Origin: Promethearchaeota archaeon
Lineage (GTDB): Archaea; Asgardarchaeota; Lokiarchaeia; Sigyniarchaeales; SOKP01
Direction: 5' to 3'
DNA length: 64,000 bases
NCBI GenBank assembly: GCA_019058445.1
Contig: JAHPZA010000006.1
Location: forward strand, 1,212,220-1,276,219
Part shown: positions 1 to 64,000 of the stretch, piece after piece
How positions within the stretch are numbered: position 1 is the stretch's first letter
Layout of the letters: each line of letters opens with the position of its first letter
The notes under the pieces: generated by a model
What the model was told of the DNA's origin: nothing
The model's input: only the letters and a program-made list of their open reading frames with translations
The model's database searches: none
Program-made: the position numbers and the translations under genes

Positions 1-1345
1 CTTTTCTTGCTTCTTCTATACTTTCATGATCTCCTTTTAATGATTCTAATTCAACCTCTAATTTTTCTTTTTTAATTTCATTCTTTTTTATATTATCTTT
101 AAGCACCTTAATTTTTGATTCATTAGATGAAATATTTTGTTTCACTTTTGATATCTCTGAGTTGAACTTAGATTTTTCATCTTCATTACTTTTAATTTTA
201 TTATCTAGTTCTGCTTGATTTTGTTGTCGTTTTTCAATTTCCTTTTTTGCCTCTTCAATTCTATTTTCTATTTCAGCGATATCTTTCGTTACATCTTCTA
301 TTAGGGAGTCAAATGTCTGACCCTCTTCGAGTTTCATTAAAAGTTTTTCTAATTGTTCTTTATCAATAGTTAATTTCTCAATTGACTTTTTTGCAATGCT
401 CAAGGTTGTCTGGTTTGATGATAATTCAGTTTTTGTTTGGGTGATAGCTTCATTTAACTCTTCTCTTTCTTTTTCTTTAACATTTATGTTACTTTGTATA
501 TTATCCATAACCAGGGATTCTTGTTTTAATAGTTCTTCTTGTCTCGTAATTTTTTCTTCAAATTCTTCCAATACTTTATTAACATCTTCAATTTTCCTAT
601 CTAATTCTTCTTCTTCTTTCTGATATTGTGCAATTTTTAAAGCAAGTAACTGAGCATTATAAAAATTAATTTTATCATCAAGTTCTTTCCATGCTAAGGC
701 GTCATTTTTCTCTTTTTCAACTTTTTTTAGTTGAGTAGATACCTCCTTAAAGATTGCTTCGAATTGTCCCAAATCTCGTTCAGCTTTTTCTAACTCTTTC
801 AAGGTAGAATCTTTCATTTCGTCATATTTTTGGAGGCCAATTAATTCTTCGATAAATTTACGTCTATCCTCTGAATTCATATGAGTTAATTCAACTATCT
901 TCCCTTGTAATACAAATTGATTGCTACCATCAGGATCAACATTTGCAGTTGCCAACGCATTAAGAATTTGTTGTCTTGTTGCCTTTTTTTCATTCATTTT
1001 ATATCCCCCACCTCCGCCCCTTTTAATGATTCTGGTAATTGTAAAATCCCCATCACTACCACCTGGAAAAATTCCATCTGAATTGTCAAAATGTATAGTA
1101 ACCGAAGCGCGATTAGAAGGGTTCTTTCCTCTTGAACCTGCAAATATTAAATCTTCTAAACTTTTTGCACGCATTGTTTTTTTACTTAATCTCCCTAATG
1201 CAAAACATAAGGCATCAATAATGTTGGATTTTCCAGCACCATTCGGTCCTACTATGCAGGTAAACCCACTTGAAAGTTTAATTGTAACCGTCCGATCTCC
1301 AAAGCTTTTAAACCCACTCATGGACACTTTTTTAATATAGGTCAG
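1..1345 (-). CDS. smc: SMC chromosome segregation ATPase, N-terminal part (runs off the window)
   Basis: Manual translation: (M)TYIKKVSMSGFKSFGDRTVTIKLSSGFTCIVGPNGAGKSNIIDALCFALG, Q-loop FVLQGKI, then coiled coil. Probable CTG start at 1345 after GAGGAG. Absent from the ORF track because there is no stop in the window. Confidence 0.95.
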   Translation of the reverse strand, partial: MTYIKKVSMSGFKSFGDRTVTIKLSSGFTCIVGPNGAGKSNIIDALCFALGRLSKKTMRAKSLEDLIFAGSRGKNPSNRASVTIHFDNSDGIFPGGSDGDFTITRIIKRGGGGGYKMNEKKATRQQILNALATANVDPDGSNQFVLQGKIVELTHMNSEDRRKFIEELIGLQKYDEMKDSTLKELEKAERDLGQFEAIFKEVSTQLKKVEKEKNDALAWKELDDKINFYNAQLLALKIAQYQKEEEELDRKIEDVNKVLEEFEEKITRQEELLKQESLVMDNIQSNINVKEKEREELNEAITQTKTELSSNQTTLSIAKKSIEKLTIDKEQLEKLLMKLEEGQTFDSLIEDVTKDIAEIENRIEEAKKEIEKRQQNQAELDNKIKSNEDEKSKFNSEISKVKQNISSNESKIKVLKDNIKKNEIKKEKLEVELESLKGDHESIEEARK

Positions 1346-1507
1346 AATTAGATCTCCTCTTATTCCATAGTTATTAAAAATATAGAAAAATGCAAGTTTA
1401 AATCTTTTTTTTTTAATTCGAAAATAAGTTAATTTTCAGTTACTTAATTTTTTTAATAATAAAAACCTTTAATCTCATCAAAAAAAAAAATAATTGGAAT
1501 TTTTTAG

Positions 1508-2701
1508 TTATATTTGCCCAAAAACGGCATCAACCATTGCTTTCAGCTGAAATGGGTTTATTGTCATAAAGAAACAATCATATGTTAAAGGGTTTTTAGA
1601 TAAAAATTTTATATTCGTAGTAAGTCCTTTTCTTGAGGGGCTTAATATCCCAACTCTTAAGGCTTTTTGAATGATATTTTTAAATTCATTTGAATCTTTT
1701 TCATAGTCTAAAGATTCACATGATATATCATATAGCTCTTGTAAATTATTTAAATCAATATAAAAGTGCGATTTTGTTGCAAATGTATTTGAGAGATTAT
1801 CTAAAAAAATAATAGTTAAAAGATCTTCCTCAGAAATATAATTAAGCATATTAAATTCATCAGATATTTGAAAAGAATCAAATTGGTTCTGAAATATTTC
1901 TAGCATTTTAAAATGTTCTATGGAGTCTTGATTTTTTAAAAAGGGATAAATTTCTCTGAGCATATCAATTCCTTTTCCAGGAACAGGTACATAATGCTCA
2001 AAAATAAGATCTGTAATATATTGAATCAATTCCTTATCAACTTCATGTGAAAATGTCAAAGACGCTCTTGTTTGTAATATTAAGTTCAATTCCTTGTAGG
2101 TAAAATAATTGAGCTTTCTTTTTATATCAAATTCAGATAAATAATCCAAAGTCGATGATCTTAAAATCTTATTTACCGTCGAAATTACGGTAATATTCAT
2201 TTCTTTTCCTAAATATAACATCTTCTTAAAAAAATCAGGTTTTATATTCTCTATGTTATTAAATATAAGGAAGAGATTTTGATCTATTTTTTTGCTTGCT
2301 AATTTAAAAATATTCCATAACTGAGAAATATTTGAGTTCAGAAATGAATTAAGATTGAAATTGAGGTTAGGCAATTTATTTAACTCAGTTAATAAAGAAA
2401 AGATTAATTCTTCAAGATTCTTCTCCTTACAGTCTATAATAATTTTCTGAAAAGGTAATGAATTGCCGTTATTTGTAATTAAATCTTTTACAACTTTATT
2501 GATAATTACTTTTTTACCGATCCCTTCAATCCCTTGATATAAGATATTAAGAGGAAACTCATCTGTTATTGAATCATTTAAAAGGGAATATAACGATTTT
2601 TCTTCTTTCTTTCTAAATAGAAGATTAGGGGGTATATAATTTGGATCAAATATTGCTTTTGGCCCTATATAGTCATTATTTATCTTCGATTTACTAATCA
2701 T
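1508..2701 (-). CDS. Cdc6/Orc1-family AAA+ protein with degenerate Walker motifs
   Basis: FDPNYIPPNLLFRKKE N-terminal motif, YQGIEGIGKK Walker A-like, YTYKELNLILQTRA lid motif, C-terminal winged-helix-like region. Confidence 0.8.
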   Translation of the reverse strand: MISKSKINNDYIGPKAIFDPNYIPPNLLFRKKEEKSLYSLLNDSITDEFPLNILYQGIEGIGKKVIINKVVKDLITNNGNSLPFQKIIIDCKEKNLEELIFSLLTELNKLPNLNFNLNSFLNSNISQLWNIFKLASKKIDQNLFLIFNNIENIKPDFFKKMLYLGKEMNITVISTVNKILRSSTLDYLSEFDIKRKLNYFTYKELNLILQTRASLTFSHEVDKELIQYITDLIFEHYVPVPGKGIDMLREIYPFLKNQDSIEHFKMLEIFQNQFDSFQISDEFNMLNYISEEDLLTIIFLDNLSNTFATKSHFYIDLNNLQELYDISCESLDYEKDSNEFKNIIQKALRVGILSPSRKGLTTNIKFLSKNPLTYDCFFMTINPFQLKAMVDAVFGQI

Positions 2702-2750
2702 TTTTCTTTTAAGTTTTTATTTTTATATTTTTTTTTTATCAACCTATTTA

Positions 2751-2772
2751 AACCAAACGGAGAGAGAGGGGT
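2751..2772 (+). promoter_or_regulatory. ORB-like (origin recognition box) element
   Basis: AACCAAACGGAGAGAGAGGGGT (CCA-N3-GGA plus G-string) about 50 bp upstream of the cdc6-like start, in an AT-rich gap. Confidence 0.4.
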
Positions 2773-2980
2773 CACTAAAAGTAAAAATAAGAAAAAAAAA
2801 TGGTATTTTCCAATAATCTTAATTCGAGATTTTGAATGTGAAAGAAGATTAAAAGATTGCTGAATAAATTCTTAAATATATCTGAATGAATAAATAAAAT
2901 TTAAACAATAATTAGGAAAGAGTTGTTATTCTTTAAATAGCTATATAAATAATAGGGTAATTTCTGATCTTTTTCAGGTT

Positions 2981-3796
2981 CTAGTTATTTATTCTCTTTA
3001 CTCCAATTTTGCTTTTATCAACTTTTTCACTTAATCGAATTTTGCGTAATTTTTTAGGAAATTTTAAATCAACATCATCAAACACAAAACCACTCTCACC
3101 TAAAGGACCTTCAACTATTTTCAATTTGGAAGGTGAGATATATCCATTGATAAATGACAAAATTTTACTATTTCCAAGAAACTTTCTATCTAGTACATTT
3201 CCAACCGAATTACATGCTGTAATAGGGATTCTATTCTCTAGAGCTCGGGCTTGCAAATAAATTTTCCAATTATCCATCCCATCTTCTCTGATTAATGTGG
3301 GAGTGAATAAAATATCAGCACCATTTTCAATGGCTAAACGAGGAGTCTCAAAAAAAGCAACATCAAAACAAATAAGAATTGCAAAATTCGATTTTCCTAA
3401 TTTAAAAATACATAACTCCCGTCCTGGCTCGAAGTTTCCCTGTTCGTAAGAGTAGAGATGGATTTTATCTTGCCTTCCGATTTCTTCGCCTTTTTCATTG
3501 AAATAATAGCATGTAACAGATGGTTTATTAAGGTTTTTCCGTTTTTCCCATATCGCTCCAGATAGGAGTTTTATATGGTATTTCTTAGCTAACTCTTTTA
3601 CAAAATTGTAGTGTTCTCCTCTCTCTTTTTGAATATTTTGAGACATATCTTGCAGGAATGGAACCCATCTTTCAGGTAAACATGCAATTTGACAATCTTC
3701 AAACTTTTTTAAAAGCTTCTTTAGTATATCTTCTATATGAGAATAGCTCTTATTTACATCTTTACAAATCTCTGGTTGAATACACGCAACTTTCAT
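2981..3796 (-). CDS. carbon-nitrogen hydrolase (nitrilase family)
   Basis: Glu-Lys-Cys triad motifs LPE, DKIHL, ICFD. Confidence 0.9.
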   Translation of the reverse strand: MKVACIQPEICKDVNKSYSHIEDILKKLLKKFEDCQIACLPERWVPFLQDMSQNIQKERGEHYNFVKELAKKYHIKLLSGAIWEKRKNLNKPSVTCYYFNEKGEEIGRQDKIHLYSYEQGNFEPGRELCIFKLGKSNFAILICFDVAFFETPRLAIENGADILFTPTLIREDGMDNWKIYLQARALENRIPITACNSVGNVLDRKFLGNSKILSFINGYISPSKLKIVEGPLGESGFVFDDVDLKFPKKLRKIRLSEKVDKSKIGVKRINN

Positions 3797-3814
3797 TGTG
3801 ATAATACTAATGAC

Positions 3815-4567
3815 TTAATTTTGTTCTTTTTGATTTATTTCTGATATGATGTCAAAAATTTCATTTAAATTAGAGATTTCAAAATCTGGTTTGGTTCCCT
3901 CAGGAATCTTTATACCTTTTTTATAAGGATCATGCTTTCCTCCTCTTCTAATTAAGACCGAATGGATATTACATAATTTTGCAGGGATGATATCCTTATC
4001 TATACGATCGCCCACATATATGGTTTCGGGGCCTAAAACCCCAAATCTTTTTAAGCAATGATCAAATAATTTAGGATTAGGTTTTCTTATACCAATCTCA
4101 TCAGAAACCACAGTGAGATCTATTAAATCATCTATTCCCAATCTTAATATTTTCTCATATTGCTTGATTGGAAGTCCATCAGTGATAATAGCAGTTTTTA
4201 TTGATAATTTTTTTAAGGTATTTATACAAGGTAAAACATCATCATAGAGCTTTATGGAATCAATTTTCTCCTTATGATATGCCATAACTGCTGCTGAGAT
4301 ATATTTAAATTGGAGTGAATAGGGGATGGTTTCTTCTATTCGTTCTAATCGATTATATCTCCTAATGAAGTAATTATAGTGTTTTGAAGAGTTTGATCCG
4401 TATTCTTTTACAATTTCTTGGATCATTTTAATTGCCATCTCGCGATTAATATCTAAACCTAACTTAATCATTGCTTCAATTCCTTTAATTCTTGCCCTAT
4501 CAGACAAACCTGTCGAATCGAAAAGGCAATCATCAAGATCAAATCCCACGAGCTTTATAGGACACAT
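3815..4567 (-). CDS. HAD-superfamily hydrolase (TIGR02253-like)
   Basis: FDLDDCL, ITDG, KPNP, YVGDRIDKDI motifs. Confidence 0.9.
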   Translation of the reverse strand: MCPIKLVGFDLDDCLFDSTGLSDRARIKGIEAMIKLGLDINREMAIKMIQEIVKEYGSNSSKHYNYFIRRYNRLERIEETIPYSLQFKYISAAVMAYHKEKIDSIKLYDDVLPCINTLKKLSIKTAIITDGLPIKQYEKILRLGIDDLIDLTVVSDEIGIRKPNPKLFDHCLKRFGVLGPETIYVGDRIDKDIIPAKLCNIHSVLIRRGGKHDPYKKGIKIPEGTKPDFEISNLNEIFDIISEINQKEQN

Positions 4568-4856
4568 GGTTATATTTAGAAATTTTAATTCATTCGTTCA
4601 CGATAATTCAATGATAATAAATAATTTCATACCTTAGAAAGCTTTTGATATTAGAAGTTTTTATAAGATAAATTTATTTATTCTTGAAAACATATAATCT
4701 TTAATATTAATCTATGATAAGCATATACAAATTAAAAGGAATTTTATTATTTTATCCATACAAGTATTTGAAAAAAATATTATTTACTACAAGATTTTAT
4801 TTGTTTTTCAAACGTATAAATGAATACAATTATTATTAAATAAGTTATAATAATCA

Positions 4857-6167
4857 TTGCCGGAGAAGCAGTTTTTGAAGACAATCGTAACTTTGTCATG
4901 GTTTCACAGGAAGATTGGCCCAATAGTGTTTTATTCTTATCCAGAAAAGATGTTGGAAGATGACTTGTCTGTAAGAATAGCTAATATTATGGATCAAACG
5001 TTTAATGAAGGTTTTTTTACTCATTCCTTTGAAAATGTGAATTCAATGAATTATTATTTTGAAATTCATTCTGATTGGGCAAGAGGAAATAAAGAAATGC
5101 TTATGGTATCTGTAATTTTTGAGCAACAAACTTCTCTGGACATGGAACAAGACGTTTTGATGCTGTTTAATGAATTTTCTGAAAGACTACAATCAAATGA
5201 GGAAATTTTTACAGCTTTTTATGCAAATGATTTAAGCAGCTTTGATGATGAAAATGATAAAGAGAATATAACAAAAAACAATGCCTTGATTAAATTATGG
5301 GTAAAAGAATTATATTGGGCTACAGTTGAGAAGACCAGAGAAAAAACGGAGGAAGAAAAAATCGCACTTCTTTTAAAAGAAAAACATATTTTTTTTACTT
5401 TAAAAAAGTTATCAAAAGGACCAATTACATTAGAAGGGTTGGCCGAATGGTTTAATTCTAAATTTACCGATAAGATTTATAATAAAGTGATTGAGACTTT
5501 AGTGGATAAACAATTTATTTTTATAAATCAGATAGGTAGGGTTGAGAAATATGTACTTTTATTAAAAGAGGTAAATGCGGAGAGGATTCCACCAGATAGT
5601 GTAATTGAATATATAGATGAAACTCCAGATCTAATTGATTTGCTGCTTCCAAAAGTGCAACAATATTTTAGTCAGTATGAAACGATGAAAAATGAGGAAT
5701 TGGAAGAAGATTCATTTACACTATTTCAGATTATATCAGATCCAAAAAAGTATAATATTCTTTCAGAATTAAGAGATGGAATAATACGTAGAGATCAATT
5801 GCATAAATTAGTATCAAAGAGAACATTAGATAATCTAATTGAAACAATTGATTTTTTAGAAAAGTATAATGTTATTGAAGAGTTAAAATTTAATAATGAA
5901 AGGTACATTGTATTAAAAACTAATTTGCAAATAACCACCGCCTTTCCTGAATATCTAAGAAAATTGTTGCCTAAAGAATCGAAACCAGTTGTTGCCAATA
6001 AATATAGTCCAAGATTAATAAAACAACAAGAAGAAATGGCTGAAATTTTTAAAGAAGTAAGGGATGTTCGTAATAAAGAAGATGGCCATAAAACTAAAGA
6101 GGAAAAAATAAACAAATTTTTAGAAGATCTATCTTCTGGTGTCAAAAAAGACACTTCCAAAAAATAA
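4857..6167 (+). CDS. longin/uDENN-like N-terminal domain plus winged-helix-like repeats
   Basis: LSWFHRKIGPIVFYSYPE resembles uDENN/NPRL2 N-termini; DPKKYNILSELRDG...LEKYNVIEE is wHTH-like. Confidence 0.55.
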   Translation: MPEKQFLKTIVTLSWFHRKIGPIVFYSYPEKMLEDDLSVRIANIMDQTFNEGFFTHSFENVNSMNYYFEIHSDWARGNKEMLMVSVIFEQQTSLDMEQDVLMLFNEFSERLQSNEEIFTAFYANDLSSFDDENDKENITKNNALIKLWVKELYWATVEKTREKTEEEKIALLLKEKHIFFTLKKLSKGPITLEGLAEWFNSKFTDKIYNKVIETLVDKQFIFINQIGRVEKYVLLLKEVNAERIPPDSVIEYIDETPDLIDLLLPKVQQYFSQYETMKNEELEEDSFTLFQIISDPKKYNILSELRDGIIRRDQLHKLVSKRTLDNLIETIDFLEKYNVIEELKFNNERYIVLKTNLQITTAFPEYLRKLLPKESKPVVANKYSPRLIKQQEEMAEIFKEVRDVRNKEDGHKTKEEKINKFLEDLSSGVKKDTSKK

Positions 6168-6243
6168 AATTGAGGAATTTTAAAAAGTTTTTTTTTGTTA
6201 GAAGACTTTATTCTATTAATCAAATTAAGAAGAAAGTTATAGA

Positions 6244-7110
6244 TTGAGTGTTCAAGCTGTTTTTATCGTAGATAAAGTGAATAATACTCTAATTTTTTTG
6301 GAATATTTAGAAGAGAATATTAAAATAAATCAAAAAGAATTATCAAACGTTTTAGGAAGAATAGTGAATAATAGTAAAGAATTAGAACTAAATTCATTTT
6401 CTAATTTCGAATTAAATGAAAAGTGCTATTTCTTTGGAGTGTTTAATAAACTTCTCTTAGTCGTGCAGCATCAGAAAGGGAAAACTCCGCCAGATGATTT
6501 TTTAAATGAACTATATAACATTTTTGTTAACGTCTTTAAAAATATCTTAGAAAATTATACAAACAATGATCTCTCAAAATTTAGATCTTTTGCTAAAGAT
6601 GTGAGGGACATATTACCCAAATACTTTCATCACTCAAATAAACAAAAAAATAATATTGGCAATAGACCCTTAATTGATCCAATAAAAAGAGATTTTTATC
6701 CAGAAAGGCCCTCGGTGTACAAACGTGATGAAATACTCTATAATGAAGCCAAGCTCATTAAGCAGAAATATGCCACTAAATTTGTTGATGGTTTCATTTT
6801 TAAACTTCATATCTATATAAATATATCACCAACTCAATCGTATAAAATTTTCATTGACTTTTCAGATTACCCACTAAAACCAACTATATTTATCGATGAT
6901 GTTTTAATTAAGGAATTAGGAAAGAATTTGGATGAAATATTATATTTTTATACTAAATGGGATAAAAAAAGACCGCCTCATATAATTGAGCTTGTAAATG
7001 AATTAGAAACTATTCTTGTACAATTTAACTCAGAAGGAAGACTATCAAAAGTTCCATTAATCCCAAAAAATGCAATACCAGAAGTTAAGCCCTTGCCAAA
7101 TATAGAATAA
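6244..7110 (+). CDS. longin-like domain fused to a UBC/UEV/RWD-like domain
   Basis: N-terminal VQAVFIVDKVNNTLIF (sigma-adaptin/longin-like strand); C-terminal IDFSDYPLKP...W...HIIELVNELE with no catalytic Cys. Confidence 0.5.
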   Translation: MSVQAVFIVDKVNNTLIFLEYLEENIKINQKELSNVLGRIVNNSKELELNSFSNFELNEKCYFFGVFNKLLLVVQHQKGKTPPDDFLNELYNIFVNVFKNILENYTNNDLSKFRSFAKDVRDILPKYFHHSNKQKNNIGNRPLIDPIKRDFYPERPSVYKRDEILYNEAKLIKQKYATKFVDGFIFKLHIYINISPTQSYKIFIDFSDYPLKPTIFIDDVLIKELGKNLDEILYFYTKWDKKRPPHIIELVNELETILVQFNSEGRLSKVPLIPKNAIPEVKPLPNIE

Positions 7111-7146
7111 AACATAGCAAACATAAAAAGAAAAAGAAGTAGTTAG

Positions 7147-7416
7147 ATGGAAAAAGAAGAAGAATCCCTGGATGATTTGAAATATCTTTTAGGTAATATG
7201 GGAATTGAGATATTATTAGCAATTGACCGTGGAGCTAAGGACTTTGAAACAATAAAATTATTTTCAGGTGTACCCCTCTCCTGTATTAAGGGTAGAATTC
7301 CTGTGTTGATAGATTTGAATTTAATTCAGAAAAAAAATAATGAGTATTCATTAAAAGAAAAGGGTCGAAATTTTAAAAAAAAATTAGAAAGAAAAAAAGA
7401 TTTCAAAATGGAATAA
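7147..7416 (+). CDS. small winged-helix protein
   Basis: ILLAIDRGAKDFETIKLFSGVP...LIDLNLIQKKNNEYSLKEKG wHTH pattern. Confidence 0.65.
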   Translation: MEKEEESLDDLKYLLGNMGIEILLAIDRGAKDFETIKLFSGVPLSCIKGRIPVLIDLNLIQKKNNEYSLKEKGRNFKKKLERKKDFKME

Positions 7417-7425
7417 GGTTAAGCT

Positions 7426-7500
7426 TATATTTCAGATTGGGGCGACATTATCATAGTTATGAGCTGTAACTCAATTTGTCACAATTTCATCATCAATATA
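7426..7500 (-). ncRNA. C/D-box methylation guide sRNA (predicted target: 23S P-loop, Gm2251 equivalent)
   Basis: Minus strand: TATATT-g-ATGATGA (C)-12 nt guide-TTGA (D')-hairpin-ATGATAA (C')-TGTCGCCCCAAT-CTGA (D)-AATATA, with a terminal stem. Confidence 0.85.
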
Positions 7501-7503
7501 AAT

Positions 7504-7992
7504 TTAAACTTTCTTATTTTTAGGTTTTTTAGTATTTAATTCTTTTTTATAATACTTTTCCACATAATAACCGGGTTTTTTAAAACCTCCACTTTCTTCA
7601 ATAAGGTTTTTTAAACCATCCTTTTGAGATATTTTGTTCTTGAAATCTTCATATTCATTAACTTTTAACTCTTTTTTTTTTAATAAATAATCTAAAATCT
7701 CAAAAGCTTCTTCATTTGTGGTACATCTACGAATAAAATCAATTGCCCCGGGATCACTCAATTCATTTAAGTTGCATATTTTGGATTGTATATCCCGCTT
7801 TTTGGTTGTATTTTCAATATCTAATGCAACAGAATCAATTTTTAGGGCTTTTTTCCCATTAGTAATTTCAGAAATCAAGTGAGGTATAAATTTTTCTAAT
7901 TCTTTCTTGTCATAGGACACGTTCAATCCGTTTTTTTCTTTTATTTTTGCTTTTTTAAAAGACTTCGTGTCTTTATTCTTTTTATCACTCAA
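7504..7992 (-). CDS. DUF2095-family protein
   Basis: PGAIDFIRRCTTNEEAFEILDYL and KKPGYY motifs. Confidence 0.75.
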   Translation of the reverse strand: MSDKKNKDTKSFKKAKIKEKNGLNVSYDKKELEKFIPHLISEITNGKKALKIDSVALDIENTTKKRDIQSKICNLNELSDPGAIDFIRRCTTNEEAFEILDYLLKKKELKVNEYEDFKNKISQKDGLKNLIEESGGFKKPGYYVEKYYKKELNTKKPKNKKV

Positions 7993-8067
7993 GAACTTGA
8001 CATCCGTTAATAAGTAAACCTTTAAGTATTTATTAAATTAGAAATAATAATTCAAAGTAATAAAATT

Positions 8068-9003
8068 ATGTGTTTAGAATTTATGAGTATATTAATTTCT
8101 GATAAACTTAAAGAAGAAGCTATTGAAATCCTACAGAATAACGGTTTCAATGTTGTGAAAAAATATTCAATAACTAATGATGAATTAAAGCATGAAATCA
8201 AAAAATATGAAGCAATCATCATTCGTTCTAGAACAAAGCTAACCGCAGAGATTTTAGAAAATGCGAATAATCTTAAAGTTATTGGAAGAGCTGGAGTTGG
8301 ATTAGACAATATAGATTTGAGAAAAGCAGAAGAATTACAGATTAAAGTACTAAATACTCCTGAAGCACCTTCAATTTCTGTAGCAGAATTAACAATAGGA
8401 TTAATATTAAATTTAGTAAGGCATATTTCGAAAGCAGATCAAACAATGCATTGCGGTGAATGGTGTAAAAGTGATTATATGGGTTACATTTTACAAGGGA
8501 AAAAAATAGGATTAATCGGATTCGGTAATATTGGTCAAGCTGTAGCAAAAGTATGCAATGCGTTGAGTATGGATATCGGTATATACGATGTTGACGAAAT
8601 TGTTAAAGTTAAGGCAAAAAAGTTAGGATATAGAGTATATCCTTCTGTAGATGATTTAATAAAAAATTCCCAGATTATCTCATTACATATCCCTTCTACG
8701 GTGCAAACTGAAAATACGATGGATGAGAGAAGAATAGGATTAATGAGTGAAAAAGCAATTCTTATTAACACAGCTAGAGGTAATCTTGTTGATGAAGTGG
8801 CTTTAATAAAGGCTCTTAAAAATAAAAAAATTGGCGGTGCAGCTCTTGATGTATACAGGGAAGAACCATTGAAAGATATGGATTTATGCAGTTGCGAAGA
8901 AAATTTAGTGCTTACTCCGCATATAGGGAGTCAAACAGAGGAGACCCAGACCCAAGCAAGCATTATGATTGCCGAGAAAATCTCAGAGTATTTAAAAAAA
9001 TAA
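8068..9003 (+). CDS. serA: D-3-phosphoglycerate dehydrogenase-like 2-hydroxyacid dehydrogenase (start may be 8083)
   Basis: RAGVGLDNID, GFGNIG, INTARG, LTPHIG. Confidence 0.85.
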   Translation: MCLEFMSILISDKLKEEAIEILQNNGFNVVKKYSITNDELKHEIKKYEAIIIRSRTKLTAEILENANNLKVIGRAGVGLDNIDLRKAEELQIKVLNTPEAPSISVAELTIGLILNLVRHISKADQTMHCGEWCKSDYMGYILQGKKIGLIGFGNIGQAVAKVCNALSMDIGIYDVDEIVKVKAKKLGYRVYPSVDDLIKNSQIISLHIPSTVQTENTMDERRIGLMSEKAILINTARGNLVDEVALIKALKNKKIGGAALDVYREEPLKDMDLCSCEENLVLTPHIGSQTEETQTQASIMIAEKISEYLKK

Positions 9004-9051
9004 TAAAATTATTTAGTATTAGTGAATTTTAATAGGTATAACAAATTATAA

Positions 9052-9648
9052 GTGCTTTTAAATTTGAAGTCAGGATATAAATTTGTAAAGGAAACGTTTG
9101 AAACTCACGAAAAAGGACATAATACCCCACATTGGTATCGTGGTATTGAATATAGAAAAGGTCATTCTATTGAACGAATTGAACGACCAACGAAAATTCA
9201 TCGGGCCAGATCTTTAGGCTACAAAGCAAAGCAAGGTTACACCTTAGTACGAGCAAGAATAAGAAAAGGCGGAATGCACAAAATCAGACCAAAGCGGGGG
9301 AGAAAACCCAGGGCTATGGGCGTTAAGAAATATACAACGGGAAAAAATCTTCAATGGATAGCAGAAGAGCGTGTTCAGAGGAAATTTCCAAACATGCAGG
9401 TTTTAAATTCTTACAAAGTGTATTCTGATGGAAGAAACTGGTATTATGAAGTTATTTTAGTTGATCCAAACCACCCTGTAATAAAATCTGATCCAAATAT
9501 ACATTGGATTACTGAATCTGCCCATAAAAAGCGAGTTACAAGGGGTCTGACTTCAGCTGGGAAAAAAGCCCGAGGCCTTTATAAGAAAGGGTGGGGTTCT
9601 GAAAAAAATCGGCCCTCCATTAGAGCGAACAAGGGTCGTGGAAAATAA
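9052..9648 (+). CDS. rpl15e: 50S ribosomal protein L15e
   Basis: RIERPT...ARSLGYKAKQG, IAEERV, YEVILVDPNHP, RGLTSAGKK. Confidence 0.97.
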   Translation: MLLNLKSGYKFVKETFETHEKGHNTPHWYRGIEYRKGHSIERIERPTKIHRARSLGYKAKQGYTLVRARIRKGGMHKIRPKRGRKPRAMGVKKYTTGKNLQWIAEERVQRKFPNMQVLNSYKVYSDGRNWYYEVILVDPNHPVIKSDPNIHWITESAHKKRVTRGLTSAGKKARGLYKKGWGSEKNRPSIRANKGRGK

Positions 9649-9716
9649 TTTCTTTTATAGACACTTCTTCTTTTAAAAAAAAAAAATGCGAAATTATTTC
9701 ACAATTTTATTTAGAT

Positions 9717-10520
9717 TTATAACTTATTAATTGAAATTGTCATCCCACCATCTAAAATGAGATTTTGCCCCGTGATGTAATTTGCTGTGGGAGAGGCTAG
9801 AAATAAAGCAATATCTGCGACCCATTTTGCTTCTCCAATCTTATCTATAGGAAGTTTGACACCCCTTGCTTCTAAAAGTAACCTAATAACTTTAGGATCG
9901 TTTTTATATAGAGGAGTCAAAAATACTCCTGGTGATATTGCATTTACAGTAATATCACTTGGTCCTAGCTCTAAAGCCCATAGTTTAGTAAATGCAATTA
10001 GAGTTGCTTTGCTTGCGCTATACACTCCGAAGAAAGGATTAATCCCATTTTCAGTTCCTGCACATGATGCAATATTTATTATTTTGCCTCTAATTGGTTC
10101 AAATTGTCTTTGTCTTTTCATCTGTCTGAAAAAGGCTTTTGTAACATTCCAGGCTCCTTTGACATTTACTGCCATGACTTTGTCATAACTATCCTCTTTT
10201 GATTTCAAGGAGGCATATAATCCTGAATCTATTCCCGCATTATTTACTAATAGAAATACATTATCAAATTTCTCAGAAACCTTTTTAGCCATATTGTTTA
10301 CTTCTTCTGAATTAGATATATCTGCTTTTGCTAAGAAAATTTCAACTTTATGATCCTTGAGAATAATATCACGGGTTTCCTCTAGGCCTTCCATATTAAT
10401 ATCATTAATTACCAAATCTGCTCCTTTACTTGCAAAGCATTTTGCCATTTCCCTTCCAAAGCCGCTACCGGCTCCTGTGATTAAGGCAACTTTTCCTTTT
10501 AAAAATTTTTCATCATTCAT
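9717..10520 (-). CDS. SDR-family NAD(P)-dependent oxidoreductase
   Basis: TGAGSGFG, NNAG, YSASK. Confidence 0.92.
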   Translation of the reverse strand: MNDEKFLKGKVALITGAGSGFGREMAKCFASKGADLVINDINMEGLEETRDIILKDHKVEIFLAKADISNSEEVNNMAKKVSEKFDNVFLLVNNAGIDSGLYASLKSKEDSYDKVMAVNVKGAWNVTKAFFRQMKRQRQFEPIRGKIINIASCAGTENGINPFFGVYSASKATLIAFTKLWALELGPSDITVNAISPGVFLTPLYKNDPKVIRLLLEARGVKLPIDKIGEAKWVADIALFLASPTANYITGQNLILDGGMTISINKL

Positions 10521-10557
10521 TTGTTTTTAACACCTAAAAAAATAATATATTAAAAAG

Positions 10558-12303
10558 TTATTTTCCAAATAATCCTTTTTGCTTCTTATACAATCCAAGG
10601 AATTTTCCAGCAGAAGGTGATTCAAAAGCAATACTAACATCTATTACAGCAGGTTTCTTTGATTCTATTGCTCGCGCTATAGCAGCTTCAATCTCCTCTG
10701 GTTTATCAATTTTTTCGCCATAACACCCAAATCCTTTTGCTATTTCCGCATAATTAATTTCAGGTAAGTCAACATCACAGTACCTTTTCTGATAATTATT
10801 TTTTTGATTCGTTTTAAGCATTCCCCATGCACAATTATTCGCAATTAATACGATGATAGGTAAATTAAGTCTTACTGCAGTGTCTAATTCATGGACATTA
10901 AAGAGAAAGCTTCCATCTCCTGAAATACACACCGCAAGTTTGTCGAGTTTTGCTAATTTCGCAGCAATAGCATAACACACTCCAACGCCTAAATGCCCCA
11001 TTCCTATTGAAGTGAATGTACTCCTTGGATATCTAAGAAAATTGGAAATTAGACCATATGTAAAAACGGCGATATCACCTCCATCAACAACTAATTGTGA
11101 ATCTGCTGGTATGGCCCTTAGAACTTCTATGACAAATCTTTCTGGTTTCATTGGAGTTTTGTCAGATGCTAAAAGCTTCTCAATAGTTGCTTTATCGTTT
11201 TTGCGAACATCTTGTAAATAATCATTCCACGTGGACCATTCAGTCACTTTTTCTTTAGGAAGTTTTTCTTCCATTACTGCTAATAATTGGTTAATTACTG
11301 CTTTAACATCAGCAACTATACCAATTTCTACAGGTCTATTTTTTCCAATTTCATTTGGATCAATGTCTACTTGAATTATTTTTTGATTTTGATTCCAGAG
11401 AGGAGCTGTCCCATATAAGGTAGTATAATCCCATCTGCATCCTAAAGATAATACAACATCAGCCTCAGAAGCTGCTCTGCGAAATGTGTTTGCTAAAGGA
11501 TATGATCCCGCATAAGTTTTTTGATTAAGACTAATTGCTCCAATGCCCATGATTGTAGTTAACCCAGGGATTTTATATGTCTCTGACAATTTAATTAAGT
11601 CTTCAGAAGCTTCAGAGCTATTAGTACCTCCTCCCGCAATTATTATTGGTTTATTAGCTACTTTTAGAAGCTCTAATGCTGCATCAATTAAGTTAGGGTC
11701 TCCACTCGATTTTTTCAGAGCCCTATATTTTTCAGGATCAATAATATTTTGCACATCCTCATCACTAGCTTTTCTTACTAAGGCAGTTTCTCTCAATTCT
11801 AGAAAAACAGGACCTCTTCTACCTGACATAGCGGTTTTTATACATCTTTGAACTGCTTTTGGGATTTCATATGGATCCTCTACGGATATTTGTAATTTAG
11901 TTATTGGTTCCATCAATTTCATTTGATCTAAACCACCTTGCAATATTCCTGTATTATCAAACATTCTTGCTATTTGTGCACCAATAATCAACACAGGAAT
12001 TGAATCTGCGTAAGCAGCAGCGACAGCAGGAATTAAGTGTGACACTCCTGGGCCAGCCGTACCAAGACATACTCCTAATTCTCCTGTTGCTCTAGCCCAA
12101 GCATCTGCCATGTGTCCACCTGCTTGTTCGTGTCGTACCATCACGGTGTCAATTCCTTCTTCGCGCCCCCATCGTTCAATAGCATCATAAATTCGAGTTA
12201 GTTCCCCACCTATAAGGCCAAAGATTTTGGTAACTCCTTCTTTTAAGAGGCACTTGACAAGTAAATCTCCACCATCTAAATCTTGTTTAGCCATATTAAA
12301 CAA
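10558..12303 (-). CDS. thiamine-diphosphate enzyme (acetolactate synthase / 2-hydroxyacyl-CoA lyase family)
   Basis: RHEQAGGHMADAWAR, GPV, GDGSF...NN ThDP motif. Confidence 0.9.
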   Translation of the reverse strand: MFNMAKQDLDGGDLLVKCLLKEGVTKIFGLIGGELTRIYDAIERWGREEGIDTVMVRHEQAGGHMADAWARATGELGVCLGTAGPGVSHLIPAVAAAYADSIPVLIIGAQIARMFDNTGILQGGLDQMKLMEPITKLQISVEDPYEIPKAVQRCIKTAMSGRRGPVFLELRETALVRKASDEDVQNIIDPEKYRALKKSSGDPNLIDAALELLKVANKPIIIAGGGTNSSEASEDLIKLSETYKIPGLTTIMGIGAISLNQKTYAGSYPLANTFRRAASEADVVLSLGCRWDYTTLYGTAPLWNQNQKIIQVDIDPNEIGKNRPVEIGIVADVKAVINQLLAVMEEKLPKEKVTEWSTWNDYLQDVRKNDKATIEKLLASDKTPMKPERFVIEVLRAIPADSQLVVDGGDIAVFTYGLISNFLRYPRSTFTSIGMGHLGVGVCYAIAAKLAKLDKLAVCISGDGSFLFNVHELDTAVRLNLPIIVLIANNCAWGMLKTNQKNNYQKRYCDVDLPEINYAEIAKGFGCYGEKIDKPEEIEAAIARAIESKKPAVIDVSIAFESPSAGKFLGLYKKQKGLFGK

Positions 12304-12374
12304 TTATTCTATATTAAAAATAAACTTTTTTAACGGTAGATTTTCCAGAAATAGGAAATAAAATTGGATTGCTG

Positions 12375-12818
12375 TTAAAAGGCAATTAATTCGAGATAAA
12401 ATCCAAGTACCTCTTTAGTATCCAAATAAAAAAAGTGAACCTTCCCGGCTTTTCCAGTTTGAGCGACATCTATATCGTAATTGTTCTTAAAATATTGTAT
12501 TAATTTTGGAGCCTCTTTGGTATATATCCCCAAGTGGTGGAGTCCGACTCGACCTTCATCTATAAATTCTTTGTATAAATGATTTCCTGTTGATTCGATT
12601 ACTTCAACGATTTCAAATTGCTTGCCGCCAAAATTTTGCATGATTTTTTTCATTTTAAAAGTTACTTCGTTTCCCTCATATAAAACTGTTGAGCTCTGTT
12701 CTACAATGTTTGGTTTTGATTTAAAATCTAGGAGGCCGCCATAGAATTTCGCAGCATTCTCAATATCTCTTACCACAATGCCAATTTGGTCGAACTTTTC
12801 AATCTTTAATGAACTAAT
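12375..12818 (-). CDS. VOC family protein (methylmalonyl-CoA epimerase-like), extended to a probable ATT start
   Basis: FDQIGIVVRD first motif lies partly upstream of the 12776 GTG; GLHHLG, FYLELI; SD AGGTGA 6 nt before ATT. Confidence 0.8.
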   Translation of the reverse strand: MSSLKIEKFDQIGIVVRDIENAAKFYGGLLDFKSKPNIVEQSSTVLYEGNEVTFKMKKIMQNFGGKQFEIVEVIESTGNHLYKEFIDEGRVGLHHLGIYTKEAPKLIQYFKNNYDIDVAQTGKAGKVHFFYLDTKEVLGFYLELIAF

Positions 12819-12843
12819 TTCATATCACCTTTCTAATCTCTTA

Positions 12844-14133
12844 TTAAAAAACCTGAGGATAAAATTCAAGTTTATCAGTTGGTTCTTTTATGATGAATTC
12901 ACCATCAAGGATCATATGTTTAAGTTGAGTTGCTAAATTAATAGCACCAAATCTATCTGATTGTCTTAATACAACTGGAATATTCTTATCATCATAACGG
13001 ATAGTTTTCAAATCTCCCTTAAAGGCATTCTTAGGACAAACCACTACACAACTGCCACAATTAAAACATCTTGTTCTATCTATACCAGTTTTTAAATTAA
13101 ATGCATTAGTTGGACACATAGCATCTACTGGGCAATCATCACAATCAATACACTTTTTAGGATCAAATGTTATAAGAAAATTGTTATCCCAGACATCTTG
13201 ATAGGTACCTTCAGCTAACTTATTCCTTCCGACAACATTTAAAATAACTAAGGGAACTTGATGATCAGATTTTATAATATTATTCCACACATTTTCGTTT
13301 AAAATTGGGATAGGTGCTGCGATACTACAGATGTTTTCTAAACCATAAGATGTACGAAAGGCACCCATATATTCTGGTTTCATCCCTTTAAAATCTGCGA
13401 TTGTTTGCATATTTGGTTTTAAACGGTCATTTCGAGTGCCTGGGCCAAAAATATAACCAATAGTACCATTGACTAAAATTTTCGTACCGACTCCAAACAC
13501 ATCTGCATTAGGATCATTCTGAAAAGGATTCATTGCACCGCATCCAGAAAAAGTTGCGTGGTTGCAATTTCCTTCTAATGGAAGTACTGAAAATATAGTA
13601 TTAACACTTTCTGTACTAGGATTTATCATAGCGAAATAATTTTTTATTGCTTGACGTGTACCCATCATACGTGCAAATTGCATATCATCTAAAGTCATCT
13701 CTTTTTCTATTAAATCACCTTCCTCACTTTTACCAGAAACATTTATCGTTTTGCCTTCCACAAGGTCTCTAAATAAGATGCCACCAGAATAATTTTCTTT
13801 TGTTTTACTATGAGCAGTTCCATAAAGTATAATATCAACGATTCCTAAAAACTCATTAGGACAAGGTCCCGGAAATGCTGCAATTCCGTTGAGAGAGACT
13901 TCTGTAAATTTCCGAACCGTTTTTGGAGGAGATAATCTAAAGGAGAATAATCCAGCAATTCCACTCATTAAAGCCTTGGTAGCCGTAGTTACCACGTCAA
14001 CATCTTCAAACTGGATTTTTTCTCCATCAGCTATTTTATCTATAAGCTCTTGGACAGTATAAATTTTTGCTGAGCCTTTTTGAATTTTTGAGTTTATTTC
14101 CGCGAGAGTTCTTTTCTTAGCCACAAGAGACAC
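12844..14133 (-). CDS. methanogenesis marker 16-like metalloprotein (DUF39 / homocysteine-biosynthesis domain plus 2x[4Fe-4S])
   Basis: DVVTTAT, GPCPNE, FSGCGAMNPFQNDP, CIDCDDC...CP and CFNCGSCVVVCP. Confidence 0.8.
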   Translation of the reverse strand: MSLVAKKRTLAEINSKIQKGSAKIYTVQELIDKIADGEKIQFEDVDVVTTATKALMSGIAGLFSFRLSPPKTVRKFTEVSLNGIAAFPGPCPNEFLGIVDIILYGTAHSKTKENYSGGILFRDLVEGKTINVSGKSEEGDLIEKEMTLDDMQFARMMGTRQAIKNYFAMINPSTESVNTIFSVLPLEGNCNHATFSGCGAMNPFQNDPNADVFGVGTKILVNGTIGYIFGPGTRNDRLKPNMQTIADFKGMKPEYMGAFRTSYGLENICSIAAPIPILNENVWNNIIKSDHQVPLVILNVVGRNKLAEGTYQDVWDNNFLITFDPKKCIDCDDCPVDAMCPTNAFNLKTGIDRTRCFNCGSCVVVCPKNAFKGDLKTIRYDDKNIPVVLRQSDRFGAINLATQLKHMILDGEFIIKEPTDKLEFYPQVF

Positions 14134-14234
14134 TTAAAATTTCCAAAATTATATCCAATTTAATATTTAATTATAATAAAACTTTTTTATTATATTCTTA
14201 ATTAGAAATCTTAGAGTTACTGATTAATATATAT

Positions 14235-14984
14235 ATGAATCCTAATTGGTTTTTTTCATTGTCATATTTCGAATCAAGGTTAAGAGTAAATTTTAATGAT
14301 TTTAATGAAATTAAAGAAAAATTAGAGTTTTATGAGAAACTTGGTATAAAGAATCTCATTTTAGAACCTAAAGACAAAGTTCAAACTATTTCTATAGAGC
14401 TAAAAGAGTTTATCAAGAGCTTTACAAAAATGGATATATATTATAGATTCACCTTAAGACCAGAGAATTTACAAGATTTTAAAAAAAAAATTAAAAAATT
14501 TTATAATCGTCCAGGAATATTATCAGTCGAAACTTCAAATAAAGAGATACAAATTCATGCGGCGAGAGATTCTCGAATAGACCTTATTTCATTTTCTTCT
14601 CCCGAAATAATTAAAACTCTTACTAATGGAGTAATTTCTTTAATTAAACAAAAGAATTCTTTTATAGAATTTTCTCTATCCTCCATCATGGTAAAAAATA
14701 GGGCAATACAATCAAAAAACTTTAGAAACTTATATCGATTTATACATAAAGTTAGAAAATTTAAAGCAAATTACATTCTCACTGGAGATTTTAATGAATT
14801 ATTTGATATTAGACCCCCAAGAGCATTAATAAGTATATGTAATACCCTATTAGATATTCCTATAGCAGAATTAAAACGTGTTTTTAAAGAAAATCCTATA
14901 ATTTTATTAATACGATCTGAAAAAAAACAAGATAAAACAATTTTAGGAAATGGAGTTAGATTAATTGGAAATGGTGATTTGTAA
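14235..14984 (+). CDS. rnp3: RNase P protein Rpp30
   Basis: AARDSRIDLI, FIEFSL, DIRPPRAL...ENP; overlaps Pop5 gene by one base. Confidence 0.85.
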   Translation: MNPNWFFSLSYFESRLRVNFNDFNEIKEKLEFYEKLGIKNLILEPKDKVQTISIELKEFIKSFTKMDIYYRFTLRPENLQDFKKKIKKFYNRPGILSVETSNKEIQIHAARDSRIDLISFSSPEIIKTLTNGVISLIKQKNSFIEFSLSSIMVKNRAIQSKNFRNLYRFIHKVRKFKANYILTGDFNELFDIRPPRALISICNTLLDIPIAELKRVFKENPIILLIRSEKKQDKTILGNGVRLIGNGDL

Positions 14985-15313
14985 TGGTTAAACTAGAAAG
15001 ACAGAGGTATATACTTTTCCAAATATTGAAAGAGGAGGATTTTCAAATTAGTCAACAAGAAATATTAAAGTCGATTTGGCAATCGATTTGGAGGTATTTT
15101 GGCATGAAAGAAGCTAATAAAACGGGATTATGGTTATTAGAATTAAGTAAAGAATATGGAATAATTCGATGTTCAAATAGTACAAAGGAAATAGTTTTAA
15201 CGGCGTTAGTACTAATAAAGGAATTAAAAGGTAAAAAAATAATTTTCTCACCAGTAAAGACTTCTGGCACCATAAAAGCGATTATAAAAATGAAAAAGAT
15301 AATAGATAAATAG
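14984..15313 (+). CDS. rnp2: RNase P protein Pop5/Rpp14
   Basis: RQRYILF, GIIRC, TSGTIKA. Confidence 0.9.
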   Translation: MVKLERQRYILFQILKEEDFQISQQEILKSIWQSIWRYFGMKEANKTGLWLLELSKEYGIIRCSNSTKEIVLTALVLIKELKGKKIIFSPVKTSGTIKAIIKMKKIIDK

Positions 15314-15326
15314 CATTTATATTGGA

Positions 15327-15761
15327 ATGAAAAATCAACATAAAACTAAGGCATTTATTCAGCGTAGAGTAGATATTAATGGCTCAGTTAAAGATCTAAA
15401 TATATCTCTCCCTGCTACTATTGGATTAAGAGAAAATCCATTTTTATTAATAATCCAGTCCACGAGTAAAGAGTGCACAAGGTTGACAATATACCCCATC
15501 TCAAGGCAAAAGATAATAAGACTAAGTTTATACGGGTCGAATATTTCTGAAGAGGTGATTAATAGGCTCTCCAAAATTTTAAAAAAATATGAGATTATAC
15601 ATAACAGTGGGTTTTTAGTAAAACAAAAGCAGTTTTACTATGAATGCTATTTTAATCTAAGCTTATCCGATGTGAAATCTAAAGATTTAAAAACCTCTTT
15701 AGATAAAATTAAAAATATATTCAAAGAAATTAAAATTGAAGAAGTTAGTCTTAATAATTAG
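15327..15761 (+). CDS. hypothetical protein (possible C-terminal ACT-like fold)
   Basis: ORF in operon context; IIHNSGF...YYECY pattern. Confidence 0.55.
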   Translation: MKNQHKTKAFIQRRVDINGSVKDLNISLPATIGLRENPFLLIIQSTSKECTRLTIYPISRQKIIRLSLYGSNISEEVINRLSKILKKYEIIHNSGFLVKQKQFYYECYFNLSLSDVKSKDLKTSLDKIKNIFKEIKIEEVSLNN

Positions 15762-15776
15762 TAAAAAAGAGAAAAT

Positions 15777-16226
15777 ATGAATCCCTGGAAGGTATTCTTA
15801 AAATTTGACAATTTAGATTCCGAAAAAGAATTGAAATTATTTGATGCGAAATCCTATTTCGGTGGATATCTAAAAATCAAAAGGAGTTATTTTAATAAGT
15901 TGACAAAAGTTATTAATATGACTAAGAGATATTCTACAAAAAATGCAATCGAGAAAGTAATCGGTCCGGATGAGAGTGATTGGACATTAAATCCATGGAT
16001 GCTCATTCTTATAAAAGATAATGAAAAAGGAAAAAAATTTTGGTTATTTATCAAAAGAGAAAAAGATTTATCGGGGCACCTTATTGCGATTGGACCAAAA
16101 CCATTCGTGGATTATAATGAAGTCAATACAGAAGCTAAACGAGAAATAAAACAATTAATAACCTATATTATTGCTTATTTAAATAAGTTTCAAGTAATCA
16201 TTTTGCTTCCTAACTTTCTTTCATAG
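15777..16226 (+). CDS. hypothetical protein
   Basis: 149-aa ORF co-oriented with neighbours, short spacer. Confidence 0.65.
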   Translation: MNPWKVFLKFDNLDSEKELKLFDAKSYFGGYLKIKRSYFNKLTKVINMTKRYSTKNAIEKVIGPDESDWTLNPWMLILIKDNEKGKKFWLFIKREKDLSGHLIAIGPKPFVDYNEVNTEAKREIKQLITYIIAYLNKFQVIILLPNFLS

Positions 16227-16540
16227 GAGTTTTTTTGAAAAAATCCTCTCCTTTTAGATATTAAATTAAATCAAAAGAAGATTTAATATTTACTTTATAA
16301 ATAATTTAAAAATATCTAATATTTGAAATAACAAAACTCGAATAAGTTTAAGGAGCGCTAGCAAAATAAACATAGTTTTAATAACGAAGTTAGCACTCTC
16401 AAGTATAATTTTAGATTCCTTTAAATCCCTATATTATCCAGTTATACATTGGGAAACTTAATAAAAAAAATAAAATTATCATTTCTAAAGTGAAGTATAT
16501 TGTCAAATAGAAATTTGTAAAATAATATGGTTTTATAATC

Positions 16541-17362
16541 GTGAAAAAGTGTACCTTTAATCTTTTGATAGTTATGTACATCGCTTATATTTTATTATCT
16601 AGCAGTTTTCTAATTATAAATGGAACTGCCGCAGTTGAAGATTTTGAACCTAAATTCGGATATGCGCCTGATATTGATGGCGATATTGAAAGATCAAATA
16701 AAGAATGGGAAAATGCTTCAAAAGAGGAGATAAGCTTAAAGTCCACTACTAATCCAAACGATAAAGGAATCTTTACTGATATATGGGTTATGCAAAACGA
16801 ATCAGATTTATATATTTCTATCCAATTTGAGTTAGAAACTCATGCCCCACGGGAGTTTATAGCGATTATAATCTCAAAAAGTGATTCTGAGAGTAATGCA
16901 TCGTTTTATGATGCAAAAATTGTTCAATTTTATGATCTAGGGGGTTCTGCTGAGGAATATAGGTATAGAGATTTTCACATAAGCAATGGAGTGTTTATTA
17001 GAGATGAGGAGGATAATGGAGATGGTGCAGCAGATCTGCATGGAAATAAAATGATCTATGAATTTAGAATCCCCGTCAATACTTCTGAAGAGGATGATAG
17101 AGACGTAGATTTAGAGTTTGGAGAAGAATACGCGTTCAAGATAGTTTATGGTGAGAATGACGATTATCAAGATATTCTAAATGAAAAGAATAGTATTGTA
17201 ACAATTGATATCCAATATCCAAAAAGCGAAGAAATACCATTGTGGAAAAAAATTGTATTTATTTTGGCCATAATTGCATTTAGTGCTATTGGTTTATTAT
17301 ATGGACTTTATATTTATAAAATACTAGTTATAAAGAAAAAAGTAGGACGGATAAAAGAGTAA
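16541..17362 (+). CDS. acidic membrane-anchored extracellular protein (DOMON/CBM9-like)
   Basis: Signal peptide, PDIDG...EW, LYISI, YEFRIP, C-terminal TM helix and basic tail. Confidence 0.65.
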   Translation: MKKCTFNLLIVMYIAYILLSSSFLIINGTAAVEDFEPKFGYAPDIDGDIERSNKEWENASKEEISLKSTTNPNDKGIFTDIWVMQNESDLYISIQFELETHAPREFIAIIISKSDSESNASFYDAKIVQFYDLGGSAEEYRYRDFHISNGVFIRDEEDNGDGAADLHGNKMIYEFRIPVNTSEEDDRDVDLEFGEEYAFKIVYGENDDYQDILNEKNSIVTIDIQYPKSEEIPLWKKIVFILAIIAFSAIGLLYGLYIYKILVIKKKVGRIKE

Positions 17363-17784
17363 TGTCAAAAATTAGAAAGAAGCCAAAAAAAACTTCGAAA
17401 TTAAAAAGGATTACTGAAAGTGATGAAAAAGTAATAATGAAATCTTTAAGGAAATCGGCTATACTAGCGGGAATATTTATAACTATGTCTCTTTTATTTA
17501 ACACAGAAATAATTACATATTTTATGAACCGTGGAATTTATTGGGATATTGTAGATGTATCAATTAAAGTAAGTCTTATACTTTTAAGCTTTCTTTTTAT
17601 GATGATTAGTATTGGAAATTATAAAGAATTAACCGGAAAACCCGTAGGACTAAAAGAAATTGTATTATTGACGGGTCTTTCACTGGTACAAACTATGAAA
17701 AATCTTTATGTGTTTATTTTTACACTCATCAGTCTTCTTTTATTATTAGTATACTTATATTTAATTCAAGAGAGTAAAATTTAA
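17362..17784 (+). CDS. small multi-pass membrane protein
   Basis: Three to four hydrophobic segments; coupled to the upstream gene. Confidence 0.7.
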   Translation: MSKIRKKPKKTSKLKRITESDEKVIMKSLRKSAILAGIFITMSLLFNTEIITYFMNRGIYWDIVDVSIKVSLILLSFLFMMISIGNYKELTGKPVGLKEIVLLTGLSLVQTMKNLYVFIFTLISLLLLLVYLYLIQESKI

Positions 17785-17818
17785 CATAATATTTTTCTTA
17801 GTTATATCCGTTGTTAAA

Positions 17819-18559
17819 ATGAATCGAAATTTCATAAGTATAGGTCATAGAGGAACTAGAATCATAGATGAAAATACAATATATGCATTTACTAAAGCTA
17901 TGCAATATGGAGCTGAATATATTGAGTTTGATATTCGAAAGACAAAAGATAATCAATTAATTGTTATCCATGACGCGTCTCTTGAAAGAACTACAATGGG
18001 ATCGGGATTAATCAAAAACCTTACATATAATGAAATTAGTAGATATGAGACAAAAAAAAATAATGAGAAGATTCCGCTTTTTTCAGAGGTATTAGATACT
18101 TTTAAGGGCAAAATTAAATTTATGATTGAACTAAAGGCAGAAAATATCAGAAACCAAATATTGGATATAATAATTGATAAAGGATTATTTAATAATTGTA
18201 TATTTAGTGGAAGACGTTTGAACGATATTGTTTTAATTAAAAAAGAATATCCCGAGACTAAAATCTGTTATAATATCACTAAAGGGATAGGATTATCATT
18301 ATCAGAATTATTAACATTTGAGAATCACGCAATAATTAATTATAATTTTGATATGGTAAGTCTAAGATCAAATTTAGTAAGTTCAAAATTTATTGAAATC
18401 TGCCATAAAAATAAAATATTGACCTTATCTTGGGATTTTATTAATTATTCAAATCCATTGGAAAAAATAAAAGAATTAATTAAAAATGGAATTGATGGGA
18501 TTTTATTTGATAATTACCAAAATATCCCTCTTATTAAGGACTGGTTACGAAAAATTTAA
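17819..18559 (+). CDS. glycerophosphodiester phosphodiesterase
   Basis: GHRG, ENT, IEFDI, IHD, IELK. Confidence 0.92.
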   Translation: MNRNFISIGHRGTRIIDENTIYAFTKAMQYGAEYIEFDIRKTKDNQLIVIHDASLERTTMGSGLIKNLTYNEISRYETKKNNEKIPLFSEVLDTFKGKIKFMIELKAENIRNQILDIIIDKGLFNNCIFSGRRLNDIVLIKKEYPETKICYNITKGIGLSLSELLTFENHAIINYNFDMVSLRSNLVSSKFIEICHKNKILTLSWDFINYSNPLEKIKELIKNGIDGILFDNYQNIPLIKDWLRKI

Positions 18560-20610
18560 GTTTTTGACCTTAGTACTGATTGCCCAGTTGGAAGATTTAT
18601 AATAATATCATCTAAAGACAATAAGTTAATATATTTTTTATTTTCCTTTCCAGCATTCTCAATAAAGTATTTTTTAATTTGTTTAGCTAATTTTCCGCTA
18701 GTTAATCCCGTTTTAGAGGGTTTTAGTATGAGATTTTTATCCGTATGAGCTTCAATAGCAGTATTCGGTCCGCTTATTATTTTCGGATAAAAATCTTCCC
18801 CATTTTCTTGTCTAGCTCTTTCTATTTTTACCAAATCTAAACCTACTGCTAATTCTGTTTTAACATTCCTAATAAAGTTCTTTTTACCTGTAATCATAAA
18901 AGATCCTTTAGGTAAAAATTCGCCTGAAGGGGGGCTTTTGGATACTTGAGATGGATTAACGAAAAACACGTCAACTACCCCCCATGTCTCTTTCCATGCT
19001 TTAGAAAAACATGCTGTAAAAATCGCAGCTTCTTGAATAGTTGTTTTAGGGATTATCTTATTCTCCTGATTTTTTATAACTGTTAATGGAGAACCCGGAA
19101 AAATGGTATGAAAGGCAAGATCATTTGATTCTAAGTATTTTTTGAAAACTATCTCGTTAGAAGTCGCATCTCTACCAGCAATTACTAAAAATCCATCAGA
19201 AGATTCAAACCATCGAAATTTTTCATACCATTTTTTTTTCGGTTTTTTAATTAAATAATTGATGTTTAATTCTATTGATTCTTTTTGAGTTGTTAATTGG
19301 TCTATTTTAGCTCTTGTCTTTTCAATTGCAGGTATAGTCCCTTTAATTTTTTTATCTGCTTTTTTTCCTTTAGAATAAATTAAATTAGCGTTTTCTCCTA
19401 GACTTTTTTTTAAATCTAAATAAAGTTCATTATCATTTATGTTTATTAAAAGCTGTTGTGTAGGAGGAATTATTTTATTGAAAAATTTAGAGCCTTCAAT
19501 CTTATTGAGCTTGGCTTGTTCTAATTTCTCATTTATTTGGCTCCATGAATATCCTTTAGATTTTGCAGAAAGGATTACTTCAAGTAAATTTTCTAGAGAT
19601 TTGAAATGTTCATAGATTAAATCCCCTTGTTTGTAGTAGTTGTTCTTTTTTACTTTTAATTCCTCTAGATACTCAAGCTGATTTTTTAATATTTTTTCAT
19701 TTGCCTTAATTTGTTCATTAATTTGCAAATCTTGAGGAGTAATAATCATTTCTGAATCAAATCTTGAAAAATATTCATCCACTGCTTCATTAAATGAGTT
19801 AAAATATCGTTTTTGATATTTTTGGAAAACATGTAATTCAAAAGGCAGTACTGCTATTTCTTTTTTATCATCAATAACAATATGAGCATTGATATTTCCA
19901 AAAAGTAATTGATTTCTCACATTTTTAAATGATTTAAATAGAATATCAATTTCTGAATTAGCCAGGTTGTTTCCGGGAGAGTCCTTCTTAATACCAGCTC
20001 TAAAACAAATTTCTTCACTATATAGTCCGGAAATATTTATATTTCTTGCCAGTATTCTTACTATTTCTGAATCAGAATCTCTAATTAATTGTGTAAATTC
20101 TTCTTGATTTATTGTTAAAAAATCTTCTCCTCTTGATGGTGGAAACTTATATTCTTTACCTGGTAATATATCTCTATCTTTAAATTTTCTATATCTTTTA
20201 CCTACTTTTAAGATATTTTGATCATCTAAAAGAAGAAAATTCCCCTTATTAAAAAGTTCAATAATGAATTTCCAAGATCCCCCATCAATATTACTTAGCT
20301 CAATGATAATAATTCTATCTAAACTATGTTGAGAAATACTTATGATTCGTCTATTTTTCAGCATTTTCCTTAGAGACATAATGTATTGAGAAGGATAATT
20401 TGGAATAGGGTAGTCAAAATCAGTAAGATTTATCCGCGAATCATTTTTTATAATGAGATTTCTACGACCTTGAGTAGTATTTATTTTTAAGATCAATAAA
20501 TCTTCAATTTCATATACATTTAATATCTTCCCTTGGGATAAATTTGCATCTAATTCCTTAACAATTGTATATACATCAAAGTTTGAAAATGTTTTATATT
20601 TCTTTGTCAT
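18556..20610 (-). CDS. rqcH: ribosome quality-control factor RqcH/Rqc2 (NEMF/NFACT family)
   Basis: DRIIIIE, KWYEKFRWF, GRDATSNE, SKSPPSGEFLPKGSFMI. Confidence 0.93.
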   Translation of the reverse strand: MTKKYKTFSNFDVYTIVKELDANLSQGKILNVYEIEDLLILKINTTQGRRNLIIKNDSRINLTDFDYPIPNYPSQYIMSLRKMLKNRRIISISQHSLDRIIIIELSNIDGGSWKFIIELFNKGNFLLLDDQNILKVGKRYRKFKDRDILPGKEYKFPPSRGEDFLTINQEEFTQLIRDSDSEIVRILARNINISGLYSEEICFRAGIKKDSPGNNLANSEIDILFKSFKNVRNQLLFGNINAHIVIDDKKEIAVLPFELHVFQKYQKRYFNSFNEAVDEYFSRFDSEMIITPQDLQINEQIKANEKILKNQLEYLEELKVKKNNYYKQGDLIYEHFKSLENLLEVILSAKSKGYSWSQINEKLEQAKLNKIEGSKFFNKIIPPTQQLLININDNELYLDLKKSLGENANLIYSKGKKADKKIKGTIPAIEKTRAKIDQLTTQKESIELNINYLIKKPKKKWYEKFRWFESSDGFLVIAGRDATSNEIVFKKYLESNDLAFHTIFPGSPLTVIKNQENKIIPKTTIQEAAIFTACFSKAWKETWGVVDVFFVNPSQVSKSPPSGEFLPKGSFMITGKKNFIRNVKTELAVGLDLVKIERARQENGEDFYPKIISGPNTAIEAHTDKNLILKPSKTGLTSGKLAKQIKKYFIENAGKENKKYINLLSLDDIIINLPTGQSVLRSKT

Positions 20611-20752
20611 TTCTGCTTTACTCTATTATTCAAGATATATAGTTTATTAAAATTATAAATATTTCACATTCCTTTGCTATCTGAAAATGTTATTAAGTGT
20701 TTTAATTTTATAATATTAATTTTAATAATAATAATAATTTATAATAATAATT

Positions 20753-21190
20753 ATGGCGTCTAAGAAAAAGCGTGCAAAGAAAAAGGTAGATGTCAGAAAA
20801 AAAAGGTCAAAATTGATAAAAGAAAGACAAAAGGAACGTCCCTCAGAAGATATTCAATTCGAGAAAAAAAGAGCGAAAACTGAAAAAGAAGAAGCTTTAG
20901 AGATTAGATTAGCAAAAGAGACAAAATTATATTGGGTAAGGGCAATAACTGGGGCGTTATGCGGATTTATTGGCGTTCAAATTTTTGGTTTAATAAGTTG
21001 GCCTTTATTTATTTGGATGTTAGCATTTTGGTTTGGGTTTCCTTTTTTTGTTAGTTTTATTATCTTTAGGTATGAATATGATAAAGAAGAGTGGAGCTGG
21101 AAGAATATCATAATGCCCGGTATTGGAATATATTTCTTCTTATTTATGATTGTTGCAATAATTATGTATACTCTACAAAAAACACCATAA
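20753..21190 (+). CDS. EMC6/Rab5ip-like three-TM membrane protein with basic N-terminus
   Basis: LYWVRAITGALCG...GIGIYFFLFMIVAIIMYTL resembles the EMC6 family. Confidence 0.55.
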   Translation: MASKKKRAKKKVDVRKKRSKLIKERQKERPSEDIQFEKKRAKTEKEEALEIRLAKETKLYWVRAITGALCGFIGVQIFGLISWPLFIWMLAFWFGFPFFVSFIIFRYEYDKEEWSWKNIIMPGIGIYFFLFMIVAIIMYTLQKTP

Positions 21191-21196
21191 ATCTTA

Positions 21197-21703
21197 TTAT
21201 ATTTGTATTCTTTGCTTTACTTTTTTTTCTTTTTTCTCCTTTGAGGCAAAAATAATTTCGTCTAGTTTATAGATCCTATCACAGTATACACACTGAATCT
21301 TCAAAGGTTTCTCTTCTAGAACAAGAAATTCACTAGAAATCGGCTCTTTTTGTGAATTGACGATACATGTGGTATTCTGGCATAAAATTAATTTTTTAAT
21401 TAATTTTGGAAGTTTTACCTTAATCTTTTCAATTACTTTATAGTCATCAATTAAAGAGATGGTAGCATTTGGAGAGAGGATTGAAATCTGTTGCATCTGT
21501 ATTTCATTCAAAAACACTCCCTCTATTTTGATAATGTCTTTTTTATTATATTTTTTTGAGGGAACATTTACACCAATTGTCATTAAATTTGGGGACTCAT
21601 CAAGGTTCGTTAGATTTAGAATAGTTAATGCATAACCTGCATCGATATGATCAATAACAGTACCTTTATGAATTCTTTCGATTTTTAATTTATCTTCAGA
21701 CAT
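21197..21703 (-). CDS. pyrI: aspartate carbamoyltransferase regulatory chain
   Basis: GTVIDHI, KDIIKIE, C-x4-C...CVYC zinc site. Confidence 0.95.
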   Translation of the reverse strand: MSEDKLKIERIHKGTVIDHIDAGYALTILNLTNLDESPNLMTIGVNVPSKKYNKKDIIKIEGVFLNEIQMQQISILSPNATISLIDDYKVIEKIKVKLPKLIKKLILCQNTTCIVNSQKEPISSEFLVLEEKPLKIQCVYCDRIYKLDEIIFASKEKKEKKVKQRIQI

Positions 21704-21735
21704 ATCCTTATAATTCTTTACTTCTTTATAAGAGA

Positions 21736-22812
21736 TTATTCAATAAGAATTGTAATAAAAAATAATACTGTTGATAGTATAAAAATATATGTTAAATTAT
21801 CATCAATTTCTAAATCTAAATAATCTAATATACCAATAATGGCAGAGCCGATTAATGGTAACACTAAAAAGCCTAAGGGACTTATTTCATAAAATTCACT
21901 TAAAATAATCAGTATTATAATTCCTGATAAAAATGCGATAATCATTCCAGCAAATAATCCTATATAGGTCTTGTTTGTAGATCTAATATACTTATATTTA
22001 TCTCCAACAGTTCTTCCTATCAAATTTGAAGCGATATCTCCAAATATTGCCATTGTCATTGAGGTGCAAATAACAAAAGGTCCAATAGGCTGGAATAAGC
22101 CGTATAAAATTATTATCGAAAAACAACCAACAGCCATAGATATTTGGGGCCCCAATCTCATGTGCAATTCTTTTTCACGCAAAATTTGATTAACAGGTTT
22201 TAAAGGATAAATCTCAGGTTTTAAAATTCTTACGAAATCAGCAGTGAGAAGTCCGATTAATGAAATACTTACTAAAAATACTACCAGATATTGGGTAAAA
22301 ATCATAGGATTTTTTTCTATTGTATAAATCGAAAAAAATAGATCTGAGAAAAACTCGGGAAAAAAATTTAAGAGGTATACGAAAAAGTTTTTAACTAAAA
22401 ATCCTAAAGTAAAATAGAACAGAATAATGGCCAACACAACCAAATGGGTCAATTTTCTATAAAAATCATATTTTAATGGTAATATTTTTAGAGGAGAGGG
22501 TTCATAATCTTTTCTATTTCTCATTTTTCTTTTTTCATGTACAATTAAGAGATAAAAAATGGGCAGAAATACTATAATAAAACCTAACAATAAGATATCA
22601 AAGGGAAATACAATAAAACTGATTGTAAATGGGAAAAAAAAACTAACTATTAAAAAATTTAGAGTAATTGATAAAATAAAGACTATTGAAATGGTAATAT
22701 TATTGAAAAATGCTTTAATTTCACCTTTTTTTCTTGCTATAAAGGAAATCTTCAACATAATTAAACCATATAAGTATAAGATACTCAGAATCAAAAAAGA
22801 GATTAAATTCAC
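21736..22812 (-). CDS. dolichol/phytol kinase-like CTP-dependent membrane kinase
   Basis: RKLTHL, GDIASNLIGR, NKTYIG, IDDNL; many TM segments. Confidence 0.8.
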   Translation of the reverse strand: MNLISFLILSILYLYGLIMLKISFIARKKGEIKAFFNNITISIVFILSITLNFLIVSFFFPFTISFIVFPFDILLLGFIIVFLPIFYLLIVHEKRKMRNRKDYEPSPLKILPLKYDFYRKLTHLVVLAIILFYFTLGFLVKNFFVYLLNFFPEFFSDLFFSIYTIEKNPMIFTQYLVVFLVSISLIGLLTADFVRILKPEIYPLKPVNQILREKELHMRLGPQISMAVGCFSIIILYGLFQPIGPFVICTSMTMAIFGDIASNLIGRTVGDKYKYIRSTNKTYIGLFAGMIIAFLSGIIILIILSEFYEISPLGFLVLPLIGSAIIGILDYLDLEIDDNLTYIFILSTVLFFITILIE

Positions 22813-22920
22813 TAAGAACCAGACTCTTAATAGTATATATATTTAAATTGTATCTTTAATATTAAGATTTTCTTTAAATTTGGAATTAAAAATTGAAAAA
22901 AAAATTAAAAAAAGAATTGT

Positions 22921-24321
22921 TTAAAATTGAGATTCATCTATATTTGGCATTTCGGGAGAGGCTAAAGCTTTCTCGATATCCTCAGCCGGTAGTTCATAGT
23001 CTTCTAAATCTCCAGTCATATATTCTTTATAAGCTAATAGATCAAAATAACCATGTCCACTGAAATTAAACAATATTACTTTCTTCTCATTGTTTTCTTT
23101 AGCTTTTAAAGCTTGATCAATCGTTTCTTTAACTGCATGAGCGGTCTCAGGGGCAGGAATTATTCCCTCACATTTAGCAAATCTAATTCCTGATGCTATC
23201 ACTTCAGTTTGATGGTGCATTGTTGCTGACATTACCTTATTATTGGTTAAAATTGAAACAATGGGAGCAATCCCATGATATCTTAATCCACCTGCATGTA
23301 TTGGGCTAGGAATGAAAGTGTGACCTAAAGTATGCATTTTTGCAATGGGACCTTTCATTGATGTATCCCCAAAATCCCATCGATACTGTCCTTTACAAAC
23401 ACTAGGACATGCTCTTGGTTCTACACCAATTATTTCCAAGTCTGGGAGAATTCCATGTAATTTATCTCTAGCAAAAGGAAGCATTAAACCTGCAAAGTTA
23501 GAACCGCCTCCCATGCAACCAATTACAATATCAGGTTTAACTCCTACTTTATTGAGTTGAATTTTTGCCTCTTGTCCTACAATTGTTTGATGTAATAAAA
23601 CAAAATTTACGACACTTCCAAGAGAATATCTTATTTTATCACTTCTCATGCTATGCTCAACAGCTTCTGAGATAGCAATTCCTAAACTACCAGGGTGCTC
23701 AGGATCTTTTTCGAAAAACATTTTTCCAGATTCTGTAAACCTAGAGGGACTTGCGTGAACTTCAGCATCGTAAGCTCGCATCAAAATCTTTCTACCTGGT
23801 TTTTGAATAAAACTTGCTCTGACCATGTAGACAGTACAATTTAGTCCAAATAAATTACATCCAAAAGAAAGTCCTGAACCCCATTGTCCAGCTCCTGTTT
23901 CTGTTACTAATTCTTCAAGTCCATCCCTCTTTGCATAATATGCTTGAGCTAAGGCAGTATTAGGTTTATGAGAGCCCGTTGGAGAATAGGATTCATTTTT
24001 ATAATAGATCTGTATATTATCTCCTTCAATTCCTAGCTCTTTCTCTAAACCTAATGCACGATGGAGTGGACTTGGTCTATATGTTTTTGCATAAATTTCC
24101 CTCAATTCATTAGGAATGGGTATTAGAGGCTCTTGAGATACTTCCTGCAAGACGCATTCTTTTGGAAATATTGCAAATGCCAGTTCTGGTGGTGCTGGTT
24201 TCCCATCCATTGGATTAACTAAGGGCGTCATAGGGGATGGTAAATCTGGTAATATATTTATCCATTCCTTTGGTACCTCATTGGGTTGTAATAATATCCT
24301 AGAATTAAAATAATCCACCAT
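22921..24321 (-). CDS. trpB2: TrpB2 (stand-alone tryptophan synthase beta-like PLP enzyme)
   Basis: PTGSHKPNTALAQAYY, TETGAGQWG, GGGSNFAG, IHAGGLRYHG, PAPETAHA, FSGHG. Confidence 0.95.
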   Translation of the reverse strand: MVDYFNSRILLQPNEVPKEWINILPDLPSPMTPLVNPMDGKPAPPELAFAIFPKECVLQEVSQEPLIPIPNELREIYAKTYRPSPLHRALGLEKELGIEGDNIQIYYKNESYSPTGSHKPNTALAQAYYAKRDGLEELVTETGAGQWGSGLSFGCNLFGLNCTVYMVRASFIQKPGRKILMRAYDAEVHASPSRFTESGKMFFEKDPEHPGSLGIAISEAVEHSMRSDKIRYSLGSVVNFVLLHQTIVGQEAKIQLNKVGVKPDIVIGCMGGGSNFAGLMLPFARDKLHGILPDLEIIGVEPRACPSVCKGQYRWDFGDTSMKGPIAKMHTLGHTFIPSPIHAGGLRYHGIAPIVSILTNNKVMSATMHHQTEVIASGIRFAKCEGIIPAPETAHAVKETIDQALKAKENNEKKVILFNFSGHGYFDLLAYKEYMTGDLEDYELPAEDIEKALASPEMPNIDESQF

Positions 24322-24485
24322 TTTAATTACCTTATCTTATTTTTTTAGCACATTTTTAATGTGTTTCATCTTAATTTTGGAAATCAAAATCAGTAATGCA
24401 CTATTAATATTTTTAGTAAAATTGTATAATCGAGAATTACTTTTAAAAGAAGAAAGATTTCATGGTTTAATCCAATGCAAAGGCG

Positions 24486-24542
24486 TTATCGCCAACGCCA
24501 AGGCCACTGCCAACGCCAAGCCCAATTATTTACAGTTGCCAT
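24486..24542 (-). CDS. Trp-rich leader peptide MATVNNWAWRWQWPWRWR (putative attenuator uORF of trpB2)
   Basis: ATG GCA ACT GTA AAT AAT TGG GCT TGG CGT TGG CAG TGG CCT TGG CGT TGG CGA TAA; six Trp codons; ends 164 nt before the trpB2 ATG. Confidence 0.85.
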   Translation of the reverse strand: MATVNNWAWRWQWPWRWR

Positions 24543-24628
24543 TATAGCTAAACCATATCATAGAAAATTATTAAGATGATTTATTTATCAAGGTTTAAAA
24601 AGTTAATTAATTTCTATCTCAAAACTAA

Positions 24629-25015
24629 TTATCGACCCTCAAAAATCTTATATAAATTTTTCGCCGCGATTCTCATTACTTTCACAGTTTTCATTAAAGT
24701 GTCAATCATCGTGCCAGCACATACAATAACTAACCTCCCTGCATTTGAAATAACAATATACCCATCCTGTGCTCGCACTATAATTTCACTTAAATCTTCT
24801 TGAAACAAACTCTGAATTGTTGACCGCCCTGTCATCAATAATGCAGATGCGAGCCCACAAAATTGATCACCATCAACATGATATTGTGGTAAAGCACTAA
24901 ACGCTATTTGATACCCCTCTTGTGAAACTAACGCTATCGCTTCAATATCAGCATTAGATGTGATAAACGTAATTTGTGGGCTGATCTTCTCAATATCAGA
25001 CTGATCTATTCCCAA
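24629..25015 (-). CDS. roadblock/LC7 domain protein (start may extend to ATC at 25033)
   Basis: IEAIALVSQEGYQIA, GLASALL, EIIVRAQDGYIVI. Confidence 0.9.
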   Translation of the reverse strand: MGIDQSDIEKISPQITFITSNADIEAIALVSQEGYQIAFSALPQYHVDGDQFCGLASALLMTGRSTIQSLFQEDLSEIIVRAQDGYIVISNAGRLVIVCAGTMIDTLMKTVKVMRIAAKNLYKIFEGR

Positions 25016-25324
25016 GTCACTTCCGAACTGGATGTTGTACCACCTTTTGACTAATTTTATCAGAGATATTATTTAAGTGAAAATTAAGTAACATTAGTTG
25101 TTATTAATATTATAAAATTTAATATTAAAAATCTTATTTATTTGATTTTGATTAATTCTCGCAAAAAATTTGAATCCCCTAGAAAAAAAGGAGTAAAGGT
25201 AATAACCTTAAATTTCTTTTAAATCTTACAAAGGTTTAAAATAAAAATCCATTTTTTTTATAGTAGTTAGCAAAAAGATATTTTGAAAATTGTTTAAAAT
25301 TTATAAGAAAATAAAGTATACTAA

Positions 25325-27640
25325 TTGAATAGCATAATGATAACTACAAGAGAGTCAATTAATTATCAATTTTCATTAATTTTTGGATATTCCTCTCCAA
25401 ATGATATAATTGTAGGAGATGTTATAGGACCGGGTAAGTTGACAAAAAAGAGAGTAAAAGAGCTCTCTCTGTCAGTTATCCAATTCTTAAGGATGTATAA
25501 TGCTATGTTAAGAGATTACACAGGATCTGAAGTTTTTTCCATTGAATTTGAGTTGTATAATATAGATGAGAGTGCTCAGATAAATATTTATCCAAAATCT
25601 ATGATTCTAATTCCAGGCCAATATAAAGACTGCGAAAGTTTACTACTTGCTTTAAAACCTGAAACAGGTTTTTTAAATACTCACAATTCGAGAGAGGATA
25701 TTGATAAGATCAGTGAATTATTTTATGAAGTAGAGGAATATAGTAATCGTCCTGACTTGGTGAAAGAAGAAAAGGAACAAATTTTTAATAGGTTTGCATC
25801 TAGATTTAGTAAAAAGCTTTTTGGAGATTTAATTGAAGATAAATGGAATAAAAAATTGGTTGGTTTAAGTGAATCGCTTCCAACAGAAAAAGAAATGTTA
25901 AATACCTTCGCTACATTAAAATCCAAATTCGAAATTCTGTGGTATAAAAGACCGTATGAAATTAAAATATTAAATCCTAAATTCGACAGGTTAAAAACAC
26001 CATTTGAGAGGCAATCTGCTGTTGATCATTTAAAATTTTCAATATCAGAACCCAGTGCGAACTTTGTAATCGAAAATACACTAAAACTGGGAACTAATCT
26101 TATAAATCTCGCGAACACTGGAACAATTGATGAATCCCAAGATGAGATTATTTCTTATTTAATCAATCATATTGAAGAAAAATTAAAAATTATAACTATC
26201 CCAAATACTGCAGAATGGGTGATTAATGAAGTTTATAAAATTTTAGCAGATTTGGAAAGCTTCTTAAATAAATATATCGATTATTCTATGAATTTCCTTA
26301 GCACGGGAGATATGGGAAGCTTATCAGATCTTTTAGAAAAGTATAAGCTATTCTTTATCGAAAAAGGCCAATTAGAAAATGAAAATTTCGAAGAAATTTG
26401 CAACATTGCAATTAAATCTATTGAAAATACCTTCATTCAAAAAGAAAATTTGCGTGTAGTAGATTTAAATTCTGTAATTTTTTATTTTTCAGAAGTGATT
26501 AAAAACAGCTTAAAGGCGATTAAGAAAGCTTTACCTAAATATTTTTCTCGAAGAAGATTAAAAACTTTGACGACTGTTTTCATTAATAAAATAAAACAGA
26601 TTTTTGATAAAGAGCAAAAACCTGCTAAAAACTTAGGAAATAAGTTTATGGAAAAATTTAATACCTTTCTTTTTAATCAAATTGAAATAAATCCAATAAT
26701 GTTATCAAAAAGTATTAAATTTAATGAGAAAACCCTAATAAAAGCATTTAAAAATCTAATAAATCAAAACCTTGATTATTTTTTTGATACTATTGAATTA
26801 AATATTAGTGACTTAGTGTCATTTGCAGAAGTATTGATGGAGAATGATCCAAATATTATACAAATCCATATTGAAAAATTTAAAAAATTTTCAAACGAAC
26901 TCCACTATCTCTTAAGCTACCTTTTGAGATATAGCACAATTAATCGTTATTTGAAGGAGGAACCTGATAACGAGATTTCAGATCCAGTTACATTTGCTAA
27001 TAGATTTCATCGATTCTTAGAGAAGAGGATAGGGGGCATTAATTTGGAATGGAAAACCTATATTTTAGATTGGATTAAGGATTATGGCAAGAAATTTTTA
27101 AGATTAACTGACGAGAAACAATGGTCTCTAGAAGAGATTTATAAAGATTTTATCAAATATTTTGAGGATAGAGAGCATAAAGAACAGCAAACAGAAATGT
27201 TTCTAAAATTTCTTGATGGTTATATTGCTCAAATATCAAACGTGGAAGAAAAGAGTTATTTAATTGAATTTTTCAAGCAGTATGAATTTTGTAACACAAT
27301 TAAAATGGAATTTCCAAAATATATAAAGCAAATCATTGAAAAAGAAATTATTACACTGAATCCCGAATATGAGCAGCATATACCTCTTAGTTATTTTAAA
27401 TTAGATGATGATGATACTTTCTATAATTATTTAAAAGAGATGGAGTTGAAATATTTCTCAAAACTAATTCCTAGACCATTAACTTTAATCTTAAAACATA
27501 ATTTAACAAATGAAGAGAGAGAACTATTTAAAGCAGATTTATTTCATGTATTGAATTTTAGATTTTGGTCGAATAATTTTAAGAGTGATATTTCCGATAA
27601 TTTTCAAGAAGTATATAGGGAGTGGGTGAAAGAATTATGA
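25325..27640 (+). CDS. large hypothetical alpha-helical protein (start probably 25337)
   Basis: 771-aa ORF; no motif recognised. Confidence 0.8.
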   Translation: MNSIMITTRESINYQFSLIFGYSSPNDIIVGDVIGPGKLTKKRVKELSLSVIQFLRMYNAMLRDYTGSEVFSIEFELYNIDESAQINIYPKSMILIPGQYKDCESLLLALKPETGFLNTHNSREDIDKISELFYEVEEYSNRPDLVKEEKEQIFNRFASRFSKKLFGDLIEDKWNKKLVGLSESLPTEKEMLNTFATLKSKFEILWYKRPYEIKILNPKFDRLKTPFERQSAVDHLKFSISEPSANFVIENTLKLGTNLINLANTGTIDESQDEIISYLINHIEEKLKIITIPNTAEWVINEVYKILADLESFLNKYIDYSMNFLSTGDMGSLSDLLEKYKLFFIEKGQLENENFEEICNIAIKSIENTFIQKENLRVVDLNSVIFYFSEVIKNSLKAIKKALPKYFSRRRLKTLTTVFINKIKQIFDKEQKPAKNLGNKFMEKFNTFLFNQIEINPIMLSKSIKFNEKTLIKAFKNLINQNLDYFFDTIELNISDLVSFAEVLMENDPNIIQIHIEKFKKFSNELHYLLSYLLRYSTINRYLKEEPDNEISDPVTFANRFHRFLEKRIGGINLEWKTYILDWIKDYGKKFLRLTDEKQWSLEEIYKDFIKYFEDREHKEQQTEMFLKFLDGYIAQISNVEEKSYLIEFFKQYEFCNTIKMEFPKYIKQIIEKEIITLNPEYEQHIPLSYFKLDDDDTFYNYLKEMELKYFSKLIPRPLTLILKHNLTNEERELFKADLFHVLNFRFWSNNFKSDISDNFQEVYREWVKEL

Positions 27641-30027
27641 TTAGTGGAATAAAACGAAAAACTACTGCTATAGAAAGTACTTTTAGATTCTTTCAAACAG
27701 TAGATCTGATAATTAATCATTTTAAAAGGGAAGCTGATAGAGAAAAGATATTTGAGTTAACTAGTCAAGAAACCACTTTAAAGGAGTTACTAATTGCCAC
27801 ATCTGCTATCCATTTGTATCATAATTTAGGGATAAGAGTGAGAGATAGCATGGAAGCCAGTCACATTTCTACGGATTCAACCAAAAATTTAGAGATTTTA
27901 GAAAAAAGAATATTATCCGAGGAGGTATCTTCATTATTAAAAGATTCTTTGACATTAGAAATTGATATGTTAAAAAGATCAATTAATTTAGAAAATAAGA
28001 TTATATCTTTCTTAATAGATGATAGAAAATCATTATTTAATGATTTACAGAAAAACCAGAAAATAACTGAAATTGATCATTTTATAGAGCAAAATTTGTT
28101 AGAGATCATCATGAAATATCCCCCATTTTATTTCTATGACTTAGTTGGGGATTTAATGGGTCTTTCTGATGATTTAAAAATCAATATTTTAGAGGAAAGT
28201 TCCGCATTTAAAGATTTGTCTATTGAAATTGAAAAAAAATTAGAACGAGAGGAAAAAGAAGATAAATTTATAGAATTATCAACTTTAAATCGATTAATTA
28301 ATCAAACCCAAACGGATTTTGAATTTAAATCGTATAAAGAGTTACAAATGCAAAATATGCCTGTTAGAATGATTAAACGTAAGATTATGGAATATAATCT
28401 CAACCGGTTTCCTATTTCTCTTCCTGGTTTAACTACATTTATCGAAACAAATAATGTAAAACTACAGTTAATTGAAGAAATTAGCAATGCTCTTGATAAG
28501 AAGATTAATTATGATCAGTTTGAAAGAAAAATCTTAGATTTTTTAAAATCAGCACTAATTAAACAGCTGAAGACAAATCCAAATGATTTTATTTATTTTC
28601 TACAGGGTTTAAATGAATGCAGTTTTAATGAAATAATCTATACCTTAAATAAGTATGGTGTTAACAATATCTTACCTTTAATTAATGTGGATGATGATCT
28701 CGCACAAAAAGTTAAAAAAGGCATGATCAGATATAATATTGACAAATTTGATATCATGTCATTAAATACAGAAAAGAAAAATTTGTTAATATTGGCAAAA
28801 AGAGCAGTTTCTAATATGGATTATTCATATATTAATGAATTTTTAAAAAACTCCGATGATTTTTCTGAATTTAATTTAAGAGAAGTTTTATTTTTAGAAA
28901 ACAACCATCTTCAAGAGATTTGGAAAAACTTAGAAGAGACAAATGGGATTAAACTAAATGAATTGAGAGATTTTATACGAAAAAAGGATATTATTGACAA
29001 AGTGTTTTTACAAGAATTACAGCTAAAAAATTATTCACAATTATTATTACTATTGAACTTTGATGATATAATGAATAATTTAGTGAAGGATATTTTCTAT
29101 TATCTTTTTACCAAAATTATTAGACAGATTAGTAGAATAATTGAATTATTCTTAAAAATTACTAACGATAAAGCACTTATCCTTGTAGCATTTAAAAAAA
29201 TATCTGGAACCACTGAATCAGAGGAATGGATTAGAATAAAATTAGAGGAATTAGTTATAAATCGACTTTTAAAAAGACAAAAGGAGTTAGTTATAGTCTT
29301 TAATGCGGATAATCAACCTTTCCTCGTAAATGGTTTCATATTAGCAAGATTTATGGATTTAAGTATAAATGAAGGGATCTCTGAGTTAAAAGAAAACACG
29401 AGTCCGATTTATAACGATATTAAACCTTTAAAATTGAAAGAGGATATAATATCTCCCGTATCGTATTGTATCGCTTATGATTTGGTTAAAAGATTTGAAA
29501 ATTTTGAAGAATTACGTAAATTGAAAGTGGAACAAATTATTGAGGAAAAAGAAAAAATCAAGATTGAACAAAAGAAGAAGATACGTGAAAAACAAGAAGT
29601 AAGTACGCTTAATTGGGTCGAGAGAAGAATAACCTCCTCCTTAATGAGAATAAACAGTCCTGGAATTAATCCAACTCAATTATATTGGCAAGATAAAGAC
29701 ACAAAAACCGCTGCAGACAATATCAAACTTCATAGCGAATTAAAGGGAAATACTATTGATTTATTTAGCGAATACTTTCAATTCGCGATGGAAAAAATAA
29801 GAGGTTTTTCAGAGATAAATATCCCTAGTAATGAGAAAATATCTGCAATCGTAGTTAGCATTATTGAAAGCGAATTAGAAAAGAGATTATCTCATATACC
29901 TTCTCAAGAGGAAATAAATAATATGCTTGAGGGCGAAAGATACCAAATCGCTAAGCAAATAGCGATTAAAATTGGGAAACTATTGGATAAAGCACTCTAT
30001 AATAAATTCAAATCTAAAAGAAGATAG
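27637..30027 (+). CDS. large hypothetical alpha-helical protein
   Basis: ATGA overlap with the upstream stop, preceded by GGGTGA; about 796 aa; no motif recognised. Confidence 0.8.
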   Translation: MISGIKRKTTAIESTFRFFQTVDLIINHFKREADREKIFELTSQETTLKELLIATSAIHLYHNLGIRVRDSMEASHISTDSTKNLEILEKRILSEEVSSLLKDSLTLEIDMLKRSINLENKIISFLIDDRKSLFNDLQKNQKITEIDHFIEQNLLEIIMKYPPFYFYDLVGDLMGLSDDLKINILEESSAFKDLSIEIEKKLEREEKEDKFIELSTLNRLINQTQTDFEFKSYKELQMQNMPVRMIKRKIMEYNLNRFPISLPGLTTFIETNNVKLQLIEEISNALDKKINYDQFERKILDFLKSALIKQLKTNPNDFIYFLQGLNECSFNEIIYTLNKYGVNNILPLINVDDDLAQKVKKGMIRYNIDKFDIMSLNTEKKNLLILAKRAVSNMDYSYINEFLKNSDDFSEFNLREVLFLENNHLQEIWKNLEETNGIKLNELRDFIRKKDIIDKVFLQELQLKNYSQLLLLLNFDDIMNNLVKDIFYYLFTKIIRQISRIIELFLKITNDKALILVAFKKISGTTESEEWIRIKLEELVINRLLKRQKELVIVFNADNQPFLVNGFILARFMDLSINEGISELKENTSPIYNDIKPLKLKEDIISPVSYCIAYDLVKRFENFEELRKLKVEQIIEEKEKIKIEQKKKIREKQEVSTLNWVERRITSSLMRINSPGINPTQLYWQDKDTKTAADNIKLHSELKGNTIDLFSEYFQFAMEKIRGFSEINIPSNEKISAIVVSIIESELEKRLSHIPSQEEINNMLEGERYQIAKQIAIKIGKLLDKALYNKFKSKRR

Positions 30028-30216
30028 AGTATTTATATATTAGAACTGAAATTTATTTATTTTGAACCAAAATTTTTAGATGATTTTTGATTAAAAAATT
30101 TAAAATCTTAAGAAATAATTAGCAATGCATTCCAAAAATAATAAAAATATTAAAATTATGTTCATTTTTTTTATTAAAGCTTAAAGCTATTCATATTTTA
30201 TGAGGTTTTTATAATC

Positions 30217-30480
30217 ATGCCAAGTATTAAAAGTCAAATTGAATATCTAATAGATTCTGCATCACAGATTTTTATGGGTTTTATTTTATTTTTGCTTTCC
30301 TTTTCTGGTTTATTATGTGCTTTATTACTTAGACATTATGATTATAATGGATCAATCATCGCTGGGGTAGGAGTTCTTGTTGAGATAATTGCAATGATTT
30401 TCTGCTATTTGATCTTTAAAGGTTATTTGAAAAAAGAGGAAGAACCTGAACCATCAAAGAAGAAGGGAAAAAAATTATAA
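30217..30480 (+). CDS. small two-TM membrane protein
   Basis: Two hydrophobic helices and a basic tail. Confidence 0.7.
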   Translation: MPSIKSQIEYLIDSASQIFMGFILFLLSFSGLLCALLLRHYDYNGSIIAGVGVLVEIIAMIFCYLIFKGYLKKEEEPEPSKKKGKKL

Positions 30481-30495
30481 TCCTTTTCTTGATTT

Positions 30496-31212
30496 CTAAA
30501 AAAAGTCTTCCCATATTCGAGGTATCCTTTTGGAGCTTAGAAGGTTTTTAATATCCGTTAATAATATTTCTGGATTATATTCCCAAGCAGAATTTTTATT
30601 AAAAGAAATACATTTTAGTTTCTCAACTTGAATTAGCTTCTTAATTAAAAGCCCGTACGCTGCAACTTGAGGAAGTGAATAAAGAAAATTTCCTTCAGGT
30701 TTGTAATCAATAATTTTTATTATATTATCTTCTATTTGAATCAAATCAATATGACCTGTGATATGATTATTTTTATGAGCACTCCATATTGGCACTTCAA
30801 TGGCAATAGAATCTTTATCTTTAATCAAAATATTTTTTAGAATAGTGTCATGCCCAGGGTTCCTATCGATATGATTTATATGAAAAATTTCATATACATT
30901 TTTAGCAAATTTAGGTAATTTAGAATCTTCCGATTTTTTAATTACTCCCTCATTAATTAATTTTTTACTATAACTTCTCAGAAAACCATTTTTAAGTCCT
31001 CTCACTTTGAATTGTGAGACCCGAGTAATAGTTTTTGTATTAAAGATATTATTTGGTATAGATCCCTGATAGATTTTTTTTAAATAAGTCCCTAGTCTTT
31101 TAAATTCTTCTCGATTTGAGTTTAATTGATTCAGCTTCTCCTTATGATTTTTTAAATTCCAATTAAAAGAATATTTTATATTTTGATGAATGAAATCACG
31201 TTTTTTAATCAC
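30496..31212 (-). CDS. PD-(D/E)XK nuclease-family protein
   Basis: EVPI, GHIDLI, IIDYK, QVAAY motifs. Confidence 0.8.
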   Translation of the reverse strand: MIKKRDFIHQNIKYSFNWNLKNHKEKLNQLNSNREEFKRLGTYLKKIYQGSIPNNIFNTKTITRVSQFKVRGLKNGFLRSYSKKLINEGVIKKSEDSKLPKFAKNVYEIFHINHIDRNPGHDTILKNILIKDKDSIAIEVPIWSAHKNNHITGHIDLIQIEDNIIKIIDYKPEGNFLYSLPQVAAYGLLIKKLIQVEKLKCISFNKNSAWEYNPEILLTDIKNLLSSKRIPRIWEDFF

Positions 31213-31394
31213 TGATTTATCTCCGCTATTATAATTATATCATAAAATTTTATGAAAACTAAAAAGGTCTTAAAAGACAATAATGAAATTACTTTATTAA
31301 AAGAGGTGTATTAATGATTTATTAATTTATTGAGAATAGTGAGAGTGGTTCATCCAACAAAAATGTATTGTTCTCTTATAATCACAATAAAAAG

Positions 31395-31525
31395 CGGACC
31401 TAGCAGGATTTTCTTGCTCGGGGCTATCCCGTAGCATTTCGAACCTGCGACTTTCGGATTAGAAGTCCGACGCCCTATTTGCGCGGTTTTTTTTGATAAA
31501 AACCTCCAGGCTAGGCTATAGGTCC
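31395..31525 (-). tRNA. tRNA-Arg(UCU) with two introns (D-loop 19/20, 27 nt, 31479-31505; T-loop 59/60, 29 nt, 31409-31437)
   Basis: Spliced sequence GGACCTATAGCCTAGCCTGGATAGGGCGTCGGACTTCTAATCCGAAAGTCGCAGGTTCGAATCCTGCTAGGTCCG folds as a cloverleaf; relaxed BHB at both junctions. Confidence 0.93.
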
Positions 31526-31752
31526 TGAAGTTTATAAATGTAAGTATTTACTGTTTTAATATATTTAATAAAGTGTTTAAATTTTATGATATTATAAATA
31601 GACATTATTGATTATATATATTGAAATCATTTTATTCGAGATTATAGGAACAATTACTGATATATGAATTCGCTTACCATTTTAAGTAACAAATGATTAT
31701 AAACAAAAATTACCATTAATATAACATCATTACAAGAGATTAATAAGAAGAG

Positions 31753-32892
31753 GTGCTTTTAAAAAAATTGAATGATACCAAACAAAGGCAACGGGCAAGT
31801 CAAAAGAAATCAGAATTATTACGGGAGTTAACGAAATGTGATGAGACAATTTTAGAGTTAAAGGCTGAGGTAAAAAATTCTCATGATAAAGAAACGATAT
31901 TAAATAGCGAAATTCGCAATCTTCAATCAGAAATTAAATACTTAGAAGCAAATAAAAAGAATATAGATATTTTAAATGAAAATATTCAATCTTCAGAGAA
32001 AAATATAAAAGATTTAGAAATAAAATTAGAAGGGAAAGAGCAAAAGATTGAAGAATTACTTAATGACAAAGAATTATTACTTAATGAAAAATCTGAAATT
32101 TTAGAAAGTAAGAATGAAATATTACAGAAATTAAAAGAAAAAGAGTTAGAAATACAACAAAAAGATCAAAAAATTGCTGAATTGAGGGAAAAATTTAAAC
32201 AATCAAGTAGTGATTTGCTTAGTAAAAGTATGCAAATTGATAAATTGGTTAAAAAAGATAAAAATTTAGGGGAACTTGAGGAGACAATTCAAAATTTAAG
32301 AAGTGAAATCGGAGAAAAGGACACTTCAGAAAAAGAAAAAGTAAACAAACTTGAAGAAGAAATTAGAACTCTAGAAACTGAATTAGATGCATCCCAAGCA
32401 ATAATAAAGGAATTAGAAACGGTTAAAAGTGAAATGCAAGAACAGATGCAAGAGCCCGAGAGTGGCAAGGCGACTATAGAAAACACCAAAATTCTTTCTA
32501 ATTTGGATGACATATTTGAAATTATCAAAGATATACTACCACAAGGAAAATCAAACATTCGATTAGTAGTACCGGAAATAGAGGACATTGGTAAATTCGA
32601 GTTAGATAATATGATTAAAGAACTCCCCACTAAAGTCAGAATAAATATTGGTGCGGAAATTGAAGATCCCAGTGGAAACATTATTGTACAGGAAATAAAA
32701 GATCATTGTCAACTGACTAATTATAGTGAGAAAAAGTTTATTGCTTTAAATGTTGATTCATCAAAGTTTTTAATTGGTCTATTCATTGGAGCTAATAAAA
32801 TTCTTGGTATTTACACAGAAGTCTTAGAGGTAATTAACCTATTTAAACCAGCAATTATGGAACCATTCATAAGAGGGGTTAAAGTCAATTAA
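31753..32892 (+). CDS. long coiled-coil protein with C-terminal globular domain
   Basis: About 230 aa of E/K/L-rich heptads, then an alpha/beta domain (KSNIRLVVP). Confidence 0.75.
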   Translation: MLLKKLNDTKQRQRASQKKSELLRELTKCDETILELKAEVKNSHDKETILNSEIRNLQSEIKYLEANKKNIDILNENIQSSEKNIKDLEIKLEGKEQKIEELLNDKELLLNEKSEILESKNEILQKLKEKELEIQQKDQKIAELREKFKQSSSDLLSKSMQIDKLVKKDKNLGELEETIQNLRSEIGEKDTSEKEKVNKLEEEIRTLETELDASQAIIKELETVKSEMQEQMQEPESGKATIENTKILSNLDDIFEIIKDILPQGKSNIRLVVPEIEDIGKFELDNMIKELPTKVRINIGAEIEDPSGNIIVQEIKDHCQLTNYSEKKFIALNVDSSKFLIGLFIGANKILGIYTEVLEVINLFKPAIMEPFIRGVKVN

Positions 32893-32933
32893 AATCTTTG
32901 ATCAATACTAATAACATCTAAGGATCTATTTTT

Positions 32934-34091
32934 TTAAGTTATAGATTTTATTTTCAAATCGTGTACTACCAACTCAGATTTAGGTGAATATGATTTTACA
33001 ATCTTAGATTTTAGTACTTCTTCTATCTGCCAATTAAGCTCTTTTAATGAAAATTTTAATTTATCCTGAGCTTTTTCAATTGAATTAGGTTTTTCACAGA
33101 ACTGATAATTATGCAAAATACCTCCTGATTTTTTCATTAAAAAACATGCTATATCTGTATAATCCAACGACTTTTCCGGTAAATTCATGATAACTCGGTC
33201 TGCTTTGTGTTTCAGTATAGACCCAAGGTTATTCAAAGGATCGATAAGAGCACTGATATTAATATGATGAGGGATGATTATACCCATTAATTTATTTAAA
33301 CCAATATTTTCCTGCAAATAATTATAGGCAATACGGTTAATATCAAAAGAGTGAATAGTTACAGGATGTTTTTTCGCAATTTGAATGGAGAATGGGCCCA
33401 CTCCAGCAAATAAATCCATTATTACTTCATTCCCTTTGATATTACTATTTGCGATCCTATTTCGTTCGTATACTAATCTTGGAGTAAAGAACGTTTGTTT
33501 TATATCAAGTTTGAAAATACACATATTTTCTTTATGGATTGTTTCAGTTTTATTTTCCCCATACAAAAGGTTTAACTCTCTTAATCTATAGGTTCCTTTG
33601 ATTTCACTTTTTTTTTCAAATACAGAAGAGATACTTTTAGATCCCTCTGTTATAGCCTTAGCAATTTGTAGTTTAAGGGAGTTTAATTCTTGATTTTCCG
33701 AGCCTTGAAATTTATCAAATTCAATGATAGCAATTTCTCCAATAATATCATATGAATTTGGAATTAAATCAATAAATTTACTTGGAATTTTATTTTCTAA
33801 TGCCTCTTTTATGTTTTTATACTTATAATTTTTATGGTAAGTTCCTTTCATGGATATGATTTTAAAAAAGAATTTATCTTCTAAAAGTTCAATAAGAAGA
33901 TTAATTAAATCATCATTTTTTATTAATGGAAATAGGATATATCCCTTTTCTTTTAGAATTTTATACTTATTATCAATAATTGATTGATTTTTGAATTTTT
34001 TATGAATTAACTTAATTAATTCTTGACCATTGCTGTTTTCAATTTTTATATATTTTATACTTTCTTCCTCTCGTCTACTCATCATAATCAT
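32934..34091 (-). CDS. trm5: Trm5/Taw2-family tRNA methyltransferase
   Basis: SYDIIGEIAI, FFTPRL, DLFAGVGPFSI, RVIMNLP. Confidence 0.9.
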   Translation of the reverse strand: MIMMSRREEESIKYIKIENSNGQELIKLIHKKFKNQSIIDNKYKILKEKGYILFPLIKNDDLINLLIELLEDKFFFKIISMKGTYHKNYKYKNIKEALENKIPSKFIDLIPNSYDIIGEIAIIEFDKFQGSENQELNSLKLQIAKAITEGSKSISSVFEKKSEIKGTYRLRELNLLYGENKTETIHKENMCIFKLDIKQTFFTPRLVYERNRIANSNIKGNEVIMDLFAGVGPFSIQIAKKHPVTIHSFDINRIAYNYLQENIGLNKLMGIIIPHHINISALIDPLNNLGSILKHKADRVIMNLPEKSLDYTDIACFLMKKSGGILHNYQFCEKPNSIEKAQDKLKFSLKELNWQIEEVLKSKIVKSYSPKSELVVHDLKIKSIT

Positions 34092-34506
34092 TTACTTCAA
34101 AAGAAATTTTAAATTTTTTTTCTTGATTTTTAAGAGCTTTGATTAAATTTCTGTCCAAATCGATGGAAGATTTTGTACAATTAATCAATATAGTTCTATC
34201 ACATATAAAACTACTCTTGCGAAAAACTAAATCATTCTTACTCAATAATGTTAATCTTGGATCACCATAGCCATAAAATGTATCCTCGATATCATTGAAA
34301 ATAATTGATACTTTTACTTTTTTCCCTTGCTGTATTTTTTCTTTTAAAGTTGCATTAAGGCCTTGGCATGCTTTTGATGCTCTAATTCCTAAAATACAGG
34401 TTCCTTTTGTGGTCAGATAGGTATCTTTGGTAATTTCTATTGTAGTGTTATGAGTACAGAATATATTTTCATGGCCATATGCATAAATTGTGTCTAAAAT
34501 CACCAT
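34075..34506 (-). CDS. DUF371 family protein
   Basis: GHENI.CTHNTTIEITKD, LVFRKS.FICDRT. Confidence 0.85.
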   Translation of the reverse strand: MVILDTIYAYGHENIFCTHNTTIEITKDTYLTTKGTCILGIRASKACQGLNATLKEKIQQGKKVKVSIIFNDIEDTFYGYGDPRLTLLSKNDLVFRKSSFICDRTILINCTKSSIDLDRNLIKALKNQEKKFKISFEVNDYDE

Positions 34507-34512
34507 AATAAA

Positions 34513-36159
34513 TCAACTAGCTCTAAAAAATTCTAATATCTCATCTAAACTATGAGAGGTTTGATAATTTGATTTCAGCTTGTTTTCTAATAGTGAATTT
34601 AGTGTTTCAATTAATTTATCTTGGAAATATGTTTCTTCTTCACCAAATTGATTAATAAACCTCTCTGGAATTAACATCCCTCCTTTTTGATAATGCTTCA
34701 AGTTCTTTTCTAGGAAAATAGAACAATTTGTTATTGTTTTATTATACAGATAATCCTCTTCATTTGAGGAACTAATCGATTCATATTGTCCTATCGGAAA
34801 AGTATTTGTTAGTTCAAAAGGCATCAATCCAAAACATTGAGAAGTAAAGATTATATGAAGATCTTTCCGAGGAATTATCTTATTCTTATTTAATCTTTCC
34901 ATCCATTCTTGAAGAGTAGGAGAGCTTTCTATTCGGGCATCAAGCTCAGGTAAAATTAACATATATTTTATCCCATTTGGAACTCTGTAATTAGCCGTTA
35001 ATCTCTTAAAAACTCTAGCGAATAAGGGTCTGTAAATACTTTCGGGGGCCGTTAATAATCTCCCGTGTTTTTTATATATTTTTTCGTAAGATTCGAATGT
35101 TAATTCTTCGGATTTCACAATTTTAGCGGCATTTACGAGATTTGGATGAGTCCTTATTCTTTGTTCTACAAGTTCCCACAAATTTCCTTCCCGTATTGCT
35201 TGACGGATTGTCCTTAATTCAGAAAATGAAAGAAATAAGTTATGCTTCGCGAGTAACTCTATTTTTATATTTTTTTCAAGACTTCTTAATTCTTTCGGAC
35301 TATAATCTGTACAAATTGGGCAGTGACATGGAAATTCCTCTAACTCATCTAAATGTTTTGTTCCAGTTGATAAAGTGAAATACCGGTTTTCTTTAGCATA
35401 TAAAATATAAGCTGCTGAATCCATTAGATCACATCCACATGCAACTGCTAATGAAAAAAATTGTGGTAAGCCTAATCCAAACATATGAAGAGGTTTATGA
35501 GGTAGGATATTTTTTTTTACATTCAGTAGAATTTGAATTGTCAAATCAAATCTATAATCTAAAAAAGCTTTAACTAATCCGCCTATTGCGTAAATCCCAA
35601 AATCTAATTTACTCATTTTCTTAGTAGAATATGTGAGGAGATCTTGATATCGGGCACCATGAATAGGAGCAAACCATTCACAATTCTTATTGGTCCTTCT
35701 TTTGATGTTATTTTTAGCCCGTTCAATAGTACTAAGAACTTTATTTTTCGCAACATTATAATCATCATTTAATTGAACCGGTATATCTAATATGACCGGA
35801 AAATCAGAGCCAATATCTTCTTGAAATTTTTCAATCTCTTCTGGGCTTACATTAATTTCAGAATTCTGGTACATATATTGTTGAAAGGCACCACTATCAG
35901 TTGCAATTAACCCATGATAGCCCAAAAAATTATGAATTTTTTTCTTTTTGATTTCTTCTTTTAAATCATCTTTTTGAAAGATGATGTATGCATTAGTGAA
36001 AATACATTGAGCCCCAAATTTTTTGAGTGTTGATGGAGGAATAACGTTCTTAAAAGGATGAACCACTGGAAATATATTAGGAGTAATCATTTCCTTATTG
36101 TTGACTTCTAATTTTCCAATTCTTCCTAATGCATCAATATCCAATATTTCATACTTCAT
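34513..36159 (-). CDS. tgtA: archaeosine tRNA-guanine(15) transglycosylase
   Basis: TDSGAFQ, HMFG, GCDLMDSA, CHCPIC, LAKHNL. Confidence 0.95.
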   Translation of the reverse strand: MKYEILDIDALGRIGKLEVNNKEMITPNIFPVVHPFKNVIPPSTLKKFGAQCIFTNAYIIFQKDDLKEEIKKKKIHNFLGYHGLIATDSGAFQQYMYQNSEINVSPEEIEKFQEDIGSDFPVILDIPVQLNDDYNVAKNKVLSTIERAKNNIKRRTNKNCEWFAPIHGARYQDLLTYSTKKMSKLDFGIYAIGGLVKAFLDYRFDLTIQILLNVKKNILPHKPLHMFGLGLPQFFSLAVACGCDLMDSAAYILYAKENRYFTLSTGTKHLDELEEFPCHCPICTDYSPKELRSLEKNIKIELLAKHNLFLSFSELRTIRQAIREGNLWELVEQRIRTHPNLVNAAKIVKSEELTFESYEKIYKKHGRLLTAPESIYRPLFARVFKRLTANYRVPNGIKYMLILPELDARIESSPTLQEWMERLNKNKIIPRKDLHIIFTSQCFGLMPFELTNTFPIGQYESISSSNEEDYLYNKTITNCSIFLEKNLKHYQKGGMLIPERFINQFGEEETYFQDKLIETLNSLLENKLKSNYQTSHSLDEILEFFRAS

Positions 36160-36169
36160 TTACAAACCT

Positions 36170-36778
36170 TCAAGGTTTTATTTTATCATCAAAAAAATCA
36201 TTTAAGGAATTGTCCTGAAATAACTTTTCAAGCCAATCAATCTTTCCAATTAAATAATTCTCAGCATTTTCATCTTTAATAATATTCGTGATAATAATAT
36301 CCACAACTGATTCTATCGTTAATATGCTAGTATTAAGTTCATATATGGGAATTTTTAAGTTTTTTTGAATAAAATAATTTGCACAATTTCCCAAAATTTC
36401 TGCTTGTACATTTTCCAATATTTTATCATTTTTATACCCTCTATTTTCTAATCGACTTCTTAACATGTACGGATCACATCTTAATATGATTGCATAATCA
36501 ATATAATTCTCTGGGATAATATCGGAAAAATGTCCTTCTATTATAAGATACTCTGGTTCATCGTTCTTATATTCCTCAATTAAAGTTATAATATGCGTTA
36601 GTAATTTATCTGTATCAACTACATAAGTATCTCGCTTAATATCAAAATGAATATTAAATTCTTCGAACACTTCTGGCTCATTTAAAGAAAGAACCTTACC
36701 ATTATATAATTCAGCAATCATGTTTGAAACGGAGGTTTTTCCCGTCCCGGGAGTTCCAGAAATTACAATGATCATCAT
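36170..36778 (-). CDS. adenylate kinase AK6/Fap7 family
   Basis: ISGTPGTGKT, IEGH, RLENRGY...KILEN..AE. Confidence 0.9.
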   Translation of the reverse strand: MMIIVISGTPGTGKTSVSNMIAELYNGKVLSLNEPEVFEEFNIHFDIKRDTYVVDTDKLLTHIITLIEEYKNDEPEYLIIEGHFSDIIPENYIDYAIILRCDPYMLRSRLENRGYKNDKILENVQAEILGNCANYFIQKNLKIPIYELNTSILTIESVVDIIITNIIKDENAENYLIGKIDWLEKLFQDNSLNDFFDDKIKP

Positions 36779-36853
36779 TTATAATTTTATAATAGTGAGA
36801 GCGTATTAAAAAAGTAATGAAAAATAACCTCAAATATATCGACATATCATGAA

Positions 36854-36960
36854 TGGTGCGAAAGGGGGGCTTTTCGCAACGGGAGATATTCCCGCTCTGC
36901 TTCGAACCCCCGACCTCACGGTTATCAGCCGTGCGCTATACCAGGCTAAGCCACTCTCGC
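36854..36960 (-). tRNA. tRNA-Ile(GAU) with a 30-nt T-loop intron (59/60; 36871-36900) and encoded CCA
   Basis: CACGG-CTGATAA-CCGTG anticodon arm; BHB with TTCG/CGAA central helix and AAG/AAG bulges. Confidence 0.95.
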
Positions 36961-37115
36961 GTTGATGGAAAGTTTTCTTTTGATATTATTATTAAAAATG
37001 GTCTTAATTGAATAATTCTAAGGATGAATGTTTAAAAAATTTTTTGACGAGCGCATACCTAAGTTTTAATATTCATACGAATATAATTTTAATAGTAATT
37101 AATAGGAGTGGTTCA

Positions 37116-37547
37116 ATGCCCAATGTATTAAATTATTCTATTATTGGATTAGAAGATTACTCAATAAGTTTTGAGAGCTATTGTCGTCAGTGCGAAATCC
37201 AAAACCATTGTAAATACGGTAAAGAAAATCCCTTTACAATTGAAATTAATTGTAATGACTTGAACCAAGCAAAAGAAAGAATTAAATTCGAGCAACTTCA
37301 GAAACTACAGAAAACAGAGGATGTTTCGGTGCCTTATGAAGAATTAATAACAAAAGTTAAAATTAATCTCCAAAATATTTTCAGTCAATTATGGAAGGAT
37401 AAAATTAAAGCTCAGAAAGAAGATATTAGATGTCTCGATTCTCGAAAAATCGATTCTATGTTAGTAGCTCAACAAGGACAGGATTGGTGGCAAGATTTCA
37501 ACCATACTATTAAATTGATTAATAATGAATGCGAAAAAATTATTTAA
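37116..37547 (+). CDS. hypothetical protein with a Cys cluster (CRQC...HC)
   Basis: ATG 37116 follows GGAG and is in frame with ORF 37008. Confidence 0.7.
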   Translation: MPNVLNYSIIGLEDYSISFESYCRQCEIQNHCKYGKENPFTIEINCNDLNQAKERIKFEQLQKLQKTEDVSVPYEELITKVKINLQNIFSQLWKDKIKAQKEDIRCLDSRKIDSMLVAQQGQDWWQDFNHTIKLINNECEKII

Positions 37548-37731
37548 ACTCCTTTTAAAATGAACTTTGGATTCGCGCATTCTCAGTAAGGACGTGAATC
37601 ATAATCAAATAACATTAATTTCCTGTTAAGTTCAGAATTTTTATCAATTCATTAAAAAGATTATAATGAAAATTGAATAATATCGCTTTACGATAATAAT
37701 CAGAAATTTGTTTAGATATAAATGAGTTATT

Positions 37732-38265
37732 TTATTGATTTTCTAATTCTGTGGCATAATATATCAACCATTTTGCCATAGCTTGAAAAGATTCTTTTAT
37801 ATTAATATCTTCCTTGGATGAGCAAAATACACATTGATTACACTTTGCTTGTTCAGCATAATCATTAGCAGTATTATAATCAGTTTCATGATTTGGTAAA
37901 TCCCATTTCATTCCCATAAGGATTATGGGGATAAATCCCGCTTTTTGACGAATTATTTTTAACCATTCTGGTATTTGCCTAAAGGTATCATAATCTGTAA
38001 TATCAAAACATATAAATGCTCCACTAGCACCTTTACAATAATCTGGTAGAAGTTCACGAAATCTTCGCTCTCCAGCAAAATCCCAAATTTGCATCTTTAC
38101 TTCCTCACTAGTATCAAGGGTTTCAGATTTTGTATGGAAACCCGCTCCTATTGTCATTTTATATCCTTCTTCAAATTTCCCAGTACAATAACGAGTGATC
38201 ATCGCAGTTTTTCCAACACCGCCGGCTCCTGCAACAATTACTTTAAAAATCCATGAGCTTTGCAT
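37732..38265 (-). CDS. Ras/Rab-like small GTPase
   Basis: GAGGVGKT, YKMTIG, WDFAGE, GMKWD, CSSK. Confidence 0.92.
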   Translation of the reverse strand: MQSSWIFKVIVAGAGGVGKTAMITRYCTGKFEEGYKMTIGAGFHTKSETLDTSEEVKMQIWDFAGERRFRELLPDYCKGASGAFICFDITDYDTFRQIPEWLKIIRQKAGFIPIILMGMKWDLPNHETDYNTANDYAEQAKCNQCVFCSSKEDINIKESFQAMAKWLIYYATELENQ

Positions 38266-38493
38266 AATTTTTTAAGACCCCTTTAGATCATGTTATTAAT
38301 TATATCTAAGAATTTGAATTTAAATCTTTTTTTTACGTTAAATGTATGAAATGAGATACATGAATTTTAAACTGAAGATTTTTAATAAAATGTAGTTGAA
38401 AGAAGATATAATACTATAGTGTTAGTAATAACACATTATATGTAACGCAAAAAGAAAAAATACAAATGTATTTGATCACTTAGATAAATAATA

Positions 38494-38925
38494 ATGAGTG
38501 TTCCAATATATAAGGTTATTTTTAAAGGAATTAAGGAAAATGATGAGAGTAAGTTAAATTTAGTTTTTAAAGGTATAAGATCCGATAAAAGAATAAATAT
38601 CCCTTCTCAATTAATCTTAAATTTGAAAGAAATTAGCAAATCTGTCCAAAACGTAATATCCTATCAAAATATATCAGAAGTAATAAAGGTGGGAAAAGAT
38701 TCTTCTAGACTTTCCTATATTTATTATTTTATCATACTTTACACCTCTATAGATGGAAAAAAAAAAGGTTTTTTAATTGGAAATGAAAAAAAATTGGGAG
38801 ATATCCTTATTGGAACGTGGCCATTTAATGATGAATTCCCCACCGAAAAAATCTCTGACACAATAAGTAATTTAGTTAAGAATATCGAAAATTACAAGGA
38901 AATCTGTCTAATTAGTTCTGTATAA
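38494..38925 (+). CDS. hypothetical protein
   Basis: 143-aa ATG ORF in an otherwise empty region. Confidence 0.6.
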   Translation: MSVPIYKVIFKGIKENDESKLNLVFKGIRSDKRINIPSQLILNLKEISKSVQNVISYQNISEVIKVGKDSSRLSYIYYFIILYTSIDGKKKGFLIGNEKKLGDILIGTWPFNDEFPTEKISDTISNLVKNIENYKEICLISSV

Positions 38926-39519
38926 TGGGAAAATAAAAAAAATTTGCTCTATAATTTAAAATCTCTTACATCAATTTTGTTTTATAAAATTTTGTGTCTA
39001 ATTTTGGAAATATTAAAATTATTAGCCATATTTATTAAATTATTATAGATTAGATAGTACTATCTGATATAATTTTTCATATAGACTATGTTTTTTTTAT
39101 GCATTTTGCGATTTTTTAAAATAATAGCTTAGTCAACTTCGCTTAAAAAAAATTTTTTACATGATAAATATAATTTTAATTCGTAAATTATCACCAAAAA
39201 GATAGATTTAGATTTTAAAAGTAATTAGATAATATTATCTAAGTTAGGATTTTTTCTGTCGGTTTTATGTCGGCACAATATTTCAGATTAGATAATGATA
39301 ATAAGGATTCCAATTTTCAAACTGTTAGACAATCTAAAATGCAATGAGAACTATGAAATTTAGCTATTACTTATTTAATATCCTCCCTAGTAGGAATAAA
39401 AAAGCATTATTTTAAATCTAATAACTATTAAGGGATATCTGATTTTAAATAAAAGGTAAAATGCCAATTAAGAATTCAAAATCTTAGAAAAAGGCGTAGT
39501 GAAATATCAATTTAGATGG

Positions 39520-39750
39520 TTAACGCCACACAAAGAAGAGCAGAAAGAACATCACACCCATCATTCCTAAAAGGAAAATCATTTGAATTTTACCTTTACT
39601 TTTTTGTTTCTGTTCATAGCCGAGATATTTATCCCTACATGCTTGTGAGCAAAATTTTTTGTCAGGGGGGATAGCTTTTCCACATATGGTACAGTGAGAA
39701 TGTGGGCCCCATTTTTTTTTAATTTGATCTTTCCATGAAGATTGAGACAT
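39520..39750 (-). CDS. DUF2116-family Zn-ribbon membrane protein
   Basis: PHSHCTICGKAIP...FCSQAC plus C-terminal TM helix. Confidence 0.85.
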   Translation of the reverse strand: MSQSSWKDQIKKKWGPHSHCTICGKAIPPDKKFCSQACRDKYLGYEQKQKSKGKIQMIFLLGMMGVMFFLLFFVWR

Positions 39751-40099
39751 TTTTTTAAAACTTCATTTTTTCATTTTCTATTATTATAGTTAAATAACTA
39801 AAATTAAATAACTTATTGTATCTTGGTATTTATTTTGCGATCTAAAATTTTAATATTATAATTTGAGACTTTTTTAAAAGGAGGATTCCATGCAAATTTC
39901 AAAGATATTATTTAAGACTTTTTAGCCTTTTTAATATTCAGTAATAAAATCAATTGGGCTTTTTTAAAATATTAAAATTAATTTGCTTTGAATTTTTTGA
40001 TTTATTATTGAAGAAAGATAGAGAATACAAAATTGAAATTATTAAGGGAAGTGAAAAAAAATAAGGATCCTTGCTGAACTAAAATATGACCATCAAGAG

Positions 40100-42277
40100 A
40101 TGAATTATGGCTATACCAACCGAACCTTGTATCTTAATTTGAGTACAAATGAGATAAAAATCAAAGAAGTCACTAAGGAGATGAGAGAAAAATTCATTGG
40201 AGGAAAGGGGTTTGATCTTTGGCTCATGTGGAACGGTCTTCCCAAAGATCGGATAGTTAAATGGAATGATCCAGAAAATGAGATATGTATTGCATCAGGC
40301 CCTTTAGGAGCTAGTACATTTTATCCTGGAGCTGGAAAGTCAATAGTCACAACTATTTCTCCTTTAACAGGTATAATAATAGACAGTAATGTTGGAGGAT
40401 ATTTCGGGCCATATTTAAAATTCTCAGGCTTTGATGCGATTGAGATTCAGGGTAAAGCTAAAAGTGATGAGATTATATATATAGATGGTCAAGATCACAT
40501 TATTCAACTTGTAGAATTAGAGGAGTCTGATGGGATTTCTGAATTCTCACATACTTTAACTCAACAACTTACTGAAAAATATGCAAAGGATTCAAATCAA
40601 GGAGAAAAACAGAAAGTTTCAGTGGTGAGTACAGGTCCAGCGGCTAAGTACAGTAAATGGGGTATGCTTAATTTTTCTTGGTTTAGCAGGCGAAGGAAAT
40701 GGGCATCATATAAACAAGCGGGAAGAGGTGGGATCGGAACTGTCTTTGCTAATAAAAACATAAGAGCGCTCGTGTGCAGGGCCCCAAAAATTGATGCTAG
40801 AATGAATAATCCTGCTGATCTTCAGACATTACAAGAGATTGGAAAACAGCATCATAAAGAAATAATAGATTTAGATCCTAGTCATAATCAAATGCGCTTT
40901 GTAGGAACAGGTTATCTTCCAGATATTATGAATATAACTGATTTACTTCCTACAGAAAATTTTAGATTTGGTCAACATCGCCAGATTAAAGATAAGGATA
41001 TCCCTTTCAAAAGAGAAACATGGTATGAGCTCTTTAAAGAGGATACCGGATCTGGAGCTGATGGTTGTTGGCTTGGTTGTTCAGTAAGCTGTTCTCATTA
41101 TAAACGAGGATATATTGTTAAAACGGGTCCATTTAAAGGGCAAGAAGTTATAGTGGATGGTCCAGAGTATGAAACTATAGCTGGATGTGGTTCAAATTGG
41201 GGTGTTTGGGATCCAGAATGGGTATTAGAAGCCAATTTTTATTGTGATACATATGGTTTAGATACAATTTCAGTTGGAACTGGAATAGCATTCGTAATGG
41301 AATGCTTTGAAGAAGGTATTCTTAATAAAGAAATAACTAATGGTCTTGATTTAAATTTCGGAAATGCCGAAGCTGCTTTAGAATTACTTCATCAAATGGC
41401 AAGAGGAGAAGGTTTTGGAGTTGTTATTGGTCAAGGAATAAAAGAAATGAAACGAGTTTTTACTGAAAAATATGGAGGAGATCCCCAATTTCTACAAGAT
41501 ATTGGGATGGAACATAAAGGACTTGAATTTTCCGAATATGTCACGAAAGAATCGTTAACACAGCAAGGAGGATATGGTTTTACCAACAAAGGACCTCAGC
41601 ATGATGAAGCATGGCTAATTTTTGAAGATGTGGTGAGAAATTCAATACCTACTTTTGAAGATAAGGCAGCCGCATTAAGATGGTTCCCTTATTGGAGAAC
41701 TGTATTTTCGCTGCTAGGTCTCTGCAAATTGCCCTGGAATGATGTGGTATCAGAGAAAAATTATGAGCTTTCGATAAAAGATCCTGAAACAGGAGAATTA
41801 GTCCAAGCAAAAATATTATATCATGTTGAGTGGTATGCACAATATTTTTCAGCCGTAACTGGTATATATTCCACAATAGATGATTTAATCCAAATGTCTG
41901 AAAGGGTATACACATTTCAACGTATCTTTAATATACGACAAGGCAAGGGACTTCGAGAACATGATTCAAATCTGCCATATCGGGCAATAGGTCCGGTAAC
42001 AAAACTTGAATATGAAAGCCGTCAAGAACGCTATGATACGCAACTAAAAGAAGAGCTAGGAGTAGATATAAATAATTTAAAAACACAAGAAAAAATGAAC
42101 ATTTTAAGAAATTATCGGGAAGATCAATATATAAAGCTACAAGATGCCGTATACAAAGAACGAGGATGGACATATGGGGGCTGTCCTACAATTAAATTAG
42201 TGAAAGAATTAAGAATAAATTTTGATGATGTGATTGAATATATTAAACCATATCAAGATAAGGAGCCAAATTTATAA
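40100..42277 (+). CDS. tungsten aldehyde:ferredoxin oxidoreductase family protein
   Basis: FIGGKG, DSNVGG, AGRGGIG, CWLGCSVSC, GPEYET, CDTYGLDTIS. Confidence 0.93.
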   Translation: MNYGYTNRTLYLNLSTNEIKIKEVTKEMREKFIGGKGFDLWLMWNGLPKDRIVKWNDPENEICIASGPLGASTFYPGAGKSIVTTISPLTGIIIDSNVGGYFGPYLKFSGFDAIEIQGKAKSDEIIYIDGQDHIIQLVELEESDGISEFSHTLTQQLTEKYAKDSNQGEKQKVSVVSTGPAAKYSKWGMLNFSWFSRRRKWASYKQAGRGGIGTVFANKNIRALVCRAPKIDARMNNPADLQTLQEIGKQHHKEIIDLDPSHNQMRFVGTGYLPDIMNITDLLPTENFRFGQHRQIKDKDIPFKRETWYELFKEDTGSGADGCWLGCSVSCSHYKRGYIVKTGPFKGQEVIVDGPEYETIAGCGSNWGVWDPEWVLEANFYCDTYGLDTISVGTGIAFVMECFEEGILNKEITNGLDLNFGNAEAALELLHQMARGEGFGVVIGQGIKEMKRVFTEKYGGDPQFLQDIGMEHKGLEFSEYVTKESLTQQGGYGFTNKGPQHDEAWLIFEDVVRNSIPTFEDKAAALRWFPYWRTVFSLLGLCKLPWNDVVSEKNYELSIKDPETGELVQAKILYHVEWYAQYFSAVTGIYSTIDDLIQMSERVYTFQRIFNIRQGKGLREHDSNLPYRAIGPVTKLEYESRQERYDTQLKEELGVDINNLKTQEKMNILRNYREDQYIKLQDAVYKERGWTYGGCPTIKLVKELRINFDDVIEYIKPYQDKEPNL

Positions 42278-42328
42278 ATTGAGGTAATTTGGGGCAGGCG
42301 ATCAGTAAAAAAAAGAAATAACACATAT

Positions 42329-43072
42329 TTAGTTACTCTTACCTTTATATGAAACTGTGGTTCCTATAAATTTAGGATTTCCATTCCAATACTCTTTAAA
42401 GTTGCCTATATCAGATCCTGACATGACTAATACATTTATATGGCTTCTTTTTAGGATCTGTAAGGAAACTGCATCAAAAATACGATATTCTCCCGCGGCG
42501 GCTTGTTTTTCATCAGTAGATTTTAGAGTGATCTCTTGAAGTTCCTCATATGAGATATTTGGGAATAGTTTTGCATCCTTATGCTTTTTCGGATCTTTAT
42601 CGTAAATACCATCAACATTCGTTAGAAGAATTAATTCCTTTGCTCCAGTATATTCCGCTACTTCAAGAGCTACTGATGTAGTAGACTGTCCTGGTTGGAG
42701 ACCCCCCATGATAATAATTTTCTTGAATAAGGTAGCTATAGAAAGCTCTTCAATTGATTTTGGAACTTGTGGATAGGCTAATTCTCCAAAAGATGTAATA
42801 ATTAGGGTAGAATTTAAACGAGAAACTTCAATTCCAATAATATCACATAAAGCTTCATTTCCTTTTAAAGATCTAATTGAATTGATATATTCTCTTGCAA
42901 TTAATCCCCCACCACATATTATAATGAGAGCATCAAATTTGGGTTTATTTTTAATAATTTCACAAAAATCAGATATTCTTTTTGAATTAATCTTCTTATC
43001 CTTTGTAAATAAGAGTGAGCCTCCTATTTTTATTACAATGCTTCCTTTTTTGTTCATAATATTTTCATTCAA
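42329..43072 (-). CDS. pyrH: UMP kinase
   Basis: VIKIGGS, GGGLIAREYI, PGQSTT, TNVDGIYDKDP. Confidence 0.93.
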   Translation of the reverse strand: MNENIMNKKGSIVIKIGGSLLFTKDKKINSKRISDFCEIIKNKPKFDALIIICGGGLIAREYINSIRSLKGNEALCDIIGIEVSRLNSTLIITSFGELAYPQVPKSIEELSIATLFKKIIIMGGLQPGQSTTSVALEVAEYTGAKELILLTNVDGIYDKDPKKHKDAKLFPNISYEELQEITLKSTDEKQAAAGEYRIFDAVSLQILKRSHINVLVMSGSDIGNFKEYWNGNPKFIGTTVSYKGKSN

Positions 43073-43130
43073 TTTTTCTTTATTAATATATAGTTGATTT
43101 AATAAATTAAGTTACTCTTACTCCAGATTT

Positions 43131-44093
43131 ATGAGTGATAACACAAGAAGCATCACTGCAGAAGTGCCCCATAGGATATCAGGTTTTTTTGAGATCGTTG
43201 ATCAAATTGATGGTATTCCAATAAGCGATCCGGAAAAGATAGGATCTAGAGGAGCTGGCTTTAATCTAAGTGCTGTTGGAAAAACTAAAATCATCATTAC
43301 ACCCCTGAAAGAAAATGAGGAAAATTCCTGCAAGATATATATAAATGATGAAGAATTAAATGAAAAAGCCGAAACAACATACTATATCATTAAATTTATA
43401 CAATCCTATCTAAAAAAGCCGATTAATATAGAAATTTATCATAATTTTGAATTACCCGTAGGATGTGGATATGGAGCAAGTGGTTCTGGCGCTTTAGGGG
43501 CTATTTTTGGACTAAATAATATTTTAGATCTAAAATTAAGCTACAGAGAGCAAGGTCGTATTGCCCATATATCAGAAGTTATAAATAGGACGGGATTGGG
43601 AACAATATGTGGAATATTAGGAGGGGGTTTATGTGTTTTAGAAGAGCCCGGTTATCCCTGCGCTTTCAAATCTATTCCGGTTCCAGAAAATCTTAGTATA
43701 ATATGTGGTACTTTTGGAATGATTCATACAAAGTCTATTTTAAATTCTCCCCAGTTAAGCCTAAAAATAAAAGAAGCTGGCAGAAAAGCTTTAAAAAAGT
43801 TAAGGGCCACTCCGAATATTCAAACATTTATTATGGCTTCAATTGAATTTGTAAAGAATACTGATATACTGGATATCATGAATTTGTCTAAAACGAAAGA
43901 ACTAATTGAAAATCTTAATAAATTAGATATTTACGGAGCAAGCATGAATCAATTAGGACGTTCTGTTTATGCAATTTGTAAAGGATCAGATGAAAATAAT
44001 GTATTAGAGACTTTTAATAGTTTTAAACCAGAAATCAGTGTATATATTTCAACTATAAACAAGAAAAGTCTACAAATATTTCCAATTAAGTAA
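43131..44093 (+). CDS. pantoate kinase (GHMP family)
   Basis: PHRISGFF, GSRGAG, LPVGCGYGASG, AHISEV..RTGLG. Confidence 0.85.
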   Translation: MSDNTRSITAEVPHRISGFFEIVDQIDGIPISDPEKIGSRGAGFNLSAVGKTKIIITPLKENEENSCKIYINDEELNEKAETTYYIIKFIQSYLKKPINIEIYHNFELPVGCGYGASGSGALGAIFGLNNILDLKLSYREQGRIAHISEVINRTGLGTICGILGGGLCVLEEPGYPCAFKSIPVPENLSIICGTFGMIHTKSILNSPQLSLKIKEAGRKALKKLRATPNIQTFIMASIEFVKNTDILDIMNLSKTKELIENLNKLDIYGASMNQLGRSVYAICKGSDENNVLETFNSFKPEISVYISTINKKSLQIFPIK

Positions 44094-44094
44094 T

Positions 44095-44931
44095 TTAAGA
44101 TTCATTTAATGCTCTTGATTTTTCAGTAGCCACTTCTACCGCCCTCATTAATGTTGATCTTAGTTTAGCTCTTTCTAGTTCATGAAGAGCAGTAATAGTT
44201 GTTCCTCCAGGTGAGCATACCATATCTTTTAATTCTCCAGGATGTTTCCCTGTTTCTAAAACTAATTTTGCAGCTCCTAAAGCGGTTTGAGCTGCTAATT
44301 TAATGGCAACCTTTCTAGAGAGCCCCATTTTCACACCGCCATCTGCTAATGCTTCAATAATGATAAAAAAATAAGCCGGTCCACTTCCAGATAATCCAGT
44401 AACAGTATCTAAATGTTCTTCATCTAATTCAACCACAACGCCACCTGAATTGAAAATTTTTTTAACAAATTCTATGCTACCATCTCTTATTTTATTATTG
44501 TGAGTGATTGCTGATGCCCCTGCTCCAACCATTAATGGGGTATTAGTCATTATCCGGATAATTCCCACATCATTACTAACATATTTTTCTATATGCCTTA
44601 TAGCGACACCAGCGGCAATTGAGATAATAGTATTCTCAGGTTTTATGTTTGGACCAATTTCTTCCAATACGAAATTAATTATTTGGGGTTTCACAGCTAA
44701 TAATATATAATTCGAAGTTTGAACTAAATGAGAATTATTTTGAGCGATCTTAACTCCTAACTCTTTGAAAATATTATCTGTAACAACATGATCCTTGTCA
44801 TAAATAATGATCTTATCCTTTTCTATAACATTATTCTTAATAATCGTTCTTAGTAAAGCAGACCCCATTGTTCCAGTTCCAATAATACCTAATTCATTTT
44901 CAAACATAAATAGTACAGCGCTTTTTCTCAA
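44095..44931 (-). CDS. proC: pyrroline-5-carboxylate reductase
   Basis: GTGTMG, LAVKPQ, SGSGPAY, CSPGGTT. Confidence 0.95.
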   Translation of the reverse strand: MRKSAVLFMFENELGIIGTGTMGSALLRTIIKNNVIEKDKIIIYDKDHVVTDNIFKELGVKIAQNNSHLVQTSNYILLAVKPQIINFVLEEIGPNIKPENTIISIAAGVAIRHIEKYVSNDVGIIRIMTNTPLMVGAGASAITHNNKIRDGSIEFVKKIFNSGGVVVELDEEHLDTVTGLSGSGPAYFFIIIEALADGGVKMGLSRKVAIKLAAQTALGAAKLVLETGKHPGELKDMVCSPGGTTITALHELERAKLRSTLMRAVEVATEKSRALNES

Positions 44932-44991
44932 ATAAATTTTATGATTTATTTAAAAAATTTTAATAAATAGAGCACATAATTTTTGAGTTAT

Positions 44992-45510
44992 TCAAAAAGG
45001 AGTATTAAAATCATCACCAATAAGCTGGCAATCACTTATTCCATAGTCATCCCAAATTTTGTGCTCTAAAAGTATGTCATTGTCGATCAGTCCTACCAAA
45101 CGAAATTTATAATGTTGAAAAAACTTTATACCATTCTTATATTTTTTAGGTAATTTTATACAGATTGAAGCAATTCCCATTTTTTTTTGGATCATTAAAA
45201 AAGACTCTAAGAGAGTTGTAGCGATGTGTTTTCTTCGAAATTTTGGATTTACATATAATAAATAGAGATATATCGTAGGAATAAGATTTTCTATTGAATC
45301 GACTTTATGAGTTTGTTGCTCTGACACTAACATTCCTGCTAAATTATTCTCATAATAAGCAGCTAAAACAAAAATTTTATTTTTTAGAAATTTTTGTTGA
45401 AAATCATCAATAAATTCTAGAAATTCTTGAGCACAGAGTTTCAAATCAAATAGATCTTCAGTATTGGCCACTTTTATTGAAATATTCTTTTCATGTTTAT
45501 TAGATCTCAT
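44992..45510 (-). CDS. GNAT acetyltransferase
   Basis: LYVNPKFRRKHIATTLL motif A. Confidence 0.8.
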   Translation of the reverse strand: MRSNKHEKNISIKVANTEDLFDLKLCAQEFLEFIDDFQQKFLKNKIFVLAAYYENNLAGMLVSEQQTHKVDSIENLIPTIYLYLLYVNPKFRRKHIATTLLESFLMIQKKMGIASICIKLPKKYKNGIKFFQHYKFRLVGLIDNDILLEHKIWDDYGISDCQLIGDDFNTPF

Positions 45511-45520
45511 GTGATATCTA

Positions 45521-46258
45521 TTATTCGTATAATTTCATTTTTAGTTTTTCTATAAGTTCTGCTTTAATTAGACCATTATTTCTATCATATCCTTCACAAA
45601 CGATACTTCTAACACCTATTAAATCGGGGGAAATCTGTTTCAATTTTAAGATATCATTATGCTTAATTTTCCCGGCCAAAGCCACTCTTACATTATAACT
45701 CTTTGCCTTTTCTTTAAATTTAATTAGTTGCTCTACATTTAAAAAATCAAACAATCCCCTCTCATCCTTAATATATGTATCGAGCATAGCAAAATCAGAA
45801 CCCGATTCAGCAGCGATGGTTGGAATTGCTAAAAAGTGTGGAGAACTTTTCATCCTTGATTGATCTGCATAACCAGCCGCAACAACCATAATTTTTTTAT
45901 TAAATTCTTTTACGGCCTTAACTACATTTTTCATTAATTCTATTCCTTCAAATTCGTTCTTCGGACCTTTTAATCCCACTTTAATAATATCCGCTCCTGC
46001 CACTGCAGCTCCTAAAGCCGCTAGTGAGGCACTCCCAGGCAAATATGGGAAGTCTCCAATTGTAGCACTTAAAAGTTTTGAACTATGTGTAGGAATTACT
46101 TTTTTCATTGCTTTAATCATCCAAGGAAAATTTGCTCCTAAAGAACCTTCTTTTGGATTTTTACAATCAATGTATTTTATACCCCCAGCATTTACTACGA
46201 TTTTTGCTTCTTCCACGTTTTTAGGACTAATTAGTAATTCTATTTTATTATTAGCCAT
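45521..46258 (-). CDS. mfnB: (5-formylfuran-3-yl)methyl phosphate synthase (methanofuran biosynthesis)
   Basis: LLISP..VEEA, IDCKNPKEGSLGANFPW, SATIGD, IKVG, MLDT, GVR. Confidence 0.92.
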   Translation of the reverse strand: MANNKIELLISPKNVEEAKIVVNAGGIKYIDCKNPKEGSLGANFPWMIKAMKKVIPTHSSKLLSATIGDFPYLPGSASLAALGAAVAGADIIKVGLKGPKNEFEGIELMKNVVKAVKEFNKKIMVVAAGYADQSRMKSSPHFLAIPTIAAESGSDFAMLDTYIKDERGLFDFLNVEQLIKFKEKAKSYNVRVALAGKIKHNDILKLKQISPDLIGVRSIVCEGYDRNNGLIKAELIEKLKMKLYE

Positions 46259-46493
46259 AATTGATCATTTACATAGGATAAATTTAAAAAATTTTTTCCA
46301 CAATATTTTTTCATTAAGTTATTATATATATGGAATTGTTACCTTATAACCTTACAATTAAATATACTATTTCGTACTTCTCTTATAAATTTAGAGCCTT
46401 TTTTTTTGAAGTCATAATTTAGATAATTATAAAAATAACTATTTTATATTTATTTTATAATAAAATTACTACAAGTTAAAACTTGATAAAAGA

Positions 46494-47024
46494 ATGTCTC
46501 CAAAAGAAATTACAAAAATTGAGCTCACTGAAGATGTCTTTAAAGAACCTATTGATGTCATTAATAAATTGTCAAGCCATATTGATGGATTAAAATACAC
46601 AAAAGTGATTCAAACATTTGTCATGGAAAATCGAGATTTAAATTTGGTTTTATCAAAACAAGGTTCTGACTATTTTAAAGGGAAAATTGTGTGGATTGGA
46701 AATAAAAAGGATGATTCTGAGGGAACCATTTTTTGTGTAGACACTGGAAGTGAGATAAAACAAATTAGCCCAACTGCTGAAAATTCCGATAATGTGGTTT
46801 TAGATATTAAGAAAGAAACAATTAAAGTTTCTACAGTTTCTAAATCCAAGTGTGCAGTATGCGGAAAAGAAATAGAAATTTTTGATGATGTTTCGGGTTG
46901 TCCTATTTGTCAAACCAAGGCACACCGCGAACATTTAGTAGAATGGATTAAAGCAAAACATTCTTGTCCGATCTGTAAAAAATCCTTGAATGTTTCGTCC
47001 ACAGGTGTTATTATTATTGATTAA
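46494..47024 (+). CDS. protein with a C-terminal RING-type zinc finger
   Basis: CAVC...CPIC...HREHLVEWIK...CPIC. Confidence 0.8.
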   Translation: MSPKEITKIELTEDVFKEPIDVINKLSSHIDGLKYTKVIQTFVMENRDLNLVLSKQGSDYFKGKIVWIGNKKDDSEGTIFCVDTGSEIKQISPTAENSDNVVLDIKKETIKVSTVSKSKCAVCGKEIEIFDDVSGCPICQTKAHREHLVEWIKAKHSCPICKKSLNVSSTGVIIID

Positions 47025-47034
47025 AAGTCAATTT

Positions 47035-47772
47035 TTATTTAAAACGTTTTAATTTTTCTATATTTAATGATCCGTCATATAACGCTGTAGCGATTAAGAC
47101 TCCTGAAAATTCATTATTATACATCATCTCTAAATCTTCATATTCTTTCACCCCCCCACCAATTAATATATTCCCTTGAAATTGATATCGGAACTTCATA
47201 AATAGAGGGGGTACACCACCTATTTTCTGACCTACCCTAAATAAATCTAAAAGAATTATTTCTTTTACCCCCAATTTATTTAAACGATTAACCAATTTTA
47301 GGGGATTTTGGTTTTTTAAATATTTTAAATTCGAAATGATTTTCCCTTGATACATATCAATACTAATACTGAATCGATCGCCCCCCATTATTTCTATTCC
47401 TTGTTTTATGACTTCAAAATTATTGATAGTTTCTAAACCCAAAATTAATTTACCTAAGTTGTATTTCGAATAAATAAGGAGATCTGTTTTATCGGTAATT
47501 CCCGGGTCGAGCATGATCTTTAGATCATGAAGTTTTAAAATTTCTAATAGCAATCCCTGATTTGGTTGTTTATTGATGATGGCATCTAAATCAGCAATAT
47601 AAATCTCTTCAAAATGAAATTTATGTTTAAGAATTTTAGCAATTTCTAATGGCTTTGACGTGTTTAGTATTTTGGATTTAAGGGGTTTATATTTATCTCT
47701 TTCACCTTTAACAGCATGAACTGCCATTGAATTAAATATATCTAATACCGGTATAATTCGAAACTTTGACAT
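47035..47772 (-). CDS. HisA/HisF-like TIM barrel of the C1-cofactor-linked family
   Basis: IIPVLD...AVHAVKGERDKYKP, YIADLDAI, LDLFRVG, GGG, LIATAL. Confidence 0.8.
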   Translation of the reverse strand: MSKFRIIPVLDIFNSMAVHAVKGERDKYKPLKSKILNTSKPLEIAKILKHKFHFEEIYIADLDAIINKQPNQGLLLEILKLHDLKIMLDPGITDKTDLLIYSKYNLGKLILGLETINNFEVIKQGIEIMGGDRFSISIDMYQGKIISNLKYLKNQNPLKLVNRLNKLGVKEIILLDLFRVGQKIGGVPPLFMKFRYQFQGNILIGGGVKEYEDLEMMYNNEFSGVLIATALYDGSLNIEKLKRFK

Positions 47773-48091
47773 TTTCTTGCAAATAATTTGATTGTTAATA
47801 TGGAGAACTTAAATGATATCTTTTTTCAAATATTAAAATCTTAATCATGAATCTATTTTATTTTGTAAATTTAATATTTTTCTAAAAAAATCAAAAAATT
47901 CGATGATTCCCAAGCAATCAAATATTATTTATTTAATTTGGTATCCTTCTAAACTTTTAGAAATGTAAAAAATTGCGCCTTTTAAAAATCAAATAAATTA
48001 AAAAACTTGAGAAGTCTTTTTAATTAATAACTCTTGAATAATGTAATTTTTAAATGATAGTTTCTAAATCATTCTAAAATATAGACACTAA

Positions 48092-49831
48092 ATGGTTAAT
48101 TTTAATGTGTTTTTTATGAAGACGGAAGCATATATTAATAAAATCGTTGAGGATACTGGTCTTACCAGAAATGAGATTAAAGTAAGGGTTGAAGAGAAAA
48201 AAAATGAATTAAAGGGATTAATTTCTGAAGAAGGGGCCTTATTTATTATTGCTAAAGAATTAGGCGTGGATGTAAAAGATGAAAACAAAGATTTATTAAA
48301 AGAAATTGACATAAACATAGCAGATATAACTACTAATATGAAAAATATCACAATAATTGGTAGAGTTAAACAAATAAATAAGATTTTTAATTTTAATAAA
48401 AAAGATGGTGGTACTGGGAAAGGCGGATCATTTATATTGCACGATATTACAGGTGACATTAAAATTGTAGTGTGGGATGATCATACAAAAGTTTTAGAAC
48501 AACCTGAATTTGAAAGAAATGAACTGGTTAAGATTTTAAATGGATACGCAAGAAAAGGAAAATATGAGGGAATCGAAGTTCATATTGGAAGATTAAGCAA
48601 GATTATTATCTCGCCTGAAGATGTAGATTATAAAAAATATCCAAAAATAAAAGAAGTATTTACTTCTATTAATGACATAAACTTATCTTTAAGTTCTGTT
48701 TCAATTGAGGGAAAAATAATGCAAATTTTCCCAGTTAAAGAATTTACCAGGAAAAATGGGGAAGATGGGAAAGTTTGTTCTTTAACAGTCATAGATTCTA
48801 CAGGAACAACAAAGGTTACTTTTTGGAATGAAGACACCGAAAGAATTGATGATTTAAAGGGAGGGGATATTGTTTCAATTACTAACTTAATTCCTCGGTT
48901 AAGTACTTTAGACTCAAAATCTATTGATCTCTTTGGTACTAGGTATACTAATATAACTAAAAAAGATAAAGAAATCAAAATTGAAGGAGACTTTATCGAA
49001 AAGATTAAAGACCTTCAGGAAAAACAAGGGATCGTTTCATTTCAAGGGATAATTTCTTCAGTTGATAATCTAAAAAAAGTTACTATGAAATCGGGTGAGG
49101 AAGTATTTTTATTAGGATTCATAATCAGCGATAAATCTGACGGGATAAGAGTGACTATTTGGCGTGAACAAGCAGAACAATATTCAGAAAAATTATCCAT
49201 TGGTAAAGGAATCTTAGCTAAAAATGTCTTAGTAAAATATAGCAACTTTTCGAATAGAAATGAAATTTCTTTAATAAAGGATTCAAGTTTGCAATTTATT
49301 GATTTAGAGATAAAAAATTTAAAAAATATTGAAACTCCAAGAAGAGATCTCAGTTCTAACTTCACTGGAAATTATACAAAAATTAATACGATTAACAATT
49401 CTGGTACTATGGAAATTAAGGGGTTTGTTGCAAAGGAGCTAAATAACATTACCATTTATGAAGCATGTCCTAATTGTTTTAAAAAAATCGAGAATTGTTC
49501 TTGTGAAGATAGACAAAAAACAGAACATAGAATGATTTTTAATCTTATAATAGATGATGGGAGTGGCACGATAAGAACAACATTTATTGGAGATACCGCA
49601 GAAAAATTTATGGGAGAAGAAACTGAAAAATTATTACAAATAAAAGAAACGCCTGACTTTGAAAAATTTTTAAACAAAAAATCATCTGAAATTCTTGGAA
49701 AGGATATTATTGTTAAGGGAAAAGCCAAATATAGCGAATATTCAAATTCATTTGAAATCGTTGCTTATGATTTTAAAGAGATCAGTATAAGCGATGAGTT
49801 AGAAAAAGTTATGAAAGAAATAGAAACCTAA
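48092..49831 (+). CDS. replication protein A large subunit (multiple OB folds plus Zn ribbon); start probably 48116
   Basis: GLISEEGALFIIAKELG, repeated DxTG/xxW OB folds, YEACPNC...CSC. Confidence 0.9.
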   Translation: MVNFNVFFMKTEAYINKIVEDTGLTRNEIKVRVEEKKNELKGLISEEGALFIIAKELGVDVKDENKDLLKEIDINIADITTNMKNITIIGRVKQINKIFNFNKKDGGTGKGGSFILHDITGDIKIVVWDDHTKVLEQPEFERNELVKILNGYARKGKYEGIEVHIGRLSKIIISPEDVDYKKYPKIKEVFTSINDINLSLSSVSIEGKIMQIFPVKEFTRKNGEDGKVCSLTVIDSTGTTKVTFWNEDTERIDDLKGGDIVSITNLIPRLSTLDSKSIDLFGTRYTNITKKDKEIKIEGDFIEKIKDLQEKQGIVSFQGIISSVDNLKKVTMKSGEEVFLLGFIISDKSDGIRVTIWREQAEQYSEKLSIGKGILAKNVLVKYSNFSNRNEISLIKDSSLQFIDLEIKNLKNIETPRRDLSSNFTGNYTKINTINNSGTMEIKGFVAKELNNITIYEACPNCFKKIENCSCEDRQKTEHRMIFNLIIDDGSGTIRTTFIGDTAEKFMGEETEKLLQIKETPDFEKFLNKKSSEILGKDIIVKGKAKYSEYSNSFEIVAYDFKEISISDELEKVMKEIET

Positions 49832-49952
49832 TTTTCAATAAATTACTAACTTTTTTTAATAATTTAAATCTAATTAATAATAAGATTTAGATTTGTTCTA
49901 ATTAGGTTTTTGATAATTCAGACTAATTTAATTCATTTCGTGTGTTCTCAAT

Positions 49953-50888
49953 ATGAAGAAGGTTGATATAATTGGTTTAGGGGAGGTTGTGGTAGATTGG
50001 GTAACTGAGGTCCCACATTTTCCAAAACCTGATGAGAAAATAGATGCTATTAGTGAGAATTATTTTTCCGGTGGTGTAACTGCGAATTATTTAGTTTCTA
50101 TAGCACGACTTGGAGTATCTTGTGGATTCATTGGTGCTGTCGGAGATGATTCTTATGGAGATTTTTTAATTGAAGATTTTGTTAATGAAAAAGTGGATAC
50201 TTCATTAACATTAAAAAAAACCGGGAAGAAAACACCAGTCAATTTTATTTTTGTAACTAAAGGAGAAAAAACAATAATTCAATCACCCCATATGCAAACT
50301 ACAAAAATTGAGATATCCGATTTGGATAAAAACTATATTTTAAGCTCCAAACATTTGCATACTACTATGATTCATCCTATTATTACTAAAAAGGCAATTG
50401 AAATAGCGAAAGCAAATGATTTAACATTAAGTATAGATTTAGAATCTCAAATTGCTCAAAGAGGTTGGAATCGCCTGAAAGATGATTTACTTAAGAGCGA
50501 TATTTTAATCCCAAATAAAGAGGGTGCGAAATCTATTACAAAGAGTAATACACCGGAAGAAGCAGCTAACATATTAATTAAGAAAGGAATTCCAATTGTT
50601 ATTATAACTCTTGGAAATAAAGGTGCTTTAATTACTACAAAAGAATATCAAAAAATTATACCAACTTATAATATTGAAAAAATTATAGACACAACAGGAG
50701 CGGGTGATGCATTTAATGGAGCTTTTTCAGTGGGTTATTGGATTAAGGAATGGGACCTAGAAAAATCCTGTAGATTCGGTAATGCCGCCGCATCTTTAAA
50801 AATTCAAAAGTTAGGTGCGAGAACAGGAATGCCAAATGAGAAAGAATTAATCCAATTTCTAAAGAAGAATGATGATCCTTTTTTCTAA
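49953..50888 (+). CDS. PfkB/ribokinase-family carbohydrate kinase
   Basis: GAVGDDSYG, PNKEG, ITLGNKG, DTTGAGDAF. Confidence 0.93.
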   Translation: MKKVDIIGLGEVVVDWVTEVPHFPKPDEKIDAISENYFSGGVTANYLVSIARLGVSCGFIGAVGDDSYGDFLIEDFVNEKVDTSLTLKKTGKKTPVNFIFVTKGEKTIIQSPHMQTTKIEISDLDKNYILSSKHLHTTMIHPIITKKAIEIAKANDLTLSIDLESQIAQRGWNRLKDDLLKSDILIPNKEGAKSITKSNTPEEAANILIKKGIPIVIITLGNKGALITTKEYQKIIPTYNIEKIIDTTGAGDAFNGAFSVGYWIKEWDLEKSCRFGNAAASLKIQKLGARTGMPNEKELIQFLKKNDDPFF

Positions 50889-51105
50889 TTTTCAATTTTT
50901 TTTAATTTCCCATCATATTCCCTCAGAGAATCGAAAGATTTAAATATTTAAATTATATATTATACTTTGTTACACGGGTTGCGTAGGAGTTTCAGTCACA
51001 TTAATTAATATTTATCAACTTACTTGGATTTTTATTCACGATTAATAACGAGAGCTTGGTATTTAAATAATTTAATTTAAAATTTTATAAAGAGGTATAA
51101 AAATT

Positions 51106-51999
51106 ATGGAAATAAAATCAGAATTTAGTAATTTAGCAAATTTATGCCCTGAATGTGGGGGTAAGATAATTTCACTTCAAGAAAAGGGGGAGATTGTATG
51201 TGGTCAGTGTGGTTTAGTATTAGGTGAAAGAATTTTAGATATTTATCATAGTGGCAAACGTGCCTTTACGAAACAAGAGAAGGAAAAAAGAGAGAGGACA
51301 GGATCTCCCATTTCAATTTTATTGCCTGACATGGGATTGAGTACAGTTATAGATAAAAACAGTATTAAAAATCCTGACTTAAAAAGAGCTGCCAAATGGA
51401 ATTCTCGAATGACCTGGGATAAAAGAAATATGTTAATTGCGACTACTGAATTGAAAAGAATTGGCAGTAACTTAAATTTACCAGATCATATCAAAAAAGA
51501 GGCAATTCGGCTTTATAAAGAAGCATTTAAAAGAAAATTACTCAGAGGGCGATCTATTAATGGGATGGTCGCTGCATGTTTATATTTTGCATGTAGGGAA
51601 AAAAAAATTCCTAGAACTCTTCAAGAAATTTTAGATGAAACCTCTGAAAGTGCTAAGAATGTGAGAAGATGTTATAGGACCTTAATAAGAGAATTAAATT
51701 TGAAAGTCCCATCTACAGATCCAATTTCACTCATTCCACGGTTTATTGCTGAATTAGGATTAGATACTAATGTAGAAAAAGCAACAATAAAAATCTTACA
51801 AACTTTTATAGGGAACTACTCGACAAGTGGTAAAGATCCAAAAGGATTATGTGCTGGAGCTTTATATTTAGTATGTAAAATGCACAATAAAAAAATATCA
51901 CAAAAGGAAATTGCTAATCTTGTTGGAGTGACCGAGGTCACCCTCAGGTCTCGATATAAAGAGTTAACCAAGAAACTGAATATTCAAATTGAACTATAA
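51106..51999 (+). CDS. tfb: transcription initiation factor IIB
   Basis: CPECGG...CGQCG Zn ribbon, RTGSP, GRSI, PRTL, VTEVTLRSRYKEL. Confidence 0.96.
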   Translation: MEIKSEFSNLANLCPECGGKIISLQEKGEIVCGQCGLVLGERILDIYHSGKRAFTKQEKEKRERTGSPISILLPDMGLSTVIDKNSIKNPDLKRAAKWNSRMTWDKRNMLIATTELKRIGSNLNLPDHIKKEAIRLYKEAFKRKLLRGRSINGMVAACLYFACREKKIPRTLQEILDETSESAKNVRRCYRTLIRELNLKVPSTDPISLIPRFIAELGLDTNVEKATIKILQTFIGNYSTSGKDPKGLCAGALYLVCKMHNKKISQKEIANLVGVTEVTLRSRYKELTKKLNIQIEL

Positions 52000-52011
52000 T
52001 TAACCCTTTTT

Positions 52012-52593
52012 CTAAATTTCTTTTTTTAACAATAATTTTATAAAATCTGGAAGAGTCAATAAATAACCTTGAGCATTAGGTAGTAAATTATTTATTTTAA
52101 TAAACAATTGAGTATAATGATGCGCTCTTTCTTTTTGCTCTAAAACGTCATTACGAGTTTGTTGTCTAATCATTTCAACGGGATTTCCTTTCATTACTGC
52201 CCGCGCAGGTATAACTAAGCCTGGGGGCACTTGACTTTTATTTAATATTACGGCCCCTTCTCCGATTGATGATTCTTCAAAAATTAAACTTCCCTCCATT
52301 ATTTGAACGTAGTCCTCCAAAAAACCGCCTAATAGTGAAACTCCCGTTTCTAATATACAATATCTACCAATATGTATCGGACTTTTTTGTGAACGAGTCA
52401 ATAAGATAACTCCATCGAAAATTGTTGAATATTCACCGATGTTGATTTGAGAATTTTCACCCCGAATAATTGAACCCGGCCATACAACTGCATTATCATT
52501 AATTACTACGTCTCCTATAAGTGTGCTCATTGCGGAGACGTACGCTTTCTCACTAATTTGGGGTTTTTTTCCATTATATTCGATTATTGTCAT
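52012..52593 (-). CDS. left-handed beta-helix protein of the gamma-carbonic-anhydrase fold, lacking the His ligands
   Basis: Hexapeptide repeats LIGDVVI..NAVVWPGSIIRG; the expected metal-binding His positions are substituted. Confidence 0.8.
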   Translation of the reverse strand: MTIIEYNGKKPQISEKAYVSAMSTLIGDVVINDNAVVWPGSIIRGENSQINIGEYSTIFDGVILLTRSQKSPIHIGRYCILETGVSLLGGFLEDYVQIMEGSLIFEESSIGEGAVILNKSQVPPGLVIPARAVMKGNPVEMIRQQTRNDVLEQKERAHHYTQLFIKINNLLPNAQGYLLTLPDFIKLLLKKEI

Positions 52594-52829
52594 GATTTTA
52601 ACATCTTTTTTTATATATTGAGAATTTAAATTTAATAATTAGGTATTATTAAACTCATTTAAACTTAAGTATGTTTAATTTATCTTAGATTTTTTTTCTT
52701 TTTAGTAAGATAAAAACTTCAAAAAGAAATATTTTTTTATAAAAAAAATATAAATATTTAAGCATTAAATAGCTTGATTAATGCAAGTTAAATTTACCAT
52801 TAACGAATAAAATACATCAGGTCTTTCTT

Positions 52830-53834
52830 ATGAGTGTTCGAGAATCCCTTATAAAGCATTTAACATCTATCTTACGGGCTTCTTCAAGCACGATTTTAGT
52901 CCTTCTTTGTGATCAGAATGGTTTATCAATAGCAAAAATCGGAAGGAAAAGCGACATCGATATAGATCCAAATCAAATTACCAGTCTTGCTTCTGCTGCC
53001 TTTTCTGCGAGCGCGGAAAACTGGGATGATCTGCATATCGCTGATCAAGTCATTTCTTTTTCTTATTTTGATAAAGTATGTTTAATAACAATTAGAATTA
53101 ATGAGACGCTTTTAACAATAGTTCATGATTATCATAAAGAATGGCCATTAGATGCGGATAATTTAGCCAGCTCCATGTATTATCTTAAATCAAAACTTAG
53201 TGAATTTTTCGGAAAATCTGATACAAATACAAAAGAAACAGAATTTGAGGAATTTTCAAATAGAGTGCGGAGTGCTATTTATCTATTTGGGATGGGAACT
53301 GAAGTTCCATTTGTATCTTATACACCAGAAGATGTTGACAAATCAAATTCTCTTCCGTTTATTAGTACTGTTTTAGATTCTGTTCAAAATCCAATTTTCA
53401 TTAGATATAGCTTAGTAGTGCCCTCTGGTTTAACGTTAGATGCTCGAGAAATTAGTGGTCAAAATTTACCGTTATCCGTTGAAGCCTTTTCTGCCAATGC
53501 TAATGTTGCTTTTCAAAAGATGAAAGAAGAATCGAAAGGGAGCTCAATAGGAGAACTTTTATGTTATATAGCAATTTCTGGTCAGAATCCTGAGAGATTT
53601 TATGGACTTATCACATGCCCCTCTGGTAAATTAAATTTCTCAGAAACTGAGGGTACTTCAAATATTGAAGATGTATCCTTTATAGGATTATTCACCTTGG
53701 AGTATGGAGGTATTCCAGTATTGGGAGAATCTAGAAATATTATATATTCAATTTTAGAAATTTTAGGCCAAGAAGTAATAACGGAAAATTTTATTAATGC
53801 AGTAAATGTTTTAACAAGTTCTAAATATGATTGA
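52830..53834 (+). CDS. roadblock/LC7 protein, probably with two roadblock-like domains
   Basis: LCDQNGLSIA...ITSLASAAF; second unit LVVPSGLTL...EAFSANANVAF. Confidence 0.75.
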   Translation: MSVRESLIKHLTSILRASSSTILVLLCDQNGLSIAKIGRKSDIDIDPNQITSLASAAFSASAENWDDLHIADQVISFSYFDKVCLITIRINETLLTIVHDYHKEWPLDADNLASSMYYLKSKLSEFFGKSDTNTKETEFEEFSNRVRSAIYLFGMGTEVPFVSYTPEDVDKSNSLPFISTVLDSVQNPIFIRYSLVVPSGLTLDAREISGQNLPLSVEAFSANANVAFQKMKEESKGSSIGELLCYIAISGQNPERFYGLITCPSGKLNFSETEGTSNIEDVSFIGLFTLEYGGIPVLGESRNIIYSILEILGQEVITENFINAVNVLTSSKYD

Positions 53835-54300
53835 GATGAATAATAAAAAATCATATAATCCCCTTCCAAATCTTTATTGTTTGCATTATAACGAATGTGA
53901 TCCAAAAAAATGTTCGGCCTTAAAGCTCAAAAAATTCAATCTTTTAAAAATAATATCTTCACTTAGAACATCTTTAAAGAATGCTATCGTATTAAATCCG
54001 CTTTCTCAGAATGAATTAACTGCCGATGATAGAGATCTAATCTTAAAATATGGTCTTATTGTACTTGATTGCTCATGGAAAAATTTACTTAAATTGAGAG
54101 ATTTTAAAGGGACAAATGGGCGTAGATTACCACCGCTTATTGCAGCAAACCCAGTAAATTATGGTAAATGGGAAAAATTGAGCTCTGCTGAGGCCATCGC
54201 TGCTGCGTTATTTATAACAAAATTTGAAGACGCTGCGAATTTGGTACTCTCAAAATTCTCTTGGGGAGTAGAATTTATAAAAATAAATAATTTAAAATAA
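53827..54300 (+). CDS. tsr3: 16S rRNA aminocarboxypropyltransferase Tsr3
   Basis: CDPKKCSALKL, LDCSW, RLPPLIAANPVNYG, LSSAEA, FSWG. Confidence 0.95.
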   Translation: MIEMNNKKSYNPLPNLYCLHYNECDPKKCSALKLKKFNLLKIISSLRTSLKNAIVLNPLSQNELTADDRDLILKYGLIVLDCSWKNLLKLRDFKGTNGRRLPPLIAANPVNYGKWEKLSSAEAIAAALFITKFEDAANLVLSKFSWGVEFIKINNLK

Positions 54301-54323
54301 AGAGAAAAAAAACTAAAAGATAT

Positions 54324-55928
54324 TTAGTCTTCACCACCCTTTGAAAGGGAGGAAGCTGCGATGACATCATCGATTTTTAATATCATAGATGCGACTTCTG
54401 TTGCAGATTGTATTGCTTGAGTTAAAACTAACAAAGGCTCAAGAACGCCTAAATTTACCATATTGTCAGGTTTACCTTGTTCAATGTTTATCCCATAAGA
54501 TGCCCCATCATCGGCTTCATGTTTAGATCTCATTTCTACAATTAAGTCAACGGGATTATATCCCGCATTTTCCACCAAAGTTTTAGGAATCACTTCTAAG
54601 GCGTTAGCATAAACTTCGATCGCTAATTGTTGTCTACCTCCAATTGATCTCGCATAGCTCCTTAAGCGCTTCGCTAATTCTATCTCAGAAGCTCCGCCAC
54701 CAGGTAAAATATATGGCAATTCCATAGCTGCTTTTACTACACTTAACGCATCATTTACCATTCTTTCAGCTTCATCAACTACATGTTCAATACCAGCTCT
54801 AATTAATATACTTACTGCTTTTGGATCCGCACATTCGGAGACAAAAATCATGTTGTCTTCACCAATTTTCTTTTCTTCGACTTTTCCAGCTTTACCTAAG
54901 TCACCTTCAGAAATCTCAAAGATGTTATTAACAATTTTCGCATTTGTAGCCCTTGCTAGCTTTTCCATATCAGAACGCTTAACTCTTCGTACCGTAAGAA
55001 TTCCATCTTTCGCCAGAAAGTTTTGAGCTTTATCATCAACTCCTTTTTGGCAAAATACGACGTTGGCACCACTTTCTTTTAATTTATCAACTCTAGATTT
55101 TAACATATGAGATTCTTCTTGTAGAAACTTATTAATTTGGTCAGGAGTCGAAATCTTTATTTCGGCATCGAATTCTGTTTTTTCTACTTCAAGAGCCGAA
55201 CTAATTAGTGCGATTTTAGCATCTTTGATGGATTTTGGCATCATGGGATGAACAACTTCCTTATCAACAATAATCCCATCGATAATTGACGTATCTAAGA
55301 GACTTTTTCCTTCTTTTTTAATTATCTGAATTTGATCCAAGTCAATTATTTTATAGTTACCTCGATCTTCTATGATCTGAGACACAGCATTAACAGCGAT
55401 ATCCGCAAAATGATTTTTTGCTCCAGCGATTAATTTACTATTCATTGATGTCTCTGCGACTTTAATTAGGGTGGCTTTATCATTTATGTCAATTTTAGTT
55501 GCGAGATCCTTTAATATATCTTTACTTTTTACAAGTGCCTTTCGATAACCTCGAAAAATTATTGTAGGATGAACTTGCTGTTCCATTAATTCTTCTGCAA
55601 GATTAAGTAACTCACCTGCAATAATTACGCTTGTAGTAGTTCCATCACCAACTTTGTCATCTTGAGTTTTAGCAATTTCAATAATCATTTTTGCTGCAGG
55701 ATGTTCTACATCAATCGTATCTAGAATTGTAGCACCATCATTAGTTATGGTAACGTCTCCTAAAGAATCAACAAGCATTTTATCCATTCCTTTTGGACCT
55801 AATGTTGTTCTAACAGCCTCAGTCACAGCTTTGGCAGCAGCTATATTATTTCTTTGGGCGTCTTTTCCTTGTTTTCTTTCAGCCCCTTCTCTTAGTATCA
55901 CTATAGGGACTCCACTTAATTGAGACAT
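54324..55928 (-). CDS. thermosome (group II chaperonin) subunit
   Basis: [38 protein letters not shown]. Confidence 0.98.
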
Positions 55929-56067
55929 TTTATTTTCACTTTTTTGATCTTTAATTAAATATTTTATTTATATAGATCTCTAAATCATAAAAAAAGTTTT
56001 CGAAAATGAAATAATTAATGAAGAAAGTGAGAAATAAGATTTTATTTCTATTTTTTAAAATTAAAGA

Positions 56068-57552
56068 TTATGAGATTAGTCTCTTAATTATAGCTTCCCT
56101 CTGTAATGTCGCATCTTTGATTTTTTCAACCCTCTTAATATGTTTATTATTGAAAGCCTCTCTTTGTTTGTCTAATACTTTAATGGTTTTTTTAACTTCA
56201 CTTATTGACGGGGAACCTTGACTTATTCGATTTTCTAGACATTTTTCTAAATTTTGGATGTTTTGAATGAAATTGGGTGGCAAATCTATCTTTTGCTTAT
56301 AAATTTTTTTAATTAAAGACTCAATTTTTTCCTTATCCATTATATCTTTCGGGTTACTTGACTCTTTTACCAAATTCCCCACAATCTTATGAGAAAGTCT
56401 AAAAGGGATATTAAACAAGTGTACTAAAGACTCTGCTATTTCCAATGCTAAAATATAGCTCTCATCTATCGTTTTAATCATATTTACTTCATTAATTTTA
56501 ATTGTTTTAAAAATCCCGCTAAAAATTTCTATAATGGAAAAAAGTGTATCAAATGAATTTTTTAATAAGGGTTTTAATTCTTGAAAATCTTTAAAATATC
56601 CAGAGGGGATGGCTTTAATTATCATTGAAGCGGAGAAATGATCAGAAATAATTTTAGCGGTTTTACTTCGAATTAACTCGAGAGTATCAGGATTTTTTTT
56701 ATGGGGCATAACACTTGATACGGAACAATATTGTTCATCCAGATCTATAAATTGAAATTCCTTAGTAGACCAAATTAATAAATCTTCAGCAATTCTCGAG
56801 AATTGGAGTGAGATTAACGAATTTACCATTAACACTTCATAAATATAATCTCTGGAGCTAATGGCATCAATGGAATTTTCAATGATACCATCAAAACCTA
56901 ATAATTCAGCAGTTCTTGTTCTCTCTATATTTATACTTGTTCCTCCAATAGCACATGCACCTAGAGGGCTTTTATTAATTCGATTATAAACTTCTTCAAT
57001 CCGTTCCAAGGATCTAATGATTTGAGAGATATAGTTATTAATATAATGAGCGAATACTCCTAATTGCCCTCGCTGAAAGTGAGTGTAAAGCGGCACATAA
57101 GCCTTAATGGTTTTTTGTGATAAGTTTAATAACACTTCAATAAAACCAATGAGTTTTTCAGAAAGTTCATTTAATTCGTTTCTAATTTTTAATCTTATAT
57201 CTACGGAAACCTGATCATTCCTTGATCTGCCGGTGTGAAGCTTACCTCCGATGTCAATTCCAATTTCGTCAATAACACACTTTTCAATGAAGGGATGAAT
57301 ATCTTCAAAATCATTGTTTATCTTTAGTTTACCATTTACTAAGTTTTTTCTAATATTTTCAAGGGATGATAATATCTCCTTTATTTCATTTTTCGTGAGA
57401 ATCTTCTGTTCGTAGAGCATAATATTATGCGCCTCAGTGCCGATAATATCTTCTTCAGCAATCCATAAATCATCTTTTATTGAGGATATAAAGTTTACTA
57501 CATTCTCATTTAACGGTGCATCCAGCCTTTCCCTATATATATCCTTTTTCAT
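56068..57552 (-). CDS. argH: argininosuccinate lyase
   Basis: LHTGRSRNDQV, SPLGACA, SSVMPHKKNPD. Confidence 0.95.
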   Translation of the reverse strand: MKKDIYRERLDAPLNENVVNFISSIKDDLWIAEEDIIGTEAHNIMLYEQKILTKNEIKEILSSLENIRKNLVNGKLKINNDFEDIHPFIEKCVIDEIGIDIGGKLHTGRSRNDQVSVDIRLKIRNELNELSEKLIGFIEVLLNLSQKTIKAYVPLYTHFQRGQLGVFAHYINNYISQIIRSLERIEEVYNRINKSPLGACAIGGTSINIERTRTAELLGFDGIIENSIDAISSRDYIYEVLMVNSLISLQFSRIAEDLLIWSTKEFQFIDLDEQYCSVSSVMPHKKNPDTLELIRSKTAKIISDHFSASMIIKAIPSGYFKDFQELKPLLKNSFDTLFSIIEIFSGIFKTIKINEVNMIKTIDESYILALEIAESLVHLFNIPFRLSHKIVGNLVKESSNPKDIMDKEKIESLIKKIYKQKIDLPPNFIQNIQNLEKCLENRISQGSPSISEVKKTIKVLDKQREAFNNKHIKRVEKIKDATLQREAIIKRLIS

Positions 57553-57592
57553 GGTAGGTCTCTAAAATTTAGTGAACTTTTTATTATTTTAA

Positions 57593-59959
57593 TTGAATAA
57601 GGTTTCAATGAATATTATTTTTAACAGTTCTATATCCTTTTTAATGTTTTTAATTTTAAGTATCAGTTGTTCAATACTTAATATTATTTTTTATATATAT
57701 AAGAAAAAGGGGTATTCTTTAGATACCTTTAAAAAGGGCATATATGTTAATTTTATTTTTTCATTATTTTTTCTTATTATAGGATTACCATTTTTTATTT
57801 TAAATAATGGAAATGTGATCACAGAATCTTTCGAAGTATTTCTTTTGCCGATATTAATATATAATTTATCAGTCTTTCTTTTCGTGTTTTCTATTATCAT
57901 CTTCTTGTTGCCGCAGCTTGAGGAGGAAATGAATAGGATTAATTTAGAAATACCATCTTATCATCTTGCAAACAATGGATCAATTAAAATTGGAAAGATT
58001 ATGAAAGGTAATCACAAAAAATACAATTTTTATTTATCAATCAAGGATCTTGAGAAACATATGTTTATTTGTGGGGCAACAGGAACTGGAAAGAGTAATT
58101 TTCTCCAAAATTTTTTGATTAATTTTACACAACATCAAAATATTCCATTCTTTTTAGTTGAGTTTAAGGGAGAATATCATTTTTTACAGAAAAAGATAGA
58201 TAATCTCTTAATATTATGGCCAGGAGAGAACTTTTCTATTAATATATTTGATCCTGAAAATTCAAATCCTCATATCCATGCTGAAAGAATTTTTGATATC
58301 TTAAAAAGTGGACAATTTCTTGATGAAAACGCAGAATATTCTCCCCAAATGCAGAAAGTTTTGGTTGAAATTTTAACTAAGGTATGTAAAAACAAAAAAT
58401 CTCAAAGTTGGAAAGGTTTTGAATATTTTTGTAAAAATTATCTTGAAGAAAATCTAAATAATATTCCCATGTTAAGGCAAACTTTAATAAGCATTAAGAA
58501 TAGGATTAGAAGATTTTCAGAGGGACCTTTAAAGGCATTATTTGAAAAAAAAATGGAGTATAAAGTTAAAACCCTGTTTAAAAGAAATGTGATTTTAGAT
58601 TTAAGTTCCATTATTCGCTTGGGAGGTGAAAAAGAGGATGCCTTGTTCTTTTTAAATATGATTTTCAAATATTTATGGGATAAAAACCTGACAAAAGGTG
58701 CTTTCAAATATAATGGAATCAAACATATCACAATCGTAGAGGATGCGCAATACTTTGCCCCACAAGATTTAGTTAAGAAGAGCAAGCTAACAACCTATTT
58801 AGAAGACATCGCTTTATTACAAAGAGGTACTGGTGAATGTTTAATTGCTCTTGCTACACGCCCGGATATCAGTAGAGACATATTAGCTAATGTGGGGGTT
58901 CTGTTAACCTTGAAAAACCATATTGAAAAAGATTTGATATGTGAATTGCTTAATCTTGATGTAGAAAAAAAAAATTATTTATCAATTTTGGAGGAAGGTC
59001 AAGGTATTATTCGCATAAATTCCATAAAAGATCCCTTTTTATTATGGGTACCCTATATTGAACGTGAGTCTATAAATGTTTCAGAAATTAAGAGTAAAAA
59101 TGAACAAAATTTAAGAAATAAAAAATCAATAGATAATTCACTCAAAAGCGATGAAATGAATAAATTTTATATAAGAATTAGACAAATTGTACATTATTTC
59201 ACGAATTTTTGGAAAAAATTACGACGTAAGCCAAGAAAAAAAAGAGAAAAAGAATTGGATCAAAATTTAAAATTTAAAGGTGATGTTAAAATTTCAGTAA
59301 AAAACAATAATAATAAGGAAAGAAAGATCTTACCCTACTCTATGGTTGAGGAAATCCAAGGAGATAAAGAAAATGAGATAAATCGCACAATTTTGCACTA
59401 TAAGAATCTCCTATCGAGATATCGGGATATAATAAATTTATATAAAAAAGAAGTCTATGATGAAATGGCTATTAAGAGCATTGAATTGGTAAATTTTATA
59501 TTAGATAGAATATCTCAACAAATTGGTATAAAATACAATGATATTAATAACTTTTTAGAAAGAATTACAGAAATGAAACTTAAAAATAAATTTATTCTTT
59601 ACAATGATATAGAGCTATTAGCAACCCTTCTAGAGAATAGGATTGGAGCAAATTATCAATTTAAACCAGAGATATTATCTTCAATTTTATCAACCATTCA
59701 GAAAATTATGGAGAAAATAAGATCTCATACTGAAAAGAATGAAGAAAATAATTTTTCAAACGCCTATGATGAATTTAAATCAAATTCAAAAAAAATAAAA
59801 AAGAATCCCCCTTCTAAGAATAAAGTCTTAGAGAACAATTCCATTTACTCTGAGTTAAGCTTGAATACTTTAACAGAATTAGATAATTTTTCTAAGTTAG
59901 AATTATATATTGATGAATTAACGAATTGTTTAAAATCTAAAAAGAAAACAAATAAATAA
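57593..59959 (+). CDS. membrane-anchored HerA/VirB4-like (DUF87) ATPase
   Basis: Three N-terminal TM segments, HMFICGATGTGKS, FKGEY, VEDAQ, LATRP. Confidence 0.8.
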   Translation: MNKVSMNIIFNSSISFLMFLILSISCSILNIIFYIYKKKGYSLDTFKKGIYVNFIFSLFFLIIGLPFFILNNGNVITESFEVFLLPILIYNLSVFLFVFSIIIFLLPQLEEEMNRINLEIPSYHLANNGSIKIGKIMKGNHKKYNFYLSIKDLEKHMFICGATGTGKSNFLQNFLINFTQHQNIPFFLVEFKGEYHFLQKKIDNLLILWPGENFSINIFDPENSNPHIHAERIFDILKSGQFLDENAEYSPQMQKVLVEILTKVCKNKKSQSWKGFEYFCKNYLEENLNNIPMLRQTLISIKNRIRRFSEGPLKALFEKKMEYKVKTLFKRNVILDLSSIIRLGGEKEDALFFLNMIFKYLWDKNLTKGAFKYNGIKHITIVEDAQYFAPQDLVKKSKLTTYLEDIALLQRGTGECLIALATRPDISRDILANVGVLLTLKNHIEKDLICELLNLDVEKKNYLSILEEGQGIIRINSIKDPFLLWVPYIERESINVSEIKSKNEQNLRNKKSIDNSLKSDEMNKFYIRIRQIVHYFTNFWKKLRRKPRKKREKELDQNLKFKGDVKISVKNNNNKERKILPYSMVEEIQGDKENEINRTILHYKNLLSRYRDIINLYKKEVYDEMAIKSIELVNFILDRISQQIGIKYNDINNFLERITEMKLKNKFILYNDIELLATLLENRIGANYQFKPEILSSILSTIQKIMEKIRSHTEKNEENNFSNAYDEFKSNSKKIKKNPPSKNKVLENNSIYSELSLNTLTELDNFSKLELYIDELTNCLKSKKKTNK

Positions 59960-60080
59960 TGCCATAGAAATAGTAAAAAACCTAACAAACATGCAATTAA
60001 CATGGTTTTTTTAATTAATTAATTTATGATCAATCAAATTATAATTGGAATTTTTAACTCATTAAATACTAATTAAAAAT

Positions 60081-61323
60081 ATGAGTAATATAATTATAGG
60101 TATTGTCGGAAAGCCAAGTTTTGGTAAAATCTTGTATCAAAAGGCTTAGTTCTGGCAAATCTACATTTTTAAATGCAGCTTGTTTAACAGATGTAAAGGT
60201 TAGTGAGCTACCCTTTACCACTATAGATGCAAATAAAGGTGTCGCTTATGCTAAAGTAGATTGTGTTTGTAAAGAATTAGATGTCGAAGACAATCCTAAA
60301 AACTCAATATGTATTAATGGAACTCGTTTCATTCCGTTAAATCTTCTAGACGTAGCAGGATTAGTTCCGGATGCTCATAAAGGTAAAGGACTCGGCAATA
60401 AATTTTTGAATGACCTTAGCAGAGCGGATGTGTTATTACACGTAGTTGATATGACAGGAGCTCTTGATAAATCAGGCAATAGAATAGCGGATGGTGAAAA
60501 TGATCCATATGAGGATATTTTATTTTTAGAAGATGAGATAAATTATTGGGTTAAAGATATTCTTGAGAGAGAGGATTGGGATAAATTTACAAGGTCTTCA
60601 CAAGATAAAAAAAAAATGATTGTAGATTTGCATAAAAGACTTTCTGGATTGAAAATAACTCAGCAGCATGTGGTAGCAGCTTTAAAAGATGCTGCCTTAG
60701 ACGATAAATTACCTTCACAATGGACAGATGATGAGATGCTTACATTCTCGAAAACCATACGAAAAATTTCAAAACCCATTCTCATTATCGCAAATAAAAT
60801 TGATAAACAGATAAGCAGTAAGAATTTAGATAGGCTAAAGGAGAAATATAAAGGACCAATTATACCATGTAGCGCATTAGCGGAATATGTTTTAAGAAAA
60901 TATAATGAGGACAAGGCAATCAATTATCTTCCCGGATCTTCTGATTTCAAAGTTATAGACAAAGATAAGTTAAAACCTAATGAATTGGAAACATTAAACA
61001 AAATAAAAATAGAGATATTGGATAAATTTGATGAAACTGGAGTTCAAAAAACTTTAAATTATGCAATATTTAAGATCTCAGATCTTATTGCGGTATATCC
61101 TGTGTCAGATATTACACATTATACAGATAAAGATAATAATGTTTTACCTGATGTATTCCTTGTAAAAAAGGGGACTTTATTGAGGGACTTTGTAAGAGAT
61201 AAAATACATAGCGACTTAGCTAAGCATTTCATTCATGGAATTGATGCGAGAACCAAAAAGAGGCTAGGGGAAAATTATGAATTGCAGAATAATGATATTA
61301 TAAAAATAGTATCTGCGATTTAA
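60081..61323 (+). CDS. ychF: YchF/Ola1-family ATPase, two exons (60081-60117 and 60149-61323), 403 aa after splicing
   Basis: Spliced N-terminus MSNIIIGIVGKPSSGKSTFLNA restores the P-loop; PFTTI, DVAGLVPDAH.GKGLGNKFL, ANKID, TGS-like C-terminus. Confidence 0.93.
60118..60148 (+). other. 31-nt BHB-type pre-mRNA intron in ychF
   Basis: Outer helix GTCGGAA/TTCTGGC, bulge AAG, central helix AGCC/GGCT, bulge TAG, inner helix TTTTGGTA/TATCAAAA. Confidence 0.88.
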
Positions 61324-61350
61324 TTAAATTCATTAATCTTCTCTAATATT

Positions 61351-61524
61351 TTATTCTTGTTTTGATGTTAGCAGGACATAAACTAAGATTAATATCAAAA
61401 GTATTATCCCTAGCAAAATAAGAAAGAAATTAAAAATTTCTTCATCCTCAAATTCCCAATCTATTTCATATGCTTCTTGAAATATGTAGAGAATTGTGAA
61501 TAAAATATTGTTTAAATATTTCAT
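61351..61524 (-). CDS. small single-pass membrane protein (57 aa), not in the ORF track
   Basis: MKYLNNILFTILYIFQEAYEIDWEFEDEEIFNFFLILLGIILLILILVYVLLTSKQE. Confidence 0.5.
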   Translation of the reverse strand: MKYLNNILFTILYIFQEAYEIDWEFEDEEIFNFFLILLGIILLILILVYVLLTSKQE

Positions 61525-61697
61525 ATTAAGTAAGATTTAAGATTTAATAATTAAAAAAATTTCTTATATTCCATTGTACAACAACTTAAAATCGATTTTT
61601 TAAGAAAATCTCAATCAAATTCATATAATTTCTATGAATACAAACTAATAGTGAAACTCTTTTAAAAATTTTATTAAAAAAAGAGGGGATTTAAAAA

Positions 61698-61798
61698 TGG
61701 ACCTGACGGGACTTGAACCCGTGACCTCTTGAGTGCAATTCTTGCATGATCCAGAATATGAATCTGTGTCAAGCGATCTTCCGCTGATCTACAGGCCC
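61698..61798 (-). tRNA. tRNA-Ala(UGC) with a 29-nt intron at 32/33 (61739-61767)
   Basis: G3:U70 acceptor stem GGGCCTG/CAGGTCC; spliced loop CTTGCAC; BHB central helix CTTG/CAAG. Confidence 0.9.
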
Positions 61799-62065
61799 AG
61801 TGTTTAATGAATTCTTACACTAATTAAAAATGTTTATAGTTAAAAATCTTTTTTGTTTTATGCTTTTTATTTGAGATATTTAAGATAAAATCAAATCAAG
61901 AGATACTACATTAAATTTTTATGAGATTAAGATAGAATAACCATGGAATTTGATGGTTCTTATTAATATAAAAAGATGAGAAAAAAAATTAAAAGTAATT
62001 TATTCTATTTTACTTAAAATAGAGGTTATAAGTTTTTTTGCAAAAAAAAGGGGAGATTTAGTGGA

Positions 62066-62761
62066 TTATTGAATTATAGCTTTTTCTATTTTTAAAGCTC
62101 CATATCCCAGATAAAAAAACGTTGCCAAGAATACATATACAGCAATTTTTTGAATAGTGGCTTGAAATATTAAGCTAGTTATTGTATTTGGATTGTATTT
62201 TAATAGAATAACAATTATAAGATTAAAGAGATAAAGAACAAAATAATAAACGAGAATAGTCGCATATTTGTTTGGGTATGAATCCTTTAAAAAAATCATT
62301 ATAGCTAGTACTAATAATACCATAACACCTGTAGTAGTATATATAATCCCCAATAAAAGATGTGTAGAACCGTATAAATCCCAAGGAGTAATCATGGCAG
62401 CAACCCAGAAAGTTGATGTAATAAATCCAAAGAAAATTAATACTATCCGTAATTTTTTCTCCAGGTCTGTGTCTTTAAAAAAGTGGGAAATACCAATAGT
62501 GAATGGAGTTATAGAAACCGCTAAAATTGTACCAGAGATTATATAAAGAAAACACGATATTAAGTTAGATTTTCCAGAAATTGACTTCGTACGCCCCAAA
62601 TCACTAAAAAAATTTGTCCAAAAGGAATAATTTGATGCATTAGGATCTAATTTAGTGCCTCCTGTGTAAAAAATCATTGCAATAGTAGAAAGAATGACAA
62701 ATTGAATAATTGCAATTATTAAGAACATAAACGATAATTCATTCCAATTTTTTTCATTCAT
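62066..62761 (-). CDS. DUF998-like multi-pass membrane protein
   Basis: YSFWTNFFSDLG motif and about six TM segments. Confidence 0.7.
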   Translation of the reverse strand: MNEKNWNELSFMFLIIAIIQFVILSTIAMIFYTGGTKLDPNASNYSFWTNFFSDLGRTKSISGKSNLISCFLYIISGTILAVSITPFTIGISHFFKDTDLEKKLRIVLIFFGFITSTFWVAAMITPWDLYGSTHLLLGIIYTTTGVMVLLVLAIMIFLKDSYPNKYATILVYYFVLYLFNLIIVILLKYNPNTITSLIFQATIQKIAVYVFLATFFYLGYGALKIEKAIIQ

Positions 62762-63003
62762 AATCCTCGCTATTTGCTTTATTTTGAATTTAAAATTTGT
62801 TATTTTTACTATTTTCTTTAAATTAAGATTTAAAAAGTAATCTTAAAAATTAGAAAATCATATTGCAAGACTTTTTTAAATAAAATTTTAAAAAGAACTT
62901 TTTAGTATAATAGGATTGTAAAAATATGCGAAAAATAATTGAGATTTATACTGTATATTAAAAAACTTTTACTATAATGATTAAAAAATTAACCTATTTA
63001 CTT

Positions 63004-63711
63004 TTAACGACCCAATAAAATTTTTAATCTCTCTATTTTCGCAGGGTGTTGTATTGGAATTAAATCCCAAAACATACTTACATCTTCTCTTCCATAAATA
63101 TATATTTCATAAATCATGGATCTTCCATTACGTAATCTCTCATCTGGAGTATAATATATTCCATAGTAATCAAGAAAATCAATGATATAATCTCTAATTG
63201 GAAATGAAGTAATTGAAAAATCTATTTCAATTTGTCTGAATTTAATATGTCCTTCAGCATCAAATAATCCTGCTATGTAGTGAGCTCTTTGGGATAAATC
63301 TAGATGATATAGATAATAAGGTATTTCATCTAAAATAGAATCCCTTACTGAGCCAGCAGAAAAACCGAGACATTGAAGAAGATATCGATATACAACACTA
63401 GATTTAACATGACTATAATATGAACCACGAGGTTTATCATAATATAAATTTAGTTCTAAATTAAAGAGCTTCTTAACGAGGGGATGTAATACATCTAAAT
63501 GATAATCCGGATCTTCATCAGTTATATGAATTCTATTTGATGAGAGATTACCATCTCCATGCATTATACCAATAAATCTGCATAGATTATTTGTAAATCT
63601 ATCTGGTAAAAAAACTCTATAAGGTGAGCCTCTACAATAATATAAATTGTTTACTTTTCTTATGTCTGGATTTCTCCAGAAAAATCTTTCTAAGTCAATT
63701 AAACTCATCAT
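63004..63711 (-). CDS. free-standing double-motif LAGLIDADG endonuclease-like protein
   Basis: RFIGIMHGDG and HYIAGLFDAEG motifs. Confidence 0.85.
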   Translation of the reverse strand: MMSLIDLERFFWRNPDIRKVNNLYYCRGSPYRVFLPDRFTNNLCRFIGIMHGDGNLSSNRIHITDEDPDYHLDVLHPLVKKLFNLELNLYYDKPRGSYYSHVKSSVVYRYLLQCLGFSAGSVRDSILDEIPYYLYHLDLSQRAHYIAGLFDAEGHIKFRQIEIDFSITSFPIRDYIIDFLDYYGIYYTPDERLRNGRSMIYEIYIYGREDVSMFWDLIPIQHPAKIERLKILLGR

Positions 63712-63950
63712 TTAGATGTACATTTTTTGTTTAAATGATATTAACAATTATATAGGATGTAGATATTTAAAGAAAAACATAGTTAGGTGTTATAAATAAA
63801 TTCATTTTTTGTTGATTTTATGAAGAGAGTATAGATTGATCTGGAGTTCCATTAAAAATAATTTAAATCTAAAAATTAAAATAAAAAAGTGCGAAAGTTA
63901 ATTAAGAACCCTCTCAATTAAGTAGATTCCTCGCGGTAAATAATAATAAA

Positions 63951-64000
<50 letters not shown>

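Follow-up and report, generated by a model that had tools for sequence, protein, structure and literature searches.

In bacteria, sensing of amino acids through a ribosome stalled on a leader peptide is textbook knowledge. The closest described counterpart of the locus reported here is the trpL leader of E. coli and Salmonella (RF00513). In that leader, a short ORF stands before the genes of tryptophan (Trp) biosynthesis, Trp codons lie near its stop, helices overlap, and a U-rich tract precedes the first gene. The same arrangement is found upstream of trpB2 in the Promethearchaeota archaeon studied here, and the proposed logic, in which the charging of tRNA-Trp is read through the speed of the ribosome, would be shared as well. 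The archaeal leader differs in carrying six alternating Trp codons, whereas trpL has two adjacent ones. A long-range stem encloses the ORF and buries its own start codon, and about 165 nt with a further conserved hairpin separate the ORF from the gene. Alternative hairpins define the trpL class, whereas no covarying terminator/antiterminator alternative was found here. The Rfam Trp_leader model RF00513 gave no match, and cmscan of positions 23800-25200 at E<=10 returned only two unrelated weak matches. The element thus appears to work like the bacterial trpL class yet falls outside Rfam Trp_leader.

The Bacillus protein TRAP (MtrB) binds (G/U)AG repeats in the trp leader, where triplets recur at a regular short spacing, as they do here. 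The TRAP leader holds 9-11 (G/U)AG repeats, whereas the archaeal triplet is UGG, occurs 1-6 times and sits in a conserved frame with start and stop. In TnaC of the E. coli tryptophanase operon, a leader peptide likewise lets the ribosome report Trp. Free Trp is sensed there (bioRxiv 10.1101/2021.03.31.437805) through a conserved peptide and a catabolic operon is induced, whereas only Trp is conserved in the present leaders and their targets are biosynthetic. Mycobacterial small ORFs with cysteine codons attenuate operon expression (bioRxiv 10.1101/834739). They too are cognate-codon-rich ORFs upstream of genes for that amino acid; they are, however, leaderless and bacterial, while a predicted 5' UTR joins a helix in the archaeal case. 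For archaea, one account of Trp control (PMC6737238) names DNA-binding proteins only, namely TrpY in Methanothermobacter and Tar in Thermococcus, and TrpY is reported to control trpB2, going by a title cited in PMC3729527. These proteins are repressors or activators at promoters, whereas the element described below is an RNA/ORF element in the transcript leader of the same pathway. Neither an archaeal Trp leader peptide nor leader-peptide attenuation in archaea was described in any paper returned by a full-text literature search; we accordingly know of no earlier report of a ribosome-based, attenuator-like sensor in this domain.

The leader ORF lies at 24542-24486 on the minus strand of the window, by which we mean the whole 64,000-nucleotide stretch analysed. 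It comprises 18 codons plus stop and encodes the peptide MATVNNWAWRWQWPWRWR. The start codon ATG (24542-24540) is followed by GCA ACT GTA AAT AAT, then by six TGG codons (24524-24492) interleaved with GCT, CGT, CAG, CCT, CGT and CGA, and finally by TAA (24488-24486). Codon reading therefore bears out the original prediction of a minus-strand upstream ORF with six TGG in Trp-X alternation. Its further descriptive claims hold as well. The stop lies 164 nt upstream of the ATG of the co-oriented trpB2, the ORF occupies a GC-rich island in AT-rich DNA (0.52 over 24460-24549 vs 0.17-0.30 in the flanks), and a TATA-like box, expected near 24595-24601, reads TTTTTAAA at 24601-24594 on the minus strand.

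The Trp richness had also been called unlikely by chance, and genome-wide counts agree. Trp accounts for 1.12% of residues in long ORFs of the source genome, so the probability of at least six Trp in 17 codons is 2e-8 per small ORF. Runs of six TGG with period 6 occur twice on both strands of the 4.6-Mb genome, against an expectation of 2e-5; the second run is a Gly-rich coding repeat. Among the 4054 upstream small ORFs of the genome, the leader ORF ranks 2nd for enrichment in a single residue, after an acidic tail resembling that of the ribosomal stalk. The codons between the Trp codons include minority ones, as CGT makes up 11% of Arg codons and CAG 21% of Gln codons. An origin by chance within a simple repeat of hexamers (plus strand, CGCCAA x5), or as part of an antisense 62-aa ORF at 24359-24547, would find some footing in the period-6 array of five hexamer copies that Tandem Repeats Finder reports at 24490-24519, and in the presence of the antisense ORF itself. 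Set against the probability just given and conservation in more than 100 genomes and several families, it is hardly credible. The antisense ORF is moreover not conserved, reading 6-100 aa in different frames in 14 relatives.

A four-TGG run elsewhere in the genome (contig C4) was rejected as a candidate, being off-frame within a coding gene. Leader ORFs rich in other amino acids were sought in the source genome, and no attenuator was found among them. The best other candidates, a Met-rich and a His-rich small ORF, precede a Pfam-less ORF and an enoyl-CoA hydratase, respectively, and hence are not attenuators. The Met-rich ORF, MLKLIRTMMMIMMIHMIRDQKSIL, lies outside the window (G000:C4, ~452421-452495, plus strand), either upstream of a 303-aa Pfam-less ORF or overlapping its possible TTG start, with no visible link to methionine metabolism.

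The gene downstream of the leader occupies 22921-24321 on the minus strand and encodes a TrpB-like PLP enzyme of 466 aa (Pfam PALP). It scores 638 bits with NF009057 (cut-off 366) and 589 bits with TIGR01415 (cut-off 519), and 140 bits with the trpB model TIGR00263, well under the cut-off of 392. By these profile scores, the gene is trpB2 and not trpB1. It is also the only TrpB-type match in the genome. A search for contigs that encode an identical TrpB2 returned no record. Neither trpA, trpC (IGPS), trpE nor trpB1 was found in the 92.6%-complete assembly, while searches with the three Pfam families were positive in all 14 control genomes; this leaves TrpB2 as the only Trp-forming enzyme detected. 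A role in making Trp from indole would fit this gene content, and the source organism seems to depend on indole or external Trp. The original prediction had assigned this TrpB2 a part in Trp supply, and the missing pathway genes lend that assignment support at the level of gene content. TrpB2 would thereby gain a physiological label, as a Trp-supply gene where the rest of the pathway is absent, which fits indole salvage. Among 20 members of the family, trpA is absent in 10 of the 14 whose trpB2 has a leader and present in 5 of the 6 without one, a contrast that is descriptive only, given that related genomes are not independent. In those five trpA-bearing members, the trp operon has a leader instead.

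Comparison of the trpB2 loci of 40 relatives places the element in a wider context. Within the family of the window (f1), 14 of 20 loci have a small ORF of the W-x-W-x-W type whose end lies 136-183 nt before trpB2, and sister families of the order show a shorter W-x-W with a close in-frame stop before the same gene. A covariance model, R1, was built from the last Trp codons, the hairpin P2 described below and the arm that follows; the leader ORF of the window matches it with 86.6 bits (E 9e-19). Of 131 genomes sampled from the family, 102 contain the element according to R1; a single match is usual, some genomes have two or three, with almost no matches at the same stringency in other families of the order. 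The first gene after these matches, always on the same strand, is trpB2, trpD, trpA or trpE. The assignments of trpD (TIGR01245, 412 bits) and trpA (PF00290, 270 bits) follow from single models. That of trpE draws on TIGR01820/TIGR00564 at ~430 bits, under the curated cut-offs of 512 and 518, plus Pfam Chorismate_bind and Anth_synt_I_N. Weak R1 matches (E>1e-4) fall within or beside unrelated genes and were taken as false. R1 also weakly matches a small ORF of TGGCGG repeats, MESAFKWRWRWRWWWRSYLL, on the 2.4-kb contig G106:C349 (550-617), followed by a T11 run and located 327 nt upstream of a 165-aa Pfam-less ORF; it may or may not be related to the trp leaders.

Trp operons located through their trpA genes also carry Trp-rich leaders, just before trpD, as in MFRKNLNLKVPSSTWFWVWCWHA, and such a leader precedes the operon in 12 of 13 genomes examined. 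This leader type has U-rich codons between the Trp codons and a different hairpin sequence; its Trp codons are kept, as is the placing of the stop within the hairpin. The operon leader of one genome (G006, ~9390-9460) reads MIRKNLIVPSSTWFCICCWHA and has Cys codons (TGT) where the leaders of its neighbours have Trp (TGG), so this sensor may be in decay or may have been retuned. In the window, the leader promoter is immediately preceded by a Roadblock/LC7-domain gene (24629-25015, minus strand). It takes the same place in many relatives though not in all, and the leader therefore travels with the trp gene and not with the Roadblock/LC7 gene. A scan of metagenome contigs for the 17-base core of the leader gave about as many matches as expected by chance, on a rough estimate of the size of the collection.

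Beyond the order, the 500 nt upstream of trpB2 were scanned for W-x-W in 40 genomes of 14 other families of the phylum. Two of these families have leaders of their own. In family f5, both genomes (1.3-1.4 Mb) contain a 46-codon ORF ending in FWAWRWL(L/T)WP; a GUGGC/GCCAC hairpin carries the stop in its loop. In family f9, all nine genomes contain an ORF of 16-20 codons, M.R.CLGQW..GP.GPV, whose one or two Trp codons are closely followed by a GGGUCC/GGACCC hairpin. The f9 leader stop lies 158-195 nt before trpB2, a TATA-like box stands ~50 nt before the leader start, and GAGGUG or GGUGA occurs 4-13 nt before the start codon in six of the nine. The scan found no W-x-W leader in the other 12 families, a result that applies to W-x-W leaders, as leaders with a single Trp would escape it.

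The reading frame of these leaders was examined in 31 leaders from different genera and families, 22 before trpB2 and 9 before trp operons, with the two other frames of each leader serving as controls (62 frames). The last TGG is separated from a stop by 0-4 codons in 30 of 31 Trp frames (31 of 31 when one TGG run is re-picked) vs 4 of 62 control frames. An in-frame ATG without an intervening stop is present in 28 of 31 and 5 of 62, respectively. On these counts, the start, frame and stop of the leader are under selection as an ORF. No clear Shine-Dalgarno (SD) motif was seen before the leaders of the window's own family.

The recurrence of Trp codons in related genomes, on which the original prediction turned, is strong and extends to leaders ahead of four kinds of trp genes. 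Each leader holds 3-6 Trp codons in family f1 and 1-4 in more distant families. The six UGG codons of the window correspond to positions at which TGG is invariant or nearly so across 44 distinct family members, while the codons between them vary. Across leader types, Trp and the position of the stop are the sole shared features: in each of the types ..WFWVWCWHA (before trpD), ..FWAWRWLLWP (f5) and M.R.CLGQW..GP.GPV (f9), a hairpin bearing the in-frame stop follows closely on the Trp codon or codons. Within the family, on the other hand, the core TGGCAGTGGCCTTGGCG is kept even at third codon positions, so a constraint at the RNA level acts besides codon selection.

These patterns bear on two explanations that dispense with the ribosome as a cis-acting reader. 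The first is a Trp/Arg-rich micropeptide acting in trans, with the link to trp genes secondary or with a second role like that of peTrpL in Sinorhizobium. The peptide core W-x-W-Q-W-P-W-R is indeed highly uniform within the family, and bacterial leader peptides with trans functions exist (PMC7298713). The uniformity of the core nevertheless includes synonymous sites, pointing to a constraint on RNA; different leader types have only Trp and the stop position in common; and in every case a co-oriented trp gene comes directly after the element. We therefore consider a trans-acting peptide very improbable.

The second explanation sees the element as a structured RNA, or as a set of UGG repeats that binds a factor acting in trans, TRAP-like or another Trp-responsive RNA binder, with the open frame as a by-product. 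UGG triplets at three-base spacing recall the (G/U)AG repeats of TRAP, nucleotide conservation reaches synonymous positions, and the codons between the Trp codons are mostly C-initial, which yields a UGGC repeat. Start, frame and nearby stop are, however, conserved far above the control frames. The ORF architecture persists in leader types whose intervening codons are U-rich or that have only one or two UGG, and SD-like motifs precede the f9 leader starts. A search of the source genome for a TRAP homologue (PF02081) was negative, with a positive B. subtilis control. Because of the ORF statistics, the single-Trp leader types and the missing TRAP homologue, a UGG-binding factor that acts independently of translation is improbable, if slightly less so than the micropeptide. 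A leader that the ribosome reads is the reading we retain.

The RNA anatomy of the leader was resolved around this ORF. RNAalifold on MAFFT alignments gave near-empty structures because the arms shift position and the stems are AU-rich, and it was replaced by duplex tests of cognate vs non-cognate arms and by pair counts on named structures. The TATA-like box lies ~55 nt upstream of the leader ATG, placing the predicted transcript start near 24572. Across 54 leaders, TATA-like motif density peaks only at this distance (0.79 per sequence), a signal weakened by the AT-rich DNA, and no comparable peak occurs between leader and gene.

Two helices frame the ORF. The 5' arm of P1 (24535-24558, minus strand) runs from the 5' UTR through the leader start codon into the codons after it, and its 3' arm (24461-24480) consists of UUGC and then AUUGGAUUAAACCAU; both were assigned from minimum free energy (MFE) folds and the cognate pairing test. 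Cognate P1 arms pair at -14.6 kcal/mol and non-cognate ones at -9.4 kcal/mol, a result equalled by 0 of 20000 permutations, and the test with 51 leaders likewise gives p<0.0002. Hairpin P2 (24482-24499, minus strand), identified from MFE folds and pair counts, joins the last Trp codons (GGCGUUG) to a 3' arm that contains the stop (UAACGCC). Among 58 distinct sequences, 92.7% of P2 cells are paired vs 25-67% when the partner is slid, and the compensatory changes plus 18 G.U pairs fit RNA of the minus strand. In MFE folds, the first codons additionally pair with the CAG-UGG-CC core. This middle pairing lies beyond the reach of covariation because the core is invariant; it may explain the conservation of the core at synonymous sites as well as the minority codons CGT and CAG.

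Downstream of P1 lies a pyrimidine- and U-rich tract, UCUUUCUUCUUUU (24445-24457, minus strand), which is the candidate attenuation site. T-run density in 54 leaders peaks at +30 to +60 after the leader stop, at 1.35-1.54 per 10 nt vs ~0.1-0.6 elsewhere, and A-runs are depleted there. The tract of the window itself is weak, with a longest run of U4, compared with U7 in close relatives, and its distance to P1 in relatives ranges from 0 to ~35 nt. The tract and the next ~35 nt pair cognate-specifically to form a variable hairpin, P3, after which many relatives have a second U run.

A long hairpin, module B (24361-24401, minus strand; 41 nt), follows with an apical stem UUG/CAA, a loop AUUUC and a basal stem GUGCAUUA / UAAUGA-A-CAC. 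In 42 sequences, 85.5% of its cells are paired, a level reached by 0 of 500 shuffles, with slid controls at 28-50%. It shows 27 G.U vs 11 A.C combinations, an excess that favours RNA of the minus strand over a DNA palindrome. Module B has no Rfam match. Its own model, R2, matches once per genome and in trp leaders only. The small hairpin P5 (CACAU..AUGUG; 24349-24363, minus strand) shares CAC with the base of module B. By eye, it has the compensatory variants CACC/GGUG and ACAAC/GUUGU, and it is absent from some relatives. The 3' half of module B also pairs cognate-specifically with the segment before the SD. The leader ends in an A-rich tract (24322-24347, minus strand) containing an SD-like GGU (24331-24329), 8 nt before the trpB2 ATG; A-run density in the 54 leaders peaks at +130 to +160 after the leader stop.

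From this anatomy we infer translation of the ORF, ribosome stalling, co-transcription with trpB2 and fold-dependent termination at the U tract. The transcript would begin ~25-30 nt ahead of the leader ATG, and its 18 leader codons would be translated. With charged tRNA-Trp scarce, the ribosome would dwell on the six UGG codons. P2 takes its 5' half, and the P1 domain its core, from these codons, so their occupation would keep the domain open, and expression would run into trpB2. With Trp plentiful, the ribosome would reach the stop inside P2 and depart, whereupon the P1/P2 domain would fold and bury the leader start codon. The closed domain would then favour polymerase release within the U-rich zone, 30-60 nt further on. 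That the element is a Trp sensor read by the ribosome is highly probable on the comparative record. The more specific account, in which the mini-ORF is a cis-acting sensor that works by ribosome stalling in the trpB2 5' leader, is the best explanation overall and a probable one. The translation-coupled Trp sensor of the original prediction thus gains support as a candidate from the conserved start, frame and stop, the covarying helices over the ORF and the TATA-like signal upstream. Should the element work as proposed, Asgard archaea control genes via translation of the nascent transcript, and both coupling and oligo-U termination become testable with a compact natural cassette of 220 nt.

The output of the sensor is a separate matter. 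Termination of transcription at the U tract is a tentative assignment that falls just short of an even chance. The archaeal polymerase ends transcription at oligo-U and is not known to need a hairpin. Some close relatives (L004-L006) lack the ORF and the 5' arm of P1 and retain the U tract together with module B; this speaks against the proposed account in itself, yet would fit it if the tract is a poor terminator alone. A covarying terminator/antiterminator alternative was sought by pairing 11 leader segments all against all (55 segment pairs), a map from which short or invariant pairings could escape, and none emerged. Cognate-specific pairing is confined to the nested or serial helices P1, P2, P3, module B and P5, and the sole mutually exclusive overlap comprises the 3 nt between module B and P5. 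When the Trp codons are masked in silico, P1 remains intact in most MFE folds, which, like the missing alternative, speaks against the proposed account.

The main rival to termination keeps the same UGG-stalling sensor and moves its output to mRNA stability, to processing or to trpB2 translation, acting through P3, module B, P5 and the A-rich tract. Module B is as conserved as the leader, is specific to trp leaders, and survives where the ORF has been lost (L004, L006). The three-nucleotide overlap at its base would offer a small mutually exclusive choice with P5. Family f9 supplies two further points, as its pyrimidine tracts are CU-mixed and not pure U, and the 5' end of its leader pairs cognate-specifically with the segment just before the trpB2 SD (-18.9 vs -14.8 kcal/mol, p=0.003). 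Attenuation of operon expression by the mycobacterial cysteine-codon ORFs (bioRxiv 10.1101/834739) provides a precedent. In the window's family, however, the corresponding pairings lack cognate specificity. A closing helix from the 5' UTR to the pre-SD segment, supported in f9, finds no support there (p=0.14), and sequestration of the trpB2 SD by the U tract is equally non-specific (p=0.55), with a duplex in the window of -6.1 kcal/mol that is no better than shuffled sequences. The SD moreover lies at least 130 nt from the ORF. We regard a post-transcriptional output as rather unlikely.

A broader reading of the stalling sensor concerns its age. Leader-peptide sensing of tRNA-Trp charging could be an old, Asgard-wide device, represented by the Loki-type, f9 and f5 leaders and operating with a eukaryote-like RNA polymerase. 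A lead ribosome coupled to transcription would decide the 5' fold behind the polymerase, and the fold would trigger release at oligo-U. We hold this scenario to be doubtful at present, if possible. Were it true, it would represent structure-assisted oligo-U termination, of a kind debated for RNA polymerase III, and would show by direct genetic evidence that transcription and translation are coupled for regulation in the prokaryotes most closely related to eukaryotes.

Two minor observations concern leaders outside the window's family. The upstream regions of trpB2 in f9 (L111-L124) contain 2-4 TGTACA/GTACA boxes close to the TATA-like box on its upstream side, at a distance of 70-110 nt ahead of the leader start. 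TGTACA is the TRP box that TrpY binds in Methanothermobacter, and the f9 lineage may hence combine a repressor operator with a leader peptide. Control of the trp genes in E. coli likewise consists of a repressor operator plus a leader peptide. In the GC-richer family f4, one leader (L023, genome G033) has an 8-bp GC-rich hairpin followed immediately by U6, ~100 nt after its W-A-W leader and before trpB2, which resembles a bacterial intrinsic terminator.

Follow-up and report, generated by a model that had tools for sequence, protein, structure and literature searches.

An interrupted GTPase gene

How can a gene give rise to a whole protein when its reading frame breaks off inside the Walker A loop? 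The question is raised by a locus near the end of the window, a stretch of 64,000 nucleotides from a Promethearchaeia (Loki-type) metagenome-assembled genome (MAG) of 4.6 Mb, referred to here as G000, which is 92.6% complete and has a GC content of about 29–31%. The contig titles of near relatives name Promethearchaeota or Promethearchaeia MAGs, in keeping with the Asgard-type host suggested by an earlier, sequence-only reading of this DNA. The frame that opens at ATG 60081 reads MSNIIIGIVGKPSFGKILYQKA and ends at a TAG at 60147–60149, and the remainder of the protein (SGKSTFLNA...) is encoded in the frame of a further ORF that begins at TTG 60103. This break had been described from the letters alone, and every element of it was recovered at the same position.

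The sequence-only reading took the gene for ychF, which encodes a ribosome-associated ATPase, an identity that has to be given up. The part of the gene downstream of the break, here called exon 2, contains the Pfam domains YGR210-like_G4, MMR_HSR1 and TGS and matches the NCBIfam profile NF007171, 'YchF-related putative GTPase', with 482.5 bits (cut-off 387) over positions 14–396. A true YchF/OLA1 ATPase was considered and rejected, as the score against TIGR00092 is 71.6 bits (cut-off 279.2) and the G4 motif is NKID, which follows the canonical GTPase pattern NKxD and not the ATP-preferring NxxE. By these criteria the protein is an Obg-like GTPase of the YGR210/PRK09602 type. An intronless orthologue spans positions 2–396 of NF007171 and, since exon 2 only starts at position 14, the missing positions would be supplied by exon 1, which is conserved in every intron-bearing orthologue and corresponds to the first ~13 positions of the profile.

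Gene callers report a protein of 406 aa that starts at the TTG at 60103–60105 and lacks strand β1 and the first half of the P-loop. Exactly this protein appears in public protein databases, which bears out the earlier suspicion of a false TTG start. The open frame that includes the extension ahead of exon 2 varies between 393 and 409 aa among orthologues, and the TTG start is therefore not conserved.

The broken unspliced frame and the annotated 406-aa product would both fit a pseudogene or an inert palindromic insertion, or else a gene of which the truncated TTG-start protein is the form in use. The truncated form is difficult to reconcile with an extension of inconstant length and with the loss of β1 and half of the P-loop, and an inert element with the finding that the insert sequence has no other copies as a repeat family. 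A pseudogene is opposed by several observations. The gene is single-copy in the 92.6%-complete G000 assembly, where a second intact copy was looked for, exon 1 is conserved together with its ATG, and the pairing around the insert covaries (see below). Every carrier for which the complete gene is available has an intact exon 2 of 390–391 aa, and dN/dS between carriers is 0.07–0.09 at dS values that range from 0.6 to ~1.8 or are saturated. Such low ratios over so long a divergence indicate that the gene stayed functional while bearing the insert, and on this measure the carrier genes are under strong purifying selection. Loss of function, an inert insertion or use of the truncated product is therefore regarded as highly improbable, and the reading pursued here is that of an intron removed from the mRNA.

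The predicted bulge-helix-bulge intron

Folding of positions 60095–60166 with RNAfold yields a canonical bulge-helix-bulge (BHB) as the minimum-energy structure of the segment 60103–60158, as the sequence-only reading had claimed. Its energy is -22 kcal/mol (z = -4.75), a stability that no sequence among 200 shuffles matched. The arrangement is of the tRNA type, hBHBh', and all of its parts lie on the forward (+) strand. The outer helix h is formed by exon 1 positions 60103–60111 and exon 2 positions 60150–60158 (TTCTGGCAA), the latter strand being supported by both the minimum-energy fold and the pairing in the alignment described below; its core of 7 bp pairs GTCGGAA (60105–60111) with TTCTGGC (60150–60156) and can be extended to 9 bp. 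The central helix H comprises 4 bp between AGCC of exon 1 (60112–60115) and GGCT at the 3' end of the intron (60143–60146), a strand that likewise appears in both the fold and the alignment. The intron hairpin h' occupies 60119–60142 and consists of an 8-bp stem, in which TTTTGGTA (60119–60126) pairs with TATCAAAA (60135–60142), closed by an 8-nt loop (60127–60134). The core of an EndA substrate is thus present, AGCC/GGCT flanked by the 3-nt bulges AAG (60116–60118) and TAG (60147–60149), and with 7–9 bp in h and 8 bp in h' the minimum of 2–3 bp for such substrates is exceeded. The helices and bulges had been correctly recognised in the earlier reading, and only the wording of their order needs adjusting: along the 5' strand the outer helix is followed by the central helix, the bulge AAG and the intron helix, and on the 3' strand the TAG bulge separates the central helix from the outer one.

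When both 3-nt bulges are cut behind their second base, that is between 60117 and 60118 and between 60148 and 60149, a predicted intron of 31 nt at 60118–60148 (GTTTTGGTAAAATCTTGTATCAAAAGGCTTA) is excised, which neither the congeners G001 and G005 nor other genera possess. Exon 1 (60081–60117) is 37 nt long, made up of the ATG, 11 further codons and the first base of a serine codon, and encodes MSNIIIGIVGKP plus the A of AGT; exon 2 (60149–61323) runs from (A)GT TCT GGC AAA TCT to the TAA stop. The intron shifts the frame, so that the frame of exon 1 runs into the TAG at 60147–60149, which spans the 3' splice site. In the predicted spliced RNA AAGCCAA is joined directly to GTTCTGGC, and the sequence GGA AAG CCA AGT TCT GGC AAA TCT translates to GKPSSGKS within an open frame of 404 aa. 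The spliced gene reads MSNIIIGIVGKPSSGKST..., as encoded by intronless orthologues. The intact Walker A motif foreseen from excision of these 31 nt is thereby reproduced by the cut rule and matched by genes that lack the insert.

Distribution among relatives

A total of 154 genomes of the order were screened with an intronless orthologue as the query and the 5' ends of the genes were read. About 100 genomes encode the N-terminus without a break and read ...G(I/V)VGKPSSGKS(T)..., exactly the predicted spliced product, and in this screen the interruption is restricted to three groups. In g1, the genus of the window, the intron is found in four of the six gene-bearing genomes (G000, G002, G006 and G008), and the remaining two, G001 and G005, are intronless and both encode the predicted junction. 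The single genome of genus g3 that carries an intron, G153, has it at the same site as G000 (site 1). All five genomes of genus g8 contain an insert at a second site 4 nt upstream (site 2), with the borders GGGAA/A...CCCTAA/ACC, which is BHB-like with a relaxed 3' bulge. The comparison of 5' ends that had been proposed to check the intron thus revealed presence and absence among close relatives, the predicted junction in those without it and, as described below, covarying pairs.

Insert length is 31 or 32 nt at site 1, with a constant junction, and 44, 45 or 47 nt at site 2, yet the deduced spliced peptide is identical for all of them. The peptide stays constant across length differences not divisible by three, which rules out translation of the insert.

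A pattern search through public genome and metagenome contigs brought in further site-1 carriers and raised the number of distinct sequences to 11, which were aligned. A match to the pattern in a Flavitalea contig was rejected as due to chance. One contig labelled Peregrinibacteria, whose intron-bearing gene is of the Loki type, is probably mis-binned.

An error of sequencing or assembly, in which the 31 nt would be absent from the real DNA, has nothing in its favour beyond the general risk attached to MAGs. It would have to have arisen at one and the same position in 11 distinct, diverged and covarying sequences that come from different MAGs and from JGI and NCBI metagenome contigs, and its probability is negligible. 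This assessment leaves aside a sequencing run in which all sampled words were present, as that run is possibly the source sample and was not counted as independent support. The search for sequencing runs that contain this DNA turned up none from RNA.

The history of the insert, taken as an intron, was followed in a maximum-likelihood tree of 48 proteins. The tree recovers genus g1 (support 100/97; 10 rows intron-bearing) and places the intronless G001 and G005 several supported nodes deep within the intron-bearing g1 clade. From this nested position the simplest reading is a single precise loss in the G001/G005 lineage at the predicted junction. Recombination with a copy of the spliced mRNA would leave such an exact loss, which points indirectly to the splice position used by the cell. 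The intron of G153 is about two thirds identical to that of G006, as counted in the alignment of 11 sequences, and G153 lies in a separate clade amid intronless genomes. Its placement would require either several losses or a transfer.

Covariation and constraint

In the alignment of 11 site-1 sequences, 97.8% of the cells at paired positions are standard pairs, and this value drops to 31–53% when the partners are slid by 1–3 columns. Four pairs are changed on both sides and none of 500 shuffles reaches the observed pairing or covariation score. The outer helix is paired in 96% of its cells and the intron hairpin in 98.9%, with both-sided changes in three of the eight hairpin pairs. The second pair of the central helix connects the third base of a lysine codon in exon 1 (AAG/AAA, a synonymous change) to the 3' end of the intron (GGCT/GGTT), and it is GC in five sequences, GU in four and AU in two, but never AC. 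The bulges are divided in the same manner as the predicted exons and intron. The first two bases of the 5' bulge, which are exonic, are invariant and its third, intronic base is G, A or T; in the 3' bulge the two intronic bases are TA, AG, AC, AA or CA and the exonic G in third place does not vary. The helices draw on seven exon codons, five of which have an invariant third position among eight related carriers, compared to 13.5% gene-wide, a difference that is indicative and carries no formal probability. Within 60103–60111, the 5' strand of the outer helix, the synonymous sites do not vary.

These patterns also bear on the possibility that the RNA is never cut and that ribosomes hop or shift over the 31-nt hairpin by translational bypass or recoding. 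In G000 the triplet AGT is present at both borders (60117–60119 and 60148–60150), a ribosome hopping between the two would make an unchanged protein, and a hairpin within the gap is compatible with hopping. The hop codons are not conserved, however, as the 5' border is AAT in G153 and AAT or of the ATT type in Ga0209536, against AGT at the 3' border. The take-off codon is followed by TTT and not by a stop, and a simple frameshift would insert ~10 surplus residues into the Walker A loop. Moreover, conservation and covariation extend over the whole BHB, with the 4-bp helix that ties exon 1 to the 3' end of the intron and the outer helix that ties the two exons together, and hopping requires neither of these helices. 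Bypass is for these reasons thought to have only a very slim chance of being correct, and excision of an intron from the RNA accounts for the features that hopping leaves aside.

Splicing machinery and proposed mechanism

G000 encodes RtcB (C1:114713) and one recognisable EndA gene, which has Phe and Ser at the positions of the catalytic Tyr and His of M. jannaschii EndA and looks like a structural β subunit. Neither a Pfam search nor tblastn with the α subunit of a congener recovered a catalytic EndA α from the G000 assembly. The α gene is present in eight of nine congeners, including the intron carriers G002, G006 and G008, and given this distribution and an assembly that is 92.6% complete its absence from G000 is most likely an assembly gap. 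Relatives generally possess two EndA genes, located in G006 at C100:31106 and C84:30615, and the α of one congener retains Tyr, His and Lys, in agreement with the (αβ)2 EndA of broad specificity described for Asgard archaea (PMC5829648).

The window itself contains a control for the cut rule. A tRNA-Ala(UGC) gene at 61695–61798 on the opposite strand, 370 nt downstream of the GTPase gene, has a 29-nt intron at 32/33 whose 4-bp helix (CUUG/CAAG) is accompanied by the bulges ACA and AAU. Excision by the rule applied to the GTPase intron, with a cut behind the second base of either bulge, leaves a perfect cloverleaf of 74 nt. The intron calls of ARAGORN were also considered as a control and were dropped, as none coincides with the list of BHB motifs and many of the calls are unreliable here. 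The 5' end of rtcB has a hairpin that resembles a BHB (C1:114504–114642) and might have indicated autoregulation, but it was dismissed as a chance match because the N-terminus of RtcB is intact without any excision.

The motif, the exact junction, the covariation, the selection on the gene and the presence or absence of the insert among relatives can be read from the sequences directly, and from them we infer cleavage and ligation as well as the enzymes that would perform them. It is proposed that in the primary transcript GUCGGAA-AGCC of exon 1 pairs with GGCU at the 3' end of the intron and with UUCUGGC of exon 2, and that the 8-bp hairpin of the intron itself stacks on the opposite side. 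EndA, which is of the (αβ)2 type in this order, would then cut both 3-nt bulges behind their second base, upon which RtcB would ligate the exons and probably also circularise the intron. Translation of the spliced mRNA would yield the intact Walker A loop GKPSSGKS. The earlier suggestion that an mRNA is spliced here with the tRNA machinery gains backing from the identity of the junction, the covariation, the variation in insert length, the selection on the gene and the nested loss. Taken together, it is very likely that 60118–60148 is an archaeal BHB intron in the mRNA of a YchF-related GTPase and that it is spliced by EndA and RtcB.

Other interrupted genes

The same machinery could act on other transcripts of this genome, and a search for BHB motifs at broken frames had been recommended. 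A strict scan of both strands of the whole genome returned 9786 raw motifs, among which the GTPase intron ranks about seventh by pairing score, and the motifs that outrank it are AT-only palindromes or repeats. Motifs that restore a frame or join ORFs show no excess over controls with shifted cuts, neither among the 9786 motifs of the strict scan nor among the 16269 of a relaxed one, and the genome-wide scans give no length peak at 30–32 nt among BHB motifs. The lack of an excess is attributed to chance hairpins, which in a genome of low GC content swamp a few real introns. The structural scans therefore served only to pick candidates that were then checked by homology, and in the absence of an excess in motif counts the case rests on homology and covariation. 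The recommended search thus brought further introns to the surface but no statistical excess.

Three interrupted genes have been verified in G000 in this way, those for the YchF-related GTPase, for cooS and for an EF-2-like GTPase. The predicted cooS intron is 32 nt long (C6:396807–396838), and on its removal positions 3–457 and 458–512 of the Pfam Prismane domain abut at the junction. The EF-2-like gene, on contig C10, is split after QLQMTD by a predicted intron of 30 nt; its intronless orthologues read QLQMTDSDDEEQERGITI in frames of 750 aa, which equals 61 + 689, and in G006 a related insert is located 6 nt further along. An opine dehydrogenase and a longin-type GTPase are further candidates in which excision restores sensible motifs (GGGN/GG in the opine dehydrogenase).

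This spread of introns bears on the regulatory role that the sequence-only reading had proposed, in which the real intron doubles as a gate that ties the output of the GTPase to EndA/RtcB capacity, in the manner of HAC1 and XBP1. The position of the intron, 37 nt into the coding region, would suit a gate, as the unspliced mRNA yields only a 22-aa peptide, and splicing would accordingly have to precede or compete with translation. However, close congeners are intronless, the unspliced peptide is not conserved, similar introns occur in genes as unrelated as cooS and the EF-2-like gene, and no link of splicing to a signal is apparent. Regulation of this kind finds no support in an intron that varies within one genus and has counterparts in unrelated metabolic and housekeeping genes, and it is considered very unlikely. 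From the presence and absence within the genus and the spread over unrelated genes, the pattern looks more like that of neutral or selfish insertions, kept where codons can supply half of the motif, than like a dedicated switch.

On balance it seems probable, though with far less assurance than for the GTPase intron itself, that mRNA splicing by the tRNA machinery is routine in this Lokiarchaeial lineage and that BHB mini-introns of ~30 nt are spread through many of its protein genes. If so, mini-introns would also interrupt translation factors, they would be gained, slid by a few bases and precisely lost on the time scale of genera, and they would persist only where the exon codons can form half of the BHB. 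This would make the host an Asgard archaeon with interrupted protein genes and obligatory mRNA splicing but no spliceosome.

The GTPase gene would in turn represent a second interrupted gene family, in the archaeal group nearest to eukaryotes, and would imply that the tRNA endonuclease and RtcB act on mRNAs. There are also consequences for annotation. Gene callers produce false starts, truncations and apparent 'frameshifts' where such introns lie, and the proteomes and metabolic reconstructions of Asgard MAGs would be systematically wrong at these sites. The introns may further serve as a tractable system for gain, loss and movement within coding sequence and may be useful for studying the limits that RNA structure sets on codon choice, as well as splicing versus coupled transcription and translation.

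Comparison with known systems

The pre-mRNA intron of cbf5 was reportedly the subject of studies by Watanabe in 2002 and Yoshinari in 2006. It is known from the Crenarchaeota, where it occurs in Aeropyrum, the Sulfolobales and the Desulfurococcales (Yokobori 2009, PMC2738675), and in the literature searched cbf5 has for more than 20 years been the only archaeal protein-coding sequence with confirmed BHB splicing (PMC2738675, PMC5829648). The rarity of mRNA introns assumed in the sequence-only reading thus holds for the literature, which confirms cbf5 only, but not for G000, in which the GTPase intron is one of several. No report of BHB introns in protein genes of Asgard archaea or Lokiarchaeota was found beyond the work on cbf5 and on tRNA and rRNA, in a search that covered a minority of subscription journals, and a 2026 preprint deals with Asgard tRNA introns only. 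The two cases have much in common. Both are BHB-type introns in archaeal coding sequence, cut by the tRNA splicing endonuclease (here by inference) in lineages with a hetero-oligomeric EndA, both are patchily distributed with gains and losses among relatives, and both are mistaken in annotation for a frameshift or a wrong start. The present intron differs from that of cbf5 in its gene, a YchF-related GTPase, in its site and in its mesophilic Asgard/Promethearchaeia host, and it is much shorter, with a uniform length of 31–32 nt, and has companions in the same genome. Furthermore, the splicing of cbf5 was demonstrated experimentally, whereas that of the GTPase gene is deduced from comparison of sequences.

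BHB introns of archaeal tRNA and rRNA and the EndA/RtcB pathway are said to have been treated by Marck and Grosjean in 2003. The hBHBh' geometry (3-4-3) and the cut positions predicted here are identical to those of such introns. In contrast to them the host RNA is an mRNA that can be translated when unspliced, and the exonic parts of the motif are coding and hence doubly constrained, by protein and by structure.

HAC1, XBP1 and bZIP60 offer a parallel outside the archaea in that their mRNAs undergo non-spliceosomal, protein-only cleavage at a small structured motif, followed by joining by a tRNA ligase with a change of frame. The metazoan ligase in XBP1-type splicing is RtcB. Their nuclease is Ire1, their motif consists of twin stem-loops of 7 nt and their splicing is stress-regulated, whereas regulation of the GTPase intron is not evident. 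Phage T4 gene 60 likewise has a short untranslated gap with a hairpin in its coding sequence, and its identical border codons recall those of G000. Unlike in gene 60, the border codons do not stay matched among the GTPase orthologues and there is no stop behind the take-off codon, and the features that the orthologues do conserve mark an endonuclease substrate. Judged by its sequence, then, the insert at 60118–60148 is a real intron of a mechanistic class known from cbf5, in a different gene, phylum and site.

Introns and candidate introns in other genes of the genome

Outside the window, the genome that holds it (G000) carries a canonical BHB intron of 32 nt in cooS, the CO dehydrogenase gene (G000:C6:396807-396838, minus strand), where exon 1 ends with positions 3-457 of the Pfam Prismane model and exon 2 starts with positions 458-512. 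A BHB intron of 30 nt lies after QLQMTD in a gene for an EF-2-like GTPase (G000:C10:684116-684145, minus strand; locus L085), and the intron-free EF-2-like frames of congeners, at 750 aa, match the predicted junction exactly. The EF-2-like gene of the congener G006 has a related 30-nt insert located 6 nt downstream of the G000 site, and the offset between the two within a repeated xCAGAT context suggests that the intron has slid. A second EF-2 paralogue of G000, at C9:663790, is 46% identical. Two candidate BHB introns of 29-30 nt, both on the plus strand and with domains checked in exon 2, are found in an opine dehydrogenase gene (G000:C4:159314-159342), where removal restores ILGGGN|GGH, and in a gene for a longin-type small GTPase (G000:C9:219418-219447).

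The GTPase gene in relatives

The YchF-related GTPase gene of the sister genus g8 contains a different intron of 44-47 nt, which is positioned 4 nt upstream of the site used in the window's own genus, g1 (loci L018, L064-L068 and L082-L084). Its 5' half is canonical and its 3' bulge is relaxed, either only 2 nt long or 3 nt long and accompanied by a mismatch, and an AAA run at each border makes the cut positions ambiguous. Two contigs (L072, WJKE01000155.1; L074, JBHLLE010000480.1) stand out by their labels. One, binned as Candidatus Peregrinibacteria, is probably mis-binned because the YchF-related gene on it is of Loki type and contains the intron. The other, from G008, bears the label Hermodarchaeota, yet its GTPase gene nests inside g1.

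The splicing endonuclease

The single EndA gene detected in the G000 assembly (G000:C9:770313-770918; locus L032:1219-1827) encodes Phe and Ser where the catalytic Tyr and His are expected and is therefore beta-like. The catalytic alpha subunit was not found in this assembly and is present in eight of nine congeners.

Neighbouring genes

Immediately upstream of the GTPase gene is that of a 788-aa HerA/FtsK-like ATPase whose N-terminal part includes a membrane region (window 57593-59959, plus strand; DUF87, FtsK_SpoIIIE). A tRNA-Ala(UGC) gene (61695-61798, minus strand) is interrupted between positions 32 and 33 by a BHB intron of 29 nt, with a CUUG/CAAG helix and the bulges ACA and AAU. In-silico removal of the 29 nt by the standard rule, a cut after the second base of each bulge, yields a perfect 74-nt cloverleaf. 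ARAGORN without intron mode did not detect this gene, and Rfam gave only a weak tmRNA-like match there. A 16S rRNA gene continues past the window edge; its 3' end (63950-64000, minus strand) lies about 2 kb from the tRNA, and the ORF of a 231-aa membrane protein (62066-62761, minus strand) falls in between; for an rRNA operon, such a spacer would be unusual.
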